Made by a program: the position numbers and the translations under genes. This document shows, in pieces, positions 1-64,000 of a stretch of DNA of 64,000 nucleotides; position 1 is the stretch's first letter, and the number at the start of each line of letters is the position of its first letter. The stretch comes from Candidatus Aenigmatarchaeota archaeon (GTDB lineage: Archaea > Aenigmatarchaeota > Aenigmatarchaeia > QMZP01 > JAFGSV01). Location of the stretch: the NCBI GenBank assembly GCA_016934325.1, contig JAFGSV010000033.1, positions 1,959 to 65,958 of the forward strand, in the 5' to 3' direction. Under the pieces are notes generated by a model. That model saw only the letters and a list, made by a program, of their open reading frames with translations, ran no database searches and had not been told where the DNA came from.

Positions 1-11
1 GTAGGATCTCA

Positions 12-1292
12 ATGGGCTTCCTCATAGTGCAGGATGTGATCGCGGTCGTGCTCCTGATGATAATATCAGCGACTTCGGTCGGCGGGCTGGATGCATTATC
101 GGTAACCATTGAGACCATCCTGATCGGCGTGGGCATACTGTCCTTCATCTCGGTCTTCGCGATATTCATACTGCCGAGGATCACCAAGGCGGCCGCGAAG
201 TACCCGGAATTCCTTCTGCTGTTCTCCATAGGATGGCTGCTGCTGCTGGCCGTGATGTTCGGCTACCTGAACTTCTCCGTCGAGATAGGCGCCCTGCTCG
301 CGGGCATATCGTTGTCCATGTCCCCGTACCAGTATGAGATCAAGCTCAAGATGAACGTGCTGAGGGACTTCTTCATACTTTTCTTCTTCGTGCTGCTCGG
401 CTCGCAGATGGTATTCACGAACGTCACGGATTTCCTGCTGCCAATCGCCGTGTTTTCCGTGTTCATCCTCGTGGGCAACCCGCTAATAGTGATGATACTC
501 ATGGGGCTGCTCAGGTACACCAAGCGCAATGGCTTCCTCGCGGGCCTGACCGTAGCCCAGATAAGCGAGTTCTCGCTGATATTGATAGCCCTGGGCGTCA
601 AACTGGGGCACATCCAGAACGAGATACTGTCTCTGGTGACCGCAACGGGGCTCATAACGATATTCGGCTCGACCTATCTCATAATGCATTCAAACTCGCT
701 TTATGCCCGCCTGTCCAGGTACCTGAGGGTCTTCGAGAGGAGCGGCCGGAAGATCGACGAGCATATCTACCACAAGGGTGAGCATTACGACATAATACTG
801 TTCGGCTACGAGAGGATAGGATTCAGCCTGCTCGAGTCGATTAAGAACCTCAAGAAGAAGTTCCTGATAATAGACTACGACCCAGAGAAGATAACGAGCC
901 TTGCTTCCGAGGGCTACGAATGCAGATACGGCGACGCCAACGACACCGAGCTGCTGAACGAGCTCAGCTTCTCCACGGCGAAGATGATAATCTCGACCAT
1001 ACCTGACATGGACACCAACCTCCTTCTGATGAAGAAGGCCAGAGAGCAAAACAAGAAAGCGATAATAATCATAGTCTCATACCACATCGAGGAGGCCCTC
1101 AAGCTGTACGAGAACGGGGCGACCTACGTCATCATGCCCCACTTTCTGGGAGGCGAATACACGTCTACACTCATTCAGAAGCATGGAGTGAACCTCGACG
1201 AGTTCCTGAAGGAGAAGGTCAAGCACATGAACCACCTGAGGACCAGGATGAAGATGCACCACGAGCACCCGAGGCCCCAGAAGCACAGATGA
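12..1292 (+). CDS. CPA2-family cation:proton antiporter (KefB/KefC-like) with C-terminal TrkA-N (KTN/RCK) domain; probably 5'-truncated by window edge
   Basis: Multi-TM N-half with GLTVAQISEFSLIL motif; C-terminal Rossmann-like IILFGYERIG...IIDYDPE...YGDAND. Shorter than typical full-length proteins and starts at window edge. Confidence 0.85.
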   Translation: MGFLIVQDVIAVVLLMIISATSVGGLDALSVTIETILIGVGILSFISVFAIFILPRITKAAAKYPEFLLLFSIGWLLLLAVMFGYLNFSVEIGALLAGISLSMSPYQYEIKLKMNVLRDFFILFFFVLLGSQMVFTNVTDFLLPIAVFSVFILVGNPLIVMILMGLLRYTKRNGFLAGLTVAQISEFSLILIALGVKLGHIQNEILSLVTATGLITIFGSTYLIMHSNSLYARLSRYLRVFERSGRKIDEHIYHKGEHYDIILFGYERIGFSLLESIKNLKKKFLIIDYDPEKITSLASEGYECRYGDANDTELLNELSFSTAKMIISTIPDMDTNLLLMKKAREQNKKAIIIIVSYHIEEALKLYENGATYVIMPHFLGGEYTSTLIQKHGVNLDEFLKEKVKHMNHLRTRMKMHHEHPRPQKHR

Positions 1293-1384
1293 TTCCATTT
1301 CTGCCGAACCGGGCGCCTTTCAGATATTTATAGCAGTGGGACAACTATGTAGAGCAGAATCCATGTCCCGATCCGGTGATTGCC

Positions 1385-2656
1385 ATGAAGATGACGTTCT
1401 TGGAGAACATCATGAGCCAGTTCAATGCAGCCGCGGATGTGCTGCAACTTTCTGACAGCGACATGGAGATGCTCACGACCCCTAACAAGGTCATCACCGC
1501 GAATCTGGTCATCAAGATGGACGACGGCAGCTTCCGGATGTTCCCCGCCTTCAGGGTCCAGCACAATAACGTGAGGGGCCCGTACAAGGGTGGCCTGAGG
1601 TACCATCCGGACGTCGACCTGGAGGAGGCCAAGTCCCTCGCCATGCTCATGAGCTACAAGTGCGCCGTCGCCGACATCCCCTTCGGGGGCGGCAAGGGCG
1701 GCATAGAGGTCAATCCGAAGGCGCTGTCCTCGCGCGAGCTGGAGGCCCTCAGCCGGGCTTTCATAAGGGCCATGCAGTGCGACCTGGGCCCTGAGAAGGA
1801 CGTGCCCGCACCCGACGTCTATACGAACGAGACCATAATGGACTGGATGGAGGACGAGTACAGCAGGCTGGCCGGCAGGGAGACCCCCGCCGTCATAACG
1901 GGGAAATCCGTCAAGAACCACGGGAGCCTCGGCAGGGACGACGCGACCGCGAAGGGCGCGTACTTCATAATCAAGAAGGCCGTCAAGGCGCTCGGCATGG
2001 AAGGCAGGAAGCTGACCGTGGCCGTGCAGGGATTCGGCAACGCGGGCTACAACATCGCCAGGATGCTGGAGGATGACGGCAATTTCACGGTCGTGGCCGT
2101 CAGCGACAGCAAGGGCGCCGTGTACATAAAGGGAGGCGTCCATGCGGATTCCATCATGAGGCACAAGAAGGAAGAGGGCATGATCGACGGGATATACTAC
2201 AAGGGGTCGGTCTGCGAGGAGATTGAGCACAAGCACATGTCCAATCAGGAGCTGCTCGAGCTGGACGTGGACATCCTCATACCGGCCGCTCTCGAGGGCC
2301 AGATAACCAAGGACAACGCCCCGAATATCAAGGCTAAGATCATTGCAGAGCTCGCCAACGGACCCGTGACGTTCGGCGCCGACAGGATACTCGACAAGAA
2401 GGGCGTCCTCGTCCTGCCGGACATACTGGCGAACGCGGGAGGCGTCACCGTCAGCTATTTCGAATGGTACCAGAACATGCACGATGAGAAGTGGAGCAGG
2501 GAGCGGGTGTACGGCAAGCTCAGGGGGAAGATGGAGAAGGCGTTCGACGACATCAACGCGATCAGGCAGAAGAGGAGGGTTTCCTTCAGGACGGCGGCGT
2601 TCGTCTACGCCATACAGTGCATCATGCAGGCCGGCAAGGGGAAGCATTGGCCCTGA
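1385..2656 (+). CDS. gdhA: Glu/Leu/Phe/Val dehydrogenase, likely glutamate dehydrogenase
   Basis: GPYKGGLRYHP, GGGKGG, DVPAPD, VQGFGNAG, ELANGP, ANAGGVTVSYFEW motifs. Start moved from GTG 1376 to ATG 1385 because GGTGA (SD-like) precedes it. Confidence 0.93.
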   Translation: MKMTFLENIMSQFNAAADVLQLSDSDMEMLTTPNKVITANLVIKMDDGSFRMFPAFRVQHNNVRGPYKGGLRYHPDVDLEEAKSLAMLMSYKCAVADIPFGGGKGGIEVNPKALSSRELEALSRAFIRAMQCDLGPEKDVPAPDVYTNETIMDWMEDEYSRLAGRETPAVITGKSVKNHGSLGRDDATAKGAYFIIKKAVKALGMEGRKLTVAVQGFGNAGYNIARMLEDDGNFTVVAVSDSKGAVYIKGGVHADSIMRHKKEEGMIDGIYYKGSVCEEIEHKHMSNQELLELDVDILIPAALEGQITKDNAPNIKAKIIAELANGPVTFGADRILDKKGVLVLPDILANAGGVTVSYFEWYQNMHDEKWSRERVYGKLRGKMEKAFDDINAIRQKRRVSFRTAAFVYAIQCIMQAGKGKHWP

Positions 2657-2719
2657 TTCGCGTCATCCGAATTGTCCGCATGAATGAAATGGAGGGTGCC
2701 GGTTTATATTGAGCTGTAA

Positions 2720-2735
2720 GGGCTTCGCGAAGCCC
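2720..2735. promoter_or_regulatory. Perfect 16-bp palindrome GGGCTTCGCGAAGCCC (operator or hairpin)
   Basis: Exact self-complementary sequence between gdhA and the next gene, flanked by AT-rich TATA-like boxes (TTTATA ~2703, TTTTAAA ~2738). Confidence 0.4.
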
Positions 2736-2763
2736 CATTTTAAAGCGCTATGAAGGTGTCCGA

Positions 2764-3831
2764 ATGGTGAAGGGAAAACTGCCGGGGCTGGGGAAGATCA
2801 ACCCAGCGTTCTTCAACGAGACCATATATCCGCGCCTCGGGGCCGATGACGATTCCGTCCTGGTCAAGCCCCGGAACGGCGTGGACTTCGGGGTCGTGGA
2901 CCTCGGGGACGACGTCCTCGTGGCTTCAACAGACCCTTTCTACATCGCCCCCGCCCTCGGCTGGGAGAAGGCTGCATGGTTCGCGGTTCACATCCTGGCA
3001 AGCGACGTCGCCGTGAGCGGGATCAGGCCCAGGTATCTCGCCGTCGACCTGAACCTGCCCCCTGAGATGTCAGAGGAGACGCTTGAGACCATATGGAAGG
3101 CGGTCGACGATGAATGCAGGAAGCTCGGCATCGCCGTGCTGACCGGCCACACGGCAAGATACGCGGGATGCAGCTACCCGATGGTCGGCGGTGCGACCAT
3201 GTTCGGCATCGGCAAGAAGGAAAGCCTGATCGTGCCGAAGGCGCTTCCAGGCGACATGATCATTGTCTCGAAGGGGCCCGCGGTGGAGACCACCGGCCTC
3301 ATGGCTACCCAGTTCCCCGAGTTCCTGGAGCGGTGCCACGGCGCGGATTTCGTCGAGCTGGCCCAGCGGGTCTTCTACCAGATGTCGACGGTGAAGGACG
3401 CCCTGACGGCGGCCAGCGTGGGGGGCGTCACCGCGATGCACGACGCCACGGAATGCGGCGTGTTCGGGGGGCTGTTCGAGGTCGCCCAGGTGAGCGGAGC
3501 CGGCATGAGGATAGCATTGGAGGATATCGTTTTCCAGGACGTCATCAGGAAGACATGCGAGTGCTTCGGCATAGACGCCTTCAAGGCAATCAGCGAGGGG
3601 ACCCTCATCGCGACGGTCAACCCGGACAAGGCCGGTGCCGTGGTCAAGGCATTGGAGAGGAAGGGCATACCGGCCAGCATAATAGGCGAGGTCCTGCCGG
3701 GCGGTGAAGGCATCACCGTTTCCGAAGGCGGGAGGGAATACGGGCTCGAGCACCCGCATGCGGACCCGTTCTGGATAAGGTTCGAGGAGTACCTCAAGAA
3801 GCAGAATCCGGTACATGGGAAATTAATATAA
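2764..3831 (+). CDS. AIR synthase (PurM-like) family protein, HypE/ThiL-related
   Basis: STDP, ASDVAVSG, GGHT-like VLTGHTARY, TAMHDATECG, ISEGTLI motifs of the PurM/HypE fold. Confidence 0.8.
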   Translation: MVKGKLPGLGKINPAFFNETIYPRLGADDDSVLVKPRNGVDFGVVDLGDDVLVASTDPFYIAPALGWEKAAWFAVHILASDVAVSGIRPRYLAVDLNLPPEMSEETLETIWKAVDDECRKLGIAVLTGHTARYAGCSYPMVGGATMFGIGKKESLIVPKALPGDMIIVSKGPAVETTGLMATQFPEFLERCHGADFVELAQRVFYQMSTVKDALTAASVGGVTAMHDATECGVFGGLFEVAQVSGAGMRIALEDIVFQDVIRKTCECFGIDAFKAISEGTLIATVNPDKAGAVVKALERKGIPASIIGEVLPGGEGITVSEGGREYGLEHPHADPFWIRFEEYLKKQNPVHGKLI

Positions 3832-3877
3832 AAAAGGAATCATCACATATCTTATATCGGTCGATGAAGATGATGAC

Positions 3878-4054
3878 ATGGCTTGGGAAATAGACAGGGA
3901 GAAGTGCCTCAGATGCGGAGCCTGCGTATCCGTATGCCCGGAGCTTGCGCTCAATCTGAAGGAGGAAGGCGTCCTGCATGACGCGGATAGGTGCACTTCG
4001 TGCGGAATCTGCGGCAGGGTCTGCCCAGTAAGGTCCATAACGGTGGTTAAATGA
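3878..4054 (+). CDS. 2x[4Fe-4S] ferredoxin, 58 aa (not in ORF track)
   Basis: Hand translation MAWEIDREKCLRCGACVSVCPELALNLKEEGVLHDADRCTSCGICGRVCPVRSITVVK: two CxxCxxCxxxCP motifs; stop overlaps GGR start (ATGA). Confidence 0.92.
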   Translation: MAWEIDREKCLRCGACVSVCPELALNLKEEGVLHDADRCTSCGICGRVCPVRSITVVK

Positions 4055-5247
4055 GAGCTTTTGTGAAGGACAGCTATGACGTGGTGGTCGCGGGAGCGGG
4101 GCCGGGCGGCAGCAGGACAGCCATGAAGCTCGCGGAGCTCGGCCACTCCGTCCTGTTGCTGGAGAAGAGGCAGGAGATCGGCGCCCCCAAGAGGTGCGCC
4201 GAGGGGCTGACGCTCACTGCCGTGGACATCATGGGCGACATACCGCAAAACTGCAAGATGCGGGAGATCGTCGGCGCCAAGGTATATTCGCCCGACGGGA
4301 ATAGCGTCCTCGTACACTACGGCAAGCATGGGGGATACTGCCTCGAGAGGAAGCAGTTCGACAAGTGGCTCGCCTGCGAGGCTTCGAGGGCCGGGGCGAC
4401 TGTCCTGGCCAACTCCGAGGTCACCGACGTCATCAAGGAAGGCGGCAGGGTGAAGGGCGTCAAGGCCAGGATATGCGGGGAGGACGAGATCGAGATCATG
4501 TCGAGCGTCGTCGTCGCTGCCGACGGCATCGAATCGACCATATCCCGGAAGGCGGGGCTGGACACGACCAACAGCCTTGTCAACGTCGATTCCGGCTTCC
4601 AGTACGAGATGAGCAACCTGCATATGGAGGACCCGGACAAGATCATCCTCTACTTCGGCAACGATATCGCCCCGCGTGGATACGTTTGGATATTCCCTAA
4701 GGGGAAGGACGTCGCCAACGTCGGCATCGGCACCGCCCTGTCGGAGAAGTCTGCGAAGCATTACCTGGACAGGTTCATCGAGAGCCATCCGGAGATATTC
4801 AAGGACGCGGGCATCGTGGAGGTGAACAGCGGCGGCATACCCGTCGGGGGGTTCCTGCGCGACATGGTCCTCGACGGCTTCCTTGCCGTGGGAGACGCGG
4901 CCCACCAGGTCAACCCCATCCACGGCGGGGGGCTCAAGGAGGCCTCGGTGGCCGCAGAAATCGCGGCGAAGGTCATACACAGGGCGCTCATGGAAGGGGA
5001 CGTCTCGCACGATTCCCTCTCCGAGTACAACGACCTGTGGTGGAAGGAGAGGGGGGAAAGGCTAAAGAAGGTGGAGAAGCTGAGGCAGGTGACGGAGAAG
5101 CTTTCCGACAAAGACCTCAACATGCTGGCGAAATCCCTCACGAGCGACGTCCTCATCGGCCTGACGAGGGGCAGCAAGATGGGGACCCTAGCCAAGGTCC
5201 TGATGAAGAACCCGCGCCTCATAGGCATCGCCAGGCATCTTTTTTGA
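4051..5247 (+). CDS. Digeranylgeranylglycerophospholipid reductase (geranylgeranyl reductase family)
   Basis: DVVVAGAGPGG FAD motif, PKRCAEG, GYVWIFPKG, VGDAAHQVNPIHGGG motifs typical of archaeal GGR. Confidence 0.9.
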   Translation: MRAFVKDSYDVVVAGAGPGGSRTAMKLAELGHSVLLLEKRQEIGAPKRCAEGLTLTAVDIMGDIPQNCKMREIVGAKVYSPDGNSVLVHYGKHGGYCLERKQFDKWLACEASRAGATVLANSEVTDVIKEGGRVKGVKARICGEDEIEIMSSVVVAADGIESTISRKAGLDTTNSLVNVDSGFQYEMSNLHMEDPDKIILYFGNDIAPRGYVWIFPKGKDVANVGIGTALSEKSAKHYLDRFIESHPEIFKDAGIVEVNSGGIPVGGFLRDMVLDGFLAVGDAAHQVNPIHGGGLKEASVAAEIAAKVIHRALMEGDVSHDSLSEYNDLWWKERGERLKKVEKLRQVTEKLSDKDLNMLAKSLTSDVLIGLTRGSKMGTLAKVLMKNPRLIGIARHLF

Positions 5248-5328
5248 GCGCATCTTCGCATCATCCATCCAAGCCCGCCTGATTTTCTAACCCGCCAAAT
5301 AAATATCTCCGGTTCCAATATAGAAGCA

Positions 5329-5568
5329 ATGACCTGTTATGTCAAGCACCTGAGCGAGATAATGAGAAGAGCGGGCGCCGAGAACACGTATGAGAACAAG
5401 CAGCTACTTGACAAGATCGTGCGAGAGGTCCTTTCGATGGAGCGCAATGACTGCGCCGACGTGTGGAAAAGCGTGAAGGCCATAATGTTCAGCGGCAACG
5501 AGAAGCACAAGATGCTCTTCGAGGACAGGGTCGTTGAGATTTTCATCAAGAGGCTGATTACGGGGTAG
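5329..5568 (+). CDS. Conserved-looking small hypothetical protein (79 aa)
   Basis: Host-like codon usage, TATA-like region upstream, 1-nt gap to next gene; CY..H and C..VW.xVK pattern. Confidence 0.55.
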   Translation: MTCYVKHLSEIMRRAGAENTYENKQLLDKIVREVLSMERNDCADVWKSVKAIMFSGNEKHKMLFEDRVVEIFIKRLITG

Positions 5569-5569
5569 C

Positions 5570-7111
5570 ATGATCGACCCCCTCTTTGCGCTAAGCGGAA
5601 TCGGGATGATGCTGGTCGGGCTCGTGCCCGTTCTGTGGTGGAGATACAGGACGCTAGTTCCTTGGCGCGATTTCTGGTACGGGGCCGGCATCTGGGCCGT
5701 CGCCATTTCCGCCAAGCTGGTGCTTGACCTTTCCATCACGCCCGTGCTTGTCAGCTGGCTCAGCGGCATATACACGGGGATGGGCATCGCCATCCTCATG
5801 GGCGCCTATGTCGGCCTGAGGACAGGGTTCCTGGAATCCGGCCTGGCTTATCTTGTCGCAATCAAGAAGAAGCTAATGAAATACGATTTCCAGCAGGCCG
5901 TCGCTTTCGGCCTGGGATTCGGGGGTTCGGAAGCGTTCCTGCTGGGGTTATTATCATTCATAAACATTGCCGTGCTGCTGGCATTCCCTCCAATAATAGA
6001 CCTGTTGCCGCCCGCGGACAGGGCCGCGCTGCTGTCCCAGCTAACCAGGCCCAGCCTGTTGGTCCTGGCGCCTATCATAGAGAGGGCCTTCACGATCCTG
6101 ATACACGTGTTCTGCGCCGTGCTCGTCATACTTGCCGTGAAGACTAGGCGGTTCGGGTACTTCATAGCGTCGCTTGCCTTCAAGACATTGGCGGACGGGA
6201 TGCTCCCGTTGCTGACCATGACGTTCGACAGCAGAACGGTCGCGGGCGCCTATTCCATCGAGGCATTCGTCGTCGCCCTGGGGGCCGTGGGCGCCGCGGG
6301 GCTGCTCCTCCTGAGGGGGAGGTTCGGCGAGAGGAGAAAGAGGAGAACCGGGAAGGCCGCTTCGGCATTGATGGTGGTCATTGTGACATTGGCCATCATA
6401 TCCTTTTCCGCAATATCCGCCCAGAGGAACGTCGCCTCTCCGATCGTCAGGAGGACCATAAACTTCGATGACTTTGAGGGAAGGTATAAATTCATCCTGA
6501 ACGGAAGCATGATCGGCCACAGCGAGTTCGAGTACATGGGCAAGTCGATTCATGCCGGCATCGACACCTATATGATATCCGAGGACGTCAACCTTTCAAG
6601 CCCCGATTACGACATGAGCGTCTCGGGGGTGCTCCACGTCACCCTCGATGCGCGGCCGGTGCTCTTCAACATGACCATACGCAAGAACGGCGACCTGAAG
6701 AACGTGCTATGCGAGTTCGGAGACGGCATGGTAACCGAGAGAATCACGGAGAACAACGAGACAAGGGCCGTCCGCTCCGGCGTCCATCCCGACTCCTTCC
6801 TCGTGGCAAACAACATGATATCCCACTGGGCCCTCATGTTCAGGGCCGCGAAGCTCGAGCCCCAGAACACCTACATAGCCCGCATATACAGCCCGAACAT
6901 GGGAGGCGAGCTGGTCAGGTCCCTGGAGATAAGCGATGTCAGGCTGGTCAGCATAAACGGCCACGAGTACGAAGCCTACGTCTTCGAGGAGGAGACGGGG
7001 AACCTGAACTACGTCACTCCCGAGGGGGTGCTGCTGAAGATAGAGAACCACATCCTCGACATCGTGCTGAGCAACGGCCAACCTAGGAGCGGAACGGGGC
7101 TCTTCAGGTGA
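5570..7111 (+). CDS. YhfC/PrsW-like glutamic intramembrane metalloprotease fused to a soluble beta-rich C-terminal domain
   Basis: About 8-9 TM segments with G.LE, GLGFGGSEA and IER...H motifs; last ~230 aa hydrophilic and beta-strand rich. Confidence 0.7.
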   Translation: MIDPLFALSGIGMMLVGLVPVLWWRYRTLVPWRDFWYGAGIWAVAISAKLVLDLSITPVLVSWLSGIYTGMGIAILMGAYVGLRTGFLESGLAYLVAIKKKLMKYDFQQAVAFGLGFGGSEAFLLGLLSFINIAVLLAFPPIIDLLPPADRAALLSQLTRPSLLVLAPIIERAFTILIHVFCAVLVILAVKTRRFGYFIASLAFKTLADGMLPLLTMTFDSRTVAGAYSIEAFVVALGAVGAAGLLLLRGRFGERRKRRTGKAASALMVVIVTLAIISFSAISAQRNVASPIVRRTINFDDFEGRYKFILNGSMIGHSEFEYMGKSIHAGIDTYMISEDVNLSSPDYDMSVSGVLHVTLDARPVLFNMTIRKNGDLKNVLCEFGDGMVTERITENNETRAVRSGVHPDSFLVANNMISHWALMFRAAKLEPQNTYIARIYSPNMGGELVRSLEISDVRLVSINGHEYEAYVFEEETGNLNYVTPEGVLLKIENHILDIVLSNGQPRSGTGLFR

Positions 7112-7237
7112 ATGCCTATCGGATGGTTTTCGTTATCGTCCATGGCATTTCGATCGCCCCATGCCCGGCGCAGCAAGATGCTGACTGAATCGGTCATCGG
7201 CAGCCATTTTTAAGCATTGACAGCTTTTATTATTCCT

Positions 7238-8032
7238 ATGGATTTCATTGAAGCTGTCGTCCTCGCCATCATCCAGGGCATCACCGAATGGCTCCCGATC
7301 AGCAGCGAGGGAGTCTCGAGCCTGGTGATGATAAACTTCTTCGACAAGAGCCTGGTCGAGGCGGTCTTCATGGCCGGCTGGCTGCACACAGGCACCCTGC
7401 TGGCGGCCATCGTGTACTTCTGGAAGGACATCAAGGAGATCATGCGCAACCTGCCCAAGTACTTCAGGAATCCGGCGGACAGGGAGGGCTATTCTGGGCT
7501 GACTAGCTTCCTTCTCATATCGACCGCTTTCACTGCCATCATAGGCGCTCCCCTGCTCTTCTTCAGCTTGGATAATATCGATTTCGCCGGCGGGAACGCC
7601 ATGGCTTTCATAGGCGTCCTGCTGGTCGTCACCGGGCTCATCCAGAAGTTCATCAGGCCCTCAAGCATCTTCGCCGGAACGACCAGGCTGAAGGACGCGG
7701 CGCTCGTCGGAATAATACAGGCTTTCTCGGTGCTGCCGGGGCTGAGCAGGTCCGGCCTCACGACATCGACCCTGCTGCTGAGGAAGCATGACCCCGAATA
7801 CGCCCTTAAGCTTAGCTTCCTCATGAGCATACCGGCAGTCCTCGTGGCCGAGATCGGGCTGTTGCTCCTGCAGAAGGTAACCTTCGACGTTTTCTCGCTG
7901 GTCGCCATCCTCGTGTCGTTCCTGCTAGGGCTCCTCACCCTCGGATCGCTGCTGAGGATTGCCCAGAGGGTGAACTTCGGCTATTTCTGCATCTTCCTGG
8001 GCGCCCTGAGCATGCTGGCCGTTTTGCTCTAG
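7238..8032 (+). CDS. uppP: Undecaprenyl-diphosphate phosphatase (BacA/UppP family)
   Basis: IIQGITEWLPISSEG and LPGLSRSGLT motifs. ATG 7238 preferred over TTG 7217. Confidence 0.9.
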   Translation: MDFIEAVVLAIIQGITEWLPISSEGVSSLVMINFFDKSLVEAVFMAGWLHTGTLLAAIVYFWKDIKEIMRNLPKYFRNPADREGYSGLTSFLLISTAFTAIIGAPLLFFSLDNIDFAGGNAMAFIGVLLVVTGLIQKFIRPSSIFAGTTRLKDAALVGIIQAFSVLPGLSRSGLTTSTLLLRKHDPEYALKLSFLMSIPAVLVAEIGLLLLQKVTFDVFSLVAILVSFLLGLLTLGSLLRIAQRVNFGYFCIFLGALSMLAVLL

Positions 8033-8063
8033 AATCTCGTCTCTGGTCTTGCGTTTGAAAGGT

Positions 8064-8654
8064 TCACAGCATTCTAAGAAGGGATATAGTTATCGACGCC
8101 ACAAGGGGCATCGTGACATTGTCCTCGATCCTTCTCCCCTTGATGAAATCGATAGCCTCTATTACATTCGCGAACAGCGATGCAAGTAATGCTTCAATTG
8201 GGGATACAAACAGGCTGGCCCCCAAAAAGGCGAACAAGAAGCCTGCCATGCTGCCCTCTAGGAATTTCTCGTCGCTGAGGGGGTGCCTGACCTTGCCGAT
8301 CTTGACGCCCACGAGAGGCGATATAGAATCCGCCAATACGAAGACCGTAATCGAAGCCAGAACTATGTCTGTCTCGAACAGGGCCATGGTCAGCAGAAGG
8401 CCGACGCCGAAGAAAAGGGCGCCCCTTCCCGGGATGCCGGCATCGATGTCATGCTGCCGCTCGAAATGGCGCAAGAACCAGCCAATTATCGGCAACGGCC
8501 TCTTCCTGCTGGCCGCAGATATCAGGAAACCGACGAGCACAACGGCGAGCACGATCCATACGTCAAGCACCCCGAGATAAATGCCCGCGACCACTAGCAT
8601 CCCCAGCACGAGATGGAAGATGTTCCTTCTCGTCTCAAGCGAAAAGCCTGTCAT
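8064..8654 (-). CDS. Polyprenol/dolichol/phytol kinase family (SEC59/DGK1-like, CTP-dependent) membrane protein
   Basis: RRNIFHL, DSISPLVG, KFLEGSMAGF, DNVTMP motifs; multi-TM. Confidence 0.8.
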   Translation of the reverse strand: MTGFSLETRRNIFHLVLGMLVVAGIYLGVLDVWIVLAVVLVGFLISAASRKRPLPIIGWFLRHFERQHDIDAGIPGRGALFFGVGLLLTMALFETDIVLASITVFVLADSISPLVGVKIGKVRHPLSDEKFLEGSMAGFLFAFLGASLFVSPIEALLASLFANVIEAIDFIKGRRIEDNVTMPLVASITISLLRML

Positions 8655-8679
8655 AAATAATCATCGTTGAATCCGTTAT

Positions 8680-9585
8680 TTAAAAGGCCTCGACAGCGGG
8701 GAATAGTTCTGAGATCGGTATTATCGGGATTCTGGACCTGCCGAACTTGAACTTGGTGACTCCCATTTCAATCAGCTGCTGGATCTGATCCTCATCGAGC
8801 ACCATTTCCTTGGATTGATAACATACCATCCTGTCAGCACTGATTCCGGAATAAAGATTATAAGATTTGTTCATCTCCGATATCCTTAGATAGTGGTCCT
8901 TGAGGCTTGGACAATCCCTTTGGCATGGATGATTCGCAATAACGATCGACCTGCCACGGTTTTCCGCACCGATTTCATCGAAAAACCCCTTATTGATCCT
9001 GCCGTCCGGCGTGAGCACATGCTCGGGTTTGATGACGACTTGATCATATATCCTGAACAAGTGCTGATATTTGCTGGGATTGAAGTAATGCATGATCAGC
9101 GAGCATACCTGAACCAGATTCTTGCCTCGGCCTCCATACCTTTTCCTGACAGCCTTCGCATACTCCTTGCTTGCCAGGACGACACCATTGCCGCATTCAT
9201 TCTCGGCCAGCATATCCAGATACTCGAAGGCATCATCCAAATTGTCATGTCTGACATCTGGAATAACGTTTGTCATGGTGGCGAAAATCGGAACTCCCAA
9301 CCTGTTCAGCCTCCTCGTTCTGGCCTTTATGAGGCCCTGTGTCTTCCCGCGCCAGTCTTCATTGCCTTCTGCGATGCATTCAGAAACGGTCTTGCCGCTC
9401 CTGAAAGACAAGTAATCCGAATCGAAGTTTTCACCGGCCTCGAAACTTCTGCCCCCGTTCATGTCGCAAGGGTATGATCCGAATCCGCAGACTCTGTACG
9501 TGTTGCCTTGCGAATCCTGATATTTCTTTCTAATCTTTTTTGTATTGAGCAGCACATGCGGGATCTCTAAAGTAATATCGGACAT
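8680..9585 (-). CDS. Hypothetical protein, possibly peptidase-U32-like (Fe-S binding)
   Basis: 301-aa ORF with lower GC than flanks; NGGR, ANHPCQRDCP..KDHY and KFKFGR motifs resemble U32-like proteins (recalled, not searched). Confidence 0.4.
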   Translation of the reverse strand: MSDITLEIPHVLLNTKKIRKKYQDSQGNTYRVCGFGSYPCDMNGGRSFEAGENFDSDYLSFRSGKTVSECIAEGNEDWRGKTQGLIKARTRRLNRLGVPIFATMTNVIPDVRHDNLDDAFEYLDMLAENECGNGVVLASKEYAKAVRKRYGGRGKNLVQVCSLIMHYFNPSKYQHLFRIYDQVVIKPEHVLTPDGRINKGFFDEIGAENRGRSIVIANHPCQRDCPSLKDHYLRISEMNKSYNLYSGISADRMVCYQSKEMVLDEDQIQQLIEMGVTKFKFGRSRIPIIPISELFPAVEAF

Positions 9586-9669
9586 ATTTTCATTACTTTA
9601 TTATGACAAAAATATATAAAGTTTATTCTAATCGGCGATATCCTTCATAGAAGATTAAAAGATGCCGAC

Positions 9670-10896
9670 TCATTTCTTTTTCTTCCTGAGGGCGGCGTTG
9701 ACTAGCCTCAGGGCGTTTATCCTGATGAATCCCCTGGCATCCCTCTGGTCGTATCCGCCGGCTATGTCCATGCTCGACTGCGCCTCGTCATACAAGGAGT
9801 TCGGCGATTCCCTTCCAGTGATTATGATGTTTCCCTTGTATAGCTTGGCTTTCACCTTCCCAGTGACGTACTCCTGGGTCTTGTCGATCATGGTCATGAG
9901 CAGCTCCATCTCCGGGGAGTACCAGAACCCGTAGTAGACGAGCTCCGCGAACTTGGGTATCAGCCCGTCCCTGATGTGCATGACCTCCCTGTCCATGGTC
10001 AGCCCCTCCAGGTCCCTGTGCGCCGCCAGCAGGACAGACCCCGCAGGGGTCTCATATACGCCCCTCGACTTTATCCCCACGAACCTGTTCTCGACCATGT
10101 CTACGCGGCTGATGCCGTTCTTGCCTGCAATCTTGTTGAGGTAGACGAAAAGCTCCAAAGGCGCCGTCTTCACCGTGCCGTCGTCCAGGTTTCTGACCTT
10201 CACGGGTATGCCCTGCTTGAATTCTATCTCGATCGTGGTCTCCTTGTCGGGGGCGTCCTTCGGGGACACCGTCAGCTCGAACATGTCGGGCCTGGGGCCC
10301 TGCGCGGGATCCTCGAGCATGCCGGCCTCATAGCTGATGTGCATGAGATTGGGGTCGGAGCTCCATGGCTCCTTCTTCGTGGCCTTCACGGGGATGCCGT
10401 GCTTCTTGGCGAAGTCTATCAGGTCGGACCTTCCCTGGAACCTCTGCAGGAACTCCTCGTCCTTCCATGGGGCTATGACCTCGACGCCCGGCATGAGGGT
10501 GTAATAGGTCAGCTCGAACCTGACCTGGTCGTTGCCTTTTCCGGTCGCCCCGTGAGCGACAACGTTCGCGCCTTCCTTCCTGGCGATGTCTATCTGCCTC
10601 TTGGCTATCAGCGGTCTCGCGAGTGAGGTCCCAAGCAGGTACCTCCCCTCATAGACGGCATTGGCCTTGATCGCATGGAAGATGAAATCCTTGACGAACT
10701 CCTCCTTCAGGTCCTCGACGTATACCCTGGAGGCTCCCGTTCTGAGGGCCTTCTTCCGTATCTCCCCGAAATCCTCCTGCTGGCCCACGTCGGCCACATA
10801 GGCTATGACGTCATAGCCCTTCTCCTTCAGCCACAGGAGGATGACCGATGTGTCAAGGCCACCGCTATAAGCCAGAACCACCTTTTTTCGGCCCAT
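9670..10896 (-). CDS. argG: Argininosuccinate synthase
   Basis: [55 protein letters not shown]. True start MGRKKVV at 10896. Confidence 0.97.
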
Positions 10897-10926
10897 GTGT
10901 CTAATATTTATAACGCTTATAAATAA

Positions 10927-10950
10927 ATTGTTGACCAATAATTCAACAAT
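10927..10950. promoter_or_regulatory. Inverted repeat ATTGTTGA-N8-TCAACAAT, candidate operator between divergent argG and argH
   Basis: Exact 8-bp arms at 10927-10934 and 10943-10950 in the AT-rich divergent promoter region. Confidence 0.5.
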
Positions 10951-11045
10951 AAATTGTATCTTAAGGGTAATATATTTAAATACAGTCTGTAAAATAACAA
11001 TGATTTTTGGAAAATGTTTCCATAAAATGAGGCAGGGATGATGAG

Positions 11046-12398
11046 ATGAAACTGTGGGAAAACGGCAACGGGGTCGGCGTTCATGAGAAGGTGGAGGAAT
11101 TCACCGCGGGCGAGGACATAAGGCTCGACCAGCAGCTGGTGGAGTGGGACGCCATCGGTTCCATGGCGCACGCGAGTATGCTGAACAAGATCGGCATAAT
11201 AACCCATTCGGAGCTCATGGACCTGAAGAAGGCCCTTGTCGATGTGGTGAACCTGCAAGAGAAGGGGAAATTCAGGATCGAGCTGAAGGACGAGGACGTC
11301 CACACGAAGATAGAGAACTACCTCACCGAGACCCTGGGGAACGTCGGGAAGAAGATACACACGGGGAGGAGCCGGAATGACCAGGTCATGGTGGACCTCA
11401 GGCTTTACACCAAGGAGAAGCTGCTCAAGATCGAGAAGAACCTCCTGACGCTGTGCAAGGAGATGGCAAGGTTCGCCGATTTGCACAAGGATGTGCCTAT
11501 GCCTGGCTATACGCATTTCCAGAAGGCGATGCCTTCATCCGTGGGCCTGTGGGCCATGGCTTACGTCGAATCTTTCCTGGATGACCTGAAGATGCTCAAG
11601 ACCGCCTACAGCATAAATGACCAGAACCCGCTCGGGTCTGCCGCAGGGTACGGGGTCCCGCTCGACCTGGACAGGGACTTGACTACGAAGCTGCTCGGAT
11701 TCGGCTCCTTGCAGAACAACGTGCTTTATGTCCAGAACAGCAGGGGCAAGATCGAGTCCATTGTGCTTTCGGCGCTGATGCAGATCATGCTTGACCTCGG
11801 GAAGCTCAGCAATGACGTGATACTCTACAGCACGGACGAGTTCGGTTTCTTCAAGATAGGCGAGAGGTTCAGGACAGGAAGCAGCATAATGCCGAAGAAG
11901 AGGAATCCGGACATACTGGAGCTTGTCAGGGGCAAGGTTAACATAATCACTTCGTCCCTCAACCAGGTGATCGGCACCATAAAGACCCTGCCGTCCGGAT
12001 ACCAGAGGGACCTGCAGGAGACCAAGGAGCCCCTCATTAAGAGCCTCGGGGTGACGAACAACTCCCTGGAGATGGTGGTCTTGGCGGTCAGGGACATATC
12101 CGTCAGCAGGGAAAGGCTCATCCAATCCTTCTCGTCGGGCATTTTCGCTACGGACGAGGCCTTCAAGCTCGTTTCCCAGGGCATTCCCTTCAGGGATGCT
12201 TACAAGCACGTCGACTACAATTTCCAGAAGTACAAGAAGGAGTCGCCGGAAGAGATAATCAAGAAGAGGAAGTACAAGGGGACCACAGGCGACCTTGGCA
12301 TCCTCAACATAAAGAAGAAGATCGACCGGGAGATGGCCGGCTCAAAGGCCCGGGAGAGGGAGTTCAAGAACGTCATAACGAAACTGATGAAGGCCTGA
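11046..12398 (+). CDS. argH: Argininosuccinate lyase
   Basis: [43 protein letters not shown] motifs. Confidence 0.96.
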
Positions 12399-12438
12399 TT
12401 CACCTCGCATGCTGCCTCCGAAAAAGAAAAAAGCCGTC

Positions 12439-12891
12439 CTATAGCTGCTTCTTGATTATGATGTAGGTCGATATGTTCTCGACGCCCCTCTTCTTGAGAT
12501 TCTGAATGATGAACTCGTTAAGCGTGTCAATGTCACGCGTGGAGACCTTGATGAGGACGTTCGTGGCTCCTGAAATGATGTAGCATTCGTCGACTTCCGG
12601 CAGGGCCATCAGCTCCGCCGAGAAATCGTCCTGATGGAGCTTGGAGGTGTACGCGATGTTAATCAGTATGAAGGCCTCTATCTCCTTGCCCAGCTTCTTC
12701 CTGTCAATGATGGCCGTGTATCCCTTTATCACGCCGCTCTTCTCGAGGTTCTTTATCCTGTTGAATACGGTCGTTATGGGGATTCCGGTCTTCCTGGCGA
12801 TCTGCTTCACTCCCAGCCTCGCATTCCCCTGCAAAGCATCCAGTATGGTCACGTCCTTGTCCTGAAGCTTCTGCAACTTTTCCGCCGTCAT
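12439..12891 (-). CDS. Lrp/AsnC family transcriptional regulator
   Basis: D..ILDALQGNAR...TTVFNRIKNLEKSGVIKGYTAIID HTH plus C-terminal RAM domain. Confidence 0.92.
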   Translation of the reverse strand: MTAEKLQKLQDKDVTILDALQGNARLGVKQIARKTGIPITTVFNRIKNLEKSGVIKGYTAIIDRKKLGKEIEAFILINIAYTSKLHQDDFSAELMALPEVDECYIISGATNVLIKVSTRDIDTLNEFIIQNLKKRGVENISTYIIIKKQL

Positions 12892-13199
12892 AGCCGTCCT
12901 CTCATGCCGAATTCCAATATGATATTTTGAAATATGAAATATTTTTTCATCTTTATTCTATTTAAAGATTATCCATATACCATTCATTCATTTATAGGAT
13001 GGGTATTCCTTTATGATAGCGATTTCCATAAATCTGGCATGAAAAAAGTGGAATTGTATTCAATTTCTGAAAAACGATATGCAGCTCGTCAATGTATTTG
13101 GAATCATTTTCCATTATTATATGATTTTTTAGCATAATTCGTGCATTCTTTCATGTATTGAGGAAAGTGTTTTTATTATAGTTGCGTCAAATCAGTATC

Positions 13200-13403
13200 A
13201 TGGGGATGGAATTTTATTACTCTGAGAAGACGGCCAAGAAGAGGTGCTTGTCAGACGACCATCTCGACACCAGGGAATTCGACTTCATGCAGAAATTCGC
13301 CAGCGACATCGACGAGATCAGAACGCATGGCGCTGAGCAGACCGAGAAATGCCTGACCGTGGTGAACACGTCATTCCACGATTCCTGGGGGAACGTCTTT
13401 TAA
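13200..13403 (+). CDS. Small hypothetical protein (~67 aa)
   Basis: Host-like codon bias begins at ~13220; ATG at 13200/13206 after AT-rich promoter region. Confidence 0.45.
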   Translation: MGMEFYYSEKTAKKRCLSDDHLDTREFDFMQKFASDIDEIRTHGAEQTEKCLTVVNTSFHDSWGNVF

Positions 13404-13429
13404 TCCGAAACGTATGCTGGGTGGGCTTC

Positions 13430-13828
13430 ATGGAAAGCGTCGTTAAGCTCGATTCCAAGGGCAGGATTCTGATACCGGCCAGCTTCAGGAAGAAGCTCGG
13501 CATAGGCGCCGACACGGAGCTGGTTCTCATGCATGGGGAGAGGGATGACGAGGTGAGGATTTTGCCAATCAGCGACCAGGCTGCGGCCAAGTGCACGGTC
13601 ATGCTCAACAACGGTCCAGGGAACTTGACCAACGTCATGGAGGTCCTCGACATGCTCAATGTCGGGGTCCTTCTGAGCGAGAGCAGGAACCTTGCGGGCA
13701 ACGGCATGTCCGAATGGACCTTCGTCCTTGACACCAGCAAATCGAAGGAGCAGAACGATGACATCCAGAGCAGGCTCAAGTCTCTCGATGGTGTAATATC
13801 CGCGGTATTCTCGAAAAAGGAATCGTAA
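13430..13828 (+). CDS. AbrB/MazE/SpoVT DNA-binding domain fused to an ACT-like domain
   Basis: VKLDSKGRILIPASFRKKLGI AbrB motif; C-terminal PGNLTNVMEVL ACT-like pattern. Start reassigned to ATG 13430. Confidence 0.75.
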   Translation: MESVVKLDSKGRILIPASFRKKLGIGADTELVLMHGERDDEVRILPISDQAAAKCTVMLNNGPGNLTNVMEVLDMLNVGVLLSESRNLAGNGMSEWTFVLDTSKSKEQNDDIQSRLKSLDGVISAVFSKKES

Positions 13829-13944
13829 ACATGAACCCGATGGGCTACTGCTTTTCTTTCCGAAATCAGCGGCTGTGAAGATTCCCGGCGTCCTTCCCGA
13901 AATTATTAAATAAAGCAGAACAAATTTATACAGTGGTGATTCGA

Positions 13945-15804
13945 TTGGACTACGGGAAGCTGGGCCTGAGATGCGGAATCGAGATACACCAGCAGCTGGA
14001 CACGGCGCACAAGCTTTTCTGCGGCTGCCCTCCAATGTTATCTTCCGACAAGCCCGTATCCGCCGTCAGGCGCAGGATGAGAGCGGTGGCGGGGGAGCTG
14101 GGAGAGGTGGACGCGGCCGCCATGCATGAGCTGATCATCGGCAAGGAATTCAATTACCAGGTTTACGAAGATTCATCCTGCCTCGTGGAGACCGACAGCG
14201 AGCCCCCGCATTCCCTTGACAGCGAGTCGCTGCGTACCGCTCTGACAATCGCCGTCATGCTGGGCTGCGAGATACCGAACGAGGCCCATGTCATGAGGAA
14301 GACCGTGATCGATGGCTCGAACACTTCCGGTTTCCAGAGGACGCTTATCATCGGGCTCGATGGCAGGCTGCCGACAGGCTTCGGCCCTGTTGGTATAACC
14401 AACGTCTGCCTGGAGGAGGACGCCGCCCAGATCCTCCAGAGGGACGCCGGGGCCGTCACGTACGGCCTAGACAGGCTCGCCATCCCATTGGTCGAGATAG
14501 GGACATCGGCTGACATAGGGACCCCGGAGCAAGCCAGGGAGGTGGCCAGCGGGCTGGGGACGATGCTCCGATCGACCGGAAAGGTCAAGAGGGGGATAGG
14601 AACCATCAGGCAGGACATAAACATATCGATAAGAGAAGGGGCGAGGGTCGAGATCAAGGGAGCGCAGGAGCTCAGGCTTGTTCCCAAGCTGGTGGAGAAC
14701 GAGGCGCTGAGGCAGCTGTCGCTCGCCGGGATAAGGGACGAGCTCAGGAAGAAGGGGTTCAGGAAAGTCAGGTCCGCAGTGAAGGACGTATCGAGCGCGT
14801 TCAGGAAGACTGACAGCCGGATAATGAAGGGCAAGCGCACTTTCGCCATAGTCATACCCGGTTTCGCGGGGTTCCTGGCAAGGAAGCTCACCGAGACCAG
14901 GACCCTCGGAAACGAGATCGCCAGCTACGTCAAGGCCAGGGCAGGAATCCCCGGGATCATCCATTCCGACGAGGATCTGCAGAAATACAGGCTCGAGAGA
15001 GAATTCGAGGATCTCAGGGGCAGGCTCGACGTCAAGCACGGGGATACCCTCATCATCATGGCGGCAGAAAGGCCTCTCGCTGAGAAAACGGCAAGGGCGC
15101 TGGAGGAGAGGGTGAACCAGCTGCCGCTTGGCGTCCCCAGGGAGGTCAGGAGGGCATTGCCGAACGGCGACACCGAATTCCTGAGGCCATTGCCGGGCGC
15201 CGCGAGGATGTATCCTGAGACGGACGTGGAGCCCATCCAGATAGTACCCGCCATGTTAAAGGAGGTCAGGAAGAACCTGCCCGAGACATGGGAGAAGAAG
15301 ATAACGAGGCTTGCGAGGTCGTACCCGATTTCCAAGGAGCTTTCCGGGCAGATGGTCCATTCGGGGATGGACGTCATGTTCGAGAGGCTGGCAGGCAGGC
15401 ATGACCCCAGGCTGGTTTCCTCCACTCTGCTTTCCGCGATGAAGGGTATAGAAAGGGAGGGGCTGGATACGGGCGCAATAACGGAGAAGAACCTGGACGA
15501 GCTCTTCGGGCTCGTCGAGGGGAAGAAGATGGCCAAGGAGGCCATCCCCGATGTTCTGAGGGCCTTGGCGAAAAGCCCGGGGAGGAGCACTACCGACATC
15601 GTCAGCAAGCTGGGCGTGGGAGGCATGACGAGTGCTGAGCTGGTCGGAATAATCCGGAAGATCCTAACGGAGAAGAAGGGTCTGCTGAGCCACCCCAGAA
15701 GGGAGAATGTGCTGATGGGGCTGGTCATGCGCGAGGTCAGGGGGAAGATAGACGGCAAGGCCGTCCTTCAGGCCCTGCGGAGCGAGCTCAAGAGGTCAGG
15801 ATAG
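13945..15804 (+). CDS. gatE: Glu-tRNA(Gln) amidotransferase subunit E
   Basis: GIEIHQQL, MRKTVIDGSNTSGFQRT, CLEEDAA, LDRLAIPLVEIGT, KRGIGTIRQDINISI, ARMYPETD. Likely TTG start at 13945 after GGTGA (track gives 13933). Confidence 0.96.
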   Translation: MDYGKLGLRCGIEIHQQLDTAHKLFCGCPPMLSSDKPVSAVRRRMRAVAGELGEVDAAAMHELIIGKEFNYQVYEDSSCLVETDSEPPHSLDSESLRTALTIAVMLGCEIPNEAHVMRKTVIDGSNTSGFQRTLIIGLDGRLPTGFGPVGITNVCLEEDAAQILQRDAGAVTYGLDRLAIPLVEIGTSADIGTPEQAREVASGLGTMLRSTGKVKRGIGTIRQDINISIREGARVEIKGAQELRLVPKLVENEALRQLSLAGIRDELRKKGFRKVRSAVKDVSSAFRKTDSRIMKGKRTFAIVIPGFAGFLARKLTETRTLGNEIASYVKARAGIPGIIHSDEDLQKYRLEREFEDLRGRLDVKHGDTLIIMAAERPLAEKTARALEERVNQLPLGVPREVRRALPNGDTEFLRPLPGAARMYPETDVEPIQIVPAMLKEVRKNLPETWEKKITRLARSYPISKELSGQMVHSGMDVMFERLAGRHDPRLVSSTLLSAMKGIEREGLDTGAITEKNLDELFGLVEGKKMAKEAIPDVLRALAKSPGRSTTDIVSKLGVGGMTSAELVGIIRKILTEKKGLLSHPRRENVLMGLVMREVRGKIDGKAVLQALRSELKRSG

Positions 15805-15809
15805 TCCCA

Positions 15810-15870
15810 GGCCCCGGTTTCTTATTGGTTTATTGCCGGGCCATTTTTCGGGGTTTTGTTGTTTTTTTCG
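15810..15870 (+). terminator. Possible terminator after gatE (imperfect GC stem followed by T-tracts)
   Basis: GGCCCCGG...CCGGGCC then ATTTTT and TTTTGTTGTTTTTTT. Confidence 0.4.
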
Positions 15871-15935
15871 GGAATTGACATTGCATTTATAAAATTTATT
15901 GCATAAAACATCGTATTAAATGATTGATGATAAAC

Positions 15936-16457
15936 ATGATGCTTGACGATGACGCAAGACGAAACGCTTTCGCGATGGTCTCCATCGCGGTAATAGCTGC
16001 ACTCTCATTGGCCGCGATAGCGCCTTTGCTTGCCGCAGGAGAGGAAGGCGTTGACTCGGGCGCCGACCTTATGCAGATAAGGAAATCCCAAGCGATATGC
16101 AGGGTAATCGGCGAGGATGTGCTCAGCGGCAGGCCCATCACATCCTGCTTCTATGGTGTTAAGGTCGACAGCAGCACCGTTAGGCATGGAGAGGAGATAA
16201 CCAACGTCAGGATCCTTGCGAAGGAGCAGCTTTATTTCGGCGGCACGTACACCGATGGTGAATACAACTATGACGGGGAGTTTATCGGGAAGTTCGGCAA
16301 GGTGTTCAAGTACAACGACAACGCCGACGTGTTCTGGAAGGTCGAGGTCGGGCTGAACGGAAGCACGCTGGAATACTGCTCAATGAGGGACATGGAATAC
16401 GACGGCACCGCCCGCACCAAGGAAACCTGCGAGTCCCTGAACATCGACATACAGTGA
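15936..16457 (+). CDS. Hypothetical membrane-anchored/secreted protein
   Basis: N-terminal hydrophobic segment AFAMVSIAVIAALSLAAIAPLLAAG followed by a Cys-containing hydrophilic domain; start uncertain (15924-15939). Confidence 0.6.
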   Translation: MMLDDDARRNAFAMVSIAVIAALSLAAIAPLLAAGEEGVDSGADLMQIRKSQAICRVIGEDVLSGRPITSCFYGVKVDSSTVRHGEEITNVRILAKEQLYFGGTYTDGEYNYDGEFIGKFGKVFKYNDNADVFWKVEVGLNGSTLEYCSMRDMEYDGTARTKETCESLNIDIQ

Positions 16458-16578
16458 GAAAGCGACGCATTCTTTTTCCGAGACGAAATAGCCGACAGGC
16501 TTGTCTAAAGACAGCATACCATTAAGGTTATAAATATAAACCACCATGTTATATTGGAAACTCCTTATGGGTAATGGC

Positions 16579-16749
16579 ATGAAGTCCGGAAAGGAAGGCA
16601 TCAAGTGCAATTGTACGGTGTGCGGCTCCAGGTTCAGGATTAGGGTCGACAGGCAGGGGAACGTGAACCACGAGGCCACCTACTGCGTCTTCTGCAGGGC
16701 GATGCTGGAAGATATAGAGGACGCTGACATCGATTCCATCAGGAAGTGA
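16579..16749 (+). CDS. Small zinc-finger protein (CxxC...CxxC)
   Basis: CTVCGSRF...YCVFCRA; TATA-like TTATAAATATA upstream; start uncertain. Confidence 0.6.
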   Translation: MKSGKEGIKCNCTVCGSRFRIRVDRQGNVNHEATYCVFCRAMLEDIEDADIDSIRK

Positions 16750-16815
16750 ATTCTGCACAGAAACTGAAAGGTCGGGTTCAATAAACTGGCCAGAAATTCT
16801 ATGGGATCATAATAT

Positions 16816-18345
16816 CTAATATAATCCCTCTAACACGCACATTTCCCTGTAGTCATGAAGGTTTGCGGCACCGACATTGCTCATCGTCATCGCAACCCCA
16901 AGGGCGGTCTTCTCCATTCCCGGCTTCAGCCTTCCGACCAGGGGTATCAAGTAGAAACCGCCCTCCTCTATGTCGGCTCTCCTGACACCTTCCCCGACAT
17001 CGTATCTCGCGAAAGACCTTGCCTTGTAGGAGCCTTCTCCCCAGTTCTCTATGTACAAAATCCCTCCTTCATTATGAACAGGTCCCGCCGCCTCCTCGAA
17101 CATGTTGAAATACGTCCCCATCATGGCAGCATCGGCGAATGCAAGGGCTGCGTTGATGCTTCTCGTATCCTGCCTCAGGTTTCTTCTTACCAAAACCCTC
17201 TTGTCAAAATCAGGGTCAAGGGTACCGATGCCGCCATCGGCTATCATGGGACGATACACGCCAAGTTTCTCTCTCGCTTTGTAGAAGTCATATAATGCTC
17301 TCAGTATGTCTCCGCCGACCCCCCTGTTATCAGTAGTCAGGCACATCCTTCCGCTGCCCATTCCGACTTTGAACAAGTCGGCCCCGGCTTCGACAAGGGT
17401 GTCATAGACAGGAACTTCGATCAGCTTGCCGCTCCTGGTCTTCTTGATTGCCGTGGTAGCGACGACATTACCGGCACATATGTAAGAGTCCGGAAACAAT
17501 CTCTTGAACTTGCGGAGAGTGCGGACCTGGAAATCGCTTGCACCGTCTGACGCGTCAATGAATATGATGTCCGCGCCCGCTTCGAGCAAGGCCTCCGCCC
17601 TCTTCTCCCACTTGTATGTATGTATTGCCCCTCCCACAGCGTACCCGTTATGCATGTAATTGAATGTAAGACCTTTCATGACGCCGTTCCGATCAACCAC
17701 GGGCATGCATCCTTTTCTTGCCTTCTTCATTCTGTTCTGGATCGTTTTCGGCTGGCATCTTTCCGATACGTAGTCCTCTCCATTTTTCGCTTTTTCAATA
17801 TCGAACGGTATCACAATCTTGCCCCATTCGTTTTTCCTGCTCCTTGCCAGCCCTATCGCTTCATGCAAATCAACGTTCAAGCAATCGTTCGGGATCCCCT
17901 CACGATAACGAAAAAGGCCTTTAAGCTTCCTTTCATCATCGCATATTGGTATTACGGAGTGGCCTACCTTGTTATACCTGTCGATGGCATCGCCGACTTT
18001 TGATGCGTCACCGTCGACATTTATCCATTCCGGCTGTTCCACGAATTCAAGGTCCCCCCTTCTGACTTCGTTTTTCTTGACATTCTCAACCATCCTTTTT
18101 GCGACTTCGATGGGATATTGCGAAGGGACAACCGCCATCGCTCCGTTTCTTGCACATTCCCCCAGCAGGCGTTCATTGACCACCGAAGTCATGGCGGCGC
18201 CTATGAAGGGAACGCTCAGTTCGACGTCAGGGACAAGCTCGACGGAAAGGTCTACCTTGTCGTGCGTTGTCTTAGAAGTGGTCCATCCGGGAAGAATGTT
18301 CATCTCGTGGGGCTCCCCGAGATTTCCGATTATTTTATATGCCAT
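16816..18345 (-). CDS. guaB: Divergent IMP dehydrogenase / GMP reductase family protein with CBS insertion
   Basis: PFIGAAMTSV, IDASDG, ICAGNVV, KVGMGSGRMCLT (catalytic Cys), IADGG, MMGTYF, WGEGS, EEG motifs; CBS-like region in the N-half. Confidence 0.75.
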   Translation of the reverse strand: MAYKIIGNLGEPHEMNILPGWTTSKTTHDKVDLSVELVPDVELSVPFIGAAMTSVVNERLLGECARNGAMAVVPSQYPIEVAKRMVENVKKNEVRRGDLEFVEQPEWINVDGDASKVGDAIDRYNKVGHSVIPICDDERKLKGLFRYREGIPNDCLNVDLHEAIGLARSRKNEWGKIVIPFDIEKAKNGEDYVSERCQPKTIQNRMKKARKGCMPVVDRNGVMKGLTFNYMHNGYAVGGAIHTYKWEKRAEALLEAGADIIFIDASDGASDFQVRTLRKFKRLFPDSYICAGNVVATTAIKKTRSGKLIEVPVYDTLVEAGADLFKVGMGSGRMCLTTDNRGVGGDILRALYDFYKAREKLGVYRPMIADGGIGTLDPDFDKRVLVRRNLRQDTRSINAALAFADAAMMGTYFNMFEEAAGPVHNEGGILYIENWGEGSYKARSFARYDVGEGVRRADIEEGGFYLIPLVGRLKPGMEKTALGVAMTMSNVGAANLHDYREMCVLEGLY

Positions 18346-18480
18346 ATGATTCTTATGCATAAAAATTTTTTAAGGTTACGGTTCTTTCGAGGAATTTTGG
18401 GGGGAAATGATGAAAAACAATTTAAAGGTTGCCGCGGTATATATAGAAATTAGGTCCGCCGACGGCGGCGGTGATTAGGC

Positions 18481-18675
18481 ATGATAATACCCGTGAGATG
18501 CATGACCTGCGGGAAGCCCGTGGGCCAGTTCTGGGAAGAGTACAAGAAGAGGACAGGGAAGGGGGAGGATCCCAAGAAGGTGCTGGATTCCCTCGGAATA
18601 GAGAGGTACTGCTGCAGGTCGCTCTTCATGACCCACGTCAGCCTGACGGAAAGGGTCGGCCAGTTCCAGAAATAA
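18481..18675 (+). CDS. rpoN: DNA-directed RNA polymerase subunit N (Rpo10)
   Basis: [12 protein letters not shown]...[12 protein letters not shown]. Confidence 0.97.
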
Positions 18676-18745
18676 GAGAAGGTCGCCCCTGCTTTCTCGC
18701 CCGCGGGGCCGAATCATTTTTAAGGCGGGGCCGCATTCTCTATTA

Positions 18746-19873
18746 ATGGCTTCGCCTTTCGATCAGATCGGGAATTTCATAGGCCCCTACTCGGACAGCG
18801 TCCTGGCCATCATCATAATCGTGGGGGCATTGATAGCGATCAAGATCGCGTTCATGGTCATCGGGAGGCTGAAGAGGGGCGTGAAGGCCATGGGGGGCAA
18901 GAACCTTTATGTGAACATGCTCGACGCCTTGAAGCAGCCTATAAGCCTCGGCATCTTCTTGCTGGGCGTCTACCTGGCGCTCAGGTCGCTGACGGCCCTG
19001 GCGCCGTTTTCGGGCGACATGGCCTCGGCCTTCGCGGTGATATTCTCCTTCTACCTCGCTTATTTCGCAGCCAAAATCGTGGGGATTTTCATAGACTGGT
19101 ACGCGGTCGAGATTGCCGAAAAAACAAAGACCACCCTGGATGACCAGTTCCTGCCGATAATCAAGAGGGCCGCCTACGGGATCATATTCGGAATAGTCAT
19201 AATAATAATGCTCAACCAGCTGGGGGTCCGGGTGGAGACCCTGATCGCCACCCTCGGGATAGGCGGCCTTGCCGTCGCCCTTGCCTTGCAGCCCACGCTT
19301 GCCAACTTCTTCTCAGGCATGCAGATGGTGCTTGACAGGCCGCTGAGGATCGGCGATTTCGTCGAGCTTGATGCGGGAGAAAGGGGCACCGTGGTGGACA
19401 TAGGGTGGAGAAGCACCAAGATAAGGACGTACATGAACAACATAGTCACCATCCCCAACAGCAAGCTTTCGGACAGCAAGATAACGAACTTCAACACGCC
19501 GAGCCCCGAGATCGGGTTCTCGATCGACTGCGGCGTCGCCTACGACTCCGACCTCGACAAGGTGGAGCGGGTCAGCATCGAGGTGGCCACCGAGATCATT
19601 GAAAAGTACAGCGGCGTCAATGGCTTCAAGCCCGTATTCAGGTTCAGGGAGTTCGGCGACTCCAGCATAAACTTCAAGGTGGTGATGCGTACAAAGACGC
19701 TCGCCGACAGCTACCTGGCGACACACGAGTTCATCAAGGCGCTCAAGAAGCGGTTCGACAGGGAAGGCATAGGGATTGCCTTCCCGCAGGTCGACGTCCA
19801 CATGGACAAGCCCAGGGCGAGGCCCGCAAGGAAGAGCCCTGCAAGACAGAAGAGGAAAGGCGGGCGAAGGTAG
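18746..19873 (+). CDS. mscS: Small-conductance mechanosensitive channel
   Basis: GIGGLAVALALQPTLANFFSG, RPLRIGDFV, TIPNSKL, FREFGDSSINF, GIAFPQ. Confidence 0.93.
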   Translation: MASPFDQIGNFIGPYSDSVLAIIIIVGALIAIKIAFMVIGRLKRGVKAMGGKNLYVNMLDALKQPISLGIFLLGVYLALRSLTALAPFSGDMASAFAVIFSFYLAYFAAKIVGIFIDWYAVEIAEKTKTTLDDQFLPIIKRAAYGIIFGIVIIIMLNQLGVRVETLIATLGIGGLAVALALQPTLANFFSGMQMVLDRPLRIGDFVELDAGERGTVVDIGWRSTKIRTYMNNIVTIPNSKLSDSKITNFNTPSPEIGFSIDCGVAYDSDLDKVERVSIEVATEIIEKYSGVNGFKPVFRFREFGDSSINFKVVMRTKTLADSYLATHEFIKALKKRFDREGIGIAFPQVDVHMDKPRARPARKSPARQKRKGGRR

Positions 19874-19936
19874 CCGGTTGGAAATATTCCAGGGATTCTT
19901 ATAAAACGATAAAATGCGCCCCCTGCGGGCGTATCC

Positions 19937-20272
19937 TCAGAACCTCCAGTAGACCGTGAAGATCCTGATTATGGCCTGCAGCGTGCATCCCACGCAGACG
20001 ATCAGGTTGAACACGAACAGCGCCGTGAGCGGCCAGGCCCATTCAACGCCGAACACCGCAGCCACCCATGGCAGGACATAGAACCATATGAGCCACGCAT
20101 ACAGCACGACCCCGACGACAGGGATGAAACCGAGAAGCAGCAGTATGCCCAGGATGATCTGCGTGACTATGGCCATCAGGATTCCCAGCGGCCCGTATGC
20201 GATCGTGCAGAACACCATCCCGAGTATCAGCGCAATGACGTTCGAGTAGATGTAGAGCTTCTTCTTTACCAT
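19937..20272 (-). CDS. Hypothetical small multi-pass membrane protein
   Basis: 111 aa almost entirely hydrophobic; host-like codons. Confidence 0.6.
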   Translation of the reverse strand: MVKKKLYIYSNVIALILGMVFCTIAYGPLGILMAIVTQIILGILLLLGFIPVVGVVLYAWLIWFYVLPWVAAVFGVEWAWPLTALFVFNLIVCVGCTLQAIIRIFTVYWRF

Positions 20273-20357
20273 ACCGATCCCATGTCTATGCTCAAATGCC
20301 GATTTATTACCCTATATTATATATTCACTGTGGCTAAAAATATAAAAGCTGGTCAAT

Positions 20358-20906
20358 ATGGTCGATCTTCCGATAAGGGTTGAGAACGTGGTCGCTGTGG
20401 CCCTGCTCGGGGTTGACGTCCCCCTCGACAAGCTGGTTTCCCAGGCAGACAACGCGAACTACGAGCCCGAGCCGTTCTCCGGTCTCGTCTTCAGGACCGG
20501 GGAGAAGGGCGTTGCATCGCTGATATTCTCATCGGGCAAGATAGTGTGCACGGGCGCCAAGAGCATAGAACACGCGAAGGAAGTGCTCAGGACCGTAGTG
20601 GATAAGATCGGTGAGATAGGCGTCAAGGTGCCGGCCGCATATCCTATTGAAATCGAGAGCATGGTCGCCAGCAGCAGGCTGGACTCCGAGTTCAGCCTGC
20701 ATGATGTCGCCTCATCGATGGAAAGCGCCGAATACGACCCTGCCCGGTTCCCGGGCCTCATATACAACGTCCCTGATTCTTCAATCTCGATGATGCTTTT
20801 CGCCGACGGCAGGATACTGTGCTCGGGCGCCCGCAGCGAGCAGGGGATTAAGGACGCCATCATGCAGCTTGTCGCTGGGATGAAGAAAGCCGGTGTGCAT
20901 GCATAG
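20358..20906 (+). CDS. tbp: TATA-box-binding protein (divergent second repeat)
   Basis: Two repeats: VENVVA...YEPEPFSGLVFR...LIFSSGKIVCTGAKS and IESMVAS...YDPARFPGLIY...MLFADGRILCSGARS. Confidence 0.88.
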   Translation: MVDLPIRVENVVAVALLGVDVPLDKLVSQADNANYEPEPFSGLVFRTGEKGVASLIFSSGKIVCTGAKSIEHAKEVLRTVVDKIGEIGVKVPAAYPIEIESMVASSRLDSEFSLHDVASSMESAEYDPARFPGLIYNVPDSSISMMLFADGRILCSGARSEQGIKDAIMQLVAGMKKAGVHA

Positions 20907-20926
20907 GGAATCTGGGGGTGTTTGGG

Positions 20927-21544
20927 ATGATTTCTGTTAAATCGATGCGCGCGGTCGAGAGGAAGGCGAGTGCTATGGGGATAGACGATTCGATCCTCAT
21001 GGAGAACGCAGGGGCGAACGCGGCGAGGATAGTCGATGACATGGTCGGCCTGCGCGGAAGGGAGGTCCTGGTCTTCTGCGGGACCGGGAACAACGCAGGT
21101 GACGGGCTCGTCTTCGCCAGGCACGCGCTCATACTCGGGGCCAAGGTCAGGATATACATGATGAGGGGCAAGGGTTTCCTGAAGCCGCTGGCGAAGCGCA
21201 ACTACGCCATACTGAAGAACCTTGGCCTCGCCAAGCATGACGTGGGCTTCTACACGAAGATAACGCCGGCGGTCAGCGCTGACATCCTCGTCGACGCAAT
21301 GCTGGGCATTGGCCTCAAGGGAAAGGTCAGCGACGAATACGGCAAGGCCATCAGTCTGTTCAACAGCATGCCGGGCATCAAGGTCTCGCTCGACTGCCCG
21401 TCGGGCATCGATGCCGACACGGGGAGGAGCATGGGCAACGTCGTCAGGCCCGATATCACCATTACCTTCCACGACAGGAAGAGGGGGCTGTCGAAAAGGA
21501 ATTGTGGCCAGCTGGCCCTCGCAGGCATAGGGATGCCTAAGTGA
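20927..21544 (+). CDS. nnrE: NAD(P)H-hydrate epimerase (stand-alone YjeF-N)
   Basis: LMENAG, CGTGNNAGDG, LVDAMLGIG, SLDCPSGIDADTG motifs. Confidence 0.9.
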   Translation: MISVKSMRAVERKASAMGIDDSILMENAGANAARIVDDMVGLRGREVLVFCGTGNNAGDGLVFARHALILGAKVRIYMMRGKGFLKPLAKRNYAILKNLGLAKHDVGFYTKITPAVSADILVDAMLGIGLKGKVSDEYGKAISLFNSMPGIKVSLDCPSGIDADTGRSMGNVVRPDITITFHDRKRGLSKRNCGQLALAGIGMPK

Positions 21545-21677
21545 TTAATGAAGCGTAGCATTCCATTTTCTGCCGAAATGAAGTCGCAATCTGAACAACT
21601 TCTTTGTTATTATATGACCTTTTTTTAAACAATGGGTTCGATAATACTTTTATTAGGTTCTGGATTGGGCGGTAATC

Positions 21678-22862
21678 GTGAAGATATGCTATCTTTATCT
21701 GCACAGGCTTGCGGGCAGGGGAAGCGGCAGGTACATGCAGTCCCTGCTCACCTACTTCAAGGGGAAGAGGCACCAGCTCTTCCTCGTCGAGGGCATGAGG
21801 TCCAAGCTGAGCATCCTCAGGGGCGTCTACGTGAGGTACGTCCATTTCCCATTCCAGATACCGGTATACCAGGGGAGGGCGGACGTGAAGAGGAACGTCA
21901 GGATGTCGACCGTTCCCGATTCCCAGCTTTTCAGCCTCATAAGGAGGTTCGCGGAATGGGCGGTCAAGATCAACGAGAGGTTCGGCATTGACATCGTCCA
22001 CGCGAACCACGCGAGCATAACCCCTTTCTCGGCATACCTCTCCAAGAAGATCAACGGCGTACCCTACGTGGTCACTGCCCACGGGACAGGCATGCTCTCT
22101 TCGATGGAGAGCAAGAGGAACTACGAGATCGCCAGGCTCGGCCTCGAGGAATCCGAGAAGGTGATATCCAACAGCAAGTTCACCAAGAGTGGCCTGGTGC
22201 GGGACTTCGGAATCCACAAGAACAGGATAAAGGTGGTCTATCCCGGCGTCGACACGGAGGTCTTCAGGCCAGCCACCGAGAGGGTCAAGAAGGCCGTCAG
22301 GAGGAAGTACGGATGCGACCGCAAGAGGATCGTTTTATCCTCGGGGTTCTTCAGCGAGGAGAAGGGGTTCCAATACCTCATAGAAGCGGCCAGGGCTTAC
22401 GAGAAGGGGAACGATGACATAGTCACCCTCATAACAGGTCAGGGCCCCTACCAGCGCGAGCTCGAGGCCATGATCAAGAAGCTCGGGCTGAAGAACACCA
22501 GGATACTTGGCTGGGTGCTTAGGAAGGACCTGATAAAGCTCTACGGCACCGCCGACATCTTCGTGACCCCCTCGATATGGGAGGAGCCGTTCGGCCTGGT
22601 CTCGGCAGAGGCGCTGGCTTCTCGGACCCCTGTCATCGCTACGAACATGGGAGGCATACCGGAGATAGTGACCCGGGACGTCGGGGATGTCGTGGAGGCG
22701 AAATCGGGAGCCAGCATCGCCGATGCGGTGCTGAGCAGGATATACGATGACGGTTGGCTCAGGAGACGCGGGAAAGCGGGAAGAGAAAGGGTGATCGAGC
22801 ATTTCTCCGTCAAGGTTTGCGGCAGGGAGACGGAGAATGTGTACAAGAGGGCCATAGGATAG
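21678..22862 (+). CDS. Glycosyltransferase family 4
   Basis: VTAHGT, VYPGVD, FVTPSIWEEPFGLVSAEALASRTPVIATNMGGIPE. Confidence 0.9.
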   Translation: MKICYLYLHRLAGRGSGRYMQSLLTYFKGKRHQLFLVEGMRSKLSILRGVYVRYVHFPFQIPVYQGRADVKRNVRMSTVPDSQLFSLIRRFAEWAVKINERFGIDIVHANHASITPFSAYLSKKINGVPYVVTAHGTGMLSSMESKRNYEIARLGLEESEKVISNSKFTKSGLVRDFGIHKNRIKVVYPGVDTEVFRPATERVKKAVRRKYGCDRKRIVLSSGFFSEEKGFQYLIEAARAYEKGNDDIVTLITGQGPYQRELEAMIKKLGLKNTRILGWVLRKDLIKLYGTADIFVTPSIWEEPFGLVSAEALASRTPVIATNMGGIPEIVTRDVGDVVEAKSGASIADAVLSRIYDDGWLRRRGKAGRERVIEHFSVKVCGRETENVYKRAIG

Positions 22863-22877
22863 GCGCGCATCCGCCGG

Positions 22878-23903
22878 CTATCGCCTGGATTTCAAAATCC
22901 TCCTGTAGACGCGCTCATAGCTGTCGGCCATGACCTCTATGCTGAATTTCCTCTTGACCCACCTGCGGCAGGCCCGCGGGTTTATCTCATGCGCCCTTTT
23001 CACGTAAGCCAGGAACTGCCTGTAGTCGTCCGCGATGAATCCCGTCTCGCCGTGCTTTATTATCTCGGGCACTGAGCCCTTGCCGAAAGCGACAACCGGC
23101 GTTCCGCAGGCCATCGATTCTATCATCACGAGGCCGAAGGGCTCCTCCCACCTGATCGGGAAGAGAACGCATCTCGCGTGCTGGTACAGATCGAGCTTCT
23201 CCTCGAATGGGATGAGCTTCCTGAAGATTATCCTCTTGCCGTCCACGTGGGGGGCGACGTTCTTCATGAACCACGCCTCCTGCCTGCCAGGATCGTACTT
23301 GCCGGTTATGATGAGCTTCATGCCGAGCCTCTTCGCTACCCTGATTGCGATGTCGGGGCCCTTGTGCTTGTAGCAGTTACCCAGGAAGAGAAGGTAATCC
23401 TCCTTGTCGGGGCTGAAGGTGTACTCGTCGGTGTCGGTCGCGTTGTAGACGACCCCCGCGGACCTAAGCCCGTGCATCCTCTTCTCCTGCTTCTTTGAGA
23501 TGAACACGAAGTTCGTGGCGTTCCTGAAGAAGTGGAATTCCGGGAACTTTGGCAGCAGGTAGTCGTTGTGCATCGTGGTGACGGTAGGGCGGCTGATGAA
23601 CTTGGAGCTCGCTATCCCGAAGAATCCCGCGTGGTTGTGGATGATGTCGAACTCGTCGGCTTCCCTGTAGGCGGAATATACCTGCGCCATGTTGAGGAGA
23701 TGGCTGCAGCTGCCGATGCCCGTCGCTTCCTTCACCAGGTATCTGAGCTTCGCATGGGTCTTGGAATCGCCGGTCGCGAAGAGGGTCACCTTGTGTCCCC
23801 TACTCACGAGCTCCTCCGTAAGCATGCTCGCCACCCTCTCCGTCCCGCCGTAAAGCTTGGGAGGCGTAGGCACGATGGGTGGGACGAGCTGGGCTATCTT
23901 CAT
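22878..23903 (-). CDS. Glycosyltransferase family 4 (YGGTERV subtype), paralog A
   Basis: MKIAQLVPPIVPTPPKLYGGTERV...FPIRWEEPFGLVMIESMACGTPV. True start 23903; the track's longer N-terminus is a shadow of the neighbour. Confidence 0.9.
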   Translation of the reverse strand: MKIAQLVPPIVPTPPKLYGGTERVASMLTEELVSRGHKVTLFATGDSKTHAKLRYLVKEATGIGSCSHLLNMAQVYSAYREADEFDIIHNHAGFFGIASSKFISRPTVTTMHNDYLLPKFPEFHFFRNATNFVFISKKQEKRMHGLRSAGVVYNATDTDEYTFSPDKEDYLLFLGNCYKHKGPDIAIRVAKRLGMKLIITGKYDPGRQEAWFMKNVAPHVDGKRIIFRKLIPFEEKLDLYQHARCVLFPIRWEEPFGLVMIESMACGTPVVAFGKGSVPEIIKHGETGFIADDYRQFLAYVKRAHEINPRACRRWVKRKFSIEVMADSYERVYRRILKSRR

Positions 23904-23911
23904 TGCAACAT

Positions 23912-24934
23912 TCACCCCTTCAGTATCCTCCTGTAGACCCTTTCGTAGCCGTCGGCCATGACCTTGACGCTGAATTTCCTCTCGACCCAGCGCCTGCATT
24001 TCGCCGGGTCTATCTCCCCCGCCCTCCGAGCGTAGCTGACGAACTCCCTGTAGTTGTCGGCAATGAACCCGGTCTCCCCGTGCTTGATGACCTCTGGCAC
24101 GGACCCCCTGTTCATCGCCACCACGGGCGTGCCGCAGGCCATGGCCTCCGTCATGACCAGGCCGAAGGGCTCCTCCCAGCGTATGGGGAAGAGCACGCAC
24201 CTGGCGTGCTGGTAGAGGCTGAGCTTCTTTTTCATGCTTATGGTCGAGTACAGGACAACCTTCTTGCCGTCGACGAACGGCTTCACCTTGCTTTCAAAGT
24301 AGGGCGTGTATTTCTTGTCGACCTTCGCGGCCATGATGAGCCTCCTGCCGAGCCGCTTGGCCGCCTTTATCGCCAAGTCCGGTCCCTTGTTCTGGTTTAT
24401 GTTCCCTATGAAGAAGAAGTAATCCCGCTTGTCGCCGCTGAACTTGTACTGCCCGGTGTCGGTCGCGTTGTAGACCACCCCCGCCGAGCGCAGGCCGCGC
24501 AACCTTCTCTGCTGCTTCCTTGAGATGAAGACGAAGCGAGAGGCGTCCTTGTATGTGTCGAATTCCATGGTGCCCGGCCTGATGTAATCGTTGTGCAGGG
24601 TCGTCACGACCGGCGTGGACATGTATTTGGCGACCATCAGGCCGTAAGCGCCCGTGTGGCTGTGCACGATGTCGAAATCAAGCTGGTCGTCGAATATCAT
24701 GGAAGCCTGCAGGATGCCCTTGGTCTCCCTGAAATAGTCTATCCCGACGTTCTTGCTGTAGATGTATTTCAGCTTCGCCTTGGTCCGGGAGTCCCCGGTC
24801 GCGTAGAGGGTCACCTTGTGGCCCCTGCGGACGAGCTCCTCCGTGAGCAGGCTCGCTATCCTTTCCGTACCGCCATACTTGGGGGGCGGCGTCGGAAGAA
24901 TGGGGGGGCAGAGCTGCGCGATGCGGAATCTCAT
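23912..24934 (-). CDS. Glycosyltransferase family 4 (YGGTERI subtype), paralog B
   Basis: MRFRIAQLCPPILPTPPPKYGGTERI...FPIRWEEPFGLVMTEAMACGTPV. True start 24934. Confidence 0.9.
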   Translation of the reverse strand: MRFRIAQLCPPILPTPPPKYGGTERIASLLTEELVRRGHKVTLYATGDSRTKAKLKYIYSKNVGIDYFRETKGILQASMIFDDQLDFDIVHSHTGAYGLMVAKYMSTPVVTTLHNDYIRPGTMEFDTYKDASRFVFISRKQQRRLRGLRSAGVVYNATDTGQYKFSGDKRDYFFFIGNINQNKGPDLAIKAAKRLGRRLIMAAKVDKKYTPYFESKVKPFVDGKKVVLYSTISMKKKLSLYQHARCVLFPIRWEEPFGLVMTEAMACGTPVVAMNRGSVPEVIKHGETGFIADNYREFVSYARRAGEIDPAKCRRWVERKFSVKVMADGYERVYRRILKG

Positions 24935-25000
24935 GAGAACCATTCCATAAATATTATTTATGGCCCGGGACCAATAAATAAATTCAAGTGGGGATTTCCG

Positions 25001-26077
25001 ATGAGAATAGCCCAATACTGCCAGTCCGTTTTCAACGTCAGCAGGGGAACGGAGACCTTCGTCAAGAGCATAAGCCTGGAGCTGGCGAAGCGCTGCGAAG
25101 TCCATCTTCTCGCGGGAGAGGGAGGCAGCAAGCTGGACGTGAGGGCATTCAGCGGCAGGACGCTGCGCACGTTCAGCTTCCCGTATCTGAAGAGGACGGA
25201 CCTTCCCTCGACGCTGCCCAGGGAATGGCAATACGCAGCCGAATGCGGCACATTCTACATGAAGTCCGCGTCCCATTTCAGGAGCCACAAGTACGATGCG
25301 ATCCATATCCATCTTCCCCTGAACCTCATGCTCAAGTCCGTGACGCATGATCCCATCCTGCTCAACTTCCACGGGGGCGGGTCGATCGTTTCCTATCAAG
25401 ACATACTGAAATCCACGGAAGCGGACTCGTATTGCGCATGCTCCAAGTTCATAGCGGACTGGGCCAAGAGGACCATAAGAAAGCCGGTTCACGTGGTCCA
25501 TGACGGCGTGGATCCCGACTACTTCAGGCCAATGCAGGTCCAGAGGCCCAGGAAGTTCATCCTGTTCTCGATAGGAGCGCTGCTCTGGTGGAAGGGGTTC
25601 GAGTACCTGCTCGAAGCCATGAGGATCGTCCAGGGCAAGGACAAGGACATAGAGCTTTGGATCGCAGGCAGCGGGGCCGACGTCGAAGCGATAATGAAGA
25701 GGTCTGAGCGCCTGGGCCTGCGCAATACCAAGTTCCTGGGGTACGCCATGCAGGAGGACGTGGTCAAGCTATACAACAAATGCGACGCCTTCATATCCGC
25801 GTCACCCGAGGAGCCCTTCGGCATAACGTTCGTCGAGGCAATGGCGTGCGGGAAGCCCGTCATAGCGGCGAACAACGCGGGCCCCAAGGAGATAGTGGCC
25901 AAGGGGACGGGATTCCTTGCGAAGCCCAGGTCCGCCAGCGACCTGGCCGCCAAGATAATGGAAGCTAAGGGAAGCGACCTGGTCGGCATGGGAGAGGGCG
26001 CCAGGCGCCACGTGATGAAGAACTTCACATGGAAGAGAACGGCCGATTCCCTGCTGAAGATCTACAGGAAGATGTAA
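25001..26077 (+). CDS. Glycosyltransferase family 4
   Basis: MRIAQY...GTE, KGFEYLLEA, EEPFGITFVEAMACGKPVI. True start 25001. Confidence 0.9.
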   Translation: MRIAQYCQSVFNVSRGTETFVKSISLELAKRCEVHLLAGEGGSKLDVRAFSGRTLRTFSFPYLKRTDLPSTLPREWQYAAECGTFYMKSASHFRSHKYDAIHIHLPLNLMLKSVTHDPILLNFHGGGSIVSYQDILKSTEADSYCACSKFIADWAKRTIRKPVHVVHDGVDPDYFRPMQVQRPRKFILFSIGALLWWKGFEYLLEAMRIVQGKDKDIELWIAGSGADVEAIMKRSERLGLRNTKFLGYAMQEDVVKLYNKCDAFISASPEEPFGITFVEAMACGKPVIAANNAGPKEIVAKGTGFLAKPRSASDLAAKIMEAKGSDLVGMGEGARRHVMKNFTWKRTADSLLKIYRKM

Positions 26078-27094
26078 TCATTTCTTCATGGAGGACTTGA
26101 TGCAGCTCATGAAGAGCTGCCTGTCCGAGAATACGTCATACGGCTTGAAGTCATATCTCTTCGGAACCCTCTTCCTGCTCTTCTCCATGGCCTTCCAGTT
26201 GTGCGCGATCCAGCCAAGCGTCCCCGACAGTGAAGACAGGATCATGTACTCCGACCCGTCGCCGAAGTTCCTCTCCGATTCGAGCGATATGGTCTTCCTC
26301 CAGTTCGATTTGGCCGGGTCCGGGCCCCCGTACTTGTAGAAATACAGCAGCATGGAGCGCAACATCATGGCAGTCCTGTGCATGTTCCAGTTATGGTACA
26401 GGTAGGGCGACTTCATCTTCTCCCTCTTGGCGTAGCCGCTGAGGTGGTGGACCTTGATCCCGTGGTCGTACACGAGGGGGTATCCGGCCCTCCAGAACCG
26501 TATGCTCAAATCCGGACCCTCCCCCTGGAGCGGGAACAGCTCCCAGTCATATCCCCCGACCGCCATGAACGCCGGCCTCCTGAAGGCGACGTACCGGCCG
26601 TGGAGCATCTCTATGTACGTTGTCTTTCCTACCCTCACGCGCCTGTCATGCTTCCTCGGCCTGTCAAGCTTGCCGTCGACGGCTCCTCCCCGCCAGAAGA
26701 CCCTGCCGCTCACCATGGCCGCGTGCGGGTTATCCTCGAAAGCCAGCAGCGTGTTCAGCACCGTGTCGTTCTCGACCTCTATGTCGCTGTCCGTAGCTAT
26801 GATGATCCCGTTTGAAGCGGCGCGGACGCCCATGTTCCTGGCTTTTGCGATACCGGCGCTCTGTCTTGGCTTGATATATCTGAATGTCGCGCCCTTCTCC
26901 CCGTTGGACGTGAGCCTGTCTATCCTTCGCTTGACATTGTCGTTCGGCGAGTCGTCAACAACGATGACCTCGAGAACGAAGCGGTCGCCCAGGCCCTTGC
27001 TGCCGAGCAGCAGCATTATGCACCTGCTCACCTGCCCCGGCCTGTTGTACGTCGGTATGACGACTGAGATGCCGACGGGCCTTTTCTCGTGCAT
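26078..27094 (-). CDS. Glycosyltransferase family 2
   Basis: ISVVIPTYNR, VIVVDD, AKARNMG, TDSD (DxD), EGPDLSIR. Confidence 0.88.
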   Translation of the reverse strand: MHEKRPVGISVVIPTYNRPGQVSRCIMLLLGSKGLGDRFVLEVIVVDDSPNDNVKRRIDRLTSNGEKGATFRYIKPRQSAGIAKARNMGVRAASNGIIIATDSDIEVENDTVLNTLLAFEDNPHAAMVSGRVFWRGGAVDGKLDRPRKHDRRVRVGKTTYIEMLHGRYVAFRRPAFMAVGGYDWELFPLQGEGPDLSIRFWRAGYPLVYDHGIKVHHLSGYAKREKMKSPYLYHNWNMHRTAMMLRSMLLYFYKYGGPDPAKSNWRKTISLESERNFGDGSEYMILSSLSGTLGWIAHNWKAMEKSRKRVPKRYDFKPYDVFSDRQLFMSCIKSSMKK

Positions 27095-27217
27095 AAAGAA
27101 GATTCATCCGAATCCTATAAATTGTTTTCGTGCTCATCGTTCGGAAGAGTGGGGGGCTGGAAGGCCGTCGCGGAAGGAGGGCTCGGATTTAAAAAATATG
27201 CCCGGCAATTATTGGTC

Positions 27218-27901
27218 ATGGAGGGAAAGCTGAAGCTCCCCGAGCCCCTGCATTCGCTCCTGGAAGGCATCGATTTCAGCGCGCTCACCAACTTCTACGG
27301 GGCCCCGGGAACCGGGAAGACGAACCTTTGCCTGCTTGCCAGCATCGAGTGCATCAGGAACGGCGGCAAGGTAATCTACATCGACACAGAGGGCGGATTC
27401 TCGACCCAGAGGCTGTCCCAGCTGACCCCCGACGTCGACCAGGCGCTCGCGAAGATCCAGCTCATCGAGCCGCGGGATTTCAAGGAGCAGGGCGACGTCA
27501 TCAGGAGCCTCGAGAAGAAGAGCCCTGACATGATAGTCCTCGATTCAGCGGCGGCGCTGTACAGGCTCGAGTACGCCGATCCCGACAAGGAGGCCCTGCC
27601 GGCCAACCGTGAGCTCAGCAGGCAGATGTCAATCCTCAGCAGCATCGCCAGGAACAAGAAGATACCCGTAATCGTCACCTCGCACACCTACAAGAACTGG
27701 GAGACCGAGAGGAACGAGATCGTTGGCGGCGATTCGGTCAAGTACTGGTCCAAGGTCCTTGTCTTCCTCGAAAGGACAGGGAAGATGGCCGAGAGGAACG
27801 CCACCGTGATCAAGCACAGGTGGATACCCGAGGGCAAGTCTGTGAAGTTCGTGCTGACCCAGGACGGCATAAAGCCCGCCAGCGGGTTCAGGCTCTTCTA
27901 G
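27218..27901 (+). CDS. radB: DNA repair/recombination protein RadB
   Basis: FYGAPGTGKTN Walker A, VIYIDTEGG, IVLDS Walker B, KHRW C-terminal patch. Start ATG 27218. Confidence 0.9.
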   Translation: MEGKLKLPEPLHSLLEGIDFSALTNFYGAPGTGKTNLCLLASIECIRNGGKVIYIDTEGGFSTQRLSQLTPDVDQALAKIQLIEPRDFKEQGDVIRSLEKKSPDMIVLDSAAALYRLEYADPDKEALPANRELSRQMSILSSIARNKKIPVIVTSHTYKNWETERNEIVGGDSVKYWSKVLVFLERTGKMAERNATVIKHRWIPEGKSVKFVLTQDGIKPASGFRLF

Positions 27902-28053
27902 AAGATTCGGATATTGTCATCCTGCCGCCCCGGACCTTCCTCGACGACGATGGGCCCCCTGTATCCGCACCGCTTGCAGAAATATATCATCCCGAGCTTC
28001 CCGCCCATCCATAGGGAAATGCTCCCGGATTTGCACTTCGGGCATCTCAGCAT
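27898..28053 (-). CDS. Small zinc-ribbon protein, 51 aa (not in ORF track)
   Basis: Hand translation MLRCPKCKSGSISLWMGGKLGMIYFCKRCGYRGPIVVEEGPGRQDDNIRIF; CPKC...CKRC; lies downstream of topA on the same strand. Confidence 0.75.
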   Translation of the reverse strand: MLRCPKCKSGSISLWMGGKLGMIYFCKRCGYRGPIVVEEGPGRQDDNIRIF

Positions 28054-28099
28054 CTTATCCGACCTCCCGAGCTACCGGATTCGGGACGGGGGACTCTAA

Positions 28100-30196
28100 T
28101 CATTTCTTGTCCCGCTTGGGCTTGGCTGCCTTTTCCTTCTTTTCAGCCTTTTCCTTCTTCTTGTAATAGTTGAAGCCGTGCTCCACGCAGAACTTCCAGG
28201 GCCTCTTGCCCTTGGTCCTGACCATAATCAGCCCAAGCCCGCAGAAGCATTTCCTCGTTGTCACGTTTATGAAGCCGTGCTGGGGCAGCGGGAATGAGTT
28301 GTTGCACTTGGGGTAGTGGCTGCATCCGACGAACCTCTTGCCCGTCTTGTGCGAATGGATTATCATCAGGTCCCCCTTGCCGCACTTGGGGCACTTCCCC
28401 ACGTCGTGCTGCTCGTGCTCGTACTCCTTCACGGCCTCCTTGATCTCGCTGCCTATGTGATGCTCGTGCTCCTTGAACTTCGCCAGTATGCCCCTCAGCT
28501 CGCGCTCGGCCCCCTTCACTATCTGCTCCCTGTCCTTCTTCCCGCTCTCTATGTCCTCCATGTCCTGCTCGAAGCTCCTGGTGAGCTCGACCGATATGAT
28601 CTCCGGGCAGTACTTCTCGAGGGCCTTTATGACAGCCTTGCCGAGGTCTGTGACTATGATCGACCTCTCCCTTATGTATCCCCTCTCGTAAAGCGTGTGG
28701 AGTATGTGGGCCCTGGTGGCCTTGGTGCCCAGGCCGAGATCCTCCATCTCCTTCAGTATCGATGCCTGGGTGAACCTGCTTGGCGGCTGCGTCTCCTTCT
28801 CCAGCACCTCGATCTTCTTGACCTTGACCGCGTCACCTTCGCGTATGTCGGGCAGCACGACGTCCTTCATCCTCAGGAAGGGCTTGTAGAATTCCATCCA
28901 GCCCGGCCCGAGGGTCGTGATGCCGTGCGCGGCGAACTGCTCGCCGTTGACATCGACGCCAACCCTTACGAGCTCCCTCGTTGCAGGGTCGGCGAATGCC
29001 GCCATGAACCTGTGGACTATCAGCTCGTACAGCTTCTTCTGGTATGTGTTGAGCTTCTTGGGCTTCGTCCCCGTAGGGAATATAGCCGGGTGGGCGGGGT
29101 CGGTCTTGCTCCCCTGCATCGGCTTGAGCGTGCCCCTCGCCAGCAGCTTCTTGCAAAGCCCGCTGAACCACGGCTGGCCGGAGAGCTTGGTTATTATGCT
29201 CTTGTATCCGATGGCGGGCGGCAGTTGCTGGCTGGATGTCCTCGGATAGGATATCAGAGCGTGCTCGTACAGCGACTGGGCTATGTCCAGTGTCATCTTC
29301 GGTGAATACCCGAAAAGGCCGTAGCTCTCCCTCTGCAGCGTCGTCAGGTCGAAGGGCACGGGTGGCAGATGGCTCTGCTGCGTCCTCTTGACCGAGGAAA
29401 CCCTTCCCGGCTTCCCCTCGCACCTGTGAACTACGCCCTTCGCTTGCTCATGCTTCCAGAACTTCCCCTTGACGTGCTGGGCAGTTATGTCCTTGCCGTC
29501 AACGTTGCCGTGCAGCTCAATCTCCCAGAAGGGGACCGATTTGAAGCGGGATATCTCGTCCTCCCTCTTCTCGAGCAGCTCCAGCGTGGGTCCCTGGACC
29601 CTGCCGGTCGAAAGGATCCAGTAGCCCCCCACATGCTCAAGGGAAAGGGTGAGCGCCCTCGAGAGGTTCACGCCGAAGTACCAGTCCAGGTAATGCCTGG
29701 CAAGGCCCGCCTCGATCTGGGGGAAATCCAATTTCGGCGATGCCTTGTCATAGGCCTTGACCAGGTCGGGGGTGGTCAGGGTCGAGAACTTCATCCTCTT
29801 CGCGTGCTGGGTCTTGCATATGAACCTCAGGACGTTGTACGCTATTACCGAGCCCTCGATGTCGAAGTCGCAGGATGATATGAAATCGCTCGCTCCGGCG
29901 GCAAGCTCGGAGACGTTATCGAAGTACTTCTTGGACCACGAGCTGCCCCTCTCGGTGTAGGTGGGCTTCCATTCTACGGAGAAGACAGGATACCTCCATT
30001 TCGCCCCCTTGTCGACCTCGTCCAAGACGAACAGGTGGCCCACCGCGGAAACCACAACGATGTCCCTGCCTCCCCTCCTGATCCTGTAATAGGGCGCCCC
30101 CTTCCTGGAGAGCTTCTGGACGCCTTCCTCCGCGAGCGCGTGGGCGATCCTCTTTGCCGCGTTGGGCTTCTCGGTGACTAACAGCGTGTAGCTCAT
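28100..30196 (-). CDS. topA: DNA topoisomerase IA (archaeal TopA/Topo III type) with C-terminal zinc ribbons
   Basis: LLVTEKP Toprim, CDFDIEG, STGRVQGPTL, ISYPRT (catalytic Tyr), AHPAIFPT, GLGTKATR, CPKCG...GCSHYPKC. Confidence 0.96.
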   Translation of the reverse strand: MSYTLLVTEKPNAAKRIAHALAEEGVQKLSRKGAPYYRIRRGGRDIVVVSAVGHLFVLDEVDKGAKWRYPVFSVEWKPTYTERGSSWSKKYFDNVSELAAGASDFISSCDFDIEGSVIAYNVLRFICKTQHAKRMKFSTLTTPDLVKAYDKASPKLDFPQIEAGLARHYLDWYFGVNLSRALTLSLEHVGGYWILSTGRVQGPTLELLEKREDEISRFKSVPFWEIELHGNVDGKDITAQHVKGKFWKHEQAKGVVHRCEGKPGRVSSVKRTQQSHLPPVPFDLTTLQRESYGLFGYSPKMTLDIAQSLYEHALISYPRTSSQQLPPAIGYKSIITKLSGQPWFSGLCKKLLARGTLKPMQGSKTDPAHPAIFPTGTKPKKLNTYQKKLYELIVHRFMAAFADPATRELVRVGVDVNGEQFAAHGITTLGPGWMEFYKPFLRMKDVVLPDIREGDAVKVKKIEVLEKETQPPSRFTQASILKEMEDLGLGTKATRAHILHTLYERGYIRERSIIVTDLGKAVIKALEKYCPEIISVELTRSFEQDMEDIESGKKDREQIVKGAERELRGILAKFKEHEHHIGSEIKEAVKEYEHEQHDVGKCPKCGKGDLMIIHSHKTGKRFVGCSHYPKCNNSFPLPQHGFINVTTRKCFCGLGLIMVRTKGKRPWKFCVEHGFNYYKKKEKAEKKEKAAKPKRDKK

Positions 30197-30342
30197 ACTA
30201 AGATGTAAACCGCCAAATAGTATTTAAGCTTTAAGCGAAAATCCTCGGAACGGTTAATACATTATAAATATAACTGTTAATATGAAGAACTATTACACAT
30301 CATAGCATGAAAATCACACGAAAATGAGCGAGTTTGCACAAT

Positions 30343-30442
30343 GCCGGGGTGGCAGAATCTGGCCAATGCGCCCGCCTCGAATGAGGCTGAAGGGAAAGCG
30401 GGTGTCCTCACGGACGTGCAGGTTCAAATCCTGCCCCCGGCG
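30343..30442 (+). tRNA. tRNA-Ser(CGA) with ~15-nt intron at canonical position 37/38 (30382-30396)
   Basis: Acceptor GCCGGGG/CCCCGGC, discriminator G, anticodon stem CCCGC/GCGGG with loop CT-CGA-A|A, long variable arm GTCC-TCAC-GGAC, T-arm GCAGG-TTCAAAT-CCTGC. Confidence 0.9.
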
Positions 30443-30559
30443 CTGATATCTTTTTCTCATGAAAGTTAGACCAATGCGATTGGTGTATCGAAATATTGAA
30501 TCCCACCTTTCCCCCAGACTATGGAAGGTTATTTAAGTAAGCCTCTAAAAGAAAGAATC

Positions 30560-30820
30560 ATGTCCGCAGAAGCCTGCTGCGAGTTCGATGTGGTGCCGCC
30601 CCCGGGGATGTCGCCAGGAGACGTTGGATCTTATATTCGTAACGTGTTGCATGGGAATTTGGAAGGGCTGGAAAATAGTCCTGTTTCTGTAACATATATG
30701 GGGTCATTCCCCTTCAGAAAAGCCAGGATAAGGGTGACAGGAAGCGATAATCAGGATCATATCGGGCCGGCGATTATTTCCGGCTTGCAGGCAAGCTACT
30801 GGGACATAGACAGTAGATGA
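30560..30820 (+). CDS. Hypothetical protein (~86 aa)
   Basis: TATTTAAG ~25 nt upstream of ATG 30560; no recognised motif. Confidence 0.4.
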   Translation: MSAEACCEFDVVPPPGMSPGDVGSYIRNVLHGNLEGLENSPVSVTYMGSFPFRKARIRVTGSDNQDHIGPAIISGLQASYWDIDSR

Positions 30821-30870
30821 CCCGGTTTTGAGCGAATATCATATGTATATCGGGGGGAATGTCCAAGGCG

Positions 30871-31140
30871 TTACAGCAATCGCCTTTGTGGTGGCATGGG
30901 AAGGTTTCTGCAATCGCCACATATTGTCACTGCATATTCGATTTCATTCAATTCTTCCCCGTTCATGGTACTTTTTATCGCTTCAATGTCAATAATATTG
31001 GACCCGCTTATCCCGAGGACCTGTGCAATATATGTTCTCAACTGTGCATGATCGCTAAACGCAGGGATATCACCGCCACTCACAAATGCTACTGTGTTAT
31101 CTATTCCTATGCTTCCCATGCGACTTTGATAACCGCACAT
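30871..31140 (-). CDS. Possible hypothetical protein
   Basis: 89-aa ORF, plausible composition, no motif. Confidence 0.3.
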   Translation of the reverse strand: MCGYQSRMGSIGIDNTVAFVSGGDIPAFSDHAQLRTYIAQVLGISGSNIIDIEAIKSTMNGEELNEIEYAVTICGDCRNLPMPPQRRLL

Positions 31141-31293
31141 TTATTCACCACTTAGTAACTACATTATGATAATATTTTATAATCCCTCCTTAATAAAGAT
31201 TTGCATTGTCACAGTAGATGGAAATGACAGATTTGTCCAATAACGCCGTTATGAGCTTATGATGCTATTTAATTACGAAATTCAAAAGTACGT

Positions 31294-31923
31294 ATGTTCG
31301 TGACTCTCAATATCCGTGACTTGAAAAGCGGCAGGACCGGCAGATTCCCGTTGAAACCTCTTGAAAAGATTCTCCCGCTGGGAAAGACACCGGAGATAAT
31401 CGATGTTGATATAAAATACAGTCCTCCTTCGGGAAAGGTTCCAGGAGATATAATCAAAATTGATAAACCCGAAGTCTATTTTTACGGCACGCTGCTGATA
31501 AGGCTTTCATCAAAAGACAGAAGAGAGTTCATCAGAGAGATAGAGATAAGATTCGATAATAGTAAACACGACGGCACTGATATACACCTCAATTTGGATG
31601 AAATATACCGTCTGGGGAAGCACATAAAGGATAAATTGCCTCGAAGTGAAAAAATCGGCGAGTTTCATATGACTCCACTGGGTGATGATAAGACACCGAG
31701 AATGATAGATTTGACCGTGATTACTTCTTTTGGTAAGGGTACGCACATGAGAATTGGTTATTATCCCCACAAAGATGACATAATTATAGCCAAGGCTGTC
31801 AAAGACTTCATGGAAAAGGTAAAGCGAGGAACTTTAATCAAGCGTGATGAAAAACGAATGGAGGTTCTCAACAAGAAATATTACAAATCCTTCACGAGAC
31901 GTAAAGCGAATGAAGTGAAATAA
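31294..31923 (+). CDS. Hypothetical protein (209 aa)
   Basis: Long ORF in AT-rich DNA; no motif recognised. Confidence 0.6.
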   Translation: MFVTLNIRDLKSGRTGRFPLKPLEKILPLGKTPEIIDVDIKYSPPSGKVPGDIIKIDKPEVYFYGTLLIRLSSKDRREFIREIEIRFDNSKHDGTDIHLNLDEIYRLGKHIKDKLPRSEKIGEFHMTPLGDDKTPRMIDLTVITSFGKGTHMRIGYYPHKDDIIIAKAVKDFMEKVKRGTLIKRDEKRMEVLNKKYYKSFTRRKANEVK

Positions 31924-31953
31924 TGGTGGTAGAACTATCGTAAATCTGTAAAG

Positions 31954-32310
31954 TCAATGTTTACTCCAATAATCCCATACTCTCTTTATTTCATCGACCC
32001 AGAATCTATATCTTTGTCCCCATTTGTTGAAACACCCTAATTCAAACGCCAATTCAAAAAATCCATTGCCAGGCATTTTTGTGTCTTTTCTCACAACCAC
32101 AGCCGTAATTAGAAGACCTGTCTTTTTACGGTCTGCCCTGTTTATATCATCGAGAATTTTTCCTATTTCATGATATCTGTCATCTGGATTTTCATGCCCG
32201 AGACCCACAAGAGACATCAGTTCTTCATAATAGATTATACCCTTTATGTTATCAGATTTCCCTTTACGGGCAACTTCCTTTATTTTGTTGTAGATAACAT
32301 CATTTACCAT
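31954..32310 (-). CDS. Hypothetical small protein, putative nucleic-acid-binding domain
   Basis: YYEELMSLVG...EIGKILDDI...LITAVVVRK...PGNGFF pattern, HTH-like; family name not confidently recalled. Confidence 0.55.
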   Translation of the reverse strand: MVNDVIYNKIKEVARKGKSDNIKGIIYYEELMSLVGLGHENPDDRYHEIGKILDDINRADRKKTGLLITAVVVRKDTKMPGNGFFELAFELGCFNKWGQRYRFWVDEIKRVWDYWSKH

Positions 32311-32397
32311 TCATTTCATAGTTTTCGCAAAGACTAATAAAACCGACGTTTAAACGGTTTTGTAGAAATCATCAATAACAGCGTTACGAGACATTTA

Positions 32398-32811
32398 TTA
32401 CTTCTTCTTTGTCACTTTGTCAAATTCTTCGTCTACATTCCCCTCATATGCAACATCAGTAATTTTACTGATGTTAACGATTTGCTCTGCGAATATTAAA
32501 AATACACTCAACGCAACGAGTATTATGAGAAATATGTCCCCTAATGAAATCACTAAACCAGGGAAAACAACGTTGATTAACAAGTATGAATCAATTATTA
32601 TGCCTAGAACTAAAATACTCCCAATAAAAATTTGATAACGCATACCGCTTTTCAGTGCATTGTAATGTTGCTTATTTTTCTCAATGTGCTCAAAATTTTC
32701 AACTATTATCCTTCTAACGTTCTCCAAGGTCTGCAAATACTTGGTTGCAAGAAAAATAAGTATCGCCAATATGAAACTGTAGTATGTGGCGAGTACCTCT
32801 GCTCCAGCCAT
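32398..32811 (-). CDS. Hypothetical membrane protein (~3 TM)
   Basis: 137 aa, hydrophobic segments at the N-terminus and in the C-half. Confidence 0.55.
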   Translation of the reverse strand: MAGAEVLATYYSFILAILIFLATKYLQTLENVRRIIVENFEHIEKNKQHYNALKSGMRYQIFIGSILVLGIIIDSYLLINVVFPGLVISLGDIFLIILVALSVFLIFAEQIVNISKITDVAYEGNVDEEFDKVTKKK

Positions 32812-32885
32812 GATAAGTGAATGTTTTCTGGATTAAAAAGTTTCTCTATTAAAATTCGAACATGATATATCATTAGGATGACTTT

Positions 32886-33413
32886 ATGGAAAAAGTGAAG
32901 AAAGTGGGTTTGGATGATTTCATCGAAGAAAACCATAACCTTCTGACAGTTTTTGGGGTTTTTGCAGCATTGACAGCATTGTTCTCAAGAATAGGAGAAA
33001 GTGGAAATGATGTGATAACGATATCCATTTACATGGCATCAATGTCTTTTCTCATGCTGATTATGATAGCTTGGGTAATATGGACAAAATTTCCAAAAAG
33101 CGAGAAAGCAAGTGATACCATTAAGATATTCGAATTTCTTTACTTGGGTCTGCTTTTGTCAATGTCATTATTTGTTTTACTGACTTACAAAAATACAATC
33201 AAGTCATTTTCATTTCTTATCTTCTTTGCACTATATACCACTATAACTGTGAAACTTATTGGTCAAAGAGAGATTCCTAAGAAAGTCAGAAAACTGATGA
33301 AAAAACATAAGAAAATAAGAACATTTATTGCGGTTACGGTAGCTCTCATGTTCATACTGGTTGTATTCATATTAGCTCACTTCTCATCTCAGGCTTTCAA
33401 CCAATATTTTTAG
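32886..33413 (+). CDS. Hypothetical membrane protein (~5 TM)
   Basis: 175 aa with repeated hydrophobic stretches. Confidence 0.6.
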   Translation: MEKVKKVGLDDFIEENHNLLTVFGVFAALTALFSRIGESGNDVITISIYMASMSFLMLIMIAWVIWTKFPKSEKASDTIKIFEFLYLGLLLSMSLFVLLTYKNTIKSFSFLIFFALYTTITVKLIGQREIPKKVRKLMKKHKKIRTFIAVTVALMFILVVFILAHFSSQAFNQYF

Positions 33414-33486
33414 CCAGATATTCCGATAGTTTTATTATTCCTGTATCTAATTTATGAATAGTGGGCTACTGCCATAGCCCAGAAAG

Positions 33487-33870
33487 ATGTCGGTGATTGA
33501 TATAGACGGAATAGAATATAAATATATGTCTGTATATCAGGAGGAATTGAAGCACAAAGAATATTTAACGATCCTTCAGGCTGCAATAACGGTCATCATG
33601 ACATTTTTGGTGTTGTTAGCTATGGCGGTAATAACGAGTCCAGAAAGAATTGACGTAGGAACGATTTCACTGATAGGATTAGTCTCCGTAATGGGAATGA
33701 TAATAACGGTTCTACTAATACACTTTCTCGGTTTAAAACCCCTCCAAGAAAAAATACCGAAGAGGAAAGGTCAAGCATGGTCTATAATTCTCATTATTAT
33801 CATATTCCTAATACTTATTTTTCTGCTCGTTACATATGGTTCTTTGCCAGCATCAAGAACAACGCCTTGA
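33487..33870 (+). CDS. Hypothetical membrane protein (~3 TM)
   Basis: 127 aa with three hydrophobic stretches. Confidence 0.55.
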   Translation: MSVIDIDGIEYKYMSVYQEELKHKEYLTILQAAITVIMTFLVLLAMAVITSPERIDVGTISLIGLVSVMGMIITVLLIHFLGLKPLQEKIPKRKGQAWSIILIIIIFLILIFLLVTYGSLPASRTTP

Positions 33871-33971
33871 TTGCTTATAAATAAGTTATAAGGGGGATAT
33901 ATGATAAAATAAGGGTAAAGTATTTAAATATATAAGTTAAAAATATCCTATACATAATAAAAGGTACCCTT

Positions 33972-34943
33972 ATGGAATTAAAAATAAAAGTGACATCAAA
34001 AAATGTAAATGTCGTTGCCAGGTTCCTAAAAGAACTGGCATATGCAGACACATCAATTACACCTGTTCCTTCAGAAGAATCAGAAATTGAGGAAACAGCT
34101 AATTACATGACTAAAAATGATTTCAATTTAAAGGATTCTCTTCTTAAAAAACCTGAAAAACCTGAAATTACTTTATCGGGCGATATAGTTAAAAATGAAA
34201 CCACAACAGAAGTTGGAAATTGGGGTCTTTTTAATAGCTTTTTTCCCATAAAGGCGGTTCTTAGAGTTTTGATAAATAGAGAAAATGAGAATGAGAAATC
34301 TTTGACTTTAAGAGAATTGGTTGAAATATGCAGAATCGAATTTTCAAAAGGCAACCTTAGAAAACTGAGAGGTTTGCCCAGTAATTTAAGTAAAGAGAGT
34401 TCTATTGGTAGGCTTGTTTGGCATTTCATTGGACCAGCTCGGGAAATGGGATTCATTGTTATTGAAGGTGAAGTCAAGGGAGAAAAAGTTGATTATATTC
34501 CAATTTCGGATAAGGATTGGAATAAGGTTAGATTATTCCCAACGAAGGATGGTGCAAAATTTGCATTACTGGAAAATAACGTTTTTGATAAAGGTAGTAG
34601 CGATCAGGTTCTTACTATTGAAGAGAGGAAATGGTTAATGGATTATCTGAAAAAAATAGAAAAGAGGGGTCATAAAGAATTCACTATATTGAAAAAAGTT
34701 TTCGAATTCCTTTCTTCTGGACATGATGGTAAAGAGGATTTGAGGAGTTGGTTTAGAAATAACTCGGCTTTTTTAAATTATATTAAGAAGTCATCTTCCA
34801 AAAGCGGAGAAGCCCTGAATAATCAGCTAGATAATTTGTCAATTACATTCGCTGCAAGTAAATTGGCTTTGCTTAGAGAATTTGGTCTTGTTAGTAATAA
34901 AAGAGGTGACTATTCAATAATTGGTGATTTGAATGAGCTTTAA
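33972..34943 (+). CDS. Hypothetical protein (323 aa), possible tandem winged-helix DNA-binding protein
   Basis: AT-rich promoter upstream; LTLRELVEI, AREMGFI and C-terminal LLREFGLV..KRGDYSI resemble wHTH elements; overlaps next gene by 11 nt. Confidence 0.6.
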   Translation: MELKIKVTSKNVNVVARFLKELAYADTSITPVPSEESEIEETANYMTKNDFNLKDSLLKKPEKPEITLSGDIVKNETTTEVGNWGLFNSFFPIKAVLRVLINRENENEKSLTLRELVEICRIEFSKGNLRKLRGLPSNLSKESSIGRLVWHFIGPAREMGFIVIEGEVKGEKVDYIPISDKDWNKVRLFPTKDGAKFALLENNVFDKGSSDQVLTIEERKWLMDYLKKIEKRGHKEFTILKKVFEFLSSGHDGKEDLRSWFRNNSAFLNYIKKSSSKSGEALNNQLDNLSITFAASKLALLREFGLVSNKRGDYSIIGDLNEL

Positions 34944-37254
34944 AGATGACGAAGTTGATATAGAGAGAGGAGAAATAAAATTTCATACATTTGGAACTCT
35001 CAAATCACTAACTCAGTGGGTTAATACACATGAAGATGGATTTCCAGAATGGATTAAAAATGTTAGATCTGCATATTGCAGATTAAATCTTCCAGAAAAA
35101 CATAGAGCTGCTGTAATTCTTATCAAGGATAAAGACAATTTAGGTCCAGCAAGATTAGGCATTTTAGATGTTGGGGGAGCTACTGAAGAAGATGTAAATT
35201 ATTGGTCTGTTTGGCAAGATCCCGATGCTTCTTCGAGAGGGGGACAAAAAAAGGAAGAAACACAAGGCAATGGTGGGAAAGCGTATATGTACAAGCTTTT
35301 CAACGGTCCTTCGTACTTTATGGGTGTAAATAATAACATTGTAAATCGGATAGGATTTATCGGTGAACATGCTTCACTTGATAGAGGAAATCCTGGTTAT
35401 ATTCCAAGTGAAAAGGAAGCGAAAAATTTCAAAATATCTGATTGGGAAGATTTATTGATTTTTGAATTACAGAAATTTGGAACAAACATAGCGGAATTAC
35501 CCACTGAAGTGAAAGATATTATTTTTGATAGAAAATCTTATACTATCGTCAATGGAAGCGAACCAAGAGATTGGAACCAAAAAGATATTAAATTTTTTCT
35601 GAAAAAAATATCCAGACAATCACAATCAGTTCTTGCTCTGAATCAAGTGAGATTTTATGTTTTACATAATGGAAGGCTTTTGAATGAGGGTAAACCCTTA
35701 AAACTTGAAGAAATTGAACCGCACCCTAAATTTAAAGATCCAATCATCTATGAAATACCAAAAATTGTACTAAAAAAGGATGGAAATCAGGTTAATACGA
35801 CCAAATCATCATCTGGGATACATAAACTTGGGCGTATCATTCTATACACATCGAAAGAAAATATGTCAGCATCCTATGTAACTTTGAAACCCAGATGGGT
35901 GGTTACTTATAAAACCCAATATGAAGTTGTTGGGCAAAAAACAATTCCTGAAATTATTTCTGCACCTGGTATTCATTTTATTTATGCTGTTGTTGAACTC
36001 GACGCTTTGAGTCCAGATTATGTAAATTTAGGTAGAAAGAGACCAAATCCAGGATCTCTTATTGATGCTGTAGACCAATTTCTATCTGAAAAGATACGTG
36101 ACTTGGCAAAAGAAATAAATGAATTGAATAAAGAGGAGCTTAGTAAACTATTCTTAGATGAAATCCAAAAAGAAAATAAATATCTCAATGAAATAAAAAA
36201 TCGTTTTTTGCCTAAAGGTGGACTACTTGAAGTGGTAGATACAGAGGGTGATGGTGAAGGTTCGAAAAATAAGAAAAAGGTGAAACCAATAAAATGGGGC
36301 AAAGATGTACATAAAATTGAAACTCAATCATATGCTCTAAAAATTGGTGTTTCAGTACCTGTTAATCTAAAGGTATTATTGAAACCAAGTGCAAAGGATT
36401 TGCACGATAACCCAATCCCATCACCAAACTGGGAATGGAAATCTGATAATAAAAATATAATTGAAATTGACAATGATGGTAATTGCATACCAAAATCCAA
36501 AGGTTCTTGTAGAATTTGGGTATCGATACCAAAAACAAGTGCAATATCAGCACCAATAGAAGTGGAAGTTTGGAAAATCAAAGAGATAATTTTATCGCCA
36601 AGAAATTTAGAAATTAGTACTGGTTCTATCAAAATGATTACAGCCCAAGTTACAAATGATGAAGGAGAGAAATCTGCTGATGTAATATTAAAATGGAAAC
36701 ATGATGCAGAAAATGAGCGAATTGTAAAAATTAGTCCTAGAGGGTACGTATTTGGAAATTCTGTAGGAAAAACGAACGTTTTTGCTGAATCAGAAGTTTC
36801 ATGTACAAATCCTTGTGAAGTAGAAATCGTAAAGGGGGAGAATAAAGAAGGCAAAGGGAGTGGAGTCCCTCAACTACTGCTTACTGAAAAGGACATAGAT
36901 CCATTTACAGGTGAAATAAGACCCAGTGACCCAGAAGCAGCTGCACTATGGCAAGAACCTTGGGATGTTCAAAATAACATATGGTGGTTGAATTTGCAGA
37001 GCAAAGATGCATCGTTTGCTTATAGGAATATAAAAGAAAATCCGCATTTATGGAGATTGTTTCATGCAAAAATTCTTGTCGATATGATGATTCAGGTACA
37101 TATGCAAGAAGAGTATAATAAAAAAATTCAGGAAAAGGCTTACTGGTCTGACCATAAATATTTTTATGATAGAAAATATGTTGAGCTGTGTCAAGTTATG
37201 TGGGAAAAATTAAGTCAATACGTTCAGTTCGGAATGGAGGAAGGAAATGACTGA
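34933..37254 (+). CDS. GHKL (Hsp90/MORC-like) ATPase with two C-terminal Ig-like (Big_2-type) repeats
   Basis: Bergerat-fold motifs EWIKNVRSAY (N-box), ILDVGG (G1), QGNGGK (G2); two repeats WEWKSDNKNIIEIDNDG..IPKSKGSCRIWV and LKWKHD..RIVKISPRG.VFGNSVGKTNVFA. No signal peptide. Confidence 0.65.
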   Translation: MSFKDDEVDIERGEIKFHTFGTLKSLTQWVNTHEDGFPEWIKNVRSAYCRLNLPEKHRAAVILIKDKDNLGPARLGILDVGGATEEDVNYWSVWQDPDASSRGGQKKEETQGNGGKAYMYKLFNGPSYFMGVNNNIVNRIGFIGEHASLDRGNPGYIPSEKEAKNFKISDWEDLLIFELQKFGTNIAELPTEVKDIIFDRKSYTIVNGSEPRDWNQKDIKFFLKKISRQSQSVLALNQVRFYVLHNGRLLNEGKPLKLEEIEPHPKFKDPIIYEIPKIVLKKDGNQVNTTKSSSGIHKLGRIILYTSKENMSASYVTLKPRWVVTYKTQYEVVGQKTIPEIISAPGIHFIYAVVELDALSPDYVNLGRKRPNPGSLIDAVDQFLSEKIRDLAKEINELNKEELSKLFLDEIQKENKYLNEIKNRFLPKGGLLEVVDTEGDGEGSKNKKKVKPIKWGKDVHKIETQSYALKIGVSVPVNLKVLLKPSAKDLHDNPIPSPNWEWKSDNKNIIEIDNDGNCIPKSKGSCRIWVSIPKTSAISAPIEVEVWKIKEIILSPRNLEISTGSIKMITAQVTNDEGEKSADVILKWKHDAENERIVKISPRGYVFGNSVGKTNVFAESEVSCTNPCEVEIVKGENKEGKGSGVPQLLLTEKDIDPFTGEIRPSDPEAAALWQEPWDVQNNIWWLNLQSKDASFAYRNIKENPHLWRLFHAKILVDMMIQVHMQEEYNKKIQEKAYWSDHKYFYDRKYVELCQVMWEKLSQYVQFGMEEGND

Positions 37255-37981
37255 TAAACAACAGTTAACTTTGAATGAAAAAGTACTATTAGCTGCATTT
37301 GCATTACAAAAAGGTGATATTAAAAATAAATTTACAGCTGAAGACCTTCTCGTTGAAGTGTGGCAGCAAGATAAAGGTGCATTTGGTTTGAGAAATTATG
37401 AGAACAAATATCCAGATTCAAATAAATTATTCACAAAATTAGATGGGAAAGGTGGACTGGTTAGGAAAGGTTTATTGAAAAAAGTTTCAGAAAGAACATA
37501 TATATTAACTCCAGCTGGAATGTCTCTATCAAATTCAATAAGACCTGTTGACGAAATAACTACAACAAAGGTTAATAGAGAGCTTTATGAAGAGATTAAA
37601 AAAATCATTAATCATCCAATTTTCTCTGAATGGCTAAAAGATTCAAATAAGCCCGAAAAATTCAGAGATGCCGGTTGGTTTTGGGGTATTGCACCAGGAA
37701 ATCCCCCAAGTATTGTAGCAGAAAGGTTAGCGAATATAGAACAAAATTTGATTGAGGCTAAGAAAAAAACTGCTGAATGCGGAGGGAAGCTTGTATTAGA
37801 TACTAGGGGTATGGATCAAAATGTTAAACTTGCTCTTACAACAAAGGGTAACGCAAATATCGACAGTGATAAATCGAAGATTTATCTGGATTCCAAGGAC
37901 ATAAATAAATGTATAGAATTTCACGAATTGCTAAAAAAACGGTTTGAAAAAGAGTTAAGTATTATGCTGAAGAAAAAATGA
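37247..37981 (+). CDS. Hypothetical protein with N-terminal winged-helix domain (244 aa)
   Basis: FTAEDLLVEVW...GLVRKGLLKKVSERTYILTPAG wHTH wing pattern; overlaps upstream gene by 8 nt; stop abuts MTase stop. Confidence 0.6.
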   Translation: MTDKQQLTLNEKVLLAAFALQKGDIKNKFTAEDLLVEVWQQDKGAFGLRNYENKYPDSNKLFTKLDGKGGLVRKGLLKKVSERTYILTPAGMSLSNSIRPVDEITTTKVNRELYEEIKKIINHPIFSEWLKDSNKPEKFRDAGWFWGIAPGNPPSIVAERLANIEQNLIEAKKKTAECGGKLVLDTRGMDQNVKLALTTKGNANIDSDKSKIYLDSKDINKCIEFHELLKKRFEKELSIMLKKK

Positions 37982-39112
37982 TTATTTCTTTAGAACAAGT
38001 ATTCTGTCAACTTTTGTGGCATTCCCCCTTTTTTCTCCCCATATTCTTGATACTTTCGGGTTTCCATTATTTTCATCGTAAATAACATCATTGATTATGT
38101 CTTCAACTTTAGAAAATCCTATTTCTTTAGCACATCTCTCCCATACGCTTTCCGCTAAATTGATGGTGTCTGTGGATTCTTTCTTTTTTACATCTCCTAT
38201 TACAAGTACAGCTTTCCCTTCGGGTTTTAGTACCCTTTCAAATTCTCGAAGAACATCATTCATGAAGTTACAATATTTATCAATAGATTGGGTCACGAAT
38301 AGTTTTTTATCCACTTCTACACCATCTTTTCCAAGAAACCATAACCTAATCCAGTTGAATGTTCCATAAGTAATTAAACGAGTATATGGAGGTGAAGTTA
38401 CAATTAAATCAACAGAGGAATCCTTTATACGACTCATATTCCTTGCATCCTGCATGTATATCTTTCCTTTATTACTACATTTTTGGTAGCATCTTTCTAG
38501 TTTTTCATTCAGGATTCTGAAAACATCCCTTTTCGGTTTTCTGAGATGATGCTCTTTTATGTAATTCTTCACGTAATTGGGTGACATCGAAAATGTGTTG
38601 GGCATTTGAATAGAAAGATAACCCTTTGAGCCACCGTGCATTATTCCGAGAACCATTGCCGTGATAAAGATGTCTACATTACTTTTCTTCCATTTCAATT
38701 CCTTTTTGAGATACACGAGCTGGTTTAATGTATACTCACCAAAAATCATTTTGATTTTCTTATCAACATGCTTTGTGTCTATCTCTTCTTTTTTGTAATT
38801 TTCCTTTAAGCTTTTAATCCTACTTATTATTCTCCCTTTCTGAGGCACAGAAGCCTTCGATCTCGAAAGTACTGCTGCTAATATATTTCTATCATTTCCT
38901 ATCGCTTTTCTTTCAAGAAGACAACCTTCCAGAACCGTAGTTCCCCTGCCAGAAAATGGATCTAATACTAAATCACCCTTTTTCGAATATTTATCAATGA
39001 AGTAATTCGGAATTGATGGTGGATACATTGCCATATAACTACATATGGAATGTAATTTGTTTCCCATATTTTTCGGATATATCTTCCATTCAGGACAATT
39101 TATTTCTCCCAT
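37982..39112 (-). CDS. Amino-DNA methyltransferase (likely N4-cytosine; motif I before motif IV, alpha-type order)
   Basis: VLDPFSGRGTT (motif I) near N-terminus, DLIVTSPPY (motif IV) later; LHSICSYMAMYPP N-terminal block; GGAGTAGT SD-like upstream. Confidence 0.88.
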   Translation of the reverse strand: MGEINCPEWKIYPKNMGNKLHSICSYMAMYPPSIPNYFIDKYSKKGDLVLDPFSGRGTTVLEGCLLERKAIGNDRNILAAVLSRSKASVPQKGRIISRIKSLKENYKKEEIDTKHVDKKIKMIFGEYTLNQLVYLKKELKWKKSNVDIFITAMVLGIMHGGSKGYLSIQMPNTFSMSPNYVKNYIKEHHLRKPKRDVFRILNEKLERCYQKCSNKGKIYMQDARNMSRIKDSSVDLIVTSPPYTRLITYGTFNWIRLWFLGKDGVEVDKKLFVTQSIDKYCNFMNDVLREFERVLKPEGKAVLVIGDVKKKESTDTINLAESVWERCAKEIGFSKVEDIINDVIYDENNGNPKVSRIWGEKRGNATKVDRILVLKK

Positions 39113-39125
39113 ACTACTCCCTATT

Positions 39126-39335
39126 TCAAAAAGTATAATCGATTCTTATTTTCCAATACTTTTTGTTCCCGATTTTTTTTGTCACCACATATTTTCTTTT
39201 ATGCAATTGCTCCAAGTTTTTGTTTGTAGTTGCCCAGGACGTACCAGTTTTTTTTGTCATCTGAGTTGTTGTAAGTGGTCGTGAAGCATTGTATAAAATA
39301 TTCAATATTTTTCTTTCAATATCCGTGAAAGGCAA
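39126..39335 (-). CDS. Small winged-HTH transcriptional regulator (controller-like)
   Basis: IERKILNIL...LTTTQMTKKTGTSWATTNKNLEQL.KRKYV; TTG start 5 nt after upstream stop. Confidence 0.7.
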   Translation of the reverse strand: MPFTDIERKILNILYNASRPLTTTQMTKKTGTSWATTNKNLEQLHKRKYVVTKKIGNKKYWKIRIDYTF

Positions 39336-39340
39336 CCTAC

Positions 39341-39631
39341 TTATCGATTTTCTTGAAGATATTCTATTTTTAATGTTTTTTCACCCCTTTCATTCGGCAA
39401 AATCTTTAAAGTAAATTTTACTTTATCGTCCTTTGTAATTTTCATTGTTTCAGATATTTCTTTAGGAAATCTTATCAGATATTGACTACCATCATAAACT
39501 ACTTTCCTCGTTTTTTCTATGATTTCTGGTTCTGGTTCAATAATTTTTTTAATTTGTTCGGGAATTGTAGAGTAATCTGTATTGAAAAATTCTTTATCAT
39601 CCTGACTGACTTTATTTTTTTTCTTTACCAT
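39341..39631 (-). CDS. AbrB/MazE-like DNA-binding protein
   Basis: RKVVYDGSQYLIRFPKEISETMKITKDDKVKF swapped-hairpin pattern. Confidence 0.7.
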   Translation of the reverse strand: MVKKKNKVSQDDKEFFNTDYSTIPEQIKKIIEPEPEIIEKTRKVVYDGSQYLIRFPKEISETMKITKDDKVKFTLKILPNERGEKTLKIEYLQENR

Positions 39632-39644
39632 AATTAATATATGA

Positions 39645-39761
39645 TTCGTACTATTTATATAAATTTCGTACTATTTTTACTAAATTTTACGATTGGTGAG
39701 TGATAAACGTACGAAAAACGATAACTTTATAAATATGTACACCAAATAATAATCGTACGAA
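39645..39761. repeat. Four TTCGTAC motifs (two direct, two inverted) and five GTAC cores upstream of the AbrB-wHTH-MTase operon
   Basis: TTCGTACTATTT at 39645-39656 and 39665-39676; GTACGAA at 39709-39715 and 39755-39761; extra GTAC at 39737-39740. Confidence 0.75.
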
Positions 39762-39780
39762 TATTATTCATAATATTTTC

Positions 39781-39815
39781 CAAAGGGGGAGAAAGTTAGA
39801 GCCTTTCCCCCTTTG
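39781..39815. other. Hairpin CAAAGGGGG...CCCCCTTTG immediately upstream of the transposase
   Basis: 9-bp perfect outer stem plus inner AAAG/CTTT pairing. Confidence 0.55.
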
Positions 39816-39829
39816 GGTGGAGTATCCGT

Positions 39830-41410
39830 ATGCAGGAAGACACCACAATTAAGGAATTGAAGGATGAGATTAATAAGCTTTTCAGTCAGATGGGAGAATA
39901 CCCACTCGACCTTGCGGTATTCCTTTCACGGTTGAGACTTGAGCCAATCCGTGGGCTAATCGATAATAGGTACAGTGTTAGTGAAAAGGATGGACGCATG
40001 AAGCATAATCCCATGTCCATAATAAAGGCACTTATGCTGAAGGATTTGCGTGGCATAAAGCATTATTCCCAGCTTCTGAATCGTCTGTCAAGGCATCCTG
40101 AAGAGGCGGAAATTCTGGGATTCAATACGAAGATGACTAGGCAGTCAATGAGCGTTTTCACCTTGGGAAAGCTCACTCAGGAAATCGAAGACCTCATCGT
40201 GGTTGCAGTGGATCATATAAGAGATAAGGCGAAAGAGACTGGAAAGCTTCTGGATGTCTATTTCTTGGATGAAAGCGGTACATACAAAGGAAAGTCTACT
40301 CGGACCATCGAAAGAAGGAAGAGCGAAAAGTCGGGCGAGGTTGTCAGAGTGCTGAAAAGAGAGATATTCCCGAATCTCGACTTTCCCCTCAAGTCGAAAG
40401 CCAAGTATGATAAAATGCACTTTCTTGATCTGCTGGCTTATGTCGCATACGAGAACGTGTGTGCAAATCAAGGCTCGAAGCTGATGAAGGAAGACGCCAA
40501 TTTCAACGGCAGAGTTCCCCATTCCAGGACGCTTATGGGCTACTTGAAACTTCTTGACAAGCGTGAGATAGAGCTAATGTTCATCAATTCTTTCGAAAAA
40601 GTGTTCAAGATAGCTAAGATGCAGGGATTCTTCAACAGGGAAGTCGACGTGGCGATAGACTTCACGGACTGGCTGTACTACGGCGACAAGAACGATCTCG
40701 GAGTCATGGAAGGTCAGACCAAGCAGGGAACGTCCCACAGGTTCAGGTTCGCCACCATCAAGATAGTCGAAAAAAACAACGATTTCGTCCTGATGGCATT
40801 ACCCGTGTTCAAGTTCAGCGATAGAAGGGAAGTAGCGAAAAGACTCATAAATTACGCCAATTCGAAGGTGAACGTGAGGTACTTCTACGTCGACAGGGAG
40901 TTCTTCTCCTCCACCTTCATAAGCCTCTTCGAAGAACTCGGAATAAAGTACATAATGCCAGCCATCAAGAACGAGAAGGTGGTGAAGCTTATCGAGAACC
41001 GCAAGTCGGATTTCATAGCCTACACGTTCACTGGAACGGCGAGGAAGTATGACGCCAAGATGACGCTCGTCGTGAGGAAGGATGAGGAGGGAAAGGACGT
41101 CTGTTTCGCTACGAACGTCCCCATCCTGAGATTAGTATGGTCGAACCTTTTCGAGCTTTACGGAAAGAGATGGGGCATAGAGACCGCATACAGGGTCGCA
41201 AAGCACGAGTTCCGACCCAACACTACGTCCAAGAACCACAAGATAAGGCTCTATTATTTCCTGTTCTCATCGCTGCTTTACAACATCTGGGTAATCGTGA
41301 ACTCCATAGTCAGCGTCTACCTGTTCAGGGAAGTCGTGGATTACAGGGTCATAACGGCGAAGCTGTTCATGAAGAAGTTCTACCAAGCTTATACGGAAAC
41401 CATCACTTAG
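39830..41410 (+). mobile_element. DDE transposase, IS4 superfamily / ISH3-like, with N-terminal extension
   Basis: VDVAIDFTD (D1), FYVDREFFS (D2), YGKRWGIETAYR (YREK/E) intact; 526 aa. No terminal inverted repeats identified. Confidence 0.85.
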
Positions 41411-41591
41411 CCTCTTCCAGAAGCTTTCTGAAAAACTTCTCTATCGAAGAGCCCCCCGGGCAGAATGTGTGACCTTTGCTACTTGTTACGTGGATTGTCC
41501 CGTCCTTGTGCTCGAAAACCCTGATGCCCTTGACGTAAATCGCCTTCCCTTTGCTCTCCACTACCTCCGTGTAGAACGGCTTGTCGACCAT
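41403..41591 (-). CDS. Small hypothetical protein (62 aa)
   Basis: Plausible codon usage; 3' end overlaps transposase stop by 8 nt. Confidence 0.4.
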   Translation of the reverse strand: MVDKPFYTEVVESKGKAIYVKGIRVFEHKDGTIHVTSSKGHTFCPGGSSIEKFFRKLLEEAK

Positions 41592-41754
41592 AATCAGGCT
41601 TGGTTTCCGGCTTTAATAATCAAATCGTTGGACAATTCCAACTACTGTGTCAATGGGCACGGGCGATCAGGGAGAAGGCTGGATTACAAGGGTAGGTATT
41701 TGGATATTCCCGGGCGTTCGAGAATAAAAAATTTACTTCCCTAGTATCAATACC

Positions 41755-42423
41755 ATGATTGATTACTGGATCCGGGAAGGGGATGAGAAATTGCTGGGGT
41801 ACGCCTTAAATGCCGATGCTCGCCCCTGCCACCCGGGGTACCTTACCGGGGACATCCAGAACGATTGCACCGGCTGGCTATCGAATGTGAATGACTATTT
41901 CATTCTCGCCCGGTGGAAGCTTTGGAAGCCTGGTAGGGACTCGGAGCAGGAATACGATTTCGCCCATGTCAAGAAGGCGGCCCTCTACCCCCAGGGCGTC
42001 GTCTTCACGCCGTTCACGGCCAACGAGATCCAACTTGACTATAAGAGCAGGTTGGTGCACAGGAAGGAGCGGATCGAGCTTGTCGGAAGCGACAGCGATG
42101 GCTTCGTACAGAGATTCTTCCCGACGCAAGAGCAGTTGTTCAGCAAGCAGGAAACCAGGGACCATCACCCCTTTCTGTACCGAAGCGCCGATGAATTCAT
42201 AGTGGAGGTTCCCGGATCATTCCCGATCTCGGCGCTCGACAGCTTGCTGAGGGCTGAGGGCGTGCTGATGGACGAGTGCGTCAGGGGATCGAAGTACAAG
42301 GGGATAATCAGCATGTGCAGCAGAACCGTGGTCTTCACCGGCTGGCCCCATCATACGGAAGAGTCCATGAAGAACATGCCGGAATTCATCGCAGCTTTCG
42401 CCGATAAAAACAGCATCTTCTGA
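41755..42423 (+). CDS. Hypothetical protein (222 aa)
   Basis: Long ORF with host-like codon bias; no motif recognised. Confidence 0.55.
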   Translation: MIDYWIREGDEKLLGYALNADARPCHPGYLTGDIQNDCTGWLSNVNDYFILARWKLWKPGRDSEQEYDFAHVKKAALYPQGVVFTPFTANEIQLDYKSRLVHRKERIELVGSDSDGFVQRFFPTQEQLFSKQETRDHHPFLYRSADEFIVEVPGSFPISALDSLLRAEGVLMDECVRGSKYKGIISMCSRTVVFTGWPHHTEESMKNMPEFIAAFADKNSIF

Positions 42424-42444
42424 AGCCGCGGCTGGGCCAAATGG

Positions 42445-42493
42445 TTAAACAAGAGAAAAAGACAAAAAATAAAGGAATGGGGGTTTTGTCCCC
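42445..42493 (-). terminator. Probable terminator of tuf
   Basis: On the minus strand GGGG-ACAAAA-CCCC followed by a long T-rich run, directly after the tuf stop. Confidence 0.55.
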
Positions 42494-42496
42494 TTA

Positions 42497-43768
42497 TTAC
42501 TTCGCCTTGACAAGGTCCGTGCAGATACCTGCTGCCACCGTCTTGCCCATGTCCCTGATAGCGAACTTCGCTAGCTCGGGGAAGTCTGACTGCTTCTCGA
42601 TAGCCACGGGCTGAAGAGGCTGCACCCTGATGACGGCTGCGTCACCGGTCTTTAGCGTGTCCGGGTGCTCGGCGACCACAGCTCCGGTCTTCGGGTCAAG
42701 CTTCTTCAGGATCTCCACGACCTTCCCAGCTATGTGCGCTGTGTGTATGTGGAAGACCGGGGTGTATCCCTTGGTGATCACTGTAGGGTGCTGCAGCACG
42801 ATTATCTGTGCCGTGAACTCCTTCGCCACCGTGGGCGGGTTGCTCGGCGAACCGATGACGTCGCCCTTCTTGATGTCCTTCTTGCTTATTCCCTTGACGT
42901 TGAAGCCTATGTTGTCGCCAGGCTCTGCCTTGTCGAGCTGCTTGTGGTGCATCTCGATGGACTTGATCTCGGCTGTGGTCCCTGATGGCTCGATGACAAT
43001 CTTGTCGTTCGGCCTGAGCACACCGGTCTCCACCCTTCCGACAGGGACGGTCCCGACACCAGTTATGGTGTAGACGTCCTGCACAGGAAGCCTGAGAGGC
43101 TTGTTGACAGGCTTCTCAGGAACTGTTATGGTGGAGTCCATGGTCTGCAGCAGGGTCGCCCCCTTGTACCAGGGCATGTTGGTGGACTTCTTGACGACGT
43201 TGTCTCCGATGTAAGCTGACAACGGGATGAAAGGTATCTTATCCGTCTTGTATCCTATCGACTGCAGAAGCTTGGCTATGGAATCCTTGACCTCGTTGTA
43301 CTTCTTCTCTTCGTAGTTGACCTCGTCCATCTTGTTGACGGCGACGATCACCTGGTTTATGCCCAGGACCTTGGACAGGTACAGGTGCTCCTTGGTCTGC
43401 TCCTGGATGCCGTCCTTGGCCGAAACCACCAGTATCGCTGCGTCTGCCTGGCTGGCACCCGTGATCATGTTCTTCACGAAGTCCCTGTGGCCCGGGCAGT
43501 CTATCGCTGTGAAGTAGAACTTGTCGGTGATTATAGGCTTGTACATCAGGTCGATAGTGACGCCTCTCTCCCTCTCCTCCTTCAGCTTATCCATCACGAA
43601 GGCGAACTCGAACGTCTCCTTCTTCACTTCCTTGGCGATTTCCTTAAGCTTTCGCATCTCCTGCTCTGAAAGTGAACCCGAATCGTATAAGAGTCGGCCT
43701 AGCAATGTTGATTTCCCGTGGTCTACATGACCGGCAGTTATTATATTCACATGCGGCTTTTCTGCCAT
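42497..43768 (-). CDS. tuf: Translation elongation factor aEF-1alpha
   Basis: [64 protein letters not shown]. Confidence 0.98.
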
Positions 43769-44057
43769 ACTGTATCCCTCCTATATTATCGTCCGGCGGG
43801 CGGCGCATATCGTATATGCGGCCCTTGTGGACTGTATAATATAAAAGGTTTATATATTTATATGTATTGGTCGCGCCTTCTGAGGCGAATCCCGGCCATT
43901 GGTACCGTTTTTCCACTCCATGAACGCGCGCCACCGGCATGCGCCCTGCAGTGACTGGCGCAAAACAATAAAAGAAAGGCTTAATTATTAAAACCCATAA
44001 CTTCATTAATCTATAATCCATAACCTCAGTTGGGGTTTTGCGGAACCAAGGGATAAT

Positions 44058-44396
44058 ATGATGAAAAAGGACATAGGGCTCGGGCTGCAACCGCCGGAGC
44101 ATGAGTGCTCAGACAGGAACTGCCCGTGGCACGGGGAACTGCCGGTGAGGGGAAGGGTCCTCGAATGCGTCGTCGTCTCATCGCACGCCCACTCGACGGC
44201 CATCGTGGAGAGGAGATACAACCTCTTCATCCCGAAGTACCAGCGGTACGAGAGGAGGAAGTCGAGGATAACGGCCCACAACCCGGCGTGCATGCAGGCC
44301 AAGAAGGGCGACAGCGTGGTGATAGCCGAATGCAGGCCCCTCGCTAAGACCAAGCATTTCGTCATCGTTGCAAGGCAAGGCTGTGAGCAGGCATGA
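44058..44396 (+). CDS. rps17: 30S ribosomal protein S17 (uS17)
   Basis: CSDRNCPWHG.LPVRG, PKYQRYERR, IAECRPLAKTKHFV. Confidence 0.96.
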   Translation: MMKKDIGLGLQPPEHECSDRNCPWHGELPVRGRVLECVVVSSHAHSTAIVERRYNLFIPKYQRYERRKSRITAHNPACMQAKKGDSVVIAECRPLAKTKHFVIVARQGCEQA

Positions 44397-44791
44397 AGGC
44401 CATATCCTCGAGGACAGGCGAGGCTTTGCAGGTCGGGTCGCTGCTCAGGTGCGCCGACAACAGCGGAGCCAAGGTGCTGAGGATCATATCCGTCAGGGGC
44501 TACAAGGGCATCAGAAGGACGAGGCCCTCTGCGGGGGTCGCGGACCTCGTGATGTGCAAGGTCATTACCGGCACCGAGAAGGTCAGGCACCAGGTGTTCA
44601 AGGCCGTCATCGTGAGGCAGAAGAAGGAGTTCCGCAGGCCCGACGGCATGCGGATTGAGTTCGAGGAGAACGCAGCCGTAATAGTCAATGACAAGTTCGA
44701 CCCGACTGGATCCATGATAAAGGGTCCCATAGCGAAAGAGGTCGTTCAGAGGTTCAAGACCATAGGGAAGGTCGCAAGCATCATAGTATAG
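44393..44791 (+). CDS. rpl14: 50S ribosomal protein L14 (uL14)
   Basis: CADNSGAK, AVIVRQKKEFRRPDG, FEENAAV, IKGPIAKE. Confidence 0.97.
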   Translation: MKAISSRTGEALQVGSLLRCADNSGAKVLRIISVRGYKGIRRTRPSAGVADLVMCKVITGTEKVRHQVFKAVIVRQKKEFRRPDGMRIEFEENAAVIVNDKFDPTGSMIKGPIAKEVVQRFKTIGKVASIIV

Positions 44792-44870
44792 GTGTTGGTA
44801 TGCTCTTTTCATATCCTTTGGGATCGCACGCTCTCCGGAGTGAGAGGCGTCGGGAGCGAGGGTGGTCTGA

Positions 44871-45317
44871 ATGAAGAACGAGTGGTCCAGCAAATGGAAG
44901 GCGAGCTCCCAGCCCAGGAAGCAGAGGAAGTACAGGCTGAACGCGCCGCTGCACATAAGGAGGCGCTTCATGGCGGCCAACGTTGACCCCTCCCTGAGGC
45001 AGAGGTTCGGCAAGAGGTCCATGGTCGTCAGGAAGGGCGACGAGGTCATGGTGACGCGCGGCAAGCTCAGGGGCACCAAGGGAGTCGTCGAGCGCGTCGA
45101 CCTCAAGGGGGAGCGCGTCTTCATAGAGGGGGTCAAGATGAAGAAGGTCGACGGCTCCGACGTGTCCAGGCCGCTCGCGCCTTCGAACCTGGTAATATTG
45201 AAGCTGAACGTGGATGACAAGAGGAGGCAGGCCGTGCTGGAGAGGTCCGGCAGGCAGGCCGGGTCCAAGTCAGGGAAGAAGGAAGTGAAGGAAGAGGGCA
45301 AGAAGGAAGGTGGATGA
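44871..45317 (+). CDS. rpl24: 50S ribosomal protein L24 (uL24)
   Basis: SSQPRKQRK...APLH.RR, RKGDEVMVTRG, PSNLVILKL. Confidence 0.96.
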   Translation: MKNEWSSKWKASSQPRKQRKYRLNAPLHIRRRFMAANVDPSLRQRFGKRSMVVRKGDEVMVTRGKLRGTKGVVERVDLKGERVFIEGVKMKKVDGSDVSRPLAPSNLVILKLNVDDKRRQAVLERSGRQAGSKSGKKEVKEEGKKEGG

Positions 45318-46000
45318 GCATGCACATGAAGAGATACTCCATGCCGGGATTCTGGCCGATGGGGAAGAAGGTGGAGAAGTTCGTGGTGACTCCCATGCCG
45401 GGACCCCACGCCAAGCGCTCCAGCATCCCGCTGCTGATCATCCTCAGGGACGTTCTCAGGTTCGCCAGGAACGCGAAGGAGGCCAGCCTCATTCTCAACA
45501 AGGGCGAGGTCCTTATCGACAAGAGGCCCGTGAAGGACGGGAAGCACCCCGCCGGTCTCATGGACATAGTAGAGTTCCCGACGATCAAGAGGCAGTTCAG
45601 GGTCGTGGCGGGGACGAAGGGCATGGCCCTGCTTGAGATACCGGCGAAGGAGTCATCGAGCAAGCTGTGCAGCATCAAGGGCAAGAACGCGATCAAGGGC
45701 GGCAAGTTCCAGATAACGCTGCATGACGGCAGGTGCATCCTGGTCGGGAAGGAGAACAAGTACAAGCCCGGGGACTCATTGCTCATCGAGGTGCCGGGCC
45801 AGAAGATATTGAGCCACTGGCAGATGAAGGCCGGCGTGCCGGCAATGATCGTCTCAGGCAAGAACATGGGCGTCAGCGGCAAGATCAAGGACGTGCATGC
45901 CAGGCGGAAGATGCAGGAGAAGAGCAGGGTTGTGCTGCTCACCAAGAGCGGGGAGATAGAGACCCTGAAGGATTACGTGCTGGTCGGTGAGGTGAAATGA
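45314..46000 (+). CDS. rps4e: 30S ribosomal protein S4e (eS4)
   Basis: HMKR..MP.FW, PGPH, PLLIILRD, PAGLMDIV. Confidence 0.95.
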   Translation: MSMHMKRYSMPGFWPMGKKVEKFVVTPMPGPHAKRSSIPLLIILRDVLRFARNAKEASLILNKGEVLIDKRPVKDGKHPAGLMDIVEFPTIKRQFRVVAGTKGMALLEIPAKESSSKLCSIKGKNAIKGGKFQITLHDGRCILVGKENKYKPGDSLLIEVPGQKILSHWQMKAGVPAMIVSGKNMGVSGKIKDVHARRKMQEKSRVVLLTKSGEIETLKDYVLVGEVK

Positions 46001-46500
46001 ACCAGATGAAGCGGATTCGCCTGGAGAAGTTGACACTGAACATGTGCACGGGGGAGCCGGGCCCCGAGCTCGAGAAGGCGAAGAGCCTCCTTCAGCTTGT
46101 AAGCGGCAAGAAGGTCGTCATAACGCAGAGCCGGAAGAGGAGCACGTTCGGAGTCGCCAAGGGCAGGCAGATCGGCGTGATGACCACCCTGAGGGGCGCC
46201 GAGGCGCACGGGCTGCTCGCCAGGCTGCTCCAGGCGAAAGAGAACAAGCTCAGTTCCTCCGTCTTCGATTCCAGCGGCAACTTCTCATTCGGGATCGCCG
46301 AGTACATAGACGTCCCCGGCGTGACCTACGATCCCGACATAGGCATAATGGGCTTCGATGTTGCGGTCACCCTCGAGAGGCCGGGCTACCGGGTCAAGAG
46401 AAGGAAGTACAAGCGCCAGAGTGTCGGGAAATCCCATCGGATAACGGCTGAAGAGTCCATCGAGTGGGTGAAGCGGGAATTCGGTATCGAAGTGGCTTGA
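45997..46500 (+). CDS. rpl5: 50S ribosomal protein L5 (uL5)
   Basis: EKLTLN, FDSSGNFSFGIAEY.DVPG..YDP.IGIMG.DV...RPGYRV.RR. Confidence 0.96.
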   Translation: MNQMKRIRLEKLTLNMCTGEPGPELEKAKSLLQLVSGKKVVITQSRKRSTFGVAKGRQIGVMTTLRGAEAHGLLARLLQAKENKLSSSVFDSSGNFSFGIAEYIDVPGVTYDPDIGIMGFDVAVTLERPGYRVKRRKYKRQSVGKSHRITAEESIEWVKREFGIEVA

Positions 46501-46504
46501 TTCT

Positions 46505-47050
46505 ATGAGCGCGCCTGACATTGGGAGCATCGTCGGTCTGTTCCGCCATGTCCACAGGCTCAAGACGACCCCGAGGACCGGCTGGCTCAGGCATGGCATC
46601 GAAAAGCCCGAATCGATCGCGGCGCACGCTTACGGCGTGGCATTGCTCGCCTGGGTATTGGCCGGGCGCGATGTCGATGTCGGCAAGGCCCTGAAGATGG
46701 CGCTGGTGCACGACCTGGGCGAAGCCCTCGCTGGCGACCTTACCCCGCAGGACAAGGGATATGAGCGGGAAAGCATTATAGTCGCTGAGAAGCTCAGGGA
46801 AATCGTTTCTCCGCTGCCCGAAGGCCTCAGGAATGAGTTCGTCTCCCTGTACGGGGAGCTGGTGTCAATGAAGACCGAAGAGGCCAGGCTGGTGAACATG
46901 GCGGACGACCTGGACCTCGCGCTGACGGCAACGGAGTACCAGAGGTCGGGGCCCGACCTGCGGGAGTTCCTCGACGTGGATGAGCGGGATTTCACAGAAA
47001 GGGGCAGGGAGCTGATAAAATATTTAAAAAGATTGGGCGACAGTGAATAG
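46505..47050 (+). CDS. HD-domain phosphohydrolase (YfbR/HDDC2 5'-deoxynucleotidase-like)
   Basis: [31 protein letters not shown] motifs. Confidence 0.85.
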
Positions 47051-47051
47051 T

Positions 47052-47273
47052 ATGAGTTTCCAGAACGCCAAGAAGCAGATACTGCACAAGCCGGCAAAGC
47101 TGGCCAGGTTCCTGAAGTTCTCCGCGCCTAAGGAGAGGAAGTTCGGCCGGAACGCCCAGCAGTGCAGAAGGTGCGGCAAGACCGAGGGGCTGATCAGCAA
47201 GTACGGGCTGCTGTACTGCAGGCAATGCTTCAGGGAAGAGGCGAAGAAGCTCGGTTTCAAGAAGTATGATTGA
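47052..47273 (+). CDS. rps14: 30S ribosomal protein S14 type Z (uS14) with N-terminal extension
   Basis: CRRCG...[20 protein letters not shown]. Confidence 0.95.
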
Positions 47274-47278
47274 TCGCT

Positions 47279-47665
47279 ATGAGGCACGATTTGCTGGCTG
47301 ACATGTTCTCCACAATAAAGAACGCAGAGGGTATAGGCAAGCACGGCTGCGTCACCCCGGCGTCGAACCTGATAAAGCACATACTGCTCATCATGCAGAA
47401 GGGCGGGTACATAGGCGAGTTCGAGTTCGTGGACAACGGCAGGGGAGGGGAGTTCAAGGTCCAGCTGCTGGGCAAGGTCAACGACTGCGGCGTGATAAAG
47501 CCCCGCTTCTCCGTGAGCAGCAATGACTTCATAGGCTGGGAGAAGAGGTACCTGCCAGCCAGCGAAATGGGAATCCTGATCGTTAGCACCTCCCAGGGCG
47601 TGCTGTCGCACGGCGACGCCAAGAAGAAGAGCATCGGAGGGAAGCTGCTCGGCTTCGTGTACTAG
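47279..47665 (+). CDS. rps8: 30S ribosomal protein S8 (uS8)
   Basis: DLLAD...IKNAE, GYIGEFE, IKPRF, YLP...GILIVSTSQG...IGGKLL.FVY. Confidence 0.96.
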   Translation: MRHDLLADMFSTIKNAEGIGKHGCVTPASNLIKHILLIMQKGGYIGEFEFVDNGRGGEFKVQLLGKVNDCGVIKPRFSVSSNDFIGWEKRYLPASEMGILIVSTSQGVLSHGDAKKKSIGGKLLGFVY

Positions 47666-47675
47666 GTGGTTCGCC

Positions 47676-47939
47676 ATGTCTTCTGACAAGGTAATCAAGG
47701 AAGCATTGAAGGAAGGGAAGGTCAGCATCGGCAGGAGCGCCGTCCTGCGCATGCTGAAGCGGGGCTCGCTGCAATCCGTGATACACGCGAGCAACTGCCC
47801 CGACGGGACCATGAGGGACCTGCGATTCTACGCTGGGATGAGCAAGGTGGAGATCGAAAGGTTCAAGGGCGACTCGGCCAGCCTCGGCCAGCTCTGCGGA
47901 AAGCCTTTCAGCATAACGGTGCTTGGAATAGGGAAGTAG
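47676..47939 (+). CDS. rpl30e: 50S ribosomal protein L30e (eL30)
   Basis: GKV.IG...VIHASNCP...LGQLCGKPF.I.VLGI. Confidence 0.9.
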   Translation: MSSDKVIKEALKEGKVSIGRSAVLRMLKRGSLQSVIHASNCPDGTMRDLRFYAGMSKVEIERFKGDSASLGQLCGKPFSITVLGIGK

Positions 47940-47947
47940 TTGTTGTC

Positions 47948-48352
47948 ATGAGCGTAAAGCTAGCCACCCAGAACATAAGGGACATCGCCGTGTTCGAGAG
48001 GATAACGAAGGTCCACGCGAAGGACTGCATCAGGGCGGACAGCTGCGTTTACTTCATGATCGAGCCGGGAAAATCGGGCCTCGCGATCGGGAAGAACGGG
48101 AACGTCGCCAAGAGCGTCGGCAGGGTGATAGGGAAGCCCGTCAAGGTCTTCGAGTTCGCCGGCGACGTGGAGATGATGGTCAAGAACATGGTTCCCACGG
48201 CGAAGAGCGTGGAGGTCAGCGGAGATTCCGTGACGGTCTCGATCCCCGAGACCGACAGGTCGGTCGTGATAGGAAGGAACGGCCAGAACATAAAGGCCGT
48301 GAAGGAGTTTTTAAAAAGACACTTCGAGATAAATTACCTGAGGCTGAGATGA
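47948..48352 (+). CDS. nusA: Archaeal NusA (KH-domain) transcription factor
   Basis: FERIT...[21 protein letters not shown]; conserved position between eL30 and uS12. Confidence 0.9.
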
Positions 48353-48353
48353 G

Positions 48354-48779
48354 ATGACCGGGGAGTTCGCTTCGAGGAACGTGAAGAGGAAGAGGAAGAG
48401 GTTCAGGTGGAGCAGCAAGCACGGCAAGAAGCAGCTGCTCAAGCTGTGGCAGAAAGACCCGCTCGAGGGCGCCCCGCTGGGCAGGGGCATCGTCCTGAAG
48501 AAGAAGGGCGTCGAGCAGAAGCAGCCCCACAGCGGCATAATCAAGTGCGTCAGGGTGCAGCTGATCAAGAACGGCATACAGGTCACCGCCTTCGTCCCCG
48601 GCACCAACGCCATCAAGTTCATAGACGAGCACGACGAGGTGACGATAGTCGGCGTCGGGGGATCCCAGAAGTCGGCCGTCGGCTCCATGCACGGGATCAA
48701 GTACAAGGTGGTGGCCGTCAACGGCGCCTCGCTGAACGAGATGCTCAAGGGGAAGAAGGAGAAGCCGAAGACCGCGTGA
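48354..48779 (+). CDS. rps12: 30S ribosomal protein S12 (uS12/S23 type)
   Basis: DPLEGAP..RGIVL.K...[32 protein letters not shown]. Confidence 0.96.
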
Positions 48780-48791
48780 TGAAGGGGTGAG

Positions 48792-49382
48792 ATGATGAGG
48801 ATGTTCGACAGATGGGATGTGAAGGGCGTAAAGGTGGAGGACCCCGGCCTGGTCAAGTACGTCAACCTTAGGCCGGTCGTGATGCCAAGGACCTTCGGCC
48901 GCAACAGGGGTGACTTCAGGAAGAACGACATGAACATAGTCGAGAGGTTCATGAACAAGCTCATGATCACGGGGCACCAGGGCAAGAGGCACAAGACGAC
49001 GAGCGGCAGGTTCTGCGGAGGCTACCAGACCGTCATGATGCACACCATGAGGGCCTTCGAGATTATCGAGGAGAGGACCAAGAAGAACCCGGTTCAGGTT
49101 CTGCTCACGGCCCTGGAGAACGCCGCGCTCTACGAGGAGATCGCGGCCTACCAGCTCGGGGGCATGATAGCCAGGAAGGCCGTCATAACCAGCCCCCAGA
49201 GGAGGGTGGACGTCGCACTTCGGCACATGACACAGGGGATCTACAAGTCGAGCTTCAAGAAGAACAGGACCCTGGCGGAGGTCATCGCAGACGAGCTCAT
49301 AGCGATCTCCAGGAACGACCCGAAGGCCATGGCCGTCAGGGAGAGGAACAGGATAGAGAAAGAGGCGGAAGGGGCCAGGTAA
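48792..49382 (+). CDS. rps7: 30S ribosomal protein S7 (uS7)
   Basis: V.DPGL..YV, IVERFMNK, NPVQVL..A.EN, SPQRRVD.ALR, LADEL, EAEGAR. Confidence 0.96.
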   Translation: MMRMFDRWDVKGVKVEDPGLVKYVNLRPVVMPRTFGRNRGDFRKNDMNIVERFMNKLMITGHQGKRHKTTSGRFCGGYQTVMMHTMRAFEIIEERTKKNPVQVLLTALENAALYEEIAAYQLGGMIARKAVITSPQRRVDVALRHMTQGIYKSSFKKNRTLAEVIADELIAISRNDPKAMAVRERNRIEKEAEGAR

Positions 49383-49406
49383 GGCGCTTCTTCGGATATC
49401 TCCGTA

Positions 49407-49919
49407 TCAGTTTATCTCTATCATTATTTCTGCAAGGCCATATTTTATCATGTAAGTTCCGGCCGGGGCGTATTCAAGGGAATAGCTGCTCATAGGTTCG
49501 CCTGTCATTCCGCCGTGGGCCATGTTTTCGCAGGATTCCACCGGCCCCAGGTAAACGTACATCTTCCCGTTCCAGGTGAATTCGCCGCTATTTGAGTACG
49601 GGAGCGGGAAGTAACAGGATACGACGTCGCAGGGCATCGGCAGCATGACCGCCTTCCCGTCCACGCAGGCGGCGTCGAAGCCGTACAGGCTGTGCTGAAC
49701 GTTTGTCCAGCCTTCGGGTTCCTGCCTGTATATGCTCACTTCCCTGATCCGGCAGGAGCATGACGCCAGCCCGAAATCGGACCATTGCATGATCACCGGC
49801 TCGCCGGGATCATAGGCGGATTTGTCGGTCGACACGGTCTGCATGCCGAAGACGGCAAGGAAAGAGGTGCTCAATAAGACGATAAGGATGACTGCGATTA
49901 TGATGATTAATCTTTTCAT
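49407..49919 (-). CDS. Hypothetical secreted Cys-containing protein
   Basis: MKR + hydrophobic signal/anchor; TDKSAYDPGEPV Ig-like surface-protein start motif; seven Cys. Confidence 0.65.
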   Translation of the reverse strand: MKRLIIIIAVILIVLLSTSFLAVFGMQTVSTDKSAYDPGEPVIMQWSDFGLASCSCRIREVSIYRQEPEGWTNVQHSLYGFDAACVDGKAVMLPMPCDVVSCYFPLPYSNSGEFTWNGKMYVYLGPVESCENMAHGGMTGEPMSSYSLEYAPAGTYMIKYGLAEIMIEIN

Positions 49920-50110
49920 AGATTATTATTCGGTAATTAATCGTATTTATGCGTATAGGTTTTTTCGGGCCTGCCGCGGGATATCTTGACCGGTTCGGTC
50001 CCGTGCGGCAAACAGGGAAAATGCCCGGGAATGCGGAGAAAGAAATAAAAAAGGTATATACTTATATATAGACTCATAGACATATTAAAGAATCCGAAAG
50101 GTGGTTCATA

Positions 50111-52306
50111 ATGGCGAAAGCAGAAATCGCGCAGACTATCAAGGAACTGATGATGAAGCCGGATCAGATCAGGAACATCGGGATAGTCGCGCATATAGAC
50201 CACGGGAAGACGACCCTGACGGACAACCTGCTGGCAGGCGCCGGCATGATGTCGGAGGAGCTCGCGGGCCATCAGCTCGCCATGGATTTCGTCGAGCAGG
50301 AGCAGGAGAGGGGCATAACGATCTACGCCGCCAACGTGAGCATGGTCCACAAGGTCGGCGACAGGGACTACCTGATCAACCTCATCGACACCCCCGGGCA
50401 CGTCGATTTCGGCGGGGACGTGACCAGGGCCATGAGGGCGGTCGACGGGGTGGTCGTCGTCGCCGACGCCGTCGAGGGCTGCATGCCCCAGACGGAGACG
50501 GTCCTGAGGCAGGCCCTCAAGGAGAGGGTCATACCAACTCTCTTCATCAACAAGGTCGACAGGCTCATCAAGGAGCTGAAGCTGACGCCAGAGCAGATGG
50601 AGGAGCGGTTCAAGAAGATAATAACCGAGGTCAACATCCTGATACAGAAGTTCAGCGAGCCCGAGTACAAGAACAGGTGCACGGTGAACGTCGTGGAGGG
50701 CAAGGTCGCTTTCGGGTCCGCCCTGAGGAACTGGGCAATTTCCATCCCCATGATGAAGGAGAGCGGGATATCGTTCAAGGACATCATAGAGATGACCGAG
50801 CGCGGCGAGGAGAAGGAGCTGGCCAAGAAGGCCCCCCTGCACAGGGTGGTCCTGGACATGGTGATAAAGCACCTTCCCAATCCCCTCACCGCCCAGTCCT
50901 ACCGGGTGGAGAGGATATGGCAGGGAGGTGAGGAGGAGTCCGTTGTCGGCAAGAGCATGAGGTCATGCGACCCGGACGGGAAGCTGGCGGCTATCGTCAC
51001 CAAGATATACCCCGACCCGCACGCGGGATACGTCGCCACCGTTAGGATATTCTCGGGCAGGATAAGGAGCGGCCAGGAGCTTTACCTGGTCGGCTCGCAG
51101 AAGAAGGAGAAGATACAGCAGGTCTCCATCTACAAGGGACAGCAGAGGGTAACGATGGACGAGGTCGTCGCCGGCAACATCGTCGGCATCGTCGGCCTGA
51201 AGAGCGCGTTCTCTGGGGAGACGCTGTGCCAGCCCGACCACGTTATACCCGCTTTCGAGAGCATCAAGCACATATTCGAGCCTGTCGTGACGAAGGCCAT
51301 CGAGCCGAAGCAGCCCAAGCAGCTGGCGAAGCTCATAGAGTTCCTGCGCAAGACCAGCATGGAGGACCCCACGATGACCGTGAAGATCAACGAGGACACG
51401 GGGGAATACCTCGTCAGCGGGCTGGGTGAGCTTCACATAGACGCCAAGATAGAGAGGCCCCTCAAGGACGCGGGCATAGAGGTCAGCGTCTCGCCGCCCA
51501 TCGTCATCTACAAGGAATCCGTCAAGGAGAGGACCCCGGCCCCCGTCGAGGGCAAGTCCCCGAACAAGCACAACCGCTTCTATTTCATCACGGAGCCCCT
51601 TGAGGAGGCCGTGTTCAAGGCCATGATGGACGGGGATATCCCCGACCAGGAGGTCAAGAAGAAGAACCTTGAGCTGATCGACAAGCTCACCGGGCTGGGG
51701 ATGGACAGGGACGAGGTGAAGAAGATGAAGCTCATCCACAACAGGTGCATATTCCTGGACGTCACGAGGGGCGTCCACGCCATCCTCGAGGTCATGGAGA
51801 TGCTCAAGCAGGCCTTCCAGGAGTCCATGGACGAGGGTCCGCTTGCCAGGGAGCCATGCTCCGCCGTGAAGGTCAAGATCATAGACGCCAAGCTCCACGA
51901 GGACGCCATCCACAGGGGCCCGGCGCAGGTCATACCGGCCGTCAGGAGGGCTATAAGGCAGGCCATGGTAGGCTCTAAGGCTTTCATACTGGAGCCAAAG
52001 CAGATCATCAGGATAGACGTCCCGACCGAGCAGATGAGCGGGGCCATGAAGGAGGTCCAGAACAGGAGGGGACAGATCGTCGAGATGAGCGAGGAGAGGG
52101 GCGTCAGCATAATCAAGGCTAAGCTGCCGGTCGCCGAGATGTTCGGGTTCAACTCCGCCCTGAAGTCGGGAACGGGGGGGCAGGGCTTCTTCTGGCTCAT
52201 AGACGTGAAGTACGAGCCGCTCCCAAAGGAGCTGGAGCAGAAGGTCGTAACGCAGATCAAGCAGAGAAAAGGCATCACTGAAGAACAGGAAGACGTCGAA
52301 GAATGA
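50111..52306 (+). CDS. fusA: Translation elongation factor aEF-2
   Basis: AHIDHGKTTL, EQERGITI, DTPGHVDF, NKVD, GLGELH, diphthamide loop LHEDAIHRGPAQ. Confidence 0.98.
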   Translation: MAKAEIAQTIKELMMKPDQIRNIGIVAHIDHGKTTLTDNLLAGAGMMSEELAGHQLAMDFVEQEQERGITIYAANVSMVHKVGDRDYLINLIDTPGHVDFGGDVTRAMRAVDGVVVVADAVEGCMPQTETVLRQALKERVIPTLFINKVDRLIKELKLTPEQMEERFKKIITEVNILIQKFSEPEYKNRCTVNVVEGKVAFGSALRNWAISIPMMKESGISFKDIIEMTERGEEKELAKKAPLHRVVLDMVIKHLPNPLTAQSYRVERIWQGGEEESVVGKSMRSCDPDGKLAAIVTKIYPDPHAGYVATVRIFSGRIRSGQELYLVGSQKKEKIQQVSIYKGQQRVTMDEVVAGNIVGIVGLKSAFSGETLCQPDHVIPAFESIKHIFEPVVTKAIEPKQPKQLAKLIEFLRKTSMEDPTMTVKINEDTGEYLVSGLGELHIDAKIERPLKDAGIEVSVSPPIVIYKESVKERTPAPVEGKSPNKHNRFYFITEPLEEAVFKAMMDGDIPDQEVKKKNLELIDKLTGLGMDRDEVKKMKLIHNRCIFLDVTRGVHAILEVMEMLKQAFQESMDEGPLAREPCSAVKVKIIDAKLHEDAIHRGPAQVIPAVRRAIRQAMVGSKAFILEPKQIIRIDVPTEQMSGAMKEVQNRRGQIVEMSEERGVSIIKAKLPVAEMFGFNSALKSGTGGQGFFWLIDVKYEPLPKELEQKVVTQIKQRKGITEEQEDVEE

Positions 52307-52381
52307 TATTCTGGCGGGGATGGCTTCTTATCGACTGAATTTAAAGTCCCTGTGGCAAAATTAAGACATCGGTAGAGTGAG

Positions 52382-55135
52382 GTGTTCCATACGGCGAAGC
52401 CGAACATAGCCCAAAAGAAGCTGCTTGCCCTCATCAAGAAGCTGGCGGCGATCAGGGGCAGGCATACCGAGCTCATAACCATCTACGTCCCGGCCGGCTC
52501 GAACCTGAACATAGTGGCCGACCAGGTCAAGCAGGAGCAGGGCACGGCGTCGAACATAAAGTCCAAGACCGTGAGGAAGAACGTGCTCGGGGCGCTCGAG
52601 AAGATAAACCAGCACCTCAAGCACTACAGGCAGACGCCCCCCAACGGCCTGGCCCTGTTCTGCGGCAACGTGAGCGAAAAGGAGGGGGAGAGCGACCTTG
52701 AGCTGTGGGCGTTCGAGCCCCCGGAGAGGCTGAACCAGAGGCTGTACAGGTGCGACCAGGAGTTCGTCCTTGACCCGCTTGCGCACATGGTCAGGGAGAG
52801 GGAGATATACGGCCTCGTCGTGCTGGACAAATCCGAGGCGGAGATTGGCACCCTGAAGGGCAAGCGGGTGGAATCGCTCAAGCATCTGGAGTCCCTCGTC
52901 CCGGGAAAGACGAAGAAGGGGGGCTGGTGCGTGCATGAGGATACCCTGATACAACTGGCTGACGGGAGAATCGAAAAGGTTAAAGATCTGAAGGATGACG
53001 AGTTTCTATGTTACGATTTCAATAAGCTGGGAGTTGCTCCCGGAAGACATGCCCACTTCTTTTCAAGGAATTCCGACGATGCGTTGAGAATAAGAACATC
53101 CGCGCCTACGTCGGAGATAGTCGTAACTCCTGAGCATAAGTTCTTCATAGCGAATGAAGACGGTTTCGGAACGAAGGATGCCGCCGATATCAGGCCGGGC
53201 GATCGGCTTCTTGCGGTGAAATCGCTCGCAATAAATGGCGTGAAGATAAACATCGACGTAAAGCTACCATTTAGATATCAGATTACGGAGAAAGGTCTGC
53301 GACATCTCGTGAAAAGAAGGGAGGAGCTAGGATTATATCAATGGATGGTAGCAAGAAGGGTTGGGATATCCCAAACCGCCATCTCGAAACTCGAGCTTGG
53401 TGAAAGAACGCTGAAATTGGCTAATTTGAACAAGATATTAGACATGTACGGGATTGGGAAATCGGAATTCTTCGATAATTTCGTAATCAAGGAAAATAAG
53501 CTGGATTTCACGCCTGAATTGAACCGGGACCTTGCTCAGCTGCTTGGATACATGCTTGGGGATGGGAACAGGGATAAGAACAGAATAACATTTTCTGAAA
53601 GGGAATTGCCGACATTGAAGATATATGAGAGAATGGTTCAGCGGCTATTCTCCATCAGCGCCAGAATAAAACCGAGGGTGGGGAAAGGCTATTACGAAAT
53701 GAGGATTCACAATAAATTCATACTTTCCCTGATCGAAAGGGAGTTCCCCGGCATATTGACACCTTGCAGAAAGGACATCCCCGATAACGTCTGCAAATCA
53801 AGAAAACCCGAACTTGGGGGGTTCATCAGGGGCTTGTTTGATGCCGAAGGCTGGATCGACAAGAAAGCGAAGATTCTGGGCATAACCATGAACAACAGGG
53901 AAGTCATCAATAAAGTTCGGCTGATCCTTCTGAGGTGGGGCATAGTGTCCTCATTGAGAGAAGTCAAACGGAAAGGGAGCTTTGCCAGGAAGATGCGTTA
54001 TAATCTGAGAATCACAGATGCGGAATCATTGAGGGAGTATTCGAAGAGTATAGGATTTTCCTCCGCTAGGAAGAGGAAAGAACTCATAGGTGTAGTCGTA
54101 AAGTCAAATGTTTCATATGTAGACCAAATCCCTATCAGCGGTCGGCATCTTCTAAATTTGGTCCATAAGCTGGGATTAACGACGGGGGATTTTCCCAAGG
54201 TTCAGGATTTCTTTTACGACAGAAAGGGCATGAGCTATAGAATTTTCAAAAAGAACATTTATGACATTGTTAGAAGGAAGTTTTCCGGGAGCAATGAATC
54301 TGAAGAATTAAGTTATATGAAAAGCATCTTGGACTCGGATATGATATCGGTCGTAGTGAAGTCTGTTGATGCCGTGAAGACGAATAGGCCTTTTTATGAC
54401 ATGCATGTTCCCGGTTTTAATAGCTTCATAGCAAACGGTTTCGTATTGCACAATTCCCAGGCAAGGTACGCCAGGGTCAGGGAGGGATTGCTGAACGACC
54501 ATATGAAGAAGACCGGGGAAATCGCCACGTCATATTTCAGGGAGATGCGGGACCTGAAGGGGATAATAATCGGTGGGCCCGGCCCGATAAAGGACATGTT
54601 CTTCAACGGCGGCTTCCTGCCGACGGACGTGAAGTCGAAGGTCTTGGGCGTGGTTGACACCTCCTACACCGGCAAGTTCGGGCTCAATGAGATTCTGGAA
54701 AGGGGGGAGGACATCCTCGCCGAGGCGTCCGTTACCGCCGAGAGGAAGCTGCTCGAGAGGTTCTTCTCGGAGCTGGCGAAGGATTCCGGCCTTGGGGTCT
54801 ACGGCCTCAAAGAGACCATGAAGGCCCTCGAGTCAGGGGCCGTGGAGATACTGCTGGTATCAGAGTCCTTCGACTGGGTCCACGCTCAGCTCGAGTGCCC
54901 GTCATGCGGCGCCAAGCTGGAGAGGATGGTCAGGCGCGACAGGCTGGATTCCGTCAAGTGCCCCAAGTGCGGGGCGTCGATGGAAGCCGGGCAAGAAGAG
55001 GACGCCATTGAGAAGCTGGCGGATGCGGCGGAGAAGGTGGATACCACGCTGGAGATAGTCTCCGTGGATACGAGGGAAGGCGAGCAGCTCTTCGAGATGG
55101 GCGGCATAGCCGGTATACTGCGGTACAGGGTCTAG
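52382..55135 (+). CDS. prf1: Peptide chain release factor aRF1 precursor containing an intein (predicted spliced product 408 aa)
   Basis: RGRHTELITIYVP, TASNIKS, YRCDQEF, spliced GKTKKGGW|SQARYAR, GPGP.K, C-domain with zinc ribbon, GGIAGILRY. Confidence 0.93.
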   Translation: MFHTAKPNIAQKKLLALIKKLAAIRGRHTELITIYVPAGSNLNIVADQVKQEQGTASNIKSKTVRKNVLGALEKINQHLKHYRQTPPNGLALFCGNVSEKEGESDLELWAFEPPERLNQRLYRCDQEFVLDPLAHMVREREIYGLVVLDKSEAEIGTLKGKRVESLKHLESLVPGKTKKGGWCVHEDTLIQLADGRIEKVKDLKDDEFLCYDFNKLGVAPGRHAHFFSRNSDDALRIRTSAPTSEIVVTPEHKFFIANEDGFGTKDAADIRPGDRLLAVKSLAINGVKINIDVKLPFRYQITEKGLRHLVKRREELGLYQWMVARRVGISQTAISKLELGERTLKLANLNKILDMYGIGKSEFFDNFVIKENKLDFTPELNRDLAQLLGYMLGDGNRDKNRITFSERELPTLKIYERMVQRLFSISARIKPRVGKGYYEMRIHNKFILSLIEREFPGILTPCRKDIPDNVCKSRKPELGGFIRGLFDAEGWIDKKAKILGITMNNREVINKVRLILLRWGIVSSLREVKRKGSFARKMRYNLRITDAESLREYSKSIGFSSARKRKELIGVVVKSNVSYVDQIPISGRHLLNLVHKLGLTTGDFPKVQDFFYDRKGMSYRIFKKNIYDIVRRKFSGSNESEELSYMKSILDSDMISVVVKSVDAVKTNRPFYDMHVPGFNSFIANGFVLHNSQARYARVREGLLNDHMKKTGEIATSYFREMRDLKGIIIGGPGPIKDMFFNGGFLPTDVKSKVLGVVDTSYTGKFGLNEILERGEDILAEASVTAERKLLERFFSELAKDSGLGVYGLKETMKALESGAVEILLVSESFDWVHAQLECPSCGAKLERMVRRDRLDSVKCPKCGASMEAGQEEDAIEKLADAAEKVDTTLEIVSVDTREGEQLFEMGGIAGILRYRV
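52928..54454 (+). mobile_element. Intein (509 aa) with LAGLIDADG homing endonuclease and XRE-type HTH
   Basis: Cys1 (CVHEDT), block B TPEH, LLGYMLGDG and FIRGLFDAEG, block F/G FYDMHV...FIANGFVLHN followed by Ser+1; visibly lower GC than exteins. Confidence 0.93.
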
Positions 55136-55340
55136 TCCTGGCGGGGCTATTTATACCCCATTGATATGGGTTTTTATAACCATATATCTTCATTTCGAAT
55201 GCAAATATGTTAGGAACTGGTCATGAAAACCCCAAAAGATGCAATATTTCCTTCTTAAAGCCCTGAAGCCAATTATACATATAATTATTCAATTTCTCTG
55301 GAAAATTCTGGAAAATGAATGATTTATAAGGAGCAAGGGC

Positions 55341-55562
55341 ATGTCAAATCTATTTACCGGGAGGAAACTGGTATTCAGACCAATGGAACAATTTGAAGTT
55401 AATCTAAGCAAAATGAGTAGGGATGCTAAAATTGAGAAAATAAATTCTTTTGCTCAACACGATCATTATCAAGTGAAGTATAAATCCGGATTTCTTCATT
55501 TGTTAGACAAGATTTTCGTTGAAAAGGGTGAATGGGTAGAAATCAGAACAAATGAAAATTGA
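55341..55562 (+). CDS. Hypothetical protein (73 aa) in AT-rich islet
   Basis: SD-like AAGGAG upstream; no motif. Confidence 0.4.
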   Translation: MSNLFTGRKLVFRPMEQFEVNLSKMSRDAKIEKINSFAQHDHYQVKYKSGFLHLLDKIFVEKGEWVEIRTNEN

Positions 55563-55693
55563 AGAAATAACTACTTATACCCATTATATAATAATTAACC
55601 CCTGAACAAACTCAGAGTAAGTATTCCTGGCAGGGCCACTGTTACTGGAAAAATGTGATGATTATTTATATGAGTGTATAATAAAATATACAT

Positions 55694-56236
55694 ATGTCTA
55701 TAAAAATAGACAAACTGATGAATTTGTTTCTGGAAGACTCCTATAGCGAGTTCAATCTGAGGGAAGTCGCAAGAATTGCAAAGTTAAATCCAATGACTGC
55801 TTCAAAATATCTTAAATATCTCTTGAAGGAGTCTGTAATTAAAAAGAGGCCGGAGAGAAATTTCATCCTGTTTTCTGCAGATACAGAAAGTGAGAGATTC
55901 AAGGATATGAAAAGGTGCTTCAATATAAAAAAAATCAGATCATCAGGACTTGTGGAATATATAGAGAAAGAGCTTAGCTATCCAGAGGTGATAATCCTTT
56001 TTGGATCCTATGCGAAGGCAGAGAACAGTGCAGAAAGCGACATAGACATTTTTATTCTTTCCGAGTCGAATAAGAAGCTGGACCTGTCGGTATTTGAATC
56101 AAGAATCGGAGCGGAGATTCAGATTTTCAAACATTCAAGGAAGGAGTTCGATGCAATGAAGAGGGACAACAAAGAGCTTCTGAACAACATATTGAACGGG
56201 GTCTGTTTGAGCGGTTTTTTAGAGGTTTTCAAATGA
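55694..56236 (+). CDS. MNT-type nucleotidyltransferase with N-terminal HTH (putative antitoxin)
   Basis: FNLREVARIAKLNPMTASKYL HTH; IILFGSYAKAE...SDIDI Pol-beta motif. Confidence 0.85.
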   Translation: MSIKIDKLMNLFLEDSYSEFNLREVARIAKLNPMTASKYLKYLLKESVIKKRPERNFILFSADTESERFKDMKRCFNIKKIRSSGLVEYIEKELSYPEVIILFGSYAKAENSAESDIDIFILSESNKKLDLSVFESRIGAEIQIFKHSRKEFDAMKRDNKELLNNILNGVCLSGFLEVFK

Positions 56237-56655
56237 GATTTGAAGATTTCATAACGTCAAAGAAAGTCAGAAGGGGAAATCCCGATATACAGCTTGCAAA
56301 ATCACTGGTGAAGATGTCGGATAATCACCTGAAATCGATAGAATATATGAAACTGACGGAAACAAGTTCGGCCACCATAATGACAAACTATTACGAGTCC
56401 CTCAGAGAAGTGGTTGAGGCGATTGCGGCAATTGATGGCTACAAGGTATACTCCCACGAAGCATTTACCCATTTTCTCAGAGAGAAAGGAGAAGATATTA
56501 TATCCATTAAGTTTGACAACTACAGGAAAATCAGGAACAGCGTCAACTACTATGGGAAAACTGTCGAAGTAGGGATTACGGCGGCAAACACAGAGGAAAT
56601 CAAGAGAATGATATATCAATTAAAGGAGAAATATCTGAAAAGAATACTGGGCTGA
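56233..56655 (+). CDS. HEPN-like protein (putative toxin)
   Basis: ATGA overlap with MNT; YYESLRE...SHEA...YRKIRNSVNYYG (R-N-x3-Y variant of Rx4-6H). Confidence 0.75.
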   Translation: MRFEDFITSKKVRRGNPDIQLAKSLVKMSDNHLKSIEYMKLTETSSATIMTNYYESLREVVEAIAAIDGYKVYSHEAFTHFLREKGEDIISIKFDNYRKIRNSVNYYGKTVEVGITAANTEEIKRMIYQLKEKYLKRILG

Positions 56656-56681
56656 AATTCGCAATAAATCAATAAAATCAA

Positions 56682-56933
56682 CTAACCCCTGAAATCGTGC
56701 GAATATGGCAGCTGATTCGGGATCTCGATCTCGTCGTTCTCGACGTTCGTACTGTTTCCCCATGGAATGTCATCAGAGCTGACGATGATGTGCAGATGCT
56801 CGTCCCGCTCATATCGCATGTCGTATCCCTGCAATTTGTCCGCGAAATGAAGTATAAGCGCCCAGTCTGCGCTGGATAACCCCCAGCCGGACAGCGTTCT
56901 TCTAAGCTCGACAAGGGCATCATCAAGATTCAT
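56682..56933 (-). pseudogene. Short ORF, possibly a truncated gene remnant
   Basis: 83 aa, own TATA-like TTTAAA upstream, ends abruptly at the GC/AT junction of the islet; truncation is inferred. Confidence 0.3.
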
Positions 56934-57043
56934 GATAATCTATTGAAACACATATTTAAAACACAAGTCAATGGTAGGCGGCTAGTATCAATTTTTTATG
57001 CTCAATTCTCAATTTTATATGTGATATGATTCAACAAATACTG

Positions 57044-57598
57044 ATGAGGCTTTTCATAGCGTGCGAAATACCTGAGCAAGTCAGGAAGAAGCTGGTTACA
57101 TTACAGGAGGATATAGGTGAAGAGCAAGCCAGAATCAAGTGGGTCGAGATGAAAAACATACACCTGACCATGAAATTCCTCGGCGAAGTGGACGATGGCA
57201 AGGTCGAGGAAATCAAATCCAGTTTATCGAAGATAAAGTCCAAAGCCATCGATGCTCACGTTTCGGGATTCGGCGTTTTCCCGAACGAGAGCTATGTCAG
57301 GGTCATGTGGGTCGGCCTCGAGCCGGCGCATGATCTGGGGAAGCTGCATGACGGGATCGATGCGGCTCTGTCAAGCCTCGGATTCGGAACGGATTCTAGC
57401 TTCAGGCCCCATGTGACCTTGGGCAGGGTAAGATCGGTCATGGACAAGAACGGATTGATGCGGAAGATTGCCGAGGCCAAGGAAAGTCTTGCCGATATCG
57501 GTTCTAAATTCAGGATAGATGAATTCAAGCTGAAGAAGAGCACCCTTACTCCCCGGGGTCCCGTCTATGAGGACGTGGCTGTCGTGGTCCTCTCGTAG
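57044..57598 (+). CDS. thpR: RNA 2',3'-cyclic phosphodiesterase (2H family, ThpR/LigT)
   Basis: MRLFIA, HLTMKFLGE and PHVTLGR twin HxT motifs, L..STLTP.GPVY. Confidence 0.92.
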   Translation: MRLFIACEIPEQVRKKLVTLQEDIGEEQARIKWVEMKNIHLTMKFLGEVDDGKVEEIKSSLSKIKSKAIDAHVSGFGVFPNESYVRVMWVGLEPAHDLGKLHDGIDAALSSLGFGTDSSFRPHVTLGRVRSVMDKNGLMRKIAEAKESLADIGSKFRIDEFKLKKSTLTPRGPVYEDVAVVVLS

Positions 57599-57651
57599 GA
57601 TGCCGTTCAATCACATTTATGTTTATCACGAGCGACGAACAGGCGAAACGG

Positions 57652-58173
57652 TCAGATGAAATCGGAAATCTTGTGCCTGGCTTCCTCGTGCCAAAGCCAC
57701 AATATGAGAATGGCCGCGTCTATGGCCGCGGGAATGTTCTGGATGTTGAACATGGGGATTATGTGTATCTTCCATGACTCGAAAGAGAAGGGGAATAGCC
57801 ACATTATCCCCTCGTAGGCGCCTCCGCCCAGGACATAATCAAGAGAGATGTGGAGCAGGATCCCGAAAGCGATGACGAAGAAGTACATGGCCAGCTTCTT
57901 CCTGTCCATCCTCCAGAGCAATGCTCCCGGGACGATGAACAACGCCGCGAAGAACGGGGTATGCGTTATGCCCCCGTGCTGCATCAGCTCGCCGGATATT
58001 CCGAAGAACCCCAATATCCAGTTGATCGGGATGTCTATGTCGGGAAGCAGCCCTCCCATTCCCGCGACAAAGATGGTGTGCAACGTGAAATTGCGCTTAT
58101 TCTTCGCGAAGTAATCCCTGTACAAGTCAACCAGGATTATCGTGGTCAGCACGTGGGTGACGGCGAGGGGCAT
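57652..58173 (-). CDS. Membrane-bound metal-dependent hydrolase (YdjM/DUF457-like)
   Basis: THV, GGLLPDID, HGGITHT, H..LD motifs plus TM segments. Confidence 0.8.
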   Translation of the reverse strand: MPLAVTHVLTTIILVDLYRDYFAKNKRNFTLHTIFVAGMGGLLPDIDIPINWILGFFGISGELMQHGGITHTPFFAALFIVPGALLWRMDRKKLAMYFFVIAFGILLHISLDYVLGGGAYEGIMWLFPFSFESWKIHIIPMFNIQNIPAAIDAAILILWLWHEEARHKISDFI

Positions 58174-58292
58174 AAATAAATAATCTTGCTCATCATTTAT
58201 ATTTCGTGCGTCTGGGAAGAAGCCGATGGGGCATCATTTCAGGCGATAATAAATCTTTTATTCTACCGGTGACAAATAATATCGTGGTTAAA

Positions 58293-58646
58293 ATGGAGAA
58301 ACACGCCCTGAACGTCGAGTACAAGAAGTTCGGGGAGATCACCATAAACGGCCAGGTGTATTATTCCGACATGACCGTCTACTGGAACGGTAAGATCGCC
58401 TACCGGGGCAAGGAGCACGTCATCGAGTTCGGGGAGTTCATGAAGATTCTCAAGTCAGAGCCGGAGATCGTTGTGATTGGAAAGGGCGATGAGGGAGTCC
58501 TCAAGATCTCCGAGGAGGTCCTACAGTGGGCCAAGGGCAAGAGCGTGGACCTCTACTTCGAGAGGACGGCGAAGGCCGCAGACATCTTCAACGCGTTCGC
58601 GAACCAGGGGAAGAGGGTGGTGGGCATATTCCACGTCACCTGCTGA
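58293..58646 (+). CDS. Mth938-like (DUF498) domain protein
   Basis: FGEITING..Y..D, PEIVVIGKG, T..AA..FN, GIFHVTC. Start reassigned to ATG 58293. Confidence 0.8.
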   Translation: MEKHALNVEYKKFGEITINGQVYYSDMTVYWNGKIAYRGKEHVIEFGEFMKILKSEPEIVVIGKGDEGVLKISEEVLQWAKGKSVDLYFERTAKAADIFNAFANQGKRVVGIFHVTC

Positions 58647-59291
58647 ACGAGAAATATCAAACAGCTATGGTTCATTCTGTGCGGAAAGGGGACAGGGGAC
58701 AGTTACTTGTTTTGATAACAGATCTGGCACTTGCTTGGAGGATTCCCAACTATATCGGAACGAATGCCATTCATAGTTTCCGATTGCTTCTTCAGCTCTA
58801 ATTGTCTTTGTATCGAAAAAGGTCAAGCGGCCGCCTCCACATACACGATAACAAATATTGTTATCACAATCAACTTCAGCATAGTCTCCAGTTCTTATGG
58901 CACCTGATCTAAACTGATCCATGAATTCCCGCCAGCCTTTGCCATCCGGACCGCTTACCCTCTCCATCATATCATGGAGCTAACAGCAGAATTTATAAAG
59001 ATTTCACTTATCGTGCAAGACTTGCTGCTACCTAAAATGCCTATGTATTTAGTCACGGATTGTTAGGATATCCGGTTATGTGAAGTTTTAAATACTTACC
59101 CACCCATAAAATATACTTAAGGTGCCGAGATGAAGGGTGGATGTCGGATCTTTGAGTGAAGCTTGCTCTGATTTCATCAGCCCTTCAGCCGTTTCGAATT
59201 CTCCGGATATTTTCGCGCTCAGTTCCCTCAATAGAATCGTTTTGAAGCTGAAATTCTTCTTAAATGCTTTTTTATTGGAAGGTTGGTCAGA

Positions 59292-60005
59292 ATGAATAAA
59301 GAAAGCGGTGCTCGGCCTGTCCCCCCAGGATATTTGAACTCGATAATTATAGCCCATTTTGACAATGAATACGGGATGTCATTCTCAAGCCTTTCCAACC
59401 CAAGGTCGTATGACAAGATGATGAACAAGATCAGGAAATGGGGTCTGGATTATCCTGACGCTGAGGGCGTGTTCCGCAGATTCTACACGGGAGATCAGAA
59501 CAGCTATGTCGGTTATGCGCAGGTATTCCTTGCTCTGCTTGATGAGGTCCCAGGCTACGAGAGGCCTATAAAGGTAGATTCGATGAAAGTCCATGACACC
59601 ATATTCATCAATGGTTCCGTGGTCGATGAGGACAGCGATGATCTCCCAGAAGCGACCTTGAAGGCGCACATGAATGGCTCGATGGCGAATGTCATCGGAG
59701 AGGGTGACGGCCCGGTGAATGCGATTGACAAAGCGATACAGAAGGCATTATCTGAATGCCGGGTCGATAAGGTTATCCCGGAGATCGGTAATGTCAAGCT
59801 CCATGATTATACGGTCCCGCCTACGGAGTCCAGCGGCTCGGAAGCAAAGGTGCAGGTCGTCGGCTTGCTGGGCACCGATGGGAAGAAGATCACATCAGCG
59901 AGAAGCCATGTCGATATCGTCGCCGCCAGCGGGCTGATGATGCTCGACGGCTATGACAGCTTGTTGACACAATGCGGATACGGGCAAAAGGGGTCTCATG
60001 TCTAG
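59292..60005 (+). CDS. Stand-alone LeuA/CimA allosteric (dimerisation) domain protein lacking the catalytic barrel
   Basis: EATLK...GEGDGPVNAIDKAI..AL, VKLHDYTV, GSEAKVQV, DIVAAS motifs of the 2-isopropylmalate/citramalate synthase regulatory domain. Confidence 0.7.
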   Translation: MNKESGARPVPPGYLNSIIIAHFDNEYGMSFSSLSNPRSYDKMMNKIRKWGLDYPDAEGVFRRFYTGDQNSYVGYAQVFLALLDEVPGYERPIKVDSMKVHDTIFINGSVVDEDSDDLPEATLKAHMNGSMANVIGEGDGPVNAIDKAIQKALSECRVDKVIPEIGNVKLHDYTVPPTESSGSEAKVQVVGLLGTDGKKITSARSHVDIVAASGLMMLDGYDSLLTQCGYGQKGSHV

Positions 60006-60070
60006 GAATTGAATTAATATAAGGATACAAGTATAATTTACTGGGATTTTACGATAGCGGAGGCTGATGC

Positions 60071-62947
60071 ATGTCGCTGTTTGACCACAAGAGAGTGGAG
60101 GAAGAGATTCTCGCGTTCTGGAAGAAGGACGGTACCTATGATAAGGTCAAGCGCGCGGGGAAGGGGAAGAAGCCCTTCTTCTTCGTTGACGGGCCGCCCT
60201 ACGCGACCGGGTCCATACACATGGGCACGGCCTGGAACAAGATAATAAAGGACGTTTACCTGCGCTACGCCAGGATGCTCGGGCTCGACGCTTGGGACCA
60301 GCCGGGCTACGACACGCACGGGACGCCGATCGAGACCAAGGTCGAGAAGCAGCTGGGATTCGGATCGAAGAAGGACATAGAGAAGTACGGGATAGGCAAG
60401 TTCATTGAAAAATGCAGGATTTACGCGACGAAGTACATAGACGTCATGAGCGGGCAGTTCGCCAACCTCGGGGTCTGGATGGACTGGAAGGATCCCTACC
60501 TGACGCTCGATAACCGCTACATTGAAGGCGCGTGGTACACGTTCAAGAGGGCTTTCGATGGGGGCTTCCTGTACAAGGGGAAGTACCCCGTGCACGTCTG
60601 CCCCAGGTGCGAGACAGTCGTGGCCTATAACGAGATAGAATACTCGAAGCTGACGGACACGTCGATATACGTGAAGCTGCGCATCAAGGGCGAAAAGAAC
60701 AAGTACCTCATAATCTGGACGACGACCCCATGGACCCTGCCGGGCAACACGGGCGTCATGGTTCACCCCAAGTTCACTTACGTCGAGGCGGAGCTCGGCA
60801 ACGGGGAGGTCTGGATAGTCGCGAAGGAGAGGCTGCAGGAGCTCATGGGCGCCATCGAGGCCGGATACAAGGTCGTTCGCGAGATGCCGGGGAAGGAACT
60901 GGCCGGCATGGAATACGAGGGGCCTCTGCAGAGCAGGATGCGCATGCCGAAGCTGCGCAACGCCTACAGGGTGATACTGTCTGACAGGTACGTGCATCTC
61001 GAGGAAGGCACGGGCCTGGTCCATACGGCCCCGGGGCACGGCAAGGAGGACTTCGACGCCGGGACCAAGGCGGGGCTGCCAGCGATTTGCCCGGTCATGA
61101 ACGACGGCTCGCTCACTAAGGAGACAGGCAAATACAGCGGCAAGCACGCGAGGGTCGTGGATGAGGAGATAATCAGGGACCTGGAAGAGGAGGGCATGCT
61201 CGTCTTGAAGCACCCCCACACTCACGACTACCCCATGTGCTGGCGATGCGACACCCCGCTGCTGCAGGTAGGCGTGCCCCAGTGGTTCTTCAAGGTCACT
61301 GGGGTCAGGGACAAGCTGCTCAGCGAGAACAGGCGCGTGAACTGGATGCCGGGCTGGGCCGGGGACAGGTTCAACGACTGGCTCGAGAACCTTGGGGACT
61401 GGCCGATATCCAGGCAGAGATACTGGGGCATTCCACTGCCGATCTGGGAGTGCGGATGCGGGAACATAATGGTGATAGGGTCATTCTCGGAGCTGAAGAG
61501 GCTGTCCGGAGTGAAGAGGGAGATGGACTTCCACAGGCCGGCGATTGACAAGGTCAGGCTGCGATGCACGAAATGCGGCAAGCTGGCGAAGAGGGTCCCA
61601 GACGTCCTCGACGTATGGTTCGATTCGGGCGTGTGCACGTGGGCGTCGCTCGAATACCCGAGGAAGAAGGCCCTCTTCGAGAGGATGTGGCCGTCCGTCT
61701 TCCAGACGGAGGGCCCGGACCAGTTCAGGGGCTGGTGGAACTCGCAGATGATAACGAGCGTGCTCACCTTCGGCAGGGCGCCTTTCAGAAACGTCCTGCT
61801 GCACGGCTTCGTCATGGACGTCAAGGGGATAAAGCTTTCGAAGTCAAAGGGCAACTTCGTCGATCCCGCCAAGGTCATCGAACAGTACGGCAGGGATGTC
61901 CTGCGCTTCTACCTGCTGCGGAACCCGTTATGGAACGACTTCTACTTCAACTGGGAGGAGGTCAAGGAGGTCAGCAGGCTCTTCACGGTCTTCTGGAACT
62001 CGTACCTGTTCGTCAGGACGTACGCCCCGAAGCCCCCCGCCAGGAAGCCTGCGCTCAGGGCCGAGGACAGGTGGATAATCAGCAAGGTTAACAGCCTCAT
62101 CGGCGAAGGGAAGGCGCCTGAAGAGCTGCAGGTGCACAGGCTCGTACAGGGGCTTTGGGATTTCATACTGAACGATTTCTCCAGGTGGTACATTAAGATA
62201 ATCAGGGACAGGGTGTCCCCCTGGTACAAGGGCGCCGACAGGGCGGGCGCTGATTACGCCCTGAATTACGTGCTGGAGAGGCTGCTCAGGCTGATGGCAC
62301 CCATAACGCCGTTCATATCGGATAAGATATGCACGGACCTGTACGGGAAGAAATCCGTTCATCTGAGCCGCTGGCCGATGATCGACAAGAAGATGCATGA
62401 TAGAACCCTCGAGTCCCAGATGGAGGTCGTCAAGAACATGATCGAGACGATGAATTTCGCCAGGCAGGAGAAGGGAACGAAGCTCAGGTGGCCGATCCGG
62501 ACGGTAGAAATCTGGCCGGCAAAGGGCAAGGGAGGCGAGCTTCGCAGGGTTGTCGGCAATTTCGACCGGGTCATAATGGGGATGGGCAACGTTAAGGAGC
62601 TGCGCGTCGCAAGGAAGGGCAAACCGGCAGGAAAGGGTTTCGTGCTGGGGAAGCTGCGACTCGGGGATGTGATGCTCGACGAGGCCATGCTGAGGGAGAT
62701 CATCAGGAAGGTCCAGGTCGCGAGGAAGGAGAAGAACCTTTCCGTACGCGACAGGATTGGCATATGGTTCGATGCCGACGGCGGTACGAGGGAAACGCTT
62801 AAAAAGCATCGAAACGAATTGCTGGTAGGTGTCGGGGCTGCCAAGGCGTCCTTCTGCAAAATAGAGGGCGAAGGGCTTGGCTGCCTGGATTTCAAGGGCA
62901 AAAGGATCAAGTTCGAGTTCGGCAAGTTGAGAGAGAAGGTGAAATGA
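60071..62947 (+). CDS. ileS: Isoleucine--tRNA ligase (archaeal/eukaryotic type)
   Basis: DGPPYATG.IHMGT, WTTTPWTL, GTGLVHTAPGHG.EDF, W.ISRQRYWG.PLP, DVWFDSG, KLSKSKGN. Confidence 0.97.
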   Translation: MSLFDHKRVEEEILAFWKKDGTYDKVKRAGKGKKPFFFVDGPPYATGSIHMGTAWNKIIKDVYLRYARMLGLDAWDQPGYDTHGTPIETKVEKQLGFGSKKDIEKYGIGKFIEKCRIYATKYIDVMSGQFANLGVWMDWKDPYLTLDNRYIEGAWYTFKRAFDGGFLYKGKYPVHVCPRCETVVAYNEIEYSKLTDTSIYVKLRIKGEKNKYLIIWTTTPWTLPGNTGVMVHPKFTYVEAELGNGEVWIVAKERLQELMGAIEAGYKVVREMPGKELAGMEYEGPLQSRMRMPKLRNAYRVILSDRYVHLEEGTGLVHTAPGHGKEDFDAGTKAGLPAICPVMNDGSLTKETGKYSGKHARVVDEEIIRDLEEEGMLVLKHPHTHDYPMCWRCDTPLLQVGVPQWFFKVTGVRDKLLSENRRVNWMPGWAGDRFNDWLENLGDWPISRQRYWGIPLPIWECGCGNIMVIGSFSELKRLSGVKREMDFHRPAIDKVRLRCTKCGKLAKRVPDVLDVWFDSGVCTWASLEYPRKKALFERMWPSVFQTEGPDQFRGWWNSQMITSVLTFGRAPFRNVLLHGFVMDVKGIKLSKSKGNFVDPAKVIEQYGRDVLRFYLLRNPLWNDFYFNWEEVKEVSRLFTVFWNSYLFVRTYAPKPPARKPALRAEDRWIISKVNSLIGEGKAPEELQVHRLVQGLWDFILNDFSRWYIKIIRDRVSPWYKGADRAGADYALNYVLERLLRLMAPITPFISDKICTDLYGKKSVHLSRWPMIDKKMHDRTLESQMEVVKNMIETMNFARQEKGTKLRWPIRTVEIWPAKGKGGELRRVVGNFDRVIMGMGNVKELRVARKGKPAGKGFVLGKLRLGDVMLDEAMLREIIRKVQVARKEKNLSVRDRIGIWFDADGGTRETLKKHRNELLVGVGAAKASFCKIEGEGLGCLDFKGKRIKFEFGKLREKVK

Positions 62948-63513
62948 TGGATTACTACAAGGGGATGCTGGGGCTGGCTGAAAGCATAAGGAACAAGGAT
63001 CTGAGGCTGAAGGTGATAGACATAATAAAGAACCCCAAGCTCAGCAATCCGAAATTCGCTTATAAGGGCATATCGATGAAGGACGCTCCCGCCTCGCTGG
63101 GATGGCATCACGTTGAGGAAGGCGGCCTTGCGAAGCACACGTACGTCGTTACCAAGCTCTGCGTCGATATCGGTGAATTGATGATGGCTAACTATGAGAT
63201 AGAGCTCAACATGGACACCCTGATCGCCGGAGCGCTGCTCCATGACATAGCGAAGCTGTTCGATATGGAGAAGAACGGCAAGGGGTTCGACCAGACCAGC
63301 CTGAGCATAGACCATATCATCATGGGTTCCGCGGAGCTGTATGCAAGGGGTTTTCCCGAGCCGGTCGTGCACATGATCGCGTCGCATTTCGGTGATCAGG
63401 GCACAACAACCCCGCAAGTGCCTGAGGCCGTGATACTCCATCACGTGGATACTCTGGACGCGATAATTGGAACGAGCAAGACGCACAAGCTGCTGCAGCT
63501 CCTGACCCAGTGA
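62944..63513 (+). CDS. HD-domain protein (YhaM-like HD region, no OB fold)
   Basis: APAS..WHH...GGLAKHT, ALLHDIAK, H, SH, H..D; ATGA overlap with ileS. Confidence 0.8.
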   Translation: MMDYYKGMLGLAESIRNKDLRLKVIDIIKNPKLSNPKFAYKGISMKDAPASLGWHHVEEGGLAKHTYVVTKLCVDIGELMMANYEIELNMDTLIAGALLHDIAKLFDMEKNGKGFDQTSLSIDHIIMGSAELYARGFPEPVVHMIASHFGDQGTTTPQVPEAVILHHVDTLDAIIGTSKTHKLLQLLTQ

Positions 63514-63607
63514 GCTTCGGTTACCAGCCCCTTCTCGAAAATCCGCACCCGGGACCGATCTTTGTAAGATGAGCCTATAACTTATATAAGTAAAACATAA
63601 TTAACAG

Positions 63608-64000
63608 ATGGATTCGGACAAGATTTCCAGGCTTCTGGGGAGCAGCGGAAGGAAGGTGCTGCTTTACCACACGGACTCCGACGGCATATCCTCGGCAGCG
63701 CTGATACTCAGGTTCTTCGGGGGTTTCGCGGCTGTCCCGAGGGACGGCCCCATAATAGATGACAGGTTCCTGCATGAAATAATCTCCATGAAGCCGGACC
63801 TGCTCGTGGTCCTCGACATACCCATAGACCAGGAATGGAAGAAGATGGAGTTCTTGCAGCAGAGCCTTCCCGGCCTCAGGCTGGTCGTCATAGACCACCA
63901 CATCCCGGAGAAGAATCTCACCTCGCGCAGGAGCTTCCACATAAACCCCAGGTTCGAGCGCGAAGTATACATACCTGCGAGCGCGCTCGTCTACCGCCTC
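63608..64000 (+). CDS. DHH-family phosphoesterase (RecJ/NrnA-like), 3'-truncated by window edge (not in ORF track)
   Basis: Hand translation MDSDKIS...LYHTDSDGISS...VLDIP...VIDHH...HINP...ASALVY runs off the end. Confidence 0.85.
   Translation, partial: MDSDKISRLLGSSGRKVLLYHTDSDGISSAALILRFFGGFAAVPRDGPIIDDRFLHEIISMKPDLLVVLDIPIDQEWKKMEFLQQSLPGLRLVVIDHHIPEKNLTSRRSFHINPRFEREVYIPASALVYRL

What the first reader, a model, noticed from the sequence alone, without database searches (positions are those of the whole stretch)
52928..54454. Full-length intein inserted precisely in the release-factor catalytic loop
Seen: a 509-aa Cys...His-Asn|Ser intein splits GGW|SQ, has both LAGLIDADG motifs and is visibly more AT-rich than the exteins, suggesting recent invasion. 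Established: inteins favour conserved motifs of essential replication and repair proteins; translation factors (IF2, EF-2) are rare hosts, and I do not recall aRF1 as a catalogued host. Inference: unspliced precursor cannot terminate translation, so splicing is essential or could gate termination conditionally. The intact endonuclease may still be homing.
Basis: partly seen in the sequence, partly recalled or inferred. Interest (0 to 1): 0.72.

Follow-up and report, generated by a model that had tools for sequence, protein, structure and literature searches.

The report
Intein-split release factor lacking catalytic glutamine
The only release-factor gene (aRF1) found in this small archaeal genome is split at its catalytic loop by an ordinary self-splicing intein, but the surprise lies in the host: its loop reads Gly-Gly-Trp instead of the "universal" Gly-Gly-Gln, a change shared by about half of the phylum's families and matched by absence of the enzyme that methylates that glutamine.

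Summary
Window 52928-54454 encodes a 509-aa class-1 intein (Cys1, TPEH, His-Asn|Ser) with an XRE-type HTH and a two-motif LAGLIDADG endonuclease. It lies inside the one aRF1 gene found (52382-55135) of a 79%-complete Aenigmatarchaeota MAG.

The intein itself is not rare. At least 188 protein clusters from DPANN archaea carry an intein at this same bond, as do roughly a fifth of the genomes of this phylum. I found no paper describing it. Both genomes of the same genus have the empty site.

Splicing gives GGW-SQ, not GGQ, and Trp aligns without a gap on the catalytic Gln of solved aRF1/eRF1 structures. Intein-free alleles also read GGWSQ (113 of the best 120 clusters carry GGW). Sister lineages read GGM, GGF, GGY or GGA, and other families of the phylum keep GGQ.

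Of 85 genomes whose motif I read, 0 of 49 non-Gln genomes have an NPPY-type Mtq2 methyltransferase, against 29-31 of 36 GGQ genomes. This includes GGQ genera nested inside a GGW family.

Best reading: an ordinary mobile intein in a release factor that works without the catalytic, methylated glutamine. Function is untested.

The parts
52382..55135 (+). aRF1 precursor gene (917 aa plus stop; GTG start), directly downstream of aEF-2 (50111-52306)
   Evidence: PDB 4af1 E 7e-82 for the spliced sequence
52382..52927 (+). N-extein (182 aa): stop-codon recognition domain and the first part of domain M
   Evidence: eRF1_1 E 2.8e-13; GC 0.610
52553..52564 (+). NIKS motif (aa 58-61) of canonical aRF1/eRF1
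   Evidence: read from the sequence; N58 and K60 invariant in alignment A1
52745..52765 (+). YxCxxxF motif (YRCDQEF, aa 122-128)
   Evidence: Y122, C124 and F128 invariant
52919..52927 (+). Gly-Gly-Trp (aa 180-182), in the place of the universal GGQ; Trp182 is the intein's -1 residue
   Evidence: ggg ggc tgg; Trp aligns without a gap on the Gln of GGQ in 4af1 and 1dt9
52928..54454 (+). Intein, 509 aa, class 1 (Cys1 ... His-Asn), GC 0.442
   Evidence: Foldseek 7qss (TliVMA intein) TM 0.74 and 1dq3 (PI-PfuI)
52928..52930 (+). Cys1, the nucleophile of the first splicing step
   Evidence: C183 invariant in 47 homologues
53126..53137 (+). Intein block B, TPEH (TxxH)
   Evidence: H252 invariant
53312..53467 (+). 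XRE-type helix-turn-helix domain between the N-terminal Hint lobe and the endonuclease
   Evidence: HTH_3 E 9.5e-9, aa 311-362; five helices at aa 303-367 in the model; C.BclI 2b5a E 5.7e-4
53531..53569 (+). First LAGLIDADG motif (LAQLLGYMLGDGN); Asp394 is the putative catalytic residue
   Evidence: G393, D394 and G395 invariant
53813..53854 (+). Second LAGLIDADG motif (LGGFIRGLFDAEGW); Glu489 is the putative catalytic residue
   Evidence: A488 and G490 invariant, D487 and E489 at least 90% conserved
54449..54454 (+). Penultimate His and terminal Asn of the intein (block G)
   Evidence: H690 and N691 invariant
54455..54460 (+). Ser+1 (splice nucleophile) and Gln+2; after splicing the loop reads GGW-SQ
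   Evidence: S692 invariant
54455..55132 (+). C-extein (226 aa): the rest of domain M and domain C
   Evidence: eRF1_2 and eRF1_3; GC 0.605
54896..54970 (+). CPSC...CPKC zinc ribbon inserted in domain C, as in Halobacterium aRF1 (4af1)
   Evidence: Zn_ribbon_8 E 4.6e-4; aligned with 4af1

Best explanation
Window 52928-54454 is a standard class-1 intein carrying an XRE-type HTH and a two-motif LAGLIDADG homing endonuclease. It is inserted between the third residue of the catalytic 'GGQ' loop and the following Ser of the only aRF1 gene found in an Aenigmatarchaeota genome. By the usual chemistry it should excise itself: Cys1 N-S acyl shift, transesterification to Ser+1, cyclisation of Asn509. 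The product would be a 408-aa aRF1. The endonuclease would cut intein-free alleles at this highly conserved DNA and spread the element by homing. It belongs to a large family of DPANN aRF1 inteins that are gained and lost sporadically.

The host is the unusual part. Its native loop is GGW-SQ, not GGQ. Roughly half of the phylum's families have Trp, Met, Phe, Tyr or Ala in place of the catalytic Gln, in what appears to be their only class-I release factor. These same genomes lack the Mtq2 methyltransferase that methylates that Gln.

My inference is that in these lineages peptidyl-tRNA hydrolysis relies on the Gly-Gly backbone and the main-chain NH of residue 3. A bulky hydrophobic side chain would take over the packing role of N5-methyl-glutamine in the peptidyl-transferase centre. 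The nearly always present Gln two residues later may contribute.

Shown: the anatomy, the distribution, and the co-absence of Mtq2. Inferred: splicing, homing activity, and the catalytic competence of GGW.
For: Intein. The Pfam domains and junction residues are as expected. All splicing and endonuclease key residues are conserved in 47 homologues. The AF2 model has pLDDT 88 and matches eRF1 (5lzt, TM 0.80) and HE-inteins (7qss, TM 0.74; 1dq3).

Intein family. At least 188 intein-bearing aRF1 clusters all have the intein at GGx|S. About 60-70 of 350 genomes of the phylum show eRF1_2 split at profile position 41, and 8 of the 9 I checked are real inteins. Intein presence changes 18 times on a tree of 110 tips.

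Empty sites. Both same-genus genomes carry the empty site, and in G280 21 of the central 24 nt are identical to the window's joined flanks.

GGW is native. Among the best 120 intein-free clusters, 96 read GGWSQ, 17 GGWSA and 4 GGQ. Trp aligns without a gap on the Gln of 4af1 and 1dt9. Motifs read in 85 genomes gave these families. W: f1-f6, f18, f22, f24, f33. M: f19-f21, f23. F: f17. Q: f7-f16, f25-f32, f34-f40.

Only release factor. The own genome has one eRF1-family gene and no bacterial RF domain. Near-closed GGW genomes have only this aRF1 plus a Pelota-like protein of about 340 aa.

Mtq2. TIGR00537 scores over its cut-off in 127 of 371 genomes, and these lie in the GGQ families. Inside the W family f5, the genera with GGQ (G291, G292, G297, G298, G302/303) have it and the GGW genera do not. 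The 80-90-bit hits in W genomes lack the NPPY motif.

Literature. Mtq2 methylates the aRF1 GGQ and its NPPY motif is essential (PMC6144793). The Gln side chain has a packing role, methylation adds van der Waals contacts, and the water is held by the main-chain NH (PMC5799190). GGxSQ loops are known in the VLRF-1 families (PMC6514570).
Against: Nothing here shows that the precursor splices or that a GGW aRF1 releases peptides. The organisms are uncultured.

The own genome is only 79% complete, so a second release factor cannot be excluded for it.

The link between Q/non-Q and Mtq2 rests on few independent evolutionary events, perhaps 3-4 contrasts. Five GGQ genomes also show no Mtq2 (G002, G249, G225, G164, G027).

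The Gln at +2 is absent in GGWSAN and GGMSAR alleles, so it cannot be the general substitute.

Some W-type genomes hold distant HemK-like proteins of unknown target. One example is a 348-aa NPPY protein in G336.

Classical mutagenesis reported GGQ mutants of eRF1 and RF1/RF2 as inactive or lethal (references cited in PMC6514570).
Confidence: 0.8

Rival explanations
1. [quoted passage not shown] On this reading Trp or Met at position 3 is a spacer and the mechanism is otherwise canonical. This can coexist with the best explanation.
For: On 110 non-redundant exteins, 50 of 57 non-Q alleles have Gln at +2, against 5 of 53 GGQ alleles. GGxSQ and GxuQ loops are described for VLRF-1 families (PMC6514570). 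Pfam acVLRF1 gives a weak hit on this loop region (E 4.9e-6).
Against: GGWSAN (17 of the best 120 intein-free clusters), GGWSAS and GGMSAR alleles have no Gln at +2. The Gln methyltransferase is missing, so any +2 Gln would be unmethylated. Only 2 independent contrasts on well-supported branches exist, so the correlation cannot be tested. The HMMER alignment places +2 at the start of the helix after the loop, on the Ala of GGQSA in 1dt9.
Confidence: 0.3
2. The GGW/GGM aRF1 recognises stop codons but cannot hydrolyse. An unrecognised second factor, or a host-supplied one in these likely episymbionts, cuts the peptidyl-tRNA.
For: Textbook view that the GGQ glutamine is essential. DPANN genomes hold many proteins of unknown function. 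The own genome is 79% complete.
Against: No second eRF1-family protein with GGQ and no bacterial RF-1 domain was found in the own genome. None turned up in near-closed GGW/GGM genomes G270, G271, G299, G313, G265, G100, G101 and G148. Trp is strictly conserved across alleles that are 58-88% identical, which argues for selection on this residue.
Confidence: 0.1
3. The intein is kept as a conditional switch: splicing responds to temperature, redox state or salt, and so gates translation termination.
For: The position is in an essential catalytic loop. Cys1 could in principle sense redox state. Endonuclease-free mini-inteins of about 134 aa persist at this site in relatives (P0040, P0062, P0090).
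Against: The closest relatives do without it. The distribution is sporadic, with 18 changes on 110 tips. The endonuclease looks intact and the composition looks foreign, which fits a selfish element. No regulatory feature was seen.
Confidence: 0.08
4. The gene is a decaying or misassembled copy (a pseudogene, a chimeric contig or a sequencing error at the Trp codon).
For: It comes from a metagenome-assembled genome.
Against: The 917-codon frame is uninterrupted and every key residue is intact. The same GGW occurs in more than 110 independent clusters and dozens of genomes. Synteny with aEF-2 is normal.
Confidence: 0.02

Closest known systems
Archaeal homing-endonuclease inteins: TliVMA/PhoVMA (PDB 7qss, 7qsu, 7qst), PI-PfuI (1dq3), PI-TkoII (2cw7), PI-SceI (1vde)
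   Same: Class-1 splicing residues (Cys1, TxxH, His-Asn, Ser+1). A Hint fold split by a two-motif LAGLIDADG endonuclease. Insertion at the most conserved motif of an essential protein. Foldseek TM 0.74 to 7qss; phmmer E 2e-9 to 1dq3.
   Different: The host protein (aRF1) and the site (the bond after residue 3 of the GGQ loop) appear in no paper I could find. This family also carries an XRE-type HTH domain between the Hint lobe and the endonuclease. Sequence identity to solved inteins is only about 15-17%.
Canonical aRF1/eRF1 (Halobacterium salinarum aRF1 4af1; Aeropyrum pernix 3agk; human eRF1 1dt9, 5lzt)
   Same: Three-domain architecture, NIKS and YxCxxxF motifs, the Gly-Gly pair, the RxxR helix after the loop, and the zinc ribbon in domain C as in 4af1. 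Full-length match at E 7e-82.
   Different: Trp stands where the catalytic, methylated Gln stands. Relatives have Met, Phe, Tyr or Ala. Gln follows at +2, and RF becomes RY in the next helix. The cognate methyltransferase Mtq2 is missing from these genomes.
aVLRF-1 / acVLRF-1 / Vms1-type release-factor homologues (Burroughs and Aravind 2019, PMC6514570)
   Same: The loop motif GGxSQ (GxuQ) has the Gln two residues after the Gly-Gly pair.
   Different: Those families lack the C-terminal pelota-type domain, and have an N-terminal coiled coil or lack the codon-recognition domain. They act in ribosome rescue. This protein has the full classical aRF1 architecture and is the only release factor seen.
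Pelota/Dom34
   Same: A member of the eRF1 superfamily that naturally lacks the catalytic Gln.
   Different: Pelota has an Sm-like N-terminal domain, no NIKS or YxCxxxF, and a poorly conserved loop. It coexists with a true aRF1. Here the loop is strongly conserved and the stop-codon domain is canonical.

Membership tests
Class-1 intein (Hint domain) | Cys/Ser at position 1, block B TxxH, penultimate His and terminal Asn, and Ser/Thr/Cys at +1 | tested here: met
   C183, T249-P-E-H252, H690-N691 and S692 are present. C183, H252, H690, N691 and S692 are invariant in 47 homologues.
Class-1 intein (Hint domain) | Hint fold or profile match | tested here: met
   PF14890 E 7.8e-16 spanning aa 190-691. 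Foldseek matches to 7qss, 1dq3 and 1vde.
Class-1 intein (Hint domain) | In-frame insertion whose removal restores a contiguous host protein, with intein-free alleles in existence | tested here: met
   The spliced sequence aligns without a gap to 4af1 and 1dt9. Intein-free alleles reach 88% identity, including the same-genus genomes G280 and G281.
Class-1 intein (Hint domain) | Protein splicing actually occurs | not testable with these tools
   Needs expression, or a metaproteomic peptide GGWSQAR.
LAGLIDADG homing endonuclease (two-motif, intein-borne) | Two LAGLIDADG motifs, each ending in an acidic residue | tested here: met
   LLGYMLGDG (D394) and IRGLFDAEG (E489); PF14528 E 1.3e-20.
LAGLIDADG homing endonuclease (two-motif, intein-borne) | Cleaves the empty allele | not testable with these tools
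   Candidate targets exist: 21 of the central 24 nt of the G280 empty site are identical to the window's joined flanks.
Canonical class-I release factor aRF1/eRF1 | Domains eRF1_1, eRF1_2 and eRF1_3 with NIKS and YxCxxxF | tested here: met
Canonical class-I release factor aRF1/eRF1 | Invariant GGQ with the catalytic Gln | tested here: not met
   GGW (tgg at 52925-52927). The Trp aligns on the Gln of 4af1 and 1dt9. The same holds in intein-free alleles.
Canonical class-I release factor aRF1/eRF1 | The cognate Gln-N5 methyltransferase Mtq2 (NPPY) is present in the genome | tested here: not met
   The best TIGR00537 hit in the own genome is E 2.1e-6, a KsgA-like protein. None of the 13 genomes of family f1 scores over the cut-off.
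Canonical class-I release factor aRF1/eRF1 | Stop-codon-dependent peptidyl-tRNA hydrolysis | not testable with these tools
   Needs a biochemical assay.
aVLRF-1 (archaeal Vms1-like release factor) | GGxSQ loop | tested here: met
   GGWSQ after splicing.
aVLRF-1 (archaeal Vms1-like release factor) | No C-terminal pelota-type domain; long N-terminal coiled coil | tested here: not met
   eRF1_3 is present (E 3e-26). The protein starts 16 residues before the eRF1_1 match.

The most novel reading that the evidence does not exclude
In about half of the families of Aenigmatarchaeota, translation termination runs on a release factor that has dispensed with the 'universal' catalytic glutamine and with its methyltransferase. 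A genetically encoded bulky hydrophobic side chain (Trp, Met, Phe or Tyr) would do the packing job of N5-methyl-glutamine in the peptidyl-transferase centre. If so, the side-chain amide is not needed for peptide release in living cells, and loss of Mtq2 in reduced genomes was compensated by hard-wiring the loop. Intein lineages at this bond then diverged along with the variant target sequence.
Probability: 0.5. Interest if true: 0.88.

Novelty: new variant of a known kind. Interest (0 to 1): 0.78.

Why it matters
GGQ is cited as one of the few motifs conserved in every class-I release factor of all domains of life, and its glutamine methylation is also said to be universal. PMC6144793 states that Mtq2 orthologues occur in all archaea. 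Here a whole set of natural lineages replaces the glutamine in their sole release factor and lacks the methyltransferase. Close relatives that keep both serve as built-in controls.

This turns an old question into a direct comparison: what do the Gln side chain and its methyl group do, catalysis or packing and exclusion of other nucleophiles? Natural GGW, GGM and GGQ alleles that are 58-88% identical can be swapped and assayed.

The intein adds two things. It is an undescribed but abundant intein allele in a translation factor. It also shows homing-endonuclease lineages that appear to track a changing target codon.

Tried and rejected
1. Literature. Searches for intein+aRF1, intein+GGQ, inteins+peptide chain release factor+archaea, GGQ+GGW+release factor, intein+eRF1+archaea and GGQ+Aenigmarchaeota found no paper on an aRF1 intein or on GGW/GGM. 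Shaw and Green 2007 (PMC2175178) is not held.

2. Names for the GGM group. The listing of cluster members returned no names. Taxonomy therefore rests on NCBI names and on the anonymous family codes of the genome search.

3. A phylogenetic test of 'Gln at position 3 versus Gln at +2'. Only 2 independent pairs lie on supported branches, so there is no statistical power.

4. Co-evolution of the ribosome. The own MAG has no 23S gene. An E. coli-type PTC pattern matched no archaeal genome, a badly chosen pattern. With Rfam RF02540 I fetched 23S genes from 5 non-Q and 7 Q genomes. The segments around A2451/C2452, 2503-2507, G2583-U2585 and A2602 (E. coli numbering placed from memory) show no change that tracks Q versus non-Q. 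C2452U and the 2503/2504 variants occur in both groups. Idea rejected as far as tested.

5. AT-richness as a sign of recent arrival. Weakened, because 5 of 7 inteins in this genome are equally AT-rich.

6. A second release factor. Neither PF00472, PF03463 nor PF03464 finds one in the own genome.

7. Hits to TIGR00537 of 80-90 bits in W-type genomes looked like exceptions. They lack NPPY (WNGPT, WNVPF, ANLPF, NPPIRAG), and the same paralogue class occurs beside the true Mtq2 in GGQ genomes.
Full report
**1. What is at the coordinates**

The window holds one long ORF, 52382..55135 (+), of 917 aa, directly downstream of aEF-2. Pfam finds eRF1 domains 1, 2 and 3. Domain 2 is interrupted by Intein_splicing (E 7.8e-16), an HTH_3 domain (E 9.5e-9) and LAGLIDADG_3 (E 1.3e-20).

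The DNA reads ggg ggc tgg | tgc gtg cat ... cac aat | tcc cag. The insert is therefore exactly 52928-54454, or 509 aa. It starts with Cys, ends with His-Asn and is followed by Ser.

Block B (TPEH), both LAGLIDADG motifs with their acidic residues, and the junction residues are conserved across 47 homologues. Cys1, the block B His, Asp394 and His-Asn|Ser are invariant.

An AlphaFold model of the precursor has mean pLDDT 88. It matches eRF1 (5lzt, TM 0.80; 4af1) and endonuclease-bearing inteins (TliVMA 7qss, TM 0.74; PI-PfuI 1dq3; PI-SceI).

The intein has GC 0.442 (GC3 0.53). The exteins have GC 0.61 (GC3 0.84-0.90).

**2. How common the intein is**

A search with the whole precursor returned at least 188 clusters at 90% identity. 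Every one of the 120 listed carries eRF1 and intein domains. The named ones are DPANN archaea: Aenigmarchaeota, Woesearchaeota, Nanoarchaeota, Micrarchaeota and Nanohaloarchaeota. JGI labels some 'eRF1/intein/homing endonuclease'. In all of them the intein lies at the same bond, GGx|C...HN|S.

In 371 genomes of the window's phylum, 350 have an eRF1_2 match. About 60-70 of these show the domain split at profile position 41. Of nine such cases that I opened, eight were inteins and one was a gene cut by a contig end.

On a tree of 110 non-redundant exteins, intein presence changes at least 18 times.

So the element is frequent and sporadic, as a homing element should be. I found no paper that mentions it.

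**3. Is it a recent arrival?**

Both genomes of the same genus (G280, G281) carry an intein-free aRF1 whose exteins are 82-86% identical to the window's. In G280, 21 of the central 24 nt of the empty site equal the window's joined flanks. Two genomes of the sister genus (G276, G272) have 510-aa inteins at the site. These are only 43-46% identical to the window's intein, although the exteins are 76-78% identical. No intein in the database exceeds 47% identity.

This fits a gain within the genus from an unsampled donor, or losses in the relatives.

The genome has seven intein-bearing genes, whose hosts I named by eye, without a family search:
- an inositol-phosphate-synthase-like gene;
- MCM;
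- a phosphorylase;
- a FlaI-type ATPase;
- RNA polymerase A'';
- CDC48;
- aRF1.

Five of these seven inteins are similarly AT-rich, with GC 0.40-0.47 against 0.57-0.61 for their hosts.

At equal extein distance (about 58%), inteins in GGW hosts are 44-47% identical to this one, while inteins in GGQ hosts are 31-34% identical. This suggests that intein lineages follow the sequence of their target (inference).

**4.

The loop reads GGW|SQ. After splicing it is GGWSQARYARVRE. The spliced sequence matches Halobacterium aRF1 (4af1) at E 7e-82 and human eRF1 at E 5e-69. In both ungapped alignments the Trp lies on the Gln of GGQ. NIKS and YxCxxxF are intact, so this is a classical aRF1 and not Pelota or a Vms1-like factor.

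The Trp does not depend on the intein. Among the 120 best intein-free relatives, 96 read GGWSQ, 17 GGWSA(N/S) and only 4 GGQ.

I read the loop directly in 85 genomes of the phylum. Trp is found in families f1-f6, f18, f22, f24 and f33. Met is found in f19-f21 and f23, Phe in f17, and Ala in one f18 genome. Gln is found in f7-f16, f25-f32 and f34-f40. Intein-bearing alleles add one case of Tyr.

On the extein tree, the Trp clade (support 99) and the Met/Trp/Phe clade (98) are well supported. A few GGQ alleles nest inside the Trp clade. At least two changes between Q and non-Q are forced by supported branches, and five are seen on the best tree.

**5. Is it the only release factor?**

The own genome (1.24 Mb, 79% complete) has one eRF1-family gene and no bacterial RF-1 domain. 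Near-closed genomes with GGW or GGM are G270, G271, G299, G313, G265, G100, G101 and G148. These have only this aRF1 and, in some, a protein of about 340 aa with 26-32% identity and no Gly-Gly loop, presumably Pelota.

**6. A test involving the methyltransferase**

In Haloferax, Mtq2 methylates the Gln of the aRF1 GGQ motif. Its NPPY motif is essential, and the authors state that Mtq2 orthologues occur in all archaea (PMC6144793).

I searched the NCBIfam model for this enzyme (TIGR00537) in all 371 genomes. It scores over its cut-off in 127. Among the 85 genomes whose motif I read:
- 29 of 36 GGQ genomes are over the cut-off, and two more sit just under it with a full-length NPPY protein;
- none of the 49 non-Gln genomes has such a protein.

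Two non-Gln genomes (G268, G047) reach 87-91 bits. Those proteins are 382-384 aa long, match only part of the profile, and read WNGPT where NPPY should be. Other sub-threshold hits read WNVPF, ANLPF or NPPIRAG. The same class of sub-threshold match, by score and ORF length, appears as a second hit beside the true Mtq2 in GGQ genomes.

The most telling case lies inside family f5. The genera with GGQ (G291, G292, G297, G298, G302/303) have Mtq2, and the genera with GGW (G294, G299, G307, G308, G313, G320) do not.

There are caveats. The number of independent evolutionary events is small, perhaps three or four. Five GGQ genomes show no Mtq2. I checked NPPY in only a handful of the positives.

**7. 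Mechanism**

For the intein, I assume the standard four-step class-1 pathway and LAGLIDADG homing. The residues are shown; the activity is inferred.

For the host I favour the following reading. The Gly-Gly backbone and the main-chain NH of residue 3 carry the chemistry. A large hydrophobic side chain replaces the packing contribution of N5-methyl-Gln. This agrees with structural work in which the Gln side chain has a packing role, methylation adds van der Waals contacts to U2506, A2451 and A2452, and the water is held partly by the main-chain NH (PMC5799190).

The Gln at +2 is present in 50 of 57 non-Q alleles but only 5 of 53 Q alleles. It recalls the GGxSQ loops of VLRF-1 families (PMC6514570) and may contribute. 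However, GGWSAN and GGMSAR alleles lack it.

I looked for compensating changes in the 23S peptidyl-transferase centre in five non-Q and seven Q genomes and found none that track the motif.

**8. Verdict**

The intein is real, intact and ordinary in kind. It is a new host and site for the literature, but common in public data. There is no evidence that it gates termination.

The host gene is the notable thing. It is a natural, lineage-wide exception to the GGQ rule in a sole release factor, coupled to absence of the Gln methyltransferase. Function remains untested.

Earlier notes of this scan reported GGW, GGM and GGS aRF1 in other genomes.

Noticed in passing
genome contigs C34:12025-13296, C29:6499-8055, C27:91391-92857, C27:103162-104577, C7:21574-22782, C26:13905-15029 (outside the window): Six further intein-bearing genes in this 1.24-Mb genome. 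By eye the hosts look like inositol-phosphate synthase, MCM, an AMP/thymidine phosphorylase-like protein, a FlaI/VirB11-type ATPase, RNA polymerase A'' and CDC48. Four of these six inteins are markedly AT-rich.
   Followed up: partly
window 55100-56900: A low-GC island (0.30-0.42) just downstream of aRF1. It holds a 180-aa ORF (55694-56236) with a nucleotidyltransferase-like GS..D.D motif.
   Followed up: no
window 53312-53467 (intein aa 129-180): An XRE-type HTH domain sits inside the intein and is conserved through most of this intein family (R313, Q320, Q331 and E338 invariant). It is probably an extra DNA-recognition module for the endonuclease.
   Followed up: partly
L054 (G249:C1:634947-635279) and L060 (G244:C1:838053-838427): Short (220-234 aa) paralogues consisting of the aRF1 M domain only, in two GGQ-type genomes. 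One has the loop GGQSAARY and the other GGSSSSRY.
   Followed up: no
L119-L125 (23S rRNA of G313, G100, G101, G249, G030, G191, G265): Many 23S genes of this phylum are 3.6-4.5 kb long. In G265, G030 and G191 the sequence breaks off right after GGGGATA, at the A2451 region (E. coli numbering placed from memory). Some inserts, such as those in G101 and G265, are AT-rich and ORF-like, and look like rRNA introns with homing-endonuclease genes at the peptidyl-transferase centre.
   Followed up: no
L114-L125, 23S positions about 2452 and 2503-2504 (E. coli numbering placed from memory): C2452U together with CC or CU at 2503-2504 in several genomes of the phylum, both GGQ and non-GGQ. This is unusual variation next to A2451.
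   Followed up: partly
L135, L137, L138 (G235:C2:10448-10708; G239:C23:133881-134138; G238:C7:38480-38740): In the family f33 (GGW) genomes G235 and G238, an MTS/RsmC-like methyltransferase with NPPIRAG lies about 2 kb from aRF1. G239 has the same protein, but I did not locate its aRF1.
   Followed up: partly
L136 (G336:C73:3220-3681): A 348-aa protein with a C-terminal HemK-like NPPY domain (62.8 bits to TIGR00537) in a GGW-type genome. Its target is unknown.
   Followed up: no
P0040, P0062, P0090: Mini-inteins of 134-135 aa without an endonuclease at the same aRF1 site in GGW hosts.
   Followed up: no
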